The translations under genes were made by a program, and so were the position numbers. From Thermoproteota archaeon (GTDB taxonomy: Archaea > Korarchaeota > Korarchaeia > Korarchaeales > Korarchaeaceae), in contig WAOH01000166.1 in NCBI GenBank assembly GCA_015521385.1, positions 1 through 33,984 of the forward strand: DNA of 33,984 nucleotides, read 5' to 3'. The notes under the pieces were generated by a model that saw only the letters and a list, made by a program, of their open reading frames with translations, had not been told where the DNA came from and searched no databases. Numbering within the stretch: the stretch's first letter is position 1; every line of letters begins with the position of its first letter. This document shows, piece after piece, positions 1 to 33,984 of the stretch.

Positions 1-590
1 AGGCCCACACTGTCCCTGTCCCATAGCAGCTCCCATAGGAGGGACGACGGTCTCGTTTGGCCAGCGATCATCTGAGCAGCGGCAGGGAACTCGTCTCTCG
101 TCGCGTCCTCTACTTTAGGCTGTTCCGGTGCCGGTCTCGCGGGCGCCTCCATCAGCACTTGGGAATCGATCTCCCTGAAGCCGAGGCTCTCGAAGAAGGG
201 AAGAGCTTCCGCGGTCGGTATAGTGTCTAGGTGGCGCATTCCCATCTCCCTAGCCAGTTCCATGCATCTCTCGACGAGCTTCCTTCCCACACCAGTTCTC
301 CTGGCCTCTTCCTTGACCCAGACCATTTGCAAGTATGCGTGCTCACCCACGGGTGTTAGGAACCTTTCAGGTACCACCTCGGCCTCACCGACCACCTTCC
401 CGTCGGACAAGGCCACGATCGCCTTGCCGCCCGACGAGTAGAGCGCCTCCAGGTACCAGCCGAACACCTGTGGATCGCCCCAGTACCCGCACTCCTTGAT
501 CCGGAGATCGAAGGTCATCTCCTTCCAGTTGGGACAGTGGATCGAGACGACCTCATCCAGTAAATCGTGCCTGAACTCAATTATCTCCAA
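1..590 (-). CDS. GNAT family N-acyltransferase (3'-truncated by window edge; not in ORF track)
   Basis: Manual translation from TTG at 590, open to the edge: MEIIEFRHDLLDEVVSIHCPNW...AIVALSDGKVVGEAEV...AYLQMVWVKEEARRTGVGRKLVERCMELAREMG...ALPFFESLGF. Contains GNAT motif A (RRTGVG) and a motif B-like FFESLGF. Start overlaps the sirtuin 3' end. Confidence 0.85.
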   Translation of the reverse strand, partial: MEIIEFRHDLLDEVVSIHCPNWKEMTFDLRIKECGYWGDPQVFGWYLEALYSSGGKAIVALSDGKVVGEAEVVPERFLTPVGEHAYLQMVWVKEEARRTGVGRKLVERCMELAREMGMRHLDTIPTAEALPFFESLGFREIDSQVLMEAPARPAPEQPKVEDATRDEFPAAAQMIAGQTRPSSLLWELLWDRDSVG

Positions 591-1351
591 GAGGGATCCT
601 CCTCCACCAGCCGGGCGAGCTCCCTGAAGATCTCCCCCGCAGGCCCTCTCAACCTGATGGTCGCCAAGCTACTTAAATTAGTTTCCTCGGGGTTCACTTC
701 CACCAAAATCTTCCCCTGTCTCGCCGCGTTAATGGGTAACAGGGCTGCAGGCATTACTACACCGCTCGTTCCCACGATGAGCACGACTTCTGCCTCAGAG
801 AAGAGCCTCTCCGCCCTCTCAAACTGGTCCATAGGAACGGGTTCCTCGAACCACACCACATCAGGCCTGAGAAGCCCTCCACACTCCTTACACCTCGGTA
901 GATCCTCCTCCGGTATGTTTCCGAAACCCAGATTGTACCGCCTGCCACACACGGTGCACCTGGTCCTCCATATGGAACCGTGAAGCTCTATGACCAGCTT
1001 GGAGCCGGCCCTCTGGTGGAGCCCGTCCACGTTTTGGGTCACCACGCCCATGAGAATCCCCCTCCTCTCCCAGTCGGCCATCACCCTATGGGCCCAGGTG
1101 GGCTCCGCCCTCGCGATCATGGACATCCTCCACTTGTACCACTCCCAGACCCTCTTGGGGTTGGACTCGAACGCCCGGGGCGTGGCCAGTTCCTCCGGTC
1201 TGTACCTGTTCCAAAGCCCGTCCTTACCCCTGAAGGTCGGAATGCCTGCCTCAGCTGAGGCCCCCGCACCGGTGAACGCCAGCACCCTTCCGGAGTGCTC
1301 CTTGATCAGGCGAGCCGCCGAGGACAGGTCCCTGGGAGCGAGCTCACTCAC
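581..1351 (-). CDS. cobB: NAD-dependent protein deacylase, sirtuin class III (CobB/Sir2)
   Basis: FTGAGASAEAGIPTFRG, TQNVDGLH, catalytic ELHG, CxxC...CxxC zinc site, RPDVVWF, VGTSG; YKWR gives the YxxR motif. Confidence 0.95.
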   Translation of the reverse strand: MSELAPRDLSSAARLIKEHSGRVLAFTGAGASAEAGIPTFRGKDGLWNRYRPEELATPRAFESNPKRVWEWYKWRMSMIARAEPTWAHRVMADWERRGILMGVVTQNVDGLHQRAGSKLVIELHGSIWRTRCTVCGRRYNLGFGNIPEEDLPRCKECGGLLRPDVVWFEEPVPMDQFERAERLFSEAEVVLIVGTSGVVMPAALLPINAARQGKILVEVNPEETNLSSLATIRLRGPAGEIFRELARLVEEDPSWR

Positions 1352-2651
1352 TCGATCTCACCTCCGGTGGGGAGCTGGGATACGGCCTCACCTCCGCCTC
1401 TAGAGGGCACCCTCCCCTGCAGACTTGGAGCAGAGGGCATGAGAGACACGCGTCTCCTACGAAACGGAGTTCCCTGATCCTCAGACACTCGTCGTGGTAC
1501 CAGATCCTCTCCCAAGGATCCCTCAGGATGTGCCCCAGAACCTTGTAGTGACTCTGGCAGGGTATCACGGATCCATCAGGCTCCACCGCTAGAGTTATGC
1601 TGCACGCCGAGCAGAACTTCGGCCCCAGACCCTCGCTCATCGGGTCCAGCTCACAGTACCGGGTCACCCCGTACCACCTGAAGTCCAGGTCCAGCTCCGT
1701 GGTGAGCTCCTTAGCCTCCGCCAATACCTCCCTCATCTCATCGAAGGAGGGCTCCAGGCCCCTCAGGTCCCTGCCCCTGCCGCTGTATATCAGCCTGTTC
1801 AGCGAGAACCCATCCACACCCAGATCAGCGACGAACCGGATCAGCGATTCCACCGTACCCATGTTCCTCCTCAGGAGGGTCGCATTGACGCTCACGTAGA
1901 CATCGAACTCCAGCAGGTTCTTGAGACCCTCGACCGTCTCCTTCCAGCTCCCCCTAACTTGGGTTATGGAATCGTGAATCTCGGGATCGCTGGACTCCAA
2001 GGTCACCTGAGCGAAATCCAATCCAGCTTCTACCAACTTACCAACGAGATCTCTGGTCAGGAGCCTCCCATTAGTCACTATACCCGAGACCATCCCGAGC
2101 CTCTGGGCCTCAGCCACCAGCTCCGGTAAGTCCTCCCTGAGGGTGGGCTCTCCACCGGTGAAGGTGACCTGAGGAACCCCCAGCTCGTGGAACTTCCTTA
2201 TCACGGCCTTCCATTCGTCCGTGCTCAGTTCCTCCCGCTCGTCGGGGCTGGAGGAGTAGCAATGGATGCAGGCATTATTGCACCTGTAGGTGAGGGCTAG
2301 GTCGACCCTGAAGGGGGCGCCGAGGGTCGACGGGTCCGGGAAGGCTGGTTTGAAACCCAAGTCGGTTACGGGATCCTCGTAACCTTCAATGAATCTCCTG
2401 AGCTTGCTAATCACCTCCTCATAGTGCCTCCTCACCTCGTCCTTCCTCATTCCCCTGTATATCCTCTTCAACTCCCGGTAAGCCTCATCCCACCCCTTGC
2501 CTGAGAGGAAGGCCTTGGCGAAGATTGCTGCCGTGTAGTTGAGGTACGCGACTCTCTGAGCGTCCACCACGAGGGCGCCCATGGCTAGGGGATCTATGCG
2601 GAGCTGGATCCTCCTACCATCCAATTTGAACGTCAGAAATTCCCTCTCCAT
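1344..2651 (-). CDS. Radical SAM/SPASM protein with N-terminal PqqD/RRE-like domain
   Basis: CNNACIHC triad, FTGGEP, SPASM CSAC..DGSVIPC..CLSCPLLQVCRGGC. The N-terminal ~85 aa (VAYLNYTAAIF..GKGWDEAYRELKRIY) resembles PqqD. Start moved to ATG 2651, which overlaps the upstream stop (TGATG). Confidence 0.9.
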   Translation of the reverse strand: MEREFLTFKLDGRRIQLRIDPLAMGALVVDAQRVAYLNYTAAIFAKAFLSGKGWDEAYRELKRIYRGMRKDEVRRHYEEVISKLRRFIEGYEDPVTDLGFKPAFPDPSTLGAPFRVDLALTYRCNNACIHCYSSSPDEREELSTDEWKAVIRKFHELGVPQVTFTGGEPTLREDLPELVAEAQRLGMVSGIVTNGRLLTRDLVGKLVEAGLDFAQVTLESSDPEIHDSITQVRGSWKETVEGLKNLLEFDVYVSVNATLLRRNMGTVESLIRFVADLGVDGFSLNRLIYSGRGRDLRGLEPSFDEMREVLAEAKELTTELDLDFRWYGVTRYCELDPMSEGLGPKFCSACSITLAVEPDGSVIPCQSHYKVLGHILRDPWERIWYHDECLRIRELRFVGDACLSCPLLQVCRGGCPLEAEVRPYPSSPPEVRSSE

Positions 2652-4324
2652 CAACCAACCCCACCTCCGGCGCAGGCACACGCGCAGCTTACACATGCGC
2701 AAGCGCATGCGCAGCTGACGCAGGCGCAGCTGACCGACGCCGTCCTCCTCCTACTGGCTCGGGGTCTGGAGGGGACGATGACCTTGGCCACCCTGTCGGC
2801 GAAGTCCTCTATGTTCCTGACGATATTCGAGGAGACTTCCTCGACCGATCTGGCGATTGTATCCGCGGCTTTCTCTATGTCCGGGATGACCGGAACGTCC
2901 ACCCCGCCACTAGGCGCTCCTGACGTATCGGGAGCCTTGGGCACCCTCGGAGCGGGGGGAATCGAGGTCCACCCACCTCTAGGCCACCATATCCACACGT
3001 CGTCCAGCGGATAGGGATAGGAGGTTACGACCACCCCCTCCTTGGGTCTCCTCCTCAATGCCCTTTTCAGGTTCCTCTCGAAATAGGGATCAGTAAGCAA
3101 CCAAGCTAGGTTATCCCTGACGAGATCGAGCTTCTCCTCGATGGGAGCGTCCTCAATCATCCTCCAAATCGATCTCACCTTGTTGTCGTAGAAGGCGAGT
3201 GTCTCCCTCCTCGAGTACCCAGATAACTCCCTCTCCACCCTCCTATGTATGAGCTTGATTACCTTAATCAGGCAATCCTCGTCTAGGGATCCATCCTCCA
3301 TCACACAGTCCAAGAACCTCCTCTCGTAGATCCTCAGATTCCTCTTCGATCCCTCCAACTTCCTCAGCTTGAGCGGATCTAGGCTCTCCACCGCCAAGAA
3401 TCCCTTCTCCACTAGGCTGGCTATGAGAACCGCCAAAATTCGCCCGTAACCGAGTTTGGCCCCTTCCAGCTTCCTCAGGTAGGCTACTTCAGTTGGAGCC
3501 ATGTTTTTGTTCGGCCCTAAGCTCTCTGCGAAGATCTCAGGTGCCTGATAGGGGAGCTTCTCTATCCACGACTTGAACAACTTGACTATGGCCACGATAG
3601 AGATTATTATCGCTCCCAGAAACACGATTCCAATGATGAAGCTGAGGTAGTCCGGAATCCCGCCACCGGCAGGCACGACCTTCTCGACGTAATCCCTCGG
3701 GAAGGAGACCCCTATCTCAAACTTGTAGTTGGGAGGGAGGTCCCTTCTCTCCCAGTAGAGGTATATCCTGCCGTCATCGAGCGCTCGCAGGTTGTCGTAG
3801 TCGGGCTGATTCTTAACCTCCCCCTTGGAGACCCCGGGAGGTAGTATCACGAAGACTTGGAGCAGTTTGATGGGAGCGTTGAACCACGAGGGTGTGAACA
3901 TGAGGCCCGCATTGCCCGGATTGGTCTCGTCCTCGTAAATGAAGTCCCTGAGTTCGACCTCCACCACGTATGTCCTACTCTCCCCCGGATCTATTGGCTC
4001 GCTTGGCCTCATCTTCACCGCGTAGTACGAGTCCTCCCTGATCTCCTCGGCATCGACCTGAACTATCCTACCGTCAGGGAAGATCTCCTCCGCCTCTAAC
4101 ACGCTGAAAGATGGGGACGGCATCCCTATCGATACGTAGCGGGCTATGGTCCCCGATTTCACCTTCAGGGTGAGGTTGTACCTCAAGTACACGGTTCCCG
4201 AACGCTGTATATCGAGAATGACTTTTTCCCTCTCTATTTCATACACTATCTGACCGCTAGTATTTATTAGAGGAATTAGGAGCGCGGAGATGAAGAGGAA
4301 TAGTAGAATAAGCCTGAGCTTCAT
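2651..4324 (-). CDS. Membrane protein (DUF2207-like architecture) with Cys-Ala repeat C-terminal tail
   Basis: N-terminal signal peptide, beta-rich extracellular domain, TM helix (YLSFIIGIVFLGAIIISIVAIV), soluble domain, Pro-rich linker, and a tail ending VSCACVSCACACACVSCACACAGGGVG. Confidence 0.8.
   Translation of the reverse strand: MKLRLILLFLFISALLIPLINTSGQIVYEIEREKVILDIQRSGTVYLRYNLTLKVKSGTIARYVSIGMPSPSFSVLEAEEIFPDGRIVQVDAEEIREDSYYAVKMRPSEPIDPGESRTYVVEVELRDFIYEDETNPGNAGLMFTPSWFNAPIKLLQVFVILPPGVSKGEVKNQPDYDNLRALDDGRIYLYWERRDLPPNYKFEIGVSFPRDYVEKVVPAGGGIPDYLSFIIGIVFLGAIIISIVAIVKLFKSWIEKLPYQAPEIFAESLGPNKNMAPTEVAYLRKLEGAKLGYGRILAVLIASLVEKGFLAVESLDPLKLRKLEGSKRNLRIYERRFLDCVMEDGSLDEDCLIKVIKLIHRRVERELSGYSRRETLAFYDNKVRSIWRMIEDAPIEEKLDLVRDNLAWLLTDPYFERNLKRALRRRPKEGVVVTSYPYPLDDVWIWWPRGGWTSIPPAPRVPKAPDTSGAPSGGVDVPVIPDIEKAADTIARSVEEVSSNIVRNIEDFADRVAKVIVPSRPRASRRRTASVSCACVSCACACACVSCACACAGGGVG
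2654..2734 (-). repeat. Coding low-complexity repeat: three VSCAC(AC)n units, 9 Cys
   Basis: Protein-level repeat encoded with mixed synonymous codons (TGC/TGT; GCC/GCA/GCT/GCG; GTC/GTA). Confidence 0.9.
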
Positions 4325-4384
4325 CCTGACTTCGGGAGGGTCCGGAATATTAACTTGGCTCGATACCTATTCTTGGGAGCGCGG

Positions 4385-5110
4385 ATGATGATAGCCCCGG
4401 GCGTGGAGTATAGGGAAGGGAGGGGTGAGCTACTGGTCCAGGGCGAGATGGTCGTCCCCAGCGTGAGAAGGTTCTCCGATCTCGTCATCGTCTTGGAGAA
4501 TCCCGGTGCCCTCAAGGGGGATGGAGAGGCGTACTTCATGTACAGGGATCTCCCCCCGCTAAGGGGGAGGTGGGCCCGATTTGACGTAACGGTAATCCCG
4601 CCTTGGATGGTCGGAAGGGAGTACGCCAAGACGAAGGGCCACTATCACAAGCCCCCCTCAGCTGGCAAGCCCTCCTACCCCGAGATCTATCAGGTGCACT
4701 CCGGCAGAGCGATGTACCTCCTCCAGAGAGCGGGTGCTTCGCCCTCGGAAATAGTGGACTTCATAGTGGTGAGGGCATCACCGGGGGATGTCGTGGTCAT
4801 ACCGCCTGGTTACGGTCACGTCACAGTTAACCCGGGTGAGGAGACCCTCGTCATGAGCAACCTGATCTACAGGGAGGTGGAATCCGATTACGGGCCGTAC
4901 GAGAGGCTTAGGGGGGCCGCCTACTACTACACGATCGACGGATTCGTCAGGAACGGACGTTACTCATCGGTGCCGGAAATAAGAGAGGCTAAGCCGCTCT
5001 GGAGGTCTCAATCCATAGCGATTGACTTCTTGGAGGACGAGCGCTCCTTCTCCTGGTTGAGAGATGTTGACAGGGCTTGCGAGGAGGGGTTCCTCGGTGT
5101 TAGGTGTTGA
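4385..5110 (+). CDS. Cupin-type glucose-6-phosphate isomerase family protein
   Basis: TKGHYH, YPEIYQV, VVVIPPGYGHVTVN supply the His/His/Glu/His metal ligands of archaeal cupin PGI. ATG 4385 preferred over TTG 4355. Confidence 0.8.
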   Translation: MMIAPGVEYREGRGELLVQGEMVVPSVRRFSDLVIVLENPGALKGDGEAYFMYRDLPPLRGRWARFDVTVIPPWMVGREYAKTKGHYHKPPSAGKPSYPEIYQVHSGRAMYLLQRAGASPSEIVDFIVVRASPGDVVVIPPGYGHVTVNPGEETLVMSNLIYREVESDYGPYERLRGAAYYYTIDGFVRNGRYSSVPEIREAKPLWRSQSIAIDFLEDERSFSWLRDVDRACEEGFLGVRC

Positions 5111-5732
5111 CCTCACGGGAGAGGAGCTAATAACCTTCATTTGGAGCTTTCTAAACAGGGAAGAGATAATCACTGGGGAAAACGATGTCTTGGAGAGGGT
5201 AGCTGGGAAGGGGCTCCTGACATCAGAGAGGGTGACCACCTTCTCCTGTGACGGACCTACATACGCTATCCTGAAGTGCCCCTCCTGCGGTGCCAGCGAT
5301 TTGGAAGCGATGGAGGCCTGGATCCACACCCCTTGTGGATCGGTGATCTACGAAAGGGACGCCTGCCCGAAATGCGGGCCTATCGCAGGCGAGGAACTGG
5401 TCTCGATAGGTCCCGTGTACAGATGCAGATCCTGCGGAGCGATAGTCACCTATCCCACGGTAGAGACTCCCTGCGGGCGTCCCTTCATCGACAGTTTCGT
5501 CAGGTACAGACTGACCGGGAGGGGGAGGGAACTCATAGGGAAGGTTAGGGGGAAGTTAGAGAGGTTGCCCGACCCCAAGATAGTCTTGGCCGACCTCAAG
5601 GTGACGAGGGTAGAGGCTCTCCTCCTAGATGGACCCACTGGGGTCATCCTGAGAACTGAAGACGGATATCAGAGGGAGAGAGAGGAGAAAATCGCTGAGC
5701 TCGGACTGAAGATCAAAATCTTGGAGGTTTAG
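5097..5732 (+). CDS. Multi-zinc-ribbon protein, TackOD1-like
   Basis: CPSC, HTPC, CPKC, CRSC and a PCG motif, flanked by wHTH-like segments (LERVAGKGLL ... YRLTGRG). GTG 5097 follows GAGGAGG; alternative start 5064. Confidence 0.6.
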   Translation: MLGVDLTGEELITFIWSFLNREEIITGENDVLERVAGKGLLTSERVTTFSCDGPTYAILKCPSCGASDLEAMEAWIHTPCGSVIYERDACPKCGPIAGEELVSIGPVYRCRSCGAIVTYPTVETPCGRPFIDSFVRYRLTGRGRELIGKVRGKLERLPDPKIVLADLKVTRVEALLLDGPTGVILRTEDGYQREREEKIAELGLKIKILEV

Positions 5733-7000
5733 GAGGGTGGCCTGTACTCCTTCCCACCTCTGATGTGCCCGTACCCTATGAGCCTCCACCTATTACCTAT
5801 CCTAGATGAGATGGCGACCCTCTGGTTAAGCTCGGCAGTGGCGGGTATCCTCAGCAGGAGGGTCATCTCATCTTCGGGGGTTATGTCCCTCAGCACGGCC
5901 GGCACGGTGGCCGTACCGACGTTCAGCTGTATTAACTCACCCTTGTTGGGCTTCTTGACCTCCATCTCCTCCTTGGTACCGACTATCTTCTCGAAGAACT
6001 TGGCCTCCACGTCCAGCTCTACCCAAGTGGGCGGCAGCTCCCCGGGCATTCCAACCACGTTGCCCACCATGTTGTCTGCTTTGGTAAGTGCCGGATCTAG
6101 GAGGGTCCCCACACCTATGAGCCCGCCGGGGTAGGCCTCCTCTAGGGGGGTGTTCTCGCTCCTCAGGCTAACTATCTTGGTAGTGAGCGGGATGAACTTG
6201 CCAGCCCTGTAGGCTCCGGGCCTTATCTCTATCTCGTCGTCCACCCTGAATCTGCCTTGGATGATTGTACCTCCGAGTACTCCACCTACGAGCTTGTCGG
6301 GCCTCGTTCCAGGCTTGTTCACGTCGAAGGACCTGGCCACGTACATTCTGGGGGGTTTAGAGGGATCCCTGGGTGGAGGCGTGAACCTCCTCACCATCTC
6401 CCTGATCAAATAGCCGATGTTCACCCCATGGAGGGCGGAGACCGGGATTATAGGGGGAACCTCATCCAAGTAGCTCTTCAGAAACTCCACGATCTGCTCA
6501 TAGTTCTTCAGGGCTTCCTCGTCACTGACGAGCTCTATCTTGGTCTGAACCACTATGATCTGCTTGACATCCATTATCTTCAGGGCAACTAGGTGCTCCC
6601 TAGTCTGGGGCTGCGGAGCTGGCTCGTTAGCTGCTATGACCAGTAAAGCCGCGTCCATTAACGTGGATCCCGCCAACATCGTGGCCATCAGGGTGTCGTG
6701 ACCTGGACAGTCCACGAAGGAGACCTTCCTGAGGAGGACCGTCTCTCCCCCGTCTATGGGGCACCTCTCCATGGTGGTGTAGCACTTGGCGTCGTCTCCC
6801 TCGCAGGACTTGCACTTCCTCAGATCGGCGTTGGCGTATCCGAGCTTTATGGTGATGCCCCTCCTAAGCTCCTCGCTGTGCCTCTCTGGCCATATACCCG
6901 TCAGAGCCTGAACTAGGGTGGACTTACCGTGGTCCACGTGGCCAGCGGTCCCTATGTTCATCTCGGGCTGCAGGATGACCCTGTCACCTTCATTTCCCAT
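5729..7000 (-). CDS. eif2g: Translation initiation factor 2 gamma subunit
   Basis: QPEMNIGTAGHVDHGKS, RGITIKLGYA, zinc knuckle, DCPGH, RSFDVNKPG, WRLIGYG. Confidence 0.97.
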   Translation of the reverse strand: MGNEGDRVILQPEMNIGTAGHVDHGKSTLVQALTGIWPERHSEELRRGITIKLGYANADLRKCKSCEGDDAKCYTTMERCPIDGGETVLLRKVSFVDCPGHDTLMATMLAGSTLMDAALLVIAANEPAPQPQTREHLVALKIMDVKQIIVVQTKIELVSDEEALKNYEQIVEFLKSYLDEVPPIIPVSALHGVNIGYLIREMVRRFTPPPRDPSKPPRMYVARSFDVNKPGTRPDKLVGGVLGGTIIQGRFRVDDEIEIRPGAYRAGKFIPLTTKIVSLRSENTPLEEAYPGGLIGVGTLLDPALTKADNMVGNVVGMPGELPPTWVELDVEAKFFEKIVGTKEEMEVKKPNKGELIQLNVGTATVPAVLRDITPEDEMTLLLRIPATAELNQRVAISSRIGNRWRLIGYGHIRGGKEYRPPS

Positions 7001-7010
7001 TGGATCACCT

Positions 7011-7445
7011 TCAGGAGGCCTCGGCTTCCGCCTCCTCCTTCTTCAGCAGCTCCTCCAAGGACTTCTCCCCGGCCTTAACGACTCTCAGGTTTATCTGCTT
7101 TATGGCATCTGAGATTATAGCACCCCTCACGGTCTTAGCCCTCCTCTCCCCCTTCTTCCTTGGATGGAATCCCGGCGGTGAGGACAGGAGGACCTTCTTC
7201 TTCCCCGGTATCTGAAGCGAGGGGTGCATCGGGAAGCCGTCCTTGTCGGTCCCTCCGGTTATCTTGAACGTGTACCCGGGTAGGCCGAAGGCATCTCCAC
7301 TGATCTCCTCTCCTACTCTCCTTCCCACGAAGAACCGGATGTTGTCCTTAGGCAGCTTAACGTGAAAAGTCTTACCAGTATTGGGATCGCCTATGTCGAG
7401 CACGAGGAACTCTTCCTCTACCCTCCTCCTTCTCCTCATTGCCAT
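7011..7445 (-). CDS. rps6e: 30S ribosomal protein S6e
   Basis: KITGGTDKDGFPM, GERRAKTVRG, QINL. Confidence 0.95.
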   Translation of the reverse strand: MAMRRRRRVEEEFLVLDIGDPNTGKTFHVKLPKDNIRFFVGRRVGEEISGDAFGLPGYTFKITGGTDKDGFPMHPSLQIPGKKKVLLSSPPGFHPRKKGERRAKTVRGAIISDAIKQINLRVVKAGEKSLEELLKKEEAEAEAS

Positions 7446-7495
7446 GGGGTGGAATCACCTTCCCGAAACTGACCACTTGAGTTATATAAGTTGAA

Positions 7496-9310
7496 CTACT
7501 CGGGAGAACTGGCTCCCCGGGAGTACCTGATCCAGAGGATCCGCCTGTACAGCTCCTTTTCGTCATCGCTCATCTTACTGAAGTATATGGAGCGGGCCTT
7601 ATCGTCCTCGAACTCGGACACCTCCGTGTAAAGCTTCCTGCCCTCCTTAACGTTCCTCCCAACTACACCGCCCTTTATCGAGATGGCGACCCTCTGCCCG
7701 GCGGTGGCTTCGGGCACCCTGTTCCCCTCGTACTGGATGTCCAGTATGGTTCCGACCCTCCTCCCGCTCTCATTGATCAGCGGGTAACCGGGTCTTATCC
7801 TGCCCCTGAGGACCTCAACCCCCACGATGGCGGGATCGCTCCTCCTGAAAACGAAATCAGGTAAGACTAGGATTTCCGCTGGGAATACGGCCTGAGAGAG
7901 TACCCTCTCCTCCTCCCTCCTCTTCAGCTCCTCTAAATATTCCTTGAAGCTCTCGATCAGCCTGTATATGATGACGTCGGTGAAGATGGGGATCTTCCTG
8001 TCCCTAGCCTCCCTCTTGGCGTCCTCCTTCACCTTCACGTTGAACGCCAGTATAACCGCGAATTCCTCCTCCTTCTGCTTTATCACCGCCGCCTCGAACA
8101 CATCCACCTTGGAGACATCGCCTATGTCGGCCCTCCTTATGGGTATGCCCTCCTTCTGGAGTTGAGCTATCAGGGCCTCCAGCGTGCCCAGCGTGTCCGC
8201 CTTGACTATAACCCCTATCTTGTCCGTCTTAATGATGATTCGCTCGACCTCCTCTTGGACCTCCTTCTTGACCTCCTCTATCCTCTCCTTGTCCCTGACC
8301 ACGTAGAGAGGGGATCCGGCGAGTACCTCATCCAGATTGGGTGCGGAAATCATCACTCCAGCAGCGGCGGAGACCTCATCAACCCTCCTGAACTTCTTCG
8401 TCGCCCTCATCTCCTGCAGGGGCTCTGGGACTAGGAGCGCCCTCACCTTCGTCACGACCGGTCCGTTGACACCAGCCACCACTATGGTGTCGTCCTTCCT
8501 GAGGACCCCGTCATAGATTATGGCCGTAAGCACCGTACCCAATCCCTGCTGCTGCTTGACTTCCAGCACGGTGCCCCTGCCCTCCTCGGTGGTTATCTCC
8601 AGCCTGTCGAGCATGAACCTCTGCACTAGCCCTATGAGCATCGTTAAGAGGTCTGGGATGCCCTCCCCCGTCACCGCGCTGGTCGGTACGATGGCAAAGG
8701 TCTTGGTGAAGTCCTGGACCCTATCGTACCTGTCGGCATATATCCCCAAGGTGGCTAGCTGATCCACCACCCTGTAGAGCCTCTTCTCCAACTCGGCCAA
8801 AACGGAGGGCGGTTGTTCCTTCTCCGCCAATATGAAAGGCCTGCCCTCCTCAGACTTCCAGCCGTACAGGGTGTCTATCTTGTTGAGCGCTATGACGAAG
8901 GGGACCCTCCTCTCCTTCAGGATGTTTATTGACTCGATGGTCTGGGGCTGCACCCCTCCATTTATGTCTATCACTAGGATGGCTATGTCGGCTACGGATC
9001 CACCCCTCCTCCTCAGGTTGGAGAATACCTCATGCCCGGGCAGATCTATGAAGAGCAATCCTCCCGTCTTTATCTCGAACTTGAGGTTGAGGGCCTTCAT
9101 CACGGGCTCGCATATCTCGTAGATCACGTCGGTGGGTATCTCGGAGGCCCCCACATGCTGGGTTATCGAGCCTGGCTCCTTGGCCGCCACCCTGGTCCTC
9201 CTGATGTAGTCCAGCAGGGTGGTCTTACCCGAATCAACGTGGCCCAGAACAGATACTAAGGGCTGCCTGTACCTCTTCTCCTTGTCTCCCTTACCGTCCT
9301 TCTTGGGCAA
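7496..9310 (-). CDS. infB: Translation initiation factor aIF5B/IF-2
   Basis: RQPLVSVLGHVDSGKTTLLD, ITQHVGA, DLPGHEVFSNLRRRGG, VKADTLGTLEAL. TTG start after GGTGA. Confidence 0.97.
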   Translation of the reverse strand: MPKKDGKGDKEKRYRQPLVSVLGHVDSGKTTLLDYIRRTRVAAKEPGSITQHVGASEIPTDVIYEICEPVMKALNLKFEIKTGGLLFIDLPGHEVFSNLRRRGGSVADIAILVIDINGGVQPQTIESINILKERRVPFVIALNKIDTLYGWKSEEGRPFILAEKEQPPSVLAELEKRLYRVVDQLATLGIYADRYDRVQDFTKTFAIVPTSAVTGEGIPDLLTMLIGLVQRFMLDRLEITTEEGRGTVLEVKQQQGLGTVLTAIIYDGVLRKDDTIVVAGVNGPVVTKVRALLVPEPLQEMRATKKFRRVDEVSAAAGVMISAPNLDEVLAGSPLYVVRDKERIEEVKKEVQEEVERIIIKTDKIGVIVKADTLGTLEALIAQLQKEGIPIRRADIGDVSKVDVFEAAVIKQKEEEFAVILAFNVKVKEDAKREARDRKIPIFTDVIIYRLIESFKEYLEELKRREEERVLSQAVFPAEILVLPDFVFRRSDPAIVGVEVLRGRIRPGYPLINESGRRVGTILDIQYEGNRVPEATAGQRVAISIKGGVVGRNVKEGRKLYTEVSEFEDDKARSIYFSKMSDDEKELYRRILWIRYSRGASSPE

Positions 9311-9337
9311 TTAGAGTCACCGTGCAAAAAAGGAGGG

Positions 9338-9532
9338 TCACTTCCCCTCCTTCTTGGGCTTCTTCCTGACCCACTTTACCTTCTTGGGATTCCTACCCAG
9401 CTTGAGGTAGTTCTTGGCGCACTTGGAGGAACAGAAATACAGGATGGTACCGTCAGCTTTCACGTACATCCAGCCGTGCCCGGGCTCGATGTCGCTACCA
9501 CAGAACGCGCACTTCTTCAGCAGAATGGACAT
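9338..9532 (-). CDS. rpl24e: 50S ribosomal protein L24e
   Basis: [27 protein letters not shown]. Confidence 0.96.
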
Positions 9533-9536
9533 TCAA

Positions 9537-9755
9537 TCACCTCGGCTTCAGCTTCCTAGCCTCCATCTCGGTCTCTCTAAGGATGAGTATGTCTCCTATC
9601 CTCACTGGCCCCTTGACGTTCCTAGTCAGGACCCTTCCCCTGTCCTTTCCAACCAGTATCTTAGCTCTGACCTGTATGACATCTCCGGCTACGCCCGTTC
9701 GACCGATTATCTCAACTACCTCGGCCGGGTATCCCTTGTCCGCCTCCTGGGACAT
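9537..9755 (-). CDS. rps28e: 30S ribosomal protein S28e
   Basis: [31 protein letters not shown]. Confidence 0.96.
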
Positions 9756-9798
9756 TCAATCACCTTCAGAAAGGAGGGGGGTGAACATGTTTTTTAAA

Positions 9799-10197
9799 CT
9801 ACTCGGTCCCTCCAGTCCCCTTGACTTCCTTTATCTTCTCTATGAGGGCTTCCAAGAGGCTCTTGGCCTGCCCGGCATCCACCACAGCGACGGAGGATGC
9901 GGGAACTTCTATACCAGCGGCCTTTCCCAAGTCATCCTTGCTCGGGACGTAAGCGTAGGGAACTCCCTTGTCGTCGCACAGCAGCGGCAGGTGAGCCACT
10001 ATCTCAGGGGGGTTCACGTCCTCCGCTATGACTACGAAGAGGGCCTCACCCCTCTCCACGGCCTTCGTGGTCTCGTTGACGCCCTTCCTGACCTTACCAC
10101 CGGTCTCCCGGGCGGTCTGGACTAACTCGAGTATCTTGGGAACGAGGTCATCGGGGACCTCGAACTTCACATAGAAGGGTTTGTCCTGAGCCGTCAT
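9799..10197 (-). CDS. rpl7ae: 50S ribosomal protein L7Ae
   Basis: [31 protein letters not shown]. Confidence 0.97.
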
Positions 10198-10227
10198 CCT
10201 TCATTCCCCGGAGGGGGCCGGGGAGTG

Positions 10228-11310
10228 TCATATAAAAATATGCCTCTCATCCGCGAGGGTCTTCAATGGACCCGTTAGCAGGTATTTCCTGGTCAATCGA
10301 AGCTGGTTCACCGTGAGTGAGCCTGTGAGGAACGCGGCGAGCTTCATCTCGAAGATAAATTTATTTAACTCATCCCTGACGCCGTCGCTTCCCTCCTCCA
10401 CGGCGCGAACGAAGAAGGGTCGGGCAGCTCCAGCCATATGGGCACCTAAGGCCAGGCATTTAGCCGCATCCAGGCCTGACCTGACTCCTCCAGATCCTAT
10501 AACCTCTAGACCGAGACCGGACACCTCCATTATGGCCAGAGGAGTAGGTATCCCCCAGTCAGCGAATCTCTTAGAGGCAATCCTCCTCGGCGATCCCTCC
10601 GGAGACCTCTCTCCCTCTATCAGGGACCAGCTCGTCCCCCCCTGCCCGGCCACATCTACTATTCCGACGCCCATCCTCCTGAGGACGTGCGCCGTTTCCC
10701 TGGGTATCCCGGATCCGACCTCCTTAACTATTACGGGGACATCTAACTCCCTCACCACGTCCCTTATCGCCACCAAGGATCCGGAGAAATCGATTGAACC
10801 CTCTGGTTGTATTACCTCTTGGAGGGGGTTTAAGTGGATCGCTAGGGCGTCGGCATCTATCATGTCAACTGCCCTCTTCGCGTTGTCGGGTCCTTCATCA
10901 CCTATGATGTGCGATATACCTAGGTTGGCTATCACGGGCACCTCCGTCGCCGTTTCCCTCACTATCGAGTATGTTTCAGCGAGGCTTTCATCCCTCAGAG
11001 CTGCTCTCTGACTTCCGACACCTATGGCGACCCGCTCGGCTTGGGCCGCCTCGGCCAGCGCCTTGTTTATGGGCAGAGTGGCCTCGTGACCACCGGTCAT
11101 CCCCTCTATAAGGAGGGGAGCCCTTAGATCATATCCCAAAAACCTCCAAGAGAGGTCTACATCCTCGAAGGAGACATCAGGCAGGGGATTGTGCAACAGC
11201 CTGACGTGCTCGAACCACGAGCGATCGGTGCTGAGATCGATATCGTCCCTCTTGGCTATCATGACGTGCTCTATCTTCCTTTGAGAGGTCTCCTTAGGAT
11301 CGTCCGTCAT
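10228..11310 (-). CDS. fni: Type 2 isopentenyl-diphosphate delta-isomerase
   Basis: RKIEH, MTGG, GVGSQRAAL, IHLNPLQEVIQPEG, VKEVGSG, GGTSW, SGGVRSG. Confidence 0.95.
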   Translation of the reverse strand: MTDDPKETSQRKIEHVMIAKRDDIDLSTDRSWFEHVRLLHNPLPDVSFEDVDLSWRFLGYDLRAPLLIEGMTGGHEATLPINKALAEAAQAERVAIGVGSQRAALRDESLAETYSIVRETATEVPVIANLGISHIIGDEGPDNAKRAVDMIDADALAIHLNPLQEVIQPEGSIDFSGSLVAIRDVVRELDVPVIVKEVGSGIPRETAHVLRRMGVGIVDVAGQGGTSWSLIEGERSPEGSPRRIASKRFADWGIPTPLAIMEVSGLGLEVIGSGGVRSGLDAAKCLALGAHMAGAARPFFVRAVEEGSDGVRDELNKFIFEMKLAAFLTGSLTVNQLRLTRKYLLTGPLKTLADERHIFI

Positions 11311-12164
11311 CTCGCGAACACCACCGAAGCGTAGCCCACCACGAATGACCTATCCCCGCTCGTCTCGGCGCTGGTGGAGTATCTCACGAGCTCCCCCTTC
11401 TCCACGCCCTTCAGCTTCGCGAAGGTTATGGCAACGGAGGCCGGCCCAGGACCGCACATGGATACGTCCAACTCGAACAACGTCCTGAACAGCCCATCGA
11501 CATCCATCTTCAAGATGGCCTCCAAGGCAGCTCGGTCCCTCCTCATAGCCTCCTCCTCAGGGAGGTAGTGGGACATGTCGGATGATGCGATGACCACTAT
11601 ATCCCTCCTCAGAAGTTCGGAGGCGAGGCTTATGGCCTCCCCCAAGGACTTGGCGGAAGATGGGTCCTGAATTCCCATCGCGATGGGGACTATCTTGGGG
11701 GACCCATATATTGCCTGTAGGAACGGTATCTGGACCTCTATGGAGTGCTCCGACATGTGGGCCAGATCATCGAACTCCAAGTCGTCGAAATGTTCCTTGA
11801 CCGCTAGGGCGAACTCCCTATCTACCTCGACCCTGCCCAACGGCGTCTCCCAGTATTTAGCATTGGAAACGGAGAATGCCGCACCTAGGCCTGTGTGATT
11901 GGGACCGAGGATAACGAAGGTCTCAGGAGTCCCATCCTTGGCCAGAACGGAGTAACCCGCAGCCGCCGTCCTCCCGGAGTACACGTATCCGGCATGAGGC
12001 GATATCAGGGAAGCTATCCTCCTCTCACCTGGCACGCTCGGGGATGGGATTCCCTCCTCCCCAATGCTTAGGAACAACTCCCTTATCATAGACAAAAGGT
12101 CCTCAGGGTCGGAAGGATAAAAAGAGCCAGCGACGGCTGGCTTTCTGACCTCCAAATAGTTCAC
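11307..12164 (-). CDS. amrB: MEMO1 family protein (AmmeMemoRadiSam protein B)
   Basis: [50 protein letters not shown]. Confidence 0.93.
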
Positions 12165-12814
12165 CTGAGGCCCATTATCCTAGTGGCGAAGTCCTCATAG
12201 CTCTCCTCGAGATCGCCGTCGGGAGGTATGTCACCCCTGTTCCTGAGGACCTCCCTGGTAAGGAGCCAGTAAACTAGGGCCAATGCCCTCCTTCCCTTGT
12301 TGTTGGCCGGTATGGCTAGGTCTATGTTCTCCAGCGTGTTGTCGGCATCTACTAGGGCCACCACAGGTATACCCAGCTTGACAGATTCTACGTGGATCTG
12401 CCTGTCCACCCTCGGATCAGACAGGAGCACCACATCCGGCTCTAGGTGGAGGGGCGCCTGAGGATTGGTCAGGGTCCCCGGAAGTATCCTGCCCGTTATG
12501 TAAGTGGCCCCGGTGTACTCGGCGAACTTCCTCACGGGCTTGAACCCGTAGATCCTAGCGGACACCGCTAGTATCTTCTCCGGCTCGAACCTAGCCAAGA
12601 ACTTCCCCGCAACCCTGATCCTCTCGTCCAGCTTCTTTATGTCTATCATGCACAGGCCATCGGGTCTCACCTTGTAGATGAACTTCTCCATGTCCTTGGT
12701 CCTTATCCTAGTGCCCACATGCACTCCCGCCGACAGGTACTTCTGCTTCGGTATCAGGAGATCCTTATCCTCCACTGGAGGCACATTAGACAGACTCATA
12801 TCGTCGTATCCCAT
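12161..12814 (-). CDS. rps2: 30S ribosomal protein S2
   Basis: [31 protein letters not shown]. Start set at ATG 12814 after GAGGTGA. Confidence 0.95.
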
Positions 12815-12818
12815 TTCA

Positions 12819-13022
12819 TCACCTCTCCATAACCGGTGTGAATGATAGCTCCAGCTCGGCAAGATCTATGTGGCTTATGAACATCCTCCGGCAGCAGTAC
12901 CGGGTCACTCCTAGGGAGTCGAGCACCTTTCCCGGATCCTCCCCGGCCATGACCCTCCGGGAGAACTCCTCCCACTTATCCCCTATCACGCTACCGCAGG
13001 TGAAGCACCTCACTGGGAACAT
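12819..13022 (-). CDS. rpoN: RNA polymerase subunit N (Rpo10)
   Basis: [15 protein letters not shown]. Confidence 0.97.
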
Positions 13023-13117
13023 ATCCTGACCTCGGCTGGGTATGACCTACTGAGGTTATTAAATTATGCCGTTGGGAGAGTTCCTGAAGGGAATGTTTCT
13101 AGGGAGGTTGATGGGAA

Positions 13118-14104
13118 ATGGCGTTCGAGCTTTGGATAGAGAAGTACAGGCCGAGGACCTTGGATGACATAGTGGACCAGGAGGATGTCATCCGGGCCCT
13201 CAAAGGTTTTGTGGAGAAGAGGTCCATGCCTCACCTCCTTTTCGCCGGACCCGCCGGAACTGGAAAGACTACCACGGCCCTGGCTCTGGCCCATGACATC
13301 TACGGCTCCGAGGAGCTCCTGAGGGCCAACTACATGGAGCTCAACGCCAGCGATGAGAGGGGTATCGACACGATAAGGACCAAGATAAAGGACTTCGCGA
13401 AGACGGCGCCGTTCGGAGATGTGCCCTTCAAGATAATTCATCTGGACGAGGCGGACAGCCTCACAGCCGACGCTCAGCACGCTCTCAGGAGGATAATGGA
13501 GATGTACTCCGCCACCACAAGATTCATTCTGGCCTGCAACTACTCATCCAAGATAATAGAGCCAATTCAGTCGAGATGCGCGGTATTCAGGTTCGGACCA
13601 ATACCGGAAGAGGCCGTCAGGGAGAGGCTAGTGATGATAGCTGAGAAGGAGGGTGTGAAGTACACGGAGGAGGGCATATCTGCCATAGTGTACGTGGCTG
13701 AAGGGGATCTGAGGAGGGCCATCAACCTGTTACAGACGGCCTCAGCCATGGCAGATCAGGTGGATGCCAAGGTGGTGTACAGAGTGGCCGGTCTCGCTCA
13801 TCCAGAGGAGGTTAGGGGGATGATAAATGCCGCACTAAAGGGGAGATTCGTCGCCGCCAGGGACATGCTCAGGAACCTGATGATAAACTACGGAATGTCC
13901 GCACAAGACGTCATCAAGCAGCTCAACAGAGAGATAATGGCAAGCAAGTCGATTCCAGACAAGATTAAAGCCCAACTCATGGTGTTCCTCAGCGAGGTCG
14001 ATTTCAGGGTAACTGAGGGCGCCCACGGAGATGTCCAGCTGGCCGCCATGCTGGCCAAGCTGGTGGAGCTAGGTGAGTCCCATGGCGGACCTTCCTTGGA
14101 CTGA
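13118..14104 (+). CDS. rfcS: Replication factor C small subunit
   Basis: WIEKYRP, GPAGTGKT, ELNASDERG, LDEAD, SRC motif; no intein. Confidence 0.97.
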   Translation: MAFELWIEKYRPRTLDDIVDQEDVIRALKGFVEKRSMPHLLFAGPAGTGKTTTALALAHDIYGSEELLRANYMELNASDERGIDTIRTKIKDFAKTAPFGDVPFKIIHLDEADSLTADAQHALRRIMEMYSATTRFILACNYSSKIIEPIQSRCAVFRFGPIPEEAVRERLVMIAEKEGVKYTEEGISAIVYVAEGDLRRAINLLQTASAMADQVDAKVVYRVAGLAHPEEVRGMINAALKGRFVAARDMLRNLMINYGMSAQDVIKQLNREIMASKSIPDKIKAQLMVFLSEVDFRVTEGAHGDVQLAAMLAKLVELGESHGGPSLD

Positions 14105-15326
14105 GAAATACCGCCCTAGGAGCTTAGATGAGATAAAGGGACAGAACAAGGCCATTAGCGAGATAAGGGATTGGATGAGGAGCGTTCGAGCAGGCAAGGT
14201 GAACAAGGCCCTCCTGCTCGTCGGTCCTCCGGGATCTGGTAAGACCTCCGCGGCATACGCCATAGCCTACGAGCTCGGATACGATCCCGTAGAGGTCAAC
14301 GCCAGCGATCTCAGGGATAGAACCCATCTCAAGTACGTTGTGGAGAGCGCTAAGGCCGTCAGCCTACTCACACTTAACAGGAGACTGATAATTCTCGACG
14401 AAGTGGACGCGCTACCCAGTGAAGGGGGAGCCTTGGTCTCTCTGGTGAAGGAGCTGATAACCAAGGAAGGGGTTCCGGTTGTGATGACGGCGAATGATCC
14501 ATATGAGAGGCACCTCTACGAGATAAGATCGCTGTCAAAGGTGGTCAGGTTCTACAGGCTTCGTTGGACCACTGTCCTGTCCGTGCTCAAGGAGATATGC
14601 AGGAAGGAGGGTGTGAAGGTGCCGGACAACGTCCTGAGGCAGATCGCCGTCAACTCGCAGGGGGACCTCAGAGCAGCCATCAACGATCTAGAGAGCCTCG
14701 TTAAGGGAAGCCGTAGGCTCTCCGAGGTTATAGGGAAGAAATTCGGGAAGAGGGACGTTGAAGCGGATGTGTTCAAGGTGCTCACTGCCGTTTTTTACGG
14801 GGAGAACTGCTACTCCGCCTACCTGACGTCCCTCAATACGGACGTGGATCCTGACATGCTCTTCAGGTGGGTGGAGGAGAACTTGCCCTATGTATACAAG
14901 GGGAAGGCTCTCTCGAGGGCTTACGACTATCTCTCCTACGCTGATATGGTCAGAAGCCGCATAATAAAGACAAATAACTGGAAACTCCTGGTTTACTACA
15001 CTCAGCTGATGACCTACGCGGTGTGCACAGCTAAGGAGGGCAAGCCTCAGGGGGTGAAGCTGAGGTTCCCCGAGATAATCAGGAAGCTAGCTACCACCAA
15101 GGAACTCAGGGCCAAGACGAGAGAATTCCTATCTAAACTTGCCAAAGAGCTCCACGTACCCACTAAGGTCGTGAGGATGGAGATAGTCCCCATACTCATA
15201 GCGGATAGCAAGGGGGACGGCAGGATCATAAAGAGGCTGGAGAGGGATTTGGGGCTAAGGGAGGAGGACATAAGGGAAATACTTGAGGACCTGGAGGAAC
15301 ACTACAAGTTAGAGGTTGGAGGCTAA
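14082..15326 (+). CDS. rfcL: Replication factor C large subunit
   Basis: PWTEKYRP, GPPGSGKT, EVNASD, GDLRAAINDL, WVEEN. Overlaps the rfcS end. Confidence 0.93.
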   Translation: MADLPWTEKYRPRSLDEIKGQNKAISEIRDWMRSVRAGKVNKALLLVGPPGSGKTSAAYAIAYELGYDPVEVNASDLRDRTHLKYVVESAKAVSLLTLNRRLIILDEVDALPSEGGALVSLVKELITKEGVPVVMTANDPYERHLYEIRSLSKVVRFYRLRWTTVLSVLKEICRKEGVKVPDNVLRQIAVNSQGDLRAAINDLESLVKGSRRLSEVIGKKFGKRDVEADVFKVLTAVFYGENCYSAYLTSLNTDVDPDMLFRWVEENLPYVYKGKALSRAYDYLSYADMVRSRIIKTNNWKLLVYYTQLMTYAVCTAKEGKPQGVKLRFPEIIRKLATTKELRAKTREFLSKLAKELHVPTKVVRMEIVPILIADSKGDGRIIKRLERDLGLREEDIREILEDLEEHYKLEVGG

Positions 15327-16457
15327 CGGACTCAGTTCCTCTTTTAATATCTCCCTCAGCTTCTCCTGCAGCTTGTCAGCCGGTATCGAACCTAGGGATA
15401 TGAGAGTGGTCTGCCCCTTCATCCCCTCACCCGACTTCTTGGCTTCCAAGAACCCCATGTTCTTGAGGTTCCTGACCCTCTTCCAGATGGCCGTGTATTT
15501 GTACGGGAGAACCCCCACTTCCTCGCATAGCAGCCTGTATTCATCCAGCAGGTCTCCCATCTTTATCCAAGACTTTCCAGATGAGGCCAATCTCTTAGAC
15601 ACAGCTAGGAGCAGTATCTTGTCGTGAAGGTCTAGGGGGGTCAGCGAGTCCTCAGTTATCCCGATGACTCCAATCCTCGAGGCCGCTTCACTGACCATGT
15701 CAGGAGTTATCTTGGATAGACCGGCCTCCTCTGAGAGCCTAGCTGCCAAGTAAAGTATCTTCAGGGCAACCCTGGCGTTACCCATGTGCTCCGACAGCTC
15801 CACGACCTTGCTCACAATCTCGTCGTCGAAGCTGCCCTCCTCCAAGGCCTCCTCGGCCCTATACTTCACTATCGCCTCCAACTGCTCAGGCGTGTACTTC
15901 TCCAGCGGAAGCCTAGTCACCATGAAGGACCTTATGGAGTCGTCCATCAGGTAAGGGGGATCCCACCTAGCGACCACTATGAGAGTCGGCGACTTGGGCG
16001 CATCCCCCTCGTGTAGCCTCAGGAGGGTGTAGACTAGGGTGTCCCCATCCTTGAGATAGTCCACCTCGTCTAGGACTATGAGGAGGTCCCTGTCCTCTCC
16101 AGAAAGCACCTTCTCGAGTATCAACACGACTTCCTCGTAGGAGAGTCCCCTGTCGGGTACTCCGGGAAGGAGCGAGGAGACTACTCTCTGGACAACGGAG
16201 GTCGGCGTCCTATACGTCCTACAGTTGATGTGAACTACGTCCAAGGAATTCAGCCTCTCCCTCAGTCTAGCCGATGACAGCTTCGCCACCGAGGTCTTAC
16301 CCACTCCCGGCTCCCCTCGGATGAGTATGAGCCCCTCAGTTAGGCCGTATCCGCTGGCCAGCGTGTTAACTAGGATGCTAACCTCCTTCTCCCTGTGGGG
16401 TAGCTTGGGTGGGGTGTAGGACTCCGAAAACTTGTGAGGATCCTTTATTATCCGTAT
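15309..16457 (-). CDS. cdc6: ORC1/Cdc6 family replication initiator (probable ATA start)
   Basis: The frame extends upstream of the track's GTG: IRIIKDPHKFSESYTPPKLPHREKE..GEPGVGKT, then HINC, VLDEVD, GNARVAL and a C-terminal wHTH. In-frame TGA at 16466-16464, with no ATG/GTG/TTG before the Walker A. Confidence 0.9.
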   Translation of the reverse strand: MRIIKDPHKFSESYTPPKLPHREKEVSILVNTLASGYGLTEGLILIRGEPGVGKTSVAKLSSARLRERLNSLDVVHINCRTYRTPTSVVQRVVSSLLPGVPDRGLSYEEVVLILEKVLSGEDRDLLIVLDEVDYLKDGDTLVYTLLRLHEGDAPKSPTLIVVARWDPPYLMDDSIRSFMVTRLPLEKYTPEQLEAIVKYRAEEALEEGSFDDEIVSKVVELSEHMGNARVALKILYLAARLSEEAGLSKITPDMVSEAASRIGVIGITEDSLTPLDLHDKILLLAVSKRLASSGKSWIKMGDLLDEYRLLCEEVGVLPYKYTAIWKRVRNLKNMGFLEAKKSGEGMKGQTTLISLGSIPADKLQEKLREILKEELSPLASNL

Positions 16458-16537
16458 TTCACATCACCGAGTGTTAAGCAGCGGACGGAAATAATTTCAT
16501 TATGGTCCCCCATAGAGAGGGGGGTTAGGTGAAAGTA

Positions 16538-17563
16538 TTACTTCCTCCTCTTGAGGGCCTTCCTGTAGAAGATATATCCTGCTATCTCGAGCAACACGAT
16601 CCCTAGGGATACGCCCGCAACGACCACTTCAGGACTTACTGGATAGACTGGGATCTCATTGGCTAGCTTGAGTGCGTAAGTCAGGTTGGAATTCACTCTC
16701 CTAGGAGCTAGGGTGGAGAACTTGTAGTAGAGGTCGAAGAGCTCCTTGGCCTTCCTCGCTGTCGCTTCATCCAATGAGAGGACTGGTGTCTTCCTGATCT
16801 CAGCGATCTTGCGCCTTATCTGCTCCAGTATCTGAACCTCCTCTTGGGTGTGGTTGACAATTCCTAGGAAGAACCACCCGCTGTATCCCGATGATTCCCT
16901 AGTGTCCACGGTGGGGCTCTTCAGCACCCACGATACCACGACCCTCAACTCCTTGGATATGTTGGCTAGGTAGATCGAGTTAGGTGAGGGCCTAGAGATG
17001 CTCACCACGTAGTTCTTGGGAAGTATGACCGTCAAGTTGAGTAGATCTAGCTCCTTAACAAAGATCTTGGTTATATTAGTGTAGTCCTCTCTAGTCGTGT
17101 ACACAATCCCCTTCCTTCCCTCCGCCTCCTTGGGCGCCCCCTTCTTTGCTTCCAAGTCTATTGTCAGGATGAGATCTATTCTCTTGGATTTGTTGCGATA
17201 TACGCTCTTGTGGATCTCCGCTTTCATATCCGTGGGATAGAACTCCATGTCCCCGCCGATGTAAGGACCTTCCCCTACTTGCTTTCTCACATCATCTAAG
17301 AACCCCTTAGTGTAATTCTGCTCACCCGTCTTATTGAGCAATCTCTCCAAGTCGTTGGCCCAGAGCCCATACCACGAATAGTTGACCACTACTCTGGCCG
17401 TGAACTCGTCCTTGAAGAAGAAGGTGGCGTGGGTGCTCACGTAATGGGGTTTCTCCGAGAGTATCTCTGCCTCAGATACTTGGGCCATTTGAACTAGGAT
17501 CACGAGCGCTAGAACCGCTACGAACGCGCTTCTGCCTATTTTTGTGCCATTCATCGAACACAC
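16538..17563 (-). CDS. Secreted, C-terminally membrane-anchored putative glycoprotein
   Basis: Signal peptide, many N-x-S/T sequons (NYS, NKT, NYT, NKS, NIT, NLT, NIS, NHT), C-terminal TM helix plus RKALKRRK. Confidence 0.75.
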   Translation of the reverse strand: MCSMNGTKIGRSAFVAVLALVILVQMAQVSEAEILSEKPHYVSTHATFFFKDEFTARVVVNYSWYGLWANDLERLLNKTGEQNYTKGFLDDVRKQVGEGPYIGGDMEFYPTDMKAEIHKSVYRNKSKRIDLILTIDLEAKKGAPKEAEGRKGIVYTTREDYTNITKIFVKELDLLNLTVILPKNYVVSISRPSPNSIYLANISKELRVVVSWVLKSPTVDTRESSGYSGWFFLGIVNHTQEEVQILEQIRRKIAEIRKTPVLSLDEATARKAKELFDLYYKFSTLAPRRVNSNLTYALKLANEIPVYPVSPEVVVAGVSLGIVLLEIAGYIFYRKALKRRK

Positions 17564-17658
17564 CTTAGTCTGGAGATATGCAACACTTTTTCATTGGGCT
17601 AGATTATATAAACGTAGTTGGGGCTTAGACGTAGCCCGAAAAAGTGAGGGTCCTATGA

Positions 17659-18792
17659 ATGCCGGATGAAAGCGATGTCAGGGTAGTGGAAGCTGGCTAC
17701 ATGCGCTGGATGCTCAGAGCCAACCCTTTCGCCTACTTGAGTAGTGAGAGCTTGGAAGAGGTGAGAACCCTACATGTAGACACGGATGTCGACGAAAGAC
17801 TGGCCCAGCTGCTAGATGAAGTCATAAAAGGGAAGAAAAAACACCTAGTATTCTTGGTCGGGGAGTTTGGAACGGGAAAGACCCACAGGCTCAGGCTAAT
17901 AAGTGAGATCCTTCCGGATGTACCGACCTTTTACGTTAAGATCGATGTGGACGATTACGAAGCCTCCCTCTACAGGATAGCCACAACTATCAAGAAGATG
18001 CCTCCACTTAAACCCCTCCGGAGGAAATTCCCTAGAGATCCGGAGTCCCTCCTCTCCATAATAATGGACGAGCTCAATAGGTACGACGTCGCGATACTCA
18101 TGTTGGATGAAGTGGAGAATATAGTAATCTCTGGGACTAGAAAGGACGCTGAATTGTTCTCGGAATTCATAAAGCGTTTATACAAGGAAATAGATCCAGG
18201 TCGGATGCTGATAATAGCATGCATACCTCCTGCCTACGATATAATGAAGAAGCTCCTCGGTAAGATCCCCCACAATAAGATCGAGATGAGAACCATCAGC
18301 CCGGAAGAAGCCAGTAAGATACTTAAAAAGAGGATACAACATTACAGGGATATACTCAATGAGGAGGCGAGGGGCCTCAATTTAGGTGAACCCTTCACCG
18401 AGGATCTAGTCAGGAAAATGAATGAGCTTGCCGGGGGGAACCCGAGGAGGTTAATGAAGCTTGCTAGGAATTTGCTAGCCATGTTAACAAGGGAACTCAA
18501 GGAGAGCGGAAAGCTCAGCCAAGATAAGATACTACACCTTATATCGGAGGCTAGCGAGGAGAAAGAGGTCCCGAGGGAAGAGGAAGAAGAGGAGGAAGTG
18601 ATCCCAGATGATATAAGGCCGGAAATTGCTATATTACGCAAGAGATTCCCACCAGGAACTACCTTCTCCCTTATAGAGGCCTCTAAGGCATTGGGAATGA
18701 AATTAACCCAAACTAGGGAGCTTTTATGGGAGCTTATGGAGGAGGGACTCGTAGAGAAGGCTCCAGGAGGAAGGTTCCTCCTTAAGGGCTGA
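17659..18792 (+). CDS. AAA+ family ATPase with C-terminal winged HTH
   Basis: W-x-L-x-x-NPF N-terminus, Walker A GEFGTGKT, Walker B LMLDEVE, GGNPRR lid motif, acidic linker, wHTH (SLIEASKALG..LWELMEEGLV). Confidence 0.8.
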   Translation: MPDESDVRVVEAGYMRWMLRANPFAYLSSESLEEVRTLHVDTDVDERLAQLLDEVIKGKKKHLVFLVGEFGTGKTHRLRLISEILPDVPTFYVKIDVDDYEASLYRIATTIKKMPPLKPLRRKFPRDPESLLSIIMDELNRYDVAILMLDEVENIVISGTRKDAELFSEFIKRLYKEIDPGRMLIIACIPPAYDIMKKLLGKIPHNKIEMRTISPEEASKILKKRIQHYRDILNEEARGLNLGEPFTEDLVRKMNELAGGNPRRLMKLARNLLAMLTRELKESGKLSQDKILHLISEASEEKEVPREEEEEEEVIPDDIRPEIAILRKRFPPGTTFSLIEASKALGMKLTQTRELLWELMEEGLVEKAPGGRFLLKG

Positions 18793-19165
18793 CCTCCTCA
18801 TCCGTTTCGAGACCTCTTAGAACCCACTCGAGTGACTCCCTCCATAGTCGTAGGATGTCTCTCGTCTCCATCTCTTTGAAGGGCTCTTCCTCCAAGAACC
18901 TATCGATCGACTGTACTATCATGAGCAGCTCGTCCCTGTCCATCCTGATGCTCTTTCCTAGGAGACTCCTCTCCTCGAAGTTCCCCTCTTTCAAGCTCTT
19001 GATCACCAGCCGCAGGTGCTCACGCAGGATCGAGTCCCTCTCATACCTCGAGATCGCGTCAGAGATGCTCTTTAGGAGTTCTTCATCGACGGACCCCCTC
19101 TTTCTGTACTCCAAAACCGCCTTCGACAGAAGTTCCGCTAGCTCCTCTTCCGCCGTGCTCTCCAT
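18782..19165 (-). CDS. Hypothetical helical protein
   Basis: ATG 19165 after GGAGGTG; typical host codon usage; no motif recognised. Confidence 0.65.
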   Translation of the reverse strand: MESTAEEELAELLSKAVLEYRKRGSVDEELLKSISDAISRYERDSILREHLRLVIKSLKEGNFEERSLLGKSIRMDRDELLMIVQSIDRFLEEEPFKEMETRDILRLWRESLEWVLRGLETDEEVSP

Positions 19166-19226
19166 ATGCACACCTCCGGAAGGAGGGGGGAGGCATTAAT
19201 AATATCATCCTCTCCACATATGAGCT

Positions 19227-19286
19227 GGGGGGATGATGTAAACGGGCCCTCTGATAGGTGAAGACGATCTTGAGTTCTGACTCCCC
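19227..19286 (+). ncRNA. Box C/D methylation guide sRNA
   Basis: Terminal stem GGGGGG/CTCCCC; box C ATGATGT 19233-39; 11-nt guide; D' CTGA 19251-54; C' GTGAAGA 19258-64; 12-nt guide; D CTGA 19277-80. Intergenic, with TTAATAA about 30 nt upstream. Confidence 0.85.
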
Positions 19287-19338
19287 TTGGAGAAACCCCC
19301 CATCGCCATTAAACGTCTCCCCGTTTAGGAAGGGATGA

Positions 19339-19352
19339 AAAACTTTATTTAA
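19339..19352 (+). promoter_or_regulatory. BRE/TATA promoter of tRNA-Val(GAC)
   Basis: Purine run followed by TTTATTTAA, about 20-30 nt upstream of the tRNA 5' end. Confidence 0.6.
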
Positions 19353-19372
19353 GGGACCTCCCACACCACAAG

Positions 19373-19448
19373 GGGCCGGTGGTCTAGCGGCTATGACGCC
19401 GCCTTGACGAGGCGGAGGTCGGGGGTTCGAGTCCCCCCCGGCCCACCA
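19373..19448 (+). tRNA. tRNA-Val(GAC), CCA encoded, no intron
   Basis: Acceptor stem GGGCCGG/CCGGCCC, anticodon arm CCGCC-TTGACGA-GGCGG, T loop TTCGAGT. Confidence 0.96.
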
Positions 19449-19470
19449 ACTGGGAAAGAGGGACGTGAAT

Positions 19471-19752
19471 ATGGCTAGGTACTCGGTTTCTAGGCTGGCT
19501 GGTAAACCCATAATAACGGACAAGGGACTCATGCTAGGGGAAGTCACCGATCTAGTTGTTGACGAGATAACTGGCAAGATGATCTCCTTGGTGGTGAGGA
19601 GCAGTAGGGGCGCTGCTGATGCCTTACTGCAGAAGCTGAAGAAGGATAGAAAGGGAAATGTCCTGATTCCATACTCCACGGTGAAGTACATAAGGGAAAT
19701 GATCGTCGTGGACGAGCGCCTCCTGAAAGTCTACATAGCCACTAAGGGTTGA
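19471..19752 (+). CDS. PRC-barrel domain protein (CdpB-like)
   Basis: LAGKPIITDKGLMLGEVTDLVVDEITGKM..VLIPYSTVKYI..IVV is the PRC-barrel pattern. Confidence 0.85.
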   Translation: MARYSVSRLAGKPIITDKGLMLGEVTDLVVDEITGKMISLVVRSSRGAADALLQKLKKDRKGNVLIPYSTVKYIREMIVVDERLLKVYIATKG

Positions 19753-19957
19753 AGGAGACGGCCTCCACGAGGTAGGATCTCAACTCCTCAGTGAGCAGGG
19801 TAAGCACAGCCCTGACCTTGAGGATCCCAGGGACATCCTCCTCATTCCACTCATGCAAATCCATCTCCTTACCCATCAGATTCAGCAATTCCTCGACCTC
19901 CTCAATTAAATCCTCAAGATCCAGGGAACTTGGGTCTGGGAGAGAATTCCTAGCCAT
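19742..19957 (-). CDS. Small acidic hypothetical protein (start uncertain)
   Basis: 3' part of the track ORF (MARNSLPDP..LEDLIEEVEELL..); fills the gap between the PRC gene and rpo8. Confidence 0.5.
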   Translation of the reverse strand: MARNSLPDPSSLDLEDLIEEVEELLNLMGKEMDLHEWNEEDVPGILKVRAVLTLLTEELRSYLVEAVSFNP

Positions 19958-20071
19958 GGTTCTTATCTCCACATTCCTCTCTAGTATTCGTGTAAGCAAT
20001 GTCACTCCCCTCTTGGATGGGGGGAGATGTTTTATTACGGAGAGGCTCAGCAATGGGGAGGTGAAAGTTTG

Positions 20072-20407
20072 ATGGGAATAGAGGCCACCTTGGAGACCTT
20101 GGAAAGGGATCCCGTGTTTGACATAGATGTGGCCAAGTTCAAATCCAAAGACGGGTCCGTAATTTTCACACTGGAACTCCCCAAGGATTTGGTCAAACTG
20201 AAGAAGGGATCGAGGGTCCAACTGGATCTAGGTGAGGAATCCGACGGGGACCTAGTTATGAAGGGCGTGGTGTATAAGGTAGATGATGGCGAAAAGAGGA
20301 TAGAGATCTCATTTCACGGCCTCTGGCTCAGGATGTCCTACAAGAAGAACCCGTTCGAGTTGGAGGAGGGTAAGGAGGTATACTTGGTGATGAAGTTCCT
20401 CAAGTAA
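20072..20407 (+). CDS. rpo8: RNA polymerase subunit Rpo8 (RpoG, RPB8 orthologue)
   Basis: DLVMKGVVYKV, ISFHGLWLRM and EVYLVMK match the RPB8 motifs YVMxGxVY, SxGGLLMRL and VYLLM; strong GGAGGTGA SD. Confidence 0.8.
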   Translation: MGIEATLETLERDPVFDIDVAKFKSKDGSVIFTLELPKDLVKLKKGSRVQLDLGEESDGDLVMKGVVYKVDDGEKRIEISFHGLWLRMSYKKNPFELEEGKEVYLVMKFLK

Positions 20408-20491
20408 AAATACTGCACACATTTACGAAAATTTTATTTAATATACACGCGAGAAATGATTAAAATGATGTAGCTTTTACACTAATAATGT

Positions 20492-21223
20492 ATGAGGAGA
20501 TGCCCTCTATGTGGATCCGCACTCCGTGACGAGGGAGGACTGCTGGTATGCGATAATTGCGGATTCATAGCAGATGAGGACCTGATACCCAACCCATTCG
20601 ACCGCGGCGATTCTCCGATAGTCAGCAGGAGCAGGTCACTGGAGAATCTAGCTAGAGAGCTCGGCCTCGCGGGCGAGGTGGTCGAACTCGCCGAAGAACT
20701 CATAAGGGCGCACAACTCCCTTTACGGCAGGATTCACACCCAATCGATCCTCCTAGCAGCTTTGATAGTGGCTAGTAGGTTATATGGATCGCCTATCCCC
20801 ATAAAAGAGGCAATAAAGCGGCTATCCGCGGGAGTATCTCCCTCGAGAGTGGCCTTCTACGTAGGAAGGATCGAGGGGCTGATACCTAGGAGGAACATCC
20901 CTTGGGAGGGCTACATAAACTACCTGATAGCCAAGATATCCAGAGACGAGGAGTTCATGAGGAGGTTAGAGAGGTCGTCAGGTAAGTTGGATCCGAGGCT
21001 TCTCTTGGAGAGACTCAGAGTGAGAGCGCTGAAGGAGATGAAGGAGCTGCGGGACAAAAAGAGATCGGTTCTCATCGGGAGAAATCCGGTTTACATAGCC
21101 GCTGCGGTCGTCTATCTGGCTGGCAAGAAGATAGGAATGAGGGACTTATCTCAAGGGTTCCTCGCAGACCTGCTAGGAGCTAATAGATCGACTATCTCTA
21201 AGGTCCTTGGTCTGGTGAGATGA
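20492..21223 (+). CDS. Divergent TFIIB/TFB paralogue
   Basis: Zinc ribbon CPLC..VCDNCG, two cyclin-like repeats (LAALIVASR; GRNPVYIAAAVVYLA) and a terminal HTH (SQGFLADLLGANRSTIS); very short linker. Confidence 0.8.
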   Translation: MRRCPLCGSALRDEGGLLVCDNCGFIADEDLIPNPFDRGDSPIVSRSRSLENLARELGLAGEVVELAEELIRAHNSLYGRIHTQSILLAALIVASRLYGSPIPIKEAIKRLSAGVSPSRVAFYVGRIEGLIPRRNIPWEGYINYLIAKISRDEEFMRRLERSSGKLDPRLLLERLRVRALKEMKELRDKKRSVLIGRNPVYIAAAVVYLAGKKIGMRDLSQGFLADLLGANRSTISKVLGLVR

Positions 21224-21363
21224 TGGAGGACAGATTGGAGCTTGAGTCCATAGAACGCCAGATAGAATACCTGTTCTTCAAGTTAGATGATATAATCTCC
21301 AGAATACGCGACATAGAATCTAGGCTGGACTCGCTTGAGAGGAGACTATCCCATGAGGGCTGA
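21220..21363 (+). CDS. 47-aa coiled-coil peptide (not in ORF track)
   Basis: MMEDRLELESIERQIEYLFFKLDDIISRIRDIESRLDSLERRLSHEG; heptad pattern. ATGA overlap with the TFB stop, and its own stop overlaps the next gene's start region. Confidence 0.75.
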   Translation: MMEDRLELESIERQIEYLFFKLDDIISRIRDIESRLDSLERRLSHEG

Positions 21364-23077
21364 TAAGGGAGATCCCCTCATCATCGCGGTTCTCATCCTA
21401 CTAGCGAGCCTTTGGGTGTATAAAAGGGGGGGCCAGATCCTATCTACACTACTAGGTACCTTGGCCCTATCCATATACAAATACTCGATCCTACCGCTCG
21501 TGATCATCCCCGTGATAGTGATAATGGCGATCCTGAAGCTTAGGAGGGGCGGGAGAGGCAGCCCATCCATCAAAGCGGCCCTCGTAAGCACGAACAGGGG
21601 GACATTCCTAGTAACCCCCCTGAGGATAGAGATCAAGGGAAGCGAGTCTCAGCTCGATTTCAGCTCGCTGAGTGGCATGCTCGAGGATCTGGGGGTGGGA
21701 ATCACACTCATCATCAATAGATGGCCGGGGAGGACCTTCCTATCTTGGAGGCAGGAGGGCAGCTTATTCGTGAGCGGATTGATGTGGAAGAAGCTGGGGA
21801 ATATAGAGGAGACGCAGAGCATGATAAAAGCCGCCATATCAGCGCTCAACAGTTCTATAGATGGAATAAAGGTGGAGATCGATCAGAAAGGTAAGTTGGA
21901 TCCCGAACTGTTCTCTGAGATAATGAGTCTGGGTCACGAGGGTGAGAACCTCACTCTCAAGGTAGGAAGAGAAGAGAGGGGAGACATCCCCGTGATCGAG
22001 CTAGGAGAGAGCGCTGGCAGACCCTTCGGCCTATCCCTAAAGGACCTCACCAGACATGTCCTTATAATCGGACAGACGGGATCTGGCAAAACCACGACCA
22101 CCAAGAGGATAGTTTACGAGGCTTGGAACCTCGGTATACCCTCTCTAATCTTAGACATACACTGGGAGTACAAGGGATTCGTGTTCCAGTTGGGCGGCAG
22201 GATCTTCTCGACCAAGGGTGAGATGCCCCTAATGTGCATAAACCCTCTAGCCGATCTGCAAGATGCGGGATCCGCATTTCTAATTGCTGAGACCCTCTCC
22301 TCCATTCTGGACCTTACTCCCTCTCAGTTCTACCTCCTGAACCAGGCGCTCAGGAGGTTGAGGGACCTCTCCATGGGGGACGTGGAACCCAGTCTCAGGG
22401 ACCTCGTGGAGATGGTGCGGTCCCTAGAACCAGCGTCCCATGCTGAGGAAGAGAGTAAGGCATCGCTATTGAGGAAGATGGAGCCTTTAATTAGCTCACC
22501 GGGCGCTAGGATCTTCGAATGCGACAATCTAGACGAGAAGATAATAGGGGAAAGCATTTCCCTCGTAGAAATGGGTGATGTGGAGAGCGACATACTAAGG
22601 CAGATCGCTGTCTTCTTCATATTGAGGAGGATCAAGGACCTGTTCACGAGGGAGGAGAGGAAATCCGATCATCCCAAGTTGATGGTGATCATCGAGGAGG
22701 CCGAGAAACTCCTCCCCAGTTATAGGGACGTAACCGGCATGGACATAATCGACAGGTTGTTCTCCGAGCTCAGGAAGTTCGGTGTCTCCTTGGTGCTCGT
22801 ATCTCAGAACGTCTCCCAAATACCCGAGGGGATCGTTAGGAACGCCGGAACCAAGATAATTCACAGGATAGACTCCCCATCGGATGTGAAGGAGATCAAA
22901 CCCCTGATCAGCGACCGGGAAGTGGTGGAGAGGGTGACCAGGTTATCAACGGGAGAATGCATCGTCACAACCCCGAGGTACATTAAGACCGTGAGGATCT
23001 CACCTCCCGAGGAGGAGGTGCTCGATCCCAAATCCATAGAGAGGGTGGTGTCTAGGGAGAGGTTCTACTTCCCGTGA
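21353..23077 (+). CDS. Membrane-anchored HerA/FtsK/VirB4-family ATPase
   Basis: N-terminal hydrophobic helices, RHVLIIGQTGSGKT, ILDIHWEY, MVIIEEAE, ELRKFGVSLVLVSQ. Confidence 0.85.
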   Translation: MRADKGDPLIIAVLILLASLWVYKRGGQILSTLLGTLALSIYKYSILPLVIIPVIVIMAILKLRRGGRGSPSIKAALVSTNRGTFLVTPLRIEIKGSESQLDFSSLSGMLEDLGVGITLIINRWPGRTFLSWRQEGSLFVSGLMWKKLGNIEETQSMIKAAISALNSSIDGIKVEIDQKGKLDPELFSEIMSLGHEGENLTLKVGREERGDIPVIELGESAGRPFGLSLKDLTRHVLIIGQTGSGKTTTTKRIVYEAWNLGIPSLILDIHWEYKGFVFQLGGRIFSTKGEMPLMCINPLADLQDAGSAFLIAETLSSILDLTPSQFYLLNQALRRLRDLSMGDVEPSLRDLVEMVRSLEPASHAEEESKASLLRKMEPLISSPGARIFECDNLDEKIIGESISLVEMGDVESDILRQIAVFFILRRIKDLFTREERKSDHPKLMVIIEEAEKLLPSYRDVTGMDIIDRLFSELRKFGVSLVLVSQNVSQIPEGIVRNAGTKIIHRIDSPSDVKEIKPLISDREVVERVTRLSTGECIVTTPRYIKTVRISPPEEEVLDPKSIERVVSRERFYFP

Positions 23078-23676
23078 GCATCGCGGGCGAGGCGTTCCAG
23101 TATGGACATGAAGTCCTCCGTCCAATCGAATCGTCTACTGATTTCCCTACCTTCTAGCTTCATCAGGATATGCTCGATCTCCCTGTCGAGACCGCCGCCA
23201 CAACCGTCAACCTGAATAATCCTATCCCAATCAGCTATCTCCAAGGCGTCCTGCAATGGACCATCTATCGCCTCGTACTCGACGTTCTCCCTGATCTTGA
23301 GGTGTTTGTAGCCCCTAGATCTCAGCCTCTCTAGGAGGATCGAGGGCTTGCATCTCACAACCACAACCAAAATCACATCACTGGGGGGGATCGCATAGGG
23401 GGATATCGTCTCTACGACCAGACATCCCTCTCGCTCTAGTATCCTGGAGATTTCCCTCCGAATGCTGTCCTCATCCAGAATTAATGTATCTCTCTCCTCA
23501 TCCTTCCCTAAAACGTACCCTCTCTCCTTGGCCAAATCGCCCACGTTAATGTGAGGGCACCCCATCACCTCAGCCAACCTTCTGCATAAGGTGCTCTTGC
23601 CTGAGGCGGGTGCCCCTAGGACCACTATCAGGCCCGATGGTCTGGAGCGGGGGCCAGAAACATTTATATTTCCCAT
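23065..23676 (-). CDS. Adenylate kinase AK6/Fap7 family
   Basis: GAPASGKST, LLERLRSRGY..KIRENVEYE; start uncertain. Confidence 0.85.
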   Translation of the reverse strand: MGNINVSGPRSRPSGLIVVLGAPASGKSTLCRRLAEVMGCPHINVGDLAKERGYVLGKDEERDTLILDEDSIRREISRILEREGCLVVETISPYAIPPSDVILVVVVRCKPSILLERLRSRGYKHLKIRENVEYEAIDGPLQDALEIADWDRIIQVDGCGGGLDREIEHILMKLEGREISRRFDWTEDFMSILERLARDAHGK

Positions 23677-23695
23677 ACGCATCCCTTGGCCATGG

Positions 23696-23773
23696 GCTCC
23701 GGTGGTGTAGCCCGGTCAAGCATAGGGGCCTCTCGAGCCCCAGACCCGGGTTCAAATCCCGGCCGGAGCACCA
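23696..23773 (+). tRNA. tRNA-Glu(CTC), CCA encoded, no intron
   Basis: Acceptor stem GCTCCGG/CCGGAGC, anticodon arm GGGGC-CTCTCGA-GCCCC, T loop TTCAAAT. Confidence 0.96.
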
Positions 23774-23789
23774 TTCTCCTCTTATTTCC

Positions 23790-24179
23790 CTAGTACGGAA
23801 GTTCCCCGAACATGGAGGTTATCGGGTGGAATTCAGCAACGCCTACCAATACCGACCATATTACGTAGGCCGTGAGGGCCGCTACTATGAGGCGAACCGG
23901 CTGCTTATTGTAGGCAGGTATCAGCAGGAAGAGGGCCTGGATCATGACAAGCACTAGGTAGAAATTCCCCATTATCACATCATAGGGCTGCATCCATACG
24001 ATCATCACCCACACTCCCAATTCCGCTATGAAAAGGGCGACGGGAAAGGTGAAGACAGCGAAGAGCACGCCATACACAGCCTCCACCAGTATTTTCTTGA
24101 GGGCAGGAGGTAATCCCCTCCTCCTTCTCCTAGAGATGGTGGTTCTACCCCTTCGCCAACTTCTAGAGGACCTTAACAT
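23790..24179 (-). CDS. Hypothetical membrane protein
   Basis: Arg-rich N-terminus followed by about 3 hydrophobic helices; 4 nt downstream of pyrH. Confidence 0.7.
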   Translation of the reverse strand: MLRSSRSWRRGRTTISRRRRRGLPPALKKILVEAVYGVLFAVFTFPVALFIAELGVWVMIVWMQPYDVIMGNFYLVLVMIQALFLLIPAYNKQPVRLIVAALTAYVIWSVLVGVAEFHPITSMFGELPY

Positions 24180-24183
24180 GAGA

Positions 24184-24873
24184 TCACCTCGGTCTGATCA
24201 GGCTCCCTGCCTTCTTACCACTCATTAGATCAAGTAGAGCCTCCGGCTCATCCCCACTTAAAATTATCGTTGAGATAGACGATCTCTTCAGTATTTTGAT
24301 TGACAATGCGTCGAGGAGCTCGTACCTGCCTGGGTGATACAGCTTATCCCTCAGGATGTGCTCCAAATCCTCATAAGATAGCTCCTCTATTTTCCTAGCG
24401 TCCGGATGACGCGTGGGATCCTTATCGTAAACGCCGTCTACCCCCGTCATCTTCACTAACAGCTTCAGCCCAAGCCTCTCAGTCATCAGGGCCGCAACTG
24501 CATCTGTAGACTGTCCCGGCTGCATTCCCCCAGAGACCGGTATCTTACCCAGCTGGAACGCCAGAACGGCGTCGTTGTAATCCTCTATCACCTTGGGAAA
24601 GGCGTTCTCACCCAGAGCTGCTATCATTACCGTGGCGTGAAGTCTAGTAGCGAGTATCCCGGCCCAGTCTTGGAGGAATTTACTTCCACCAACCGATCCA
24701 ACGGCCTCTATGTACCTCCTAGCTGTATCGCTTCCGCCCGTAACTATGGCCAGCTTCCTGTCCTTGGAGAGGTCCTTCACCACCTTGGCAGTTCTCTCAA
24801 TTAGGGAGAAATCTCCCTCAAGGATTCCCCTGAATACGTACCCACCCAGAAGCAGGACGAATCCGTCAGCCAT
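24184..24873 (-). CDS. pyrH: UMP kinase (archaeal type)
   Basis: GILATRLHA, GGMQPGQSTDAVAA, VDGVYDKDP, PGRYELLD. Confidence 0.88.
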   Translation of the reverse strand: MADGFVLLLGGYVFRGILEGDFSLIERTAKVVKDLSKDRKLAIVTGGSDTARRYIEAVGSVGGSKFLQDWAGILATRLHATVMIAALGENAFPKVIEDYNDAVLAFQLGKIPVSGGMQPGQSTDAVAALMTERLGLKLLVKMTGVDGVYDKDPTRHPDARKIEELSYEDLEHILRDKLYHPGRYELLDALSIKILKRSSISTIILSGDEPEALLDLMSGKKAGSLIRPR

Positions 24874-24882
24874 GCAATCACC

Positions 24883-25869
24883 TTAGTAGAACCTTATCGC
24901 ACGATCCAGCCTAGACAGGAGCACTATCCTGCTCTCGGGGGATTCATCCAGTATATTGTAGCCGGTGAGTTCCGCTATCCTAACAGCGAAGGCCCTAACT
25001 TCCTCGTGGGTAGGCATGTTCTCCCTTCCCAATCTCCTCCTAGAGTAACCCACCCACATGTATGCCTTGGGTTCCACGTAGGTGGGCTGAGATTCCCTTA
25101 TCAGGCGGGAGAATTCCTCTATCACCCTATCGCTCATATTAAATCCCTTAATCAGGGGTATCCTCATCACCGTGGGAGACGAGAAGGATTGCAGCATCTC
25201 GAGAGTCCTCTGAAGTCTTGACCAAGCGTCGGGCCACAACGGGCGAGTTATCTCCATATACAATTTCTCGTTCGGAGCGGGAACGGTGACGTAAAGCTGG
25301 GTGGGTTCCCTTTCCAGGCTTTCCAGTCTCTCCGGGAGGGTACCATTTGTAACGATGAAGGTCGTCATCCCCCGCTTCGCGTAAGCATCCACCAGCCCCC
25401 CTATATGGGGATAGAGGGTCGGCTCACCCGTGAGGGAGATGGCAGCGTGTTTCGGTTCCTCTGCCTCGTACACCCACTCCTTCCTGTACACCTTCACCCC
25501 CTTATACCCCTGAACTATCATCCTCTGCAACCTGATGCTCTCCTCTGCTATGTCCTCCGGGTCGTCCCACCTAGCACCCTCCTCTGGAACTTCCTTCCAC
25601 CTGAACTCAGCAGGAACGTCGCTTACATTCAGCCTCCAGCAGTACAGACACTGCAAGTTGCAGAAGGAAGCGGTTGGGGTCATCTGCAGGCATCTCCACG
25701 AGGGGATCCCGTAGAACTTATGCTTGTAGCAGGTTCTCCCCTCCATCAGAGCTTTTCTGAACCAGTAACAGGGTTTCATGGCTGAATGATTCAGAATTAT
25801 CTTGTATCCCTGCTTCTCCATGAGTTTCCTAACGTGATCGGGTATCCTGACGAGACCGGTGGATAACAT
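24883..25869 (-). CDS. twy1: 4-demethylwyosine synthase TYW1/Taw1 (radical SAM)
   Basis: HSAMKPCYW, CYKHKFYGI, CLQMTP, CNLQCLYCWR, HAAISLTGEP, EPKAYMWVGYSR. Confidence 0.95.
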   Translation of the reverse strand: MLSTGLVRIPDHVRKLMEKQGYKIILNHSAMKPCYWFRKALMEGRTCYKHKFYGIPSWRCLQMTPTASFCNLQCLYCWRLNVSDVPAEFRWKEVPEEGARWDDPEDIAEESIRLQRMIVQGYKGVKVYRKEWVYEAEEPKHAAISLTGEPTLYPHIGGLVDAYAKRGMTTFIVTNGTLPERLESLEREPTQLYVTVPAPNEKLYMEITRPLWPDAWSRLQRTLEMLQSFSSPTVMRIPLIKGFNMSDRVIEEFSRLIRESQPTYVEPKAYMWVGYSRRRLGRENMPTHEEVRAFAVRIAELTGYNILDESPESRIVLLSRLDRAIRFY

Positions 25870-25904
25870 CTTTATCCATGCTGAGACTGGGTTCCCGATA
25901 AATA

Positions 25905-26540
25905 ATGATTCGCCCGAGAATGGTGACCGAGCAGCTGAGGAAATCCCGACTTGAGCTGGAGAAGCTGGATATGCTCAGGGAGAAGGCCATAAAACTCTCA
26001 AGAAACTGGCTTACTAGATGCAGAGAGCTCATATCTAGGGCGAGAGGGATGAAGGATCTAGATGAAGTTGAGAAGGAATTGATCGAGATCATAGCGGAGA
26101 TCAAAGGTTTCCTATCGGAGTGCGAAGGGGAAATAGGGTACCTAGACCCGACCTTGAGGAACATAGTCTCCGACCCGATGCAGGAAGCAGTTGAGGGGAT
26201 AGTCCTCGCTAGGCTCCTCACTGGGAGGGAGGTCCCGTCCCATGAAGATCTGGGTGTGGGACCTAAGGAATACGTGCTTGGCGTCGGGGACTCCGTGGGG
26301 GAGCTCAGAAGGGTGGCCTTACACCTCCTTCTAGAAGGGAGGATTACGGAGGCCGAGCAGCTCGCTGCAGCTATGGAGGAGATATATGAGGGACTGAACC
26401 TAATGGTATTCCCCGACTCCTTGGTCCCGGTCAGGAGGAAGGCTGATGTAGCTAGATCCCTAGTTGAGAAGACGCTCTCCGAGATCCTCATGCTCAAGTC
26501 ATCGGGTGGTGGGAATGAGCAGGGACTTCAAGGAACTTGA
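25905..26540 (+). CDS. Translin/TRAX family (archaeal C3PO) protein
   Basis: REKAIKLSR, QEAVEG, YVLGVGDSVGELRR, RRKAD. Confidence 0.88.
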   Translation: MIRPRMVTEQLRKSRLELEKLDMLREKAIKLSRNWLTRCRELISRARGMKDLDEVEKELIEIIAEIKGFLSECEGEIGYLDPTLRNIVSDPMQEAVEGIVLARLLTGREVPSHEDLGVGPKEYVLGVGDSVGELRRVALHLLLEGRITEAEQLAAAMEEIYEGLNLMVFPDSLVPVRRKADVARSLVEKTLSEILMLKSSGGGNEQGLQGT

Positions 26541-27192
26541 TCCTTACACCTCACACTTGCTACTAGCGGTGATCCTTCTAGGCGGGTCGAAAAAGCCCGT
26601 AAGGGCTTCCGACCTATGTGAGTACCTCAATACATCTAGGGCGACTATATCGAGATGGATCTCCAGAGCGGAGGATTTGGGCTTTCTGAGGTCAACCATG
26701 GCCAGGAGGGTCCAGTACGTGATGGCCACACAAAAGGCCTTGGAACTGGTTAGAACCCTCTACGAGATGACACAGGGGATTAGCTGGGATGAGGAGGTGC
26801 TGATGGCAGAGGTTTTCTCGGGTATGAAGGAGGGGGCATACTACATGTCCAGACCGGGTTACGTGATGGGCTTCAAGGAGGTTCTGGGCTACATACCGTT
26901 CCCAGGCACGTTGAACCTCAGGGTGAGGGGGGAAGACGTCTCAAAGATCAGGGAGTGGAGGAGGAGGGTCAGACCCAAGATAGTTCCAGGATTTGTTGAA
27001 GCTGGCAGGACATTTGGGGATGTGGAGGTCCTTCCGGTGGCTCTTAACGGATCCGTTGAAGCACACGCGATATTCCCACTAAGGAGACACTACGGCGATG
27101 ATGTACTAGAGATAATACACCCTGAGAGCCTGAGAGTCAAGCTGAATGTTAAAGATGGAGATATAGTCGCTATCACCCTGAAGAAGTGGTAG
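26515..27192 (+). CDS. ribK: CTP-dependent riboflavin kinase with N-terminal wHTH (RbkR-type)
   Basis: HTH (LCEYLNTSRATISRW), SGMKEGAYYM, PFPGTLNL, RTFG, LEIIHPESLR. Confidence 0.9.
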   Translation: MSRDFKELDPYTSHLLLAVILLGGSKKPVRASDLCEYLNTSRATISRWISRAEDLGFLRSTMARRVQYVMATQKALELVRTLYEMTQGISWDEEVLMAEVFSGMKEGAYYMSRPGYVMGFKEVLGYIPFPGTLNLRVRGEDVSKIREWRRRVRPKIVPGFVEAGRTFGDVEVLPVALNGSVEAHAIFPLRRHYGDDVLEIIHPESLRVKLNVKDGDIVAITLKKW

Positions 27193-27265
27193 TGGGCCGG
27201 GGGGGACTCGAACCCCCGACCTCCGCCGTGTGAGGGCGGCGTCATAGCCGCTAGACCACCGGCCC
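27193..27265 (-). tRNA. tRNA-Val(CAC), CCA not encoded, no intron
   Basis: Reverse complement has the same body as tRNA-Val(GAC), with anticodon loop CTCACAC; followed by CTA rather than CCA. Confidence 0.95.
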
Positions 27266-27481
27266 CCTGAGACTGATCGATCGGTCGGTTTTAATCTTTA
27301 TGCGGAGTCATCCTCTTGGATGGATGTTCCATCGGTTTTTTCAGGTAATTAAAGATGGTAATTGGTATGATATGAGAAACTTAATGAAGACTACCTACGT
27401 TTTTTTATATCATAAGATAGTAGCGTCAAAGAGGTAGGAGTAGCTATTTTAATTAATAGAAGCGTGTTGTAATCGGCTGAA

Positions 27482-28768
27482 ATGATTGACGGAATAAGGG
27501 AGCTAGAAAGAGATCTGAAACTACTGCTCATAGCAAGCATACCTACTGGACTCTCTGGAGGAATGTTTTACGCTGTTTGGGGTTTGTATTTCGAAACAGA
27601 AGGTATAAATGTAAGTCTATTGGGTCTCTACAGCTTTCTAGAGGGCCTATTGATGGCCGGTATCTTCATACCGGCCGGTCTCATCACCGATAGGATGGGC
27701 AGGAAAAAGCCCGTGTTACTTGGATACCTCCTCTCCGCCACATCTCTAGCTGTAGTGTCCCTCTGGGGTCTAAATCTACCTTCAATAGTCTTGAGCGGTA
27801 TATTGGGTGGATGCAGTTCCCTAGCCTTACCTGCCTTTCAAGCATGGCTGGCTGATCTCGCCGGTAGTAAGATGGAAGAGGCTTCCAGCATACAGATGTT
27901 CCTGTATAACGTCAGCTTCTCCGCTGGAAGCCTCATGGGATGGGTGCCAGAGCTGATGGTCGTATCATCTCACAACCTGAACTACTCCCAGGCCTATCGG
28001 ACTATGATACTCCTCTCTACCGCTGCTACCCTGATCGCCATACCCTTCTTTCTCGCGATAAAAGAGAAGAAAGTTACACGTCCCGCTGGAGATCACCCTG
28101 TAGCGTTACGGGAGATACTCAAACCGCTGAATACCCCCATGATCCGCAGACTGACATTCCTCCTCATCCTGTCTAGCTTGGCCACCGGGTTCTTCTACCC
28201 TCTTACCAGCTACTACCTTGGGGAGAAGTACGGAGTTGAATCAGGCCCCGTCGGAACCGTTCTCTCCATGATATACCTGATATCCTCCTTTAGTTACCTA
28301 GTAGCCCCGGCGTTCTCCAAGCTATTGGGCCTTGTTAAGTTCGTCGTCCTCTCTCAGGGATTCGCAATCCTCATGATGATTCTAATTCCCTTCACTCATA
28401 ACTTCCTGCTTGCCTCAACGCTACTTATCCTTCAGGTAATGGGGACTTACGCACCATTCCCCTTGATATGGGCTCTCTTCATGGAATACTCCCCACCAGA
28501 CGAGAGGGGTGTAGTTAACTCCCTCTACAACCTGTCAGTGGTCGGCCCTAGGGCGATCTCCTCCTTGGCCGGAGGGAACCTGATGAGCATGTCCTTAGAG
28601 TATCCTATATTCGCTTTCATTCTGCTGTATTCCGTCTACAACCTGCTGTTCGCCACTCTCATAAGAAGCCCCGCGCCTAAGAAGAGTTATCTTGCCAGCG
28701 TGATTGAGAACTCAGGGAATGGCGATGGACTTGAGGGACAGGATAGATGCAACACTACTGAAGCATGA
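27482..28768 (+). CDS. MFS transporter
   Basis: About 12 TM helices and motif A (GLITDRMGRK). Confidence 0.9.
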   Translation: MIDGIRELERDLKLLLIASIPTGLSGGMFYAVWGLYFETEGINVSLLGLYSFLEGLLMAGIFIPAGLITDRMGRKKPVLLGYLLSATSLAVVSLWGLNLPSIVLSGILGGCSSLALPAFQAWLADLAGSKMEEASSIQMFLYNVSFSAGSLMGWVPELMVVSSHNLNYSQAYRTMILLSTAATLIAIPFFLAIKEKKVTRPAGDHPVALREILKPLNTPMIRRLTFLLILSSLATGFFYPLTSYYLGEKYGVESGPVGTVLSMIYLISSFSYLVAPAFSKLLGLVKFVVLSQGFAILMMILIPFTHNFLLASTLLILQVMGTYAPFPLIWALFMEYSPPDERGVVNSLYNLSVVGPRAISSLAGGNLMSMSLEYPIFAFILLYSVYNLLFATLIRSPAPKKSYLASVIENSGNGDGLEGQDRCNTTEA

Positions 28769-29342
28769 CATCCCCATAGGGGATGTGCTGAGTTTTGCGA
28801 GGAGGGCCGCTAGGGAAGGGATGAGGTCAGTGGTGGTCTATCCCTTCTACGCCAAGTACTTAACGATCTCGGATCTTGGGATACCGATATGCACAGTCGT
28901 TGGCTTTCCGCATGGATCGCAGCTCAAAGAGGTCAAGGGCAAGGAGGCTCGGACAGCTCAAGAGATGGGTGTCTCAGAGATAGACTACGTTATCAGCATC
29001 CCCGCCGTGAAGAACGGGCTGTTCGAGTACCTGAGGGAGGAGGCCGATCTCATAGCTAATACCTTCCAAGGGACGGTGAAGGCAATTATCGAGGTACCCC
29101 TCCTCTCGGAGGATGAGCTCAAGAGAACGTTGGAAGCTTTGGAGCCTACGGGCATCGAGTACGTGAAGACATCAACCGGCCTGTACAGGCCGGTGACTCC
29201 CGAGGACGTCAGGAAGGTGAGGAAATTTACTAGTAAGAAGGTAAAGGCCTCTGGAGGAATTAGAACTAGAGAACAGGCTATTGAATTAGTGAGGGCCGGA
29301 GCCGATGTACTGGGGACCAGTAGGCCATTCGACCTCCTTTAG
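28719..29342 (+). CDS. deoC: Deoxyribose-phosphate aldolase
   Basis: IDATLLK, TVVGFPHG, EIDYV, VKAIIE, YVKTSTG, VKASGGIRT, GTS. Confidence 0.92.
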   Translation: MAMDLRDRIDATLLKHDIPIGDVLSFARRAAREGMRSVVVYPFYAKYLTISDLGIPICTVVGFPHGSQLKEVKGKEARTAQEMGVSEIDYVISIPAVKNGLFEYLREEADLIANTFQGTVKAIIEVPLLSEDELKRTLEALEPTGIEYVKTSTGLYRPVTPEDVRKVRKFTSKKVKASGGIRTREQAIELVRAGADVLGTSRPFDLL

Positions 29343-29347
29343 ACGGC

Positions 29348-30451
29348 TCAGGCCCCTATAACCCAGCGAGCCACATAACTCCTCGGACACTGGACGGCGC
29401 CCCTGTAGTAGGGGCAGAACGAGCACGTGGGACTGTTTCCCCAGCAGTCGAACTCGTTACTATTGGCTATGTGACATCCATCCCACAGGAGGCAATCGTT
29501 ACACGACGGGAAGTCGGCTATTCTGACTTTAGCCCTGAACGATAAGTACTCGGGGGACCACCAGATCTCCCTCAGGCTCCTCTCCTTCAGGTCGCCAAAG
29601 GCGAGCTGTTTCACCTCTACCTCCTTGCCATCTATCCAAGCCCTGTAATCATGTAGAGTGAATAGGCATGGGACCACCTTCCCGTCGAACGTGATAGCGA
29701 AGGCTCTCTCCTCGATGAAGGGACACCTTCTCTCGGTCTTGTAGTAGAAGAAGGGCTCTATTACCCTGACGTGGTGGAGCATCGAGAGAGTTCTGACCTT
29801 CTCCATTATCTTGGAGATACCGTCGGGCTGCACTTTGTCGTGTATCTGCTCATGAGCTATGGAGGGATGAGTAGCTATGAGATTTGAAAGGAGAACGCCT
29901 CTAGCTCCCACGTCCGCAGCCCATTCTATGAGGTTCGGGAGCTTATTTACCGTGCTCTTAAGGAGGACGGTAGAGATCCAGAGCTCCACCCCGTCCCTGC
30001 TTGCCAACTCCCTTATTCCCCTCTCCACCACGTGGAAGCTCGATCCTACTCTAATCCTCCTGTAAATCTCCGGATCGGTGACATCCACGCTGACGAAAAC
30101 CCACGAGAAGTGACGACTTATCACATCTGCCTTTCTCAGGAGGGTGGTTCCGTTGGTGATCATTCCAAGTTCGAAGTCCTTCGCTGCTTTCACAGCGAAC
30201 TGCTCGAATCTGGGGTGTATGGTAGGTTCTCCCCATCCGCTGAACCAGAGATCCTCCACCCCAACATCGCTCAGCTCTCTCAGCACCCGATCGAACAACT
30301 CGTCGCTCATGAACCCTATCCTCTCGCTCCAGCTCTGTCTATAACAGAATTCACAATTCAGGTTGCAGGAGGTCGTCAGTTCTACGTGCGCTTCCCTAGG
30401 TGGATCGGGATCAGGGATGTAGAAGCCTCCGTGTACCCTAACCCTCTCCAA
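29348..30451 (-). CDS. Radical SAM/SPASM protein, tungsten-cofactor oxidoreductase maturase-like
   Basis: CNLNCEFC, SGWGEP, RCPFIEE..DGKVVPC, and a Cys-rich end (FPSCNDC..GC..DCWGNSPTCSFC..VQCP) recalled as typical of that family. Confidence 0.75.
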   Translation of the reverse strand: MERVRVHGGFYIPDPDPPREAHVELTTSCNLNCEFCYRQSWSERIGFMSDELFDRVLRELSDVGVEDLWFSGWGEPTIHPRFEQFAVKAAKDFELGMITNGTTLLRKADVISRHFSWVFVSVDVTDPEIYRRIRVGSSFHVVERGIRELASRDGVELWISTVLLKSTVNKLPNLIEWAADVGARGVLLSNLIATHPSIAHEQIHDKVQPDGISKIMEKVRTLSMLHHVRVIEPFFYYKTERRCPFIEERAFAITFDGKVVPCLFTLHDYRAWIDGKEVEVKQLAFGDLKERSLREIWWSPEYLSFRAKVRIADFPSCNDCLLWDGCHIANSNEFDCWGNSPTCSFCPYYRGAVQCPRSYVARWVIGA

Positions 30452-30513
30452 TGTTCCTCGGTCGCCTTCCCCATCATGTCGTATTAAACGATTGCTATAA
30501 CGTGGTATTCAAG

Positions 30514-30539
30514 AAAGGAATGATCAAAAGGAATGATCA
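30514..30539. repeat. Tandem 13-bp direct repeat AAAGGAATGATCA x2
   Basis: Read directly; the second copy contains the stop codon of the upstream minus-strand gene. Confidence 0.85.
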
Positions 30540-31259
30540 ACCGAGGAAGGTGTCCACCGCCCCCTTAGGGGCTCTTTCCCACACCCTCTCAACTTCCTCG
30601 ACGGGTAAATCAAGCTGCTTCGCCACCAGCTCCATGGAGATCTCAGGGTTCGTCCTCTTTATATCATCCACGGCGTGAGCCAGATAGTCCTCATACGGGA
30701 TGGCCTCCTCCCACAACCTCTCGAATCTCTCCTTGAATATCTTAGCCAGGCTCTCCGATTCCACCTTTATGCCCGTTCTCGTGGGTTGCTCTATCCCCAC
30801 CTTCTCGGGGAACCCCATGACCACGATCCTATGATCCACGACCATATGCCTCAGGTCGTACACCACGAGGCCCCCGTGGTAGCGGACCTCCGCCCCCGCC
30901 TTGGTGTATCTGTATCCCACGTAAAGCTTCTCCCTGCCCTTAGGCATCATGTACCTTATCCTCACGCCCCTCGATGCAGCTGCCTCTATCTCCTCAACGA
31001 TCTTATCGAAGAACTCGGTGGAGTCTTTGGGCTTGGCGCCCGTCACTGATCCGAAGATCTCCTTAGAGGCTCCCCTCATGGCCTCCAGCACCGCATTGAA
31101 GTACTGAGTTCGGGTGAGCATCCTCGTCACTTCCATTAGGTGCTCCACGAGCTTCCTTCTGCCCTCAAGTTCGTGTCTGCTGAGGTAAAGCAGGATTATC
31201 GTGGCTATAAGCAGGGTGAGCTCCACTATCAGGAGAGCCAAAGCCACCAAGTCCTCCAT
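30537..31259 (-). CDS. Membrane-anchored TrmB-effector/PLD-fold protein with C-terminal HTH-like end
   Basis: N-terminal TM helix; AASRGVRIRY, DLRHMVVD and FKERFERLWEEA (PLD-like fold, HKD degenerate); ISMELVAKQLDLPVEEVERV. Confidence 0.7.
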   Translation of the reverse strand: MEDLVALALLIVELTLLIATIILLYLSRHELEGRRKLVEHLMEVTRMLTRTQYFNAVLEAMRGASKEIFGSVTGAKPKDSTEFFDKIVEEIEAAASRGVRIRYMMPKGREKLYVGYRYTKAGAEVRYHGGLVVYDLRHMVVDHRIVVMGFPEKVGIEQPTRTGIKVESESLAKIFKERFERLWEEAIPYEDYLAHAVDDIKRTNPEISMELVAKQLDLPVEEVERVWERAPKGAVDTFLG

Positions 31260-31269
31260 AGAAGGTCCC

Positions 31270-32169
31270 TCATACCTCAGCGGCGCCGCCGGCAGGCGCC
31301 ACCTCCATCACGGTAGCCGGGATACCTAGCCCCTTATAAGCCCGCCTCACCCCTTCGACAACTCGGTCGCAATCCTCACATAAGAAGAGCATGCTCGGCC
31401 CGGCCCCGCTTATGGAAGCACCCAGAGCTCCGGATCTCTGAGCCATCTCCCTAACCTCCTTGTACCCCGGAATGAGCCTTGATCTGGATTCATCCACCAA
31501 GGAGTACGACATCCCCTCGCCGGCGAGCCTCAGGTCACCAGTAGTGAGTCCGATCAGCAGAGAGGCCAGGTGAGAGTAGTGCCTGACCATCTCCTCGATA
31601 TTCACGTTCTTAGGGACGATGGACCTCATCTTCTCCGTCTTCCTCTCGGGAATGGGCGTCCAAGGAACGGCCAGGACGAACCTCACATCCGGATCGAGTC
31701 TCACTATCCTCCTCCCTATCACGACCAGACCCCCGAAAAGAGAGGGAGCGACGTTGTCCGGATGAGGGGACCCCGATGCCTCCCTCTCCCCCTCGGCCGC
31801 CGCCCTCACTAGGTCTTCCTCCGAAAGCGTCCCACCCAGCTCCAGATCGACCGCCCTCGCAGCGGCCGCCGACGAGGCCCCGCTGCTCCCCAGCCCCCTG
31901 CCCGGCGGAACTCCCTTCCAGAGCCTGATCCTAGCGGTCAAGCGCTGCTCTGCGGCTTTTAACGCGGCTCTCGCGGCGGCCGCAGCGCTGTTCCTCCTTC
32001 CTAGGGGCACGGACCTCGCGTAAGGACCTTCTACCTCTGTGACGATAGCGTCAGGCCCGCCACTGACCAGCTCGACCTCGACTATGTCGGAGAACGCGTC
32101 GATCGCTATCCCCATTATATCGTAGCCGGGGCCTAGGTTAGCGCTCGTGCTCCACGCTCTGACCCTCAT
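31270..32169 (-). CDS. thrB: Homoserine kinase
   Basis: TSANLGPGYD, PPGRGLGSSGAS, HPDNVAP, ISGAGPS. Confidence 0.95.
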   Translation of the reverse strand: MRVRAWSTSANLGPGYDIMGIAIDAFSDIVEVELVSGGPDAIVTEVEGPYARSVPLGRRNSAAAAARAALKAAEQRLTARIRLWKGVPPGRGLGSSGASSAAAARAVDLELGGTLSEEDLVRAAAEGEREASGSPHPDNVAPSLFGGLVVIGRRIVRLDPDVRFVLAVPWTPIPERKTEKMRSIVPKNVNIEEMVRHYSHLASLLIGLTTGDLRLAGEGMSYSLVDESRSRLIPGYKEVREMAQRSGALGASISGAGPSMLFLCEDCDRVVEGVRRAYKGLGIPATVMEVAPAGGAAEV

Positions 32170-33347
32170 ACGGCTAACCTCCTGATCTTCTCCACCGCTT
32201 CATCGACGCTAGAGGCCCTCACCGGCTCGGGGAAGGGGAAGGCGTCGGGATCCTTCAGGGCGTGACCGGTCGCAACTAGAACGACCCTGTCGTCGTCGGA
32301 GATCTCCCTCCCCAGCAACTTCAGGTAACCCGCGTACGAGGCGGCCGAAGCCGGTTCCACCCCGACACCCATCCTCCCCAGCGCTCTCTGCGCCTCGAGG
32401 ATCTCCTCATCGGTCACCATCTCCACGGTACCACCGCTCTCCCTGAGGGCCCTGAAGGCCTTGGGCCAATTCACGGGCCTGCCTATCCTTATGGCGGTGG
32501 CCACGGTTTCAGGCTCGTCCGTGAAGATGGGCTGGTTCAATCCCTCTTTGAAGGCTCTAGCTATGGGAGAAGCCCCCTCGGCCTGCACACCGGCCAACCT
32601 CGGCGTCCTGTCGATCAATCCCAGCTCCTTCATCTCTCTAAACCCCTTCCATATGGCAGAAATGTTGCCGGCGTTCCCCACAGGCAGCACGATCCAGTCG
32701 GGCACCCCGATCTCGTCAACCACCTCGAAAGCCAAGGTCTTCTGGCCCTCCAACCTCCAGGGGTTGATCGAATTTAGGGGGTAGAGCCCGCTTTCCCTCC
32801 CGGAGACCCTCATCACCACGTCTAGGGCGGCATCGAAGGGACCATCCACCTCGATGATGACCGCACCGTGCAGCACCGCCTGGGCCAGCTTCCCCCTGGC
32901 CACCTTACCCCTCGGTAGCACGACGAAGCTTCTCATACCGGCTCTGGAGGCGTAAGCGGCAACGGAAGCCGACGTGTTCCCAGTGGAGGCGCAGATGACG
33001 CTCCTCACTCCCGCTTCCCTGGCCAGGGACACGGCCACGGTCATTCCCCTATCCTTGAAGGAGCCGGTCGGGTTGCTCCCCTCGAACTTTATCCAGAGCC
33101 TCTCATCGACCTTTATCAGAGGGGTACCACCCTCGCCCATGGAGACGGGCCTCACCTTGGGTAGGAGTTCCCTGTACCTCCACACCCCGAACTTCCTCGT
33201 CCTGAAAAGGGCCCAAGATACGCCGAGGGGCTTCCTCCTGAAGACCGGCTCCAGCAGACCCCCGCAGTGAGGGCACACTATCGTCCAAGGATCGGCCTCA
33301 TAGGTCCTCCCGCAATTGACGCAGCGAAGCTCGTATTCCCCGAGCAT
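32166..33347 (-). CDS. thrC: Threonine synthase
   Basis: Zinc ribbon, GEGGTPL, NPTGSFKDRG, CASTGNTSAS, PVGNAGN, EPASA, TGHALKDP. Start at 33347 (or 33359). Confidence 0.95.
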   Translation of the reverse strand: MLGEYELRCVNCGRTYEADPWTIVCPHCGGLLEPVFRRKPLGVSWALFRTRKFGVWRYRELLPKVRPVSMGEGGTPLIKVDERLWIKFEGSNPTGSFKDRGMTVAVSLAREAGVRSVICASTGNTSASVAAYASRAGMRSFVVLPRGKVARGKLAQAVLHGAVIIEVDGPFDAALDVVMRVSGRESGLYPLNSINPWRLEGQKTLAFEVVDEIGVPDWIVLPVGNAGNISAIWKGFREMKELGLIDRTPRLAGVQAEGASPIARAFKEGLNQPIFTDEPETVATAIRIGRPVNWPKAFRALRESGGTVEMVTDEEILEAQRALGRMGVGVEPASAASYAGYLKLLGREISDDDRVVLVATGHALKDPDAFPFPEPVRASSVDEAVEKIRRLAV

Positions 33348-33367
33348 CTCGGCTCCCATCGACACAC

Positions 33368-33377
33368 AGTTATAACT
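33368..33377. promoter_or_regulatory. Palindromic TATA element AGTTATAACT between divergent thrC and glyA
   Basis: Perfect 10-bp palindrome lying 20-30 nt from both start codons. Confidence 0.6.
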
Positions 33378-33406
33378 TCTCCCCTCGGTGGAAACTGGGT
33401 GTGCGC

Positions 33407-33984
33407 TTGGATCCGGAGGATGCTTATAGGAGGGTCCTAACCTCCATCGAGGAGCATCATAGGTGGTTTGATTCCTCCCTGCCCATGATAGCAAGCGAGA
33501 ACGTCACAAGTCCGGCAGTTAGGAGAGCCATGACCAGCGATTTCGGACATCGTTACGCTGAGGGATGGGTGGGGGAGAGAGTTTACGCCGGGACCAAGTA
33601 CATAGATATCGTCGAATCGCTGGCGATGGAGCTCATAAAGGAGCTGTACGGGGTGAGGTTCGCGGATGTACGACCGATAAGCGGTGTAGTCGCCAATCTA
33701 TCCGTGTACACGGCCCTCACACAGCCGGGAGATGTGGTGATGGCCCTGCCCATAACTAAAGGGGGACACATAAGCATGGGGCCCTTGAGGGGTTCCAAGG
33801 GGCAGTTCATAGGGGGCACGGCCGGGGCTGTCAGGGGACTGGATGTGAAGTACATCGCCTTCGATGACGAGAACATGAACATAGACGTCGACAAGACCAT
33901 CAACAGAATGGAGAAGTACAAACCCAAGCTCATAATGATGGGAGGCAGCGTGATCCTCTTTCCACAACCGGTGAGGGAGCTGGC
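33407..33984 (+). CDS. glyA: Serine hydroxymethyltransferase (3'-truncated; not in ORF track)
   Basis: Manual translation from TTG 33407 (or GTG 33401): ..PMIASENVTSPAV..HRYAEG..RVYAG..DVRPISGVVAN..GGHIS..GGSVILFPQPVREL. Confidence 0.93.
   Translation, partial: MDPEDAYRRVLTSIEEHHRWFDSSLPMIASENVTSPAVRRAMTSDFGHRYAEGWVGERVYAGTKYIDIVESLAMELIKELYGVRFADVRPISGVVANLSVYTALTQPGDVVMALPITKGGHISMGPLRGSKGQFIGGTAGAVRGLDVKYIAFDDENMNIDVDKTINRMEKYKPKLIMMGGSVILFPQPVREL

What the first reader, a model, noticed from the sequence alone, without database searches (positions are those of the whole stretch)
1344..4324. Membrane protein with a 9-Cys (Cys-Ala)n tail coupled to an RRE-radical SAM/SPASM enzyme: candidate membrane-tethered RiPP-like or protein-modification system
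Seen: the 557-aa membrane protein ends in SRPRASRRRTAS-VSCACVSCACACACVSCACACAGGGVG. Its stop overlaps (TGATG) the start of a radical SAM/SPASM enzyme with a PqqD-like N-terminal domain. Known: RRE plus SPASM radical SAM enzymes (sactipeptide/ranthipeptide maturases such as AlbA and CteB, and PqqE) bind a peptide via the RRE, and several form Cys thioether crosslinks. Inference: no small precursor ORF is visible, so the Cys-Ala tail, cytoplasmic by signal peptide plus single TM topology, is the likely substrate. The preceding amphipathic helix could act as leader and the RRR cluster as a cleavage site. That would make an archaeal surface/receptor protein carrying its own core peptide. Alternatively the tail is a metal or Fe-S scaffold. 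Similar Cys/Gly tails occur on other uncharacterised membrane proteins, but I know of no characterised example.
Basis: partly seen in the sequence, partly recalled or inferred. Interest (0 to 1): 0.9.

Follow-up and report, generated by a model that had tools for sequence, protein, structure and literature searches.

The report
Enzyme-matured cysteine tail on membrane protein
A membrane protein ending in an almost invariant cysteine-alanine repeat is nearly always encoded beside one peptide-modifying radical-SAM enzyme in many archaea and bacteria, which likely means the enzyme chemically cross-links the tail of a full-size, membrane-anchored protein instead of making a small secreted peptide.

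Summary
Observation confirmed. A 557-aa single-pass membrane protein ends in a 9-Cys (Cys-Ala)n-GGG tail. Its stop overlaps the start of an RRE-radical SAM-SPASM gene. The tail is the protein's best-kept part. The pair is tightly linked: 77 of 80 enzyme-anchored loci show the tail (3 are contig ends); 60 of 65 tail-anchored loci show the enzyme, against 0 of 15 chance matches. The two genes are also present or absent together in three sampled genome groups. Enzymes split by tail type (Cys-Ala versus Cys-His-Ser-Ala), not by host group. The RRR cleavage idea fails (5 of 228 carriers), and no protease, exporter or small precursor recurs. A better RRE docking site is a juxtamembrane YxxPxI motif about 270 residues before the tail; plain DUF2207 relatives lack it. 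Best reading: in-place, sactionine-like cross-linking, as StsB does on CACAC. Chemistry and binding are untested. I found no named family. The tail is in print only as 'Other Uncharacterized' supplementary rows (PMC10288494). This scan found the pair before on other DNA (e1-3164004).

The parts
2651..4324 (-). Carrier: 557-aa single-pass membrane protein, distant DUF2207/TIGR04222 relative (P0001)
4253..4324 (-). Predicted signal peptide, residues 1-24
   Evidence: hydropathy; model helix 2-22
3683..4252 (-). Predicted extracellular beta-sandwich, residues 25-214, with the fold of the ribophorin I/Ost1 lumenal domain and the M1 aminopeptidase N-domain
   Evidence: 6s7o_E Z 15.6, rmsd 2.6, 175 aligned
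3575..3649 (-). Transmembrane helix, residues 226-250
3524..3550 (-). Juxtamembrane Y259-x-x-P262-x-I264-x-x-E267: candidate RRE recognition sequence (binding untested)
   Evidence: Y 98/99, P 96/99, E 96/99 in A3; 0 of 18 plain DUF2207; motif class from PMC12710340
3053..3505 (-). Cytoplasmic helical domain, residues 274-424; weak likeness to GOLPH3 and to the TIGR04222 domain
   Evidence: 3kn1_A Z 6.8, rmsd 4.4, 166 aligned over model 274-499 (weak); TIGR04222 in 4 of 45 homologues, best E 2.9e-6
2777..2881 (-).
2729..2776 (-). Variable Ser/Arg/Pro linker holding the RRR; not conserved
2654..2728 (-). (Cys-Ala)n-GGG tail, residues 533-557, 9 Cys; likely core region
   Evidence: column conservation 0.89 for 541-557 against 0.14-0.62 in other 20-residue blocks
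2662..2668 (-). Shine-Dalgarno-like GGAGGTG inside the tail's Gly codons, 10 nt before the enzyme's ATG; with the TGATG overlap it suggests translational coupling
   Evidence: sequence
1344..2651 (-). 435-aa RRE-radical SAM-SPASM enzyme (P0002)
2376..2642 (-). Predicted RRE (PqqD-like) domain, residues 4-92
2259..2282 (-). CxxxCxxC radical-SAM motif (C124, C128, C131)
   Evidence: 89 of 89 in A4
1401..1655 (-). SPASM region: C347, C365, C402, C405, C411, C415 invariant; C333 in 87 of 89; the usual last AuxII Cys is absent here (34 of 89 have a later Cys)

Best explanation
The enzyme is a dedicated partner of the membrane protein and likely cross-links the Cys residues of its cytoplasmic tail in place, most likely as sulfur-to-alpha-carbon thioethers, with the product likely staying anchored in the membrane. 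Shown by sequence: the anatomy of both proteins, the invariant tail, the near-obligate pairing, and matched tail and enzyme subtypes. Inferred: the RRE docks on the YxxPxI motif just inside the membrane. A flexible Pro/Ser/Gly linker would then feed the tail, about 270 residues further on, into the active site. The Cys sulfurs would be joined to small Ala/Gly/Ser residues in a hairpin, as StsB does on the CACAC core of StsA. The matured tail would act as a rigid signalling or metal-binding element of a membrane complex, together with a two-TM partner and, in some lineages, a Cys-less copy of the enzyme and a methyltransferase.
For: Pairing: 76 of the 80 best enzyme loci have a C-terminal tail, 1 has it internally, and 3 end at the contig edge. 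60 of 65 real tail loci have the enzyme in the flank, against 0 of 15 chance matches; 2 of the other 5 have it elsewhere in the genome. Genome counts, carrier/enzyme/both: own phylum 37/36/36 of 43; class of G050 25/22/21 of 121; class of G048 37/40/37 of 121. Gene order varies while the link stays, and both genes are broken together in G060. The enzyme tree splits by tail type (SH-aLRT 100), and the data reject own-phylum enzymes (p-AU 1.2e-75) and Chloroflexota enzymes (p-AU 4.3e-5) as one side of a branch. The closest solved structure by sequence and by fold is the sactisynthase SkfB. Three of five mapped active-site positions (Y132, T165, Q366) are identical to SkfB and none to PqqE, SuiB or CteB (my mapping). 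StsA has a WxxPxI leader and a CACAC core giving three Cys-Gly sactionines (PMC10288494 passages and supplement; PMC12710340 passages). The motif [YWF]xxPx[ILVMAF] follows the TM in 164/170, 41/47, 9/11 and 86/97 carriers of four types, in 0/23 clostridial carriers (whose enzyme RRE is diverged) and in 0/18 plain DUF2207. CrpC shows that such enzymes can cross-link a large archaeal protein (PMC13692751).
Against: No chemistry was tested. C333 (87 of 89) lies in the same loop region as an AuxI ligand of SuiB (the SuiB ligand assignment is recalled) and could fill AuxI. That would leave no open iron for a substrate thiol, which thioether synthases such as CrpC are predicted to need. The tail has more Cys (9) than obvious acceptors, and cross-strand pairing in a CxxC hairpin would put Cys opposite Cys (inference). 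Y and T at the first two active-site positions are common in radical SAM enzymes generally. Plain DUF2207 proteins carry a related Y-x-x-x-P-P at the same place, so the YxxP may be structural; the control set is one class only. Clostridial systems keep the pair without the motif. The tested clades were named after seeing a first tree, and clostridial, pseudo-enzyme and outgroup rows were left out.
Confidence: 0.55

Rival explanations
1. The enzyme modifies the tail in place but by Cys oxidation rather than cross-linking (thioaldehyde, then thiooxazole, as SbtM does). This would build a membrane-tethered metal-binding polymer, an anaerobic counterpart of the predicted MNIO/TIGR04222 system.
For: C333 could complete AuxI, as in non-thioether SPASM enzymes. 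SbtM is a SPASM enzyme that turns Cys into thiooxazole (PMC9204691 passages). The carrier is distantly related to TIGR04222 membrane proteins, whose Cys-rich tails are proposed MNIO substrates. Alternating free thiols, and His in the sister tails, suit metal binding.
Against: The enzyme is no closer to SbtM than to many other SPASM families (E 1.2e-25 against 8.9e-43 for PqqE). SbtM acts on a Gly-Cys motif, while the tail is Ala-Cys. No metal-transport genes recur among neighbours.
Confidence: 0.2
2. The tail stays unmodified and binds metal or Fe-S clusters, tethering or feeding the enzyme at the membrane. The enzyme would act on some other substrate, perhaps together with the methyltransferase.
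For: Cys at every second residue (or Cys/His every fourth in the sister family) puts thiols on one face (inference). A Zn-ribbon two-TM partner is in 56 of 80 and a methyltransferase in 14 of 80 enzyme loci. Cys-less enzyme copies (15 of 80) keep the RRE and barrel but cannot bind the SAM cluster.
Against: The RRE, the recognition-like motif and the matching of enzyme subtype to tail subtype are what an enzyme-substrate pair predicts. The methyltransferase is missing from most loci and has no close match in this genome (best 56 bits against 157-305 for cassette members).
Confidence: 0.13
3. The membrane protein is a precursor from which the modified tail is cut at basic residues and released as a RiPP.
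For: Basic residues are common in the linker in this phylum. An unlinked housekeeping protease could do the cutting.
Against: RRR in 5 of 228 and any dibasic pair in 61 of 228 carriers. No recurrent protease or exporter. The ectodomain and cytoplasmic domain are conserved across domains of life, more than a mere leader would need.
Confidence: 0.1
4. The two genes are only neighbours, and the Gly-rich end is kept because it doubles as the next gene's ribosome-binding site.
For: GGAGGTG lies in the tail's Gly codons here.
Against: The tail is kept where the enzyme lies upstream or far away (G001, G002, G005, L152, clostridia), and third codon positions vary freely. Joint presence and absence holds in three groups.
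Confidence: 0.02

Closest known systems
StsA/StsB/StsC sactipeptide system, Streptomyces sparsogenes (PMC10288494: section 7, passages, supplement; PMC12710340: passages)
   Same: RRE plus rSAM/SPASM; W/YxxPxI recognition motif; CACAC Cys spacing followed by small residues
   Different: StsA is a short soluble peptide with three Cys and a GxGxG acceptor run, and its RRE is a separate protein. Here the RRE is fused, the substrate is 557 aa and membrane-anchored, a folded domain lies between motif and core, and there are 9 Cys. P0002 scores far under the StsB cut-off (86 against 625 bits).
SkfB sactisynthase (PDB 6efn)
   Same: Best solved match by sequence (E 1.4e-35) and by fold (Z 29.0), RRE included; shares Y, T and Q at mapped active-site positions
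   Different: 113 against a cut-off of 300 bits; ours has a full SPASM Cys set; SkfB's substrate is a short peptide (recalled).
CrpA/CrpC of Methanococcus voltae (PMC13692751: abstract, results, discussion, supplement search)
   Same: Archaeal RRE-rSAM-SPASM shown to put thioethers on a Cys-rich C-terminal region of a large protein
   Different: CrpA (28.8 kDa) has C-X-X-Q/D repeats and an N-terminal recognition region, and CrpC is TIGR04463 with 3+4 Cys ligation. Our tail has no acidic or amide acceptor and sits on a membrane protein. The three supplementary files held name no Korarchaeota, Bathyarchaeota, DUF2207, Anaerolineae or Methanomassiliicoccales.
TIGR04222 membrane proteins with MNIO enzymes (PMC12452194: passages)
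   Same: Integral membrane proteins with low-complexity Ser/Gly/Cys C-termini proposed as enzyme substrates; weak domain likeness (4 of 45 homologues)
   Different: Below cut-off; partner is an MNIO; mostly Actinomycetota; tails predicted periplasmic; looser link (a third of genomes lack MNIO); also untested.
DUF2207 proteins (PF09972/PF20990; PMC10457818: abstract)
   Same: Signal peptide, beta-sandwich ectodomain, TM, helical cytoplasmic domain, small-residue tail; A3 finds them at E 1e-6 to 1e-18
   Different: Plain members end in Gly/Ser without Cys, lack YxxPxI and have no enzyme match in the flanks (0 of 30 loci).
(Cys-His-Ser-Ala)n-tailed sister family (PF27846 in precomputed labels; weak TIGR04117)
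   Same: Homologous carrier (E 6e-28) with a sister enzyme clade and a two-TM partner; one hybrid tail (P0327)
   Different: Cys every fourth residue with His; also uncharacterised; noted many times by this scan.

Membership tests
RRE-dependent sactipeptide systems (SkfAB, StsABC) | CxxxCxxC radical-SAM enzyme with SPASM/twitch domain | tested here: met
RRE-dependent sactipeptide systems (SkfAB, StsABC) | RRE (three strands, then three helices) | tested here: met
   predicted model; PqqD in 30 of 45 homologues; superposition on SkfB and SuiB N-termini
RRE-dependent sactipeptide systems (SkfAB, StsABC) | Short ribosomal precursor with N-terminal leader | tested here: not met
   carrier is 557 aa; no conserved small ORF in 92 loci
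RRE-dependent sactipeptide systems (SkfAB, StsABC) | Recognition sequence bound by the RRE | tested here: inconclusive
   YxxPxI conserved and absent from controls; binding not tested
RRE-dependent sactipeptide systems (SkfAB, StsABC) | Open iron site on AuxI for the substrate thiol | tested here: inconclusive
   7 conserved Cys for 8 sites; C333 may fill AuxI
RRE-dependent sactipeptide systems (SkfAB, StsABC) | Cys-S to C-alpha cross-links in the product | not testable with these tools
   needs mass spectrometry
RRE-dependent sactipeptide systems (SkfAB, StsABC) | Protease or exporter for a released product | tested here: not met
   none recurs among clustered neighbours; flanks were 1.5-5 kb
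Ranthipeptide / Crp systems (CteB, PapB, CrpC) | Cys followed by Asp/Glu/Gln-type acceptor motifs (C-X-X-Q/D in CrpA) | tested here: not met
   tail residues 533-557 are only C, A, V, S, G
Ranthipeptide / Crp systems (CteB, PapB, CrpC) | Enzyme over a curated family cut-off | tested here: inconclusive
   none of the best 25 of 82 NCBIfam hits reaches its cut-off; TIGR04463 is not among the 25 shown
DUF2207 | PF09972 N-terminal domain | tested here: inconclusive
   no hit for P0001; homologue P0060 25.4 against cut-off 24.4; Atlas neighbours at 0.98, with DUF2207 in 20% of one cluster
DUF2207 | PF20990 C-domain and Gly-only tail | tested here: not met
   no PF20990 hit; G048, G173, G174, G179, G189 and G204 hold carriers but no PF20990 match; tail is Cys-Ala
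TIGR04222/MNIO | TIGR04222 over cut-off | tested here: not met
   no hit for P0001; 4 of 45 homologues weak
TIGR04222/MNIO | MNIO gene neighbour | tested here: not met
   the recurrent enzyme neighbour is a radical SAM
TIGR04117 Cxxx-repeat targets | Cys every fourth residue; model over cut-off | tested here: not met
   no hit in 45 Cys-Ala carriers; 4 of 8 sister carriers score 12-16 against 50 bits
SbtM thio(seleno)oxazole system | Gly-Cys/Sec motif and thiooxazole product | tested here: inconclusive
   no Gly-Cys in this tail; enzyme 90 against 350 bits; product untestable

The most novel reading that the evidence does not exclude
A cross-domain class of single-pass receptors whose cytoplasmic tail is turned into a poly-thioether hairpin by a dedicated radical-SAM enzyme. 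The enzyme docks on an internal leader motif next to the membrane, with a whole folded domain between leader and core. Cys-less copies of the enzyme serve as readers or partner subunits, and a two-TM partner ties the module to PspA-type envelope-stress machinery.
Probability: 0.3. Interest if true: 0.88.

Novelty: new variant of a known kind. Interest (0 to 1): 0.7.

Why it matters
RiPP-type radical-SAM chemistry is known almost only on short peptides, with a few protein cases such as CrpA. A membrane-anchored substrate with an internal recognition site would extend leader/core logic to receptors. It would explain a widespread orphan enzyme clade that mining tools logged only with truncated 'precursors', and give a handle on the DUF2207/TIGR04222 superfamily, whose small-residue tails have no known role. 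The prediction is cheap to test: a soluble 306-residue cytoplasmic part, one enzyme and two point mutants.

Tried and rejected
Complex prediction of the enzyme with carrier residues 468-557: no verdict (score 0.02, mark 0.32). The profile search of 50% representatives was never run, so no family-size count from it. No RNA holder was listed. Viral contigs: 25 stretches match the Cys-His-Ser-Ala pattern, none with a carrier or enzyme hit; the Cys-Ala pattern was not scanned there. Selenocysteine: one TGA at a Cys position in G092's tail, but no SelD over cut-off there, so likely a nonsense change or read error; the tail scan could not see TGA codons. Small precursor ORFs: none conserved. The RRR cleavage site was rejected. 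The sirtuin and GNAT genes overlapping downstream are kept in two same-genus genomes, but the pair is not kept directly downstream in the loci fetched from other genera, so they are not counted as parts. Literature: 10 searches. DUF2207 with radical SAM gave 0 papers; the motif string gave 474 papers, the 20 listed unrelated by title, none opened; searches gave no paper on this system by title or abstract start. Subscription papers and bioRxiv supplements were not searchable and could hold it. Supplement figures of PMC10288494 (active-site profiles) were not visible, so position 3 of that profile is unmapped.


Full report
Observation. The two ORFs, the 9-Cys tail and the TGATG overlap are as described. 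Named homologues point to Korarchaeota. There is no room for a small precursor: the enzyme gene overlaps the carrier upstream and a sirtuin gene downstream. The tail is the only one of its kind at an ORF end in this genome. All 120 listed homologues keep it. It is the best-conserved block in a 99-row alignment whose rows run from 21 to 88% identity, and it is held at protein level while third codon positions vary.

The enzyme. It has Radical_SAM and SPASM domains and reaches no NCBIfam cut-off among the best 25 of 82 hits. The model (pLDDT 89.8) shows an N-terminal strand-strand-strand-helix-helix-helix unit with one extra strand. PqqD is hit by 30 of 45 homologues, and SkfB and SuiB align over the whole chain including their N-termini. 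Six SPASM Cys are invariant in 89 rows and C333 is in 87. The usual last AuxII Cys is absent here, and 34 rows have a later Cys. Which iron is open is therefore unsettled. Using the landmarks of PMC10288494 (section 7 read), I mapped five of six active-site positions. Ours are Y, T, T, Q, S. SkfB has Y, T, S, Q, L; PqqE S, S, S, H, A; SuiB F, L, S, I, A; CteB F, F, S, H, Q. This leans towards a sactisynthase but is modest evidence.

The carrier. The model (pLDDT 85.3, pTM 0.51) shows a signal helix, a beta-sandwich, one TM, a helical domain, a Pro-rich linker, a helix pair and a disordered tail. The ectodomain matches the ribophorin I/Ost1 lumenal fold (Z 15.6) and the cytoplasmic domain weakly matches GOLPH3 (Z 6.8). 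The protein is a distant DUF2207/TIGR04222 relative but passes neither model itself. Plain DUF2207 proteins from one bacterial class end in Gly/Ser runs with no Cys and have no enzyme match in 30 loci with 1.5-kb flanks.

Co-occurrence. Of these, 65 were real tails (64 by script, L028 added by hand; L038 and L039 share a contig) and 15 were chance matches. The enzyme was in the flank of 60 of 65 (57 by script, plus L028, L003 at the locus edge and the split L021) and of 0 of 15. L010 and L073 have it elsewhere in the genome; L016 and L035 had no match in their assemblies and sit at contig ends; L006 (2 kb) was not searched. From the enzyme side, the best 80 of 571 metagenome relatives gave 76 C-terminal tails, one internal tail and three contig ends; these are close relatives only. 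At genome level, carrier/enzyme/both were 37/36/36 of 43, 25/22/21 of 121 and 37/40/37 of 121. The exceptions in the second set were three contig ends, one genome with both genes broken, and one plain DUF2207 without tail or enzyme. Kin are not independent, so I give no p-value.

Subtypes. Tails come as Cys-Ala with a VS turn (most archaea), with an AG turn (Chloroflexota and others), as one run (Thermoplasmatota, Heimdallarchaeota), as a clostridial form with a short extension, and as a Cys-His-Ser-Ala repeat. In the Chloroflexota sample all 19 high-scoring enzymes went with high-scoring carriers. Of 15 fetched low-scoring loci, 13 showed a carrier, all with the His-type tail. Enzymes split by tail type and not by host, with the caveats given in the Against line.

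Recognition site. RRR is rare before the tail. A motif right after the TM is far better kept: Y259, P262 and E267 in 96-98 of 99 rows. It occurs in four carrier types, but not in 23 clostridial carriers, whose enzyme N-domains score under 11 bits on an RRE profile that 154 of 155 Cys-Ala-type and 18 of 19 His-type enzymes pass at 15 bits; the profile was built from Cys-Ala-type enzymes. It is also absent from 18 plain DUF2207 proteins (the segment was located in 20 of 30 loci, and two wrong ORFs were dropped). W/Y/LxxP/L/I is the motif bound by PqqD, StsC and FusE-type RREs (PMC12710340 passages). The segment is low-confidence coil in the model. A word look-up found no earlier scan note on this motif. 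It remains a hypothesis.

Other partners. A two-TM Zn-ribbon protein is in 28 of 64 tail loci and 56 of 80 enzyme loci, a Cys-less enzyme copy in 19 and 15, and a methyltransferase in 14 and 14. In this genome a two-TM winged-helix homologue lies elsewhere, behind pspA (G000:C75:8410-9537; E 6.5e-21). It is in 36 of 43 genomes of the phylum and missing from five of the six that lack the carrier. In G004, G005 and L156, pspA and this gene lie beside the cassette. Two-enzyme complexes have a precedent in TrnC/TrnD (PMC12093266 abstract), though both of those are active enzymes.

Known or new. No paper found describes the system (searches listed under Tried and rejected). Three Cys-Ala tails and one His-type tail appear as short 'Other Uncharacterized' precursors in the supplement of PMC10288494. 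They match the C-terminal ends of these membrane proteins. This scan noted the same pair on another genome (e1-3164004) and the His-type sister many times. It works like StsABC and CrpAC but fails membership in both on defining features.

Verdict. A real, dedicated, widespread pair; new variant of a known kind; interest 0.7. In-place modification of the tail is about 75% likely, thioether chemistry about 55%. The biological output is the weakest step.

Noticed in passing
G000:C75:8410-9537 (L242:3411-4538): pspA followed by a two-TM winged-helix gene homologous to the cassette's third gene; co-absent with the cassette in five genomes, including 95% and 98% complete ones; weak EAP30/Vps36 hit (E 2e-4).
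   Followed up: partly
L007:3350-4519, L057:5406-6572 and others: Paralogue of the enzyme with RRE and barrel but no CxxxCxxC (1-3 Cys in most); two separate origins on the quick tree, one type keeping only the last SPASM Cys group.
   Followed up: partly
L239:4317-8716, L240, L241: One genus of the own phylum has the Cys-His-Ser-Ala type instead, with a 400-aa coiled-coil gene between enzyme and carrier; a coiled-coil gene of similar size follows the enzyme in His-type Chloroflexota loci.
   Followed up: partly
P0327: Promethearchaeota protein with a hybrid tail: His-type repeats followed by a Cys-Ala run and GGG.
   Followed up: no
L034:2906-4216 and other clostridial loci: Short carrier lacking the cytoplasmic domain, some with a Zn ribbon fused between TM and tail, plus a conserved extension after GGG; enzyme upstream with a diverged N-domain.
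   Followed up: partly
L156:2899-4944: Carrier whose tail is followed by about 90 more residues; pspA and the two-TM gene lie just downstream of the enzyme.
   Followed up: no
L281:4193-4262 (G092): In-frame TGA at a Cys position of the tail; no SelD over cut-off in that genome.
   Followed up: yes
L216, L038, G189, G044: Two carrier copies with one enzyme in the same locus or genome.
   Followed up: no
L009:3823-4209 and six more Chloroflexota loci: PAS-only protein within or beside the cassette, between enzyme and pseudo-enzyme in several.
   Followed up: no
L248, L249, L252 (viral contigs): Short frames made of Ala-Cys-His-Ser repeats with no carrier or enzyme hit nearby; coding status unknown.
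   Followed up: no
window 3-1351 (-): CobB-type sirtuin (over the NF001753 cut-off) and a GNAT overlap the enzyme's end; kept in the two same-genus genomes fetched.
   Followed up: partly
window 29348-30451 (-): A second radical SAM/SPASM gene unrelated to this clade (65 bits on A2), upstream of the TYW1-like gene at 24883-25869.
   Followed up: no
window 5064-5732 (+): Zn-ribbon protein with a weak TackOD1 hit (E 1e-6, under cut-off) overlapping the GPI gene.
   Followed up: no
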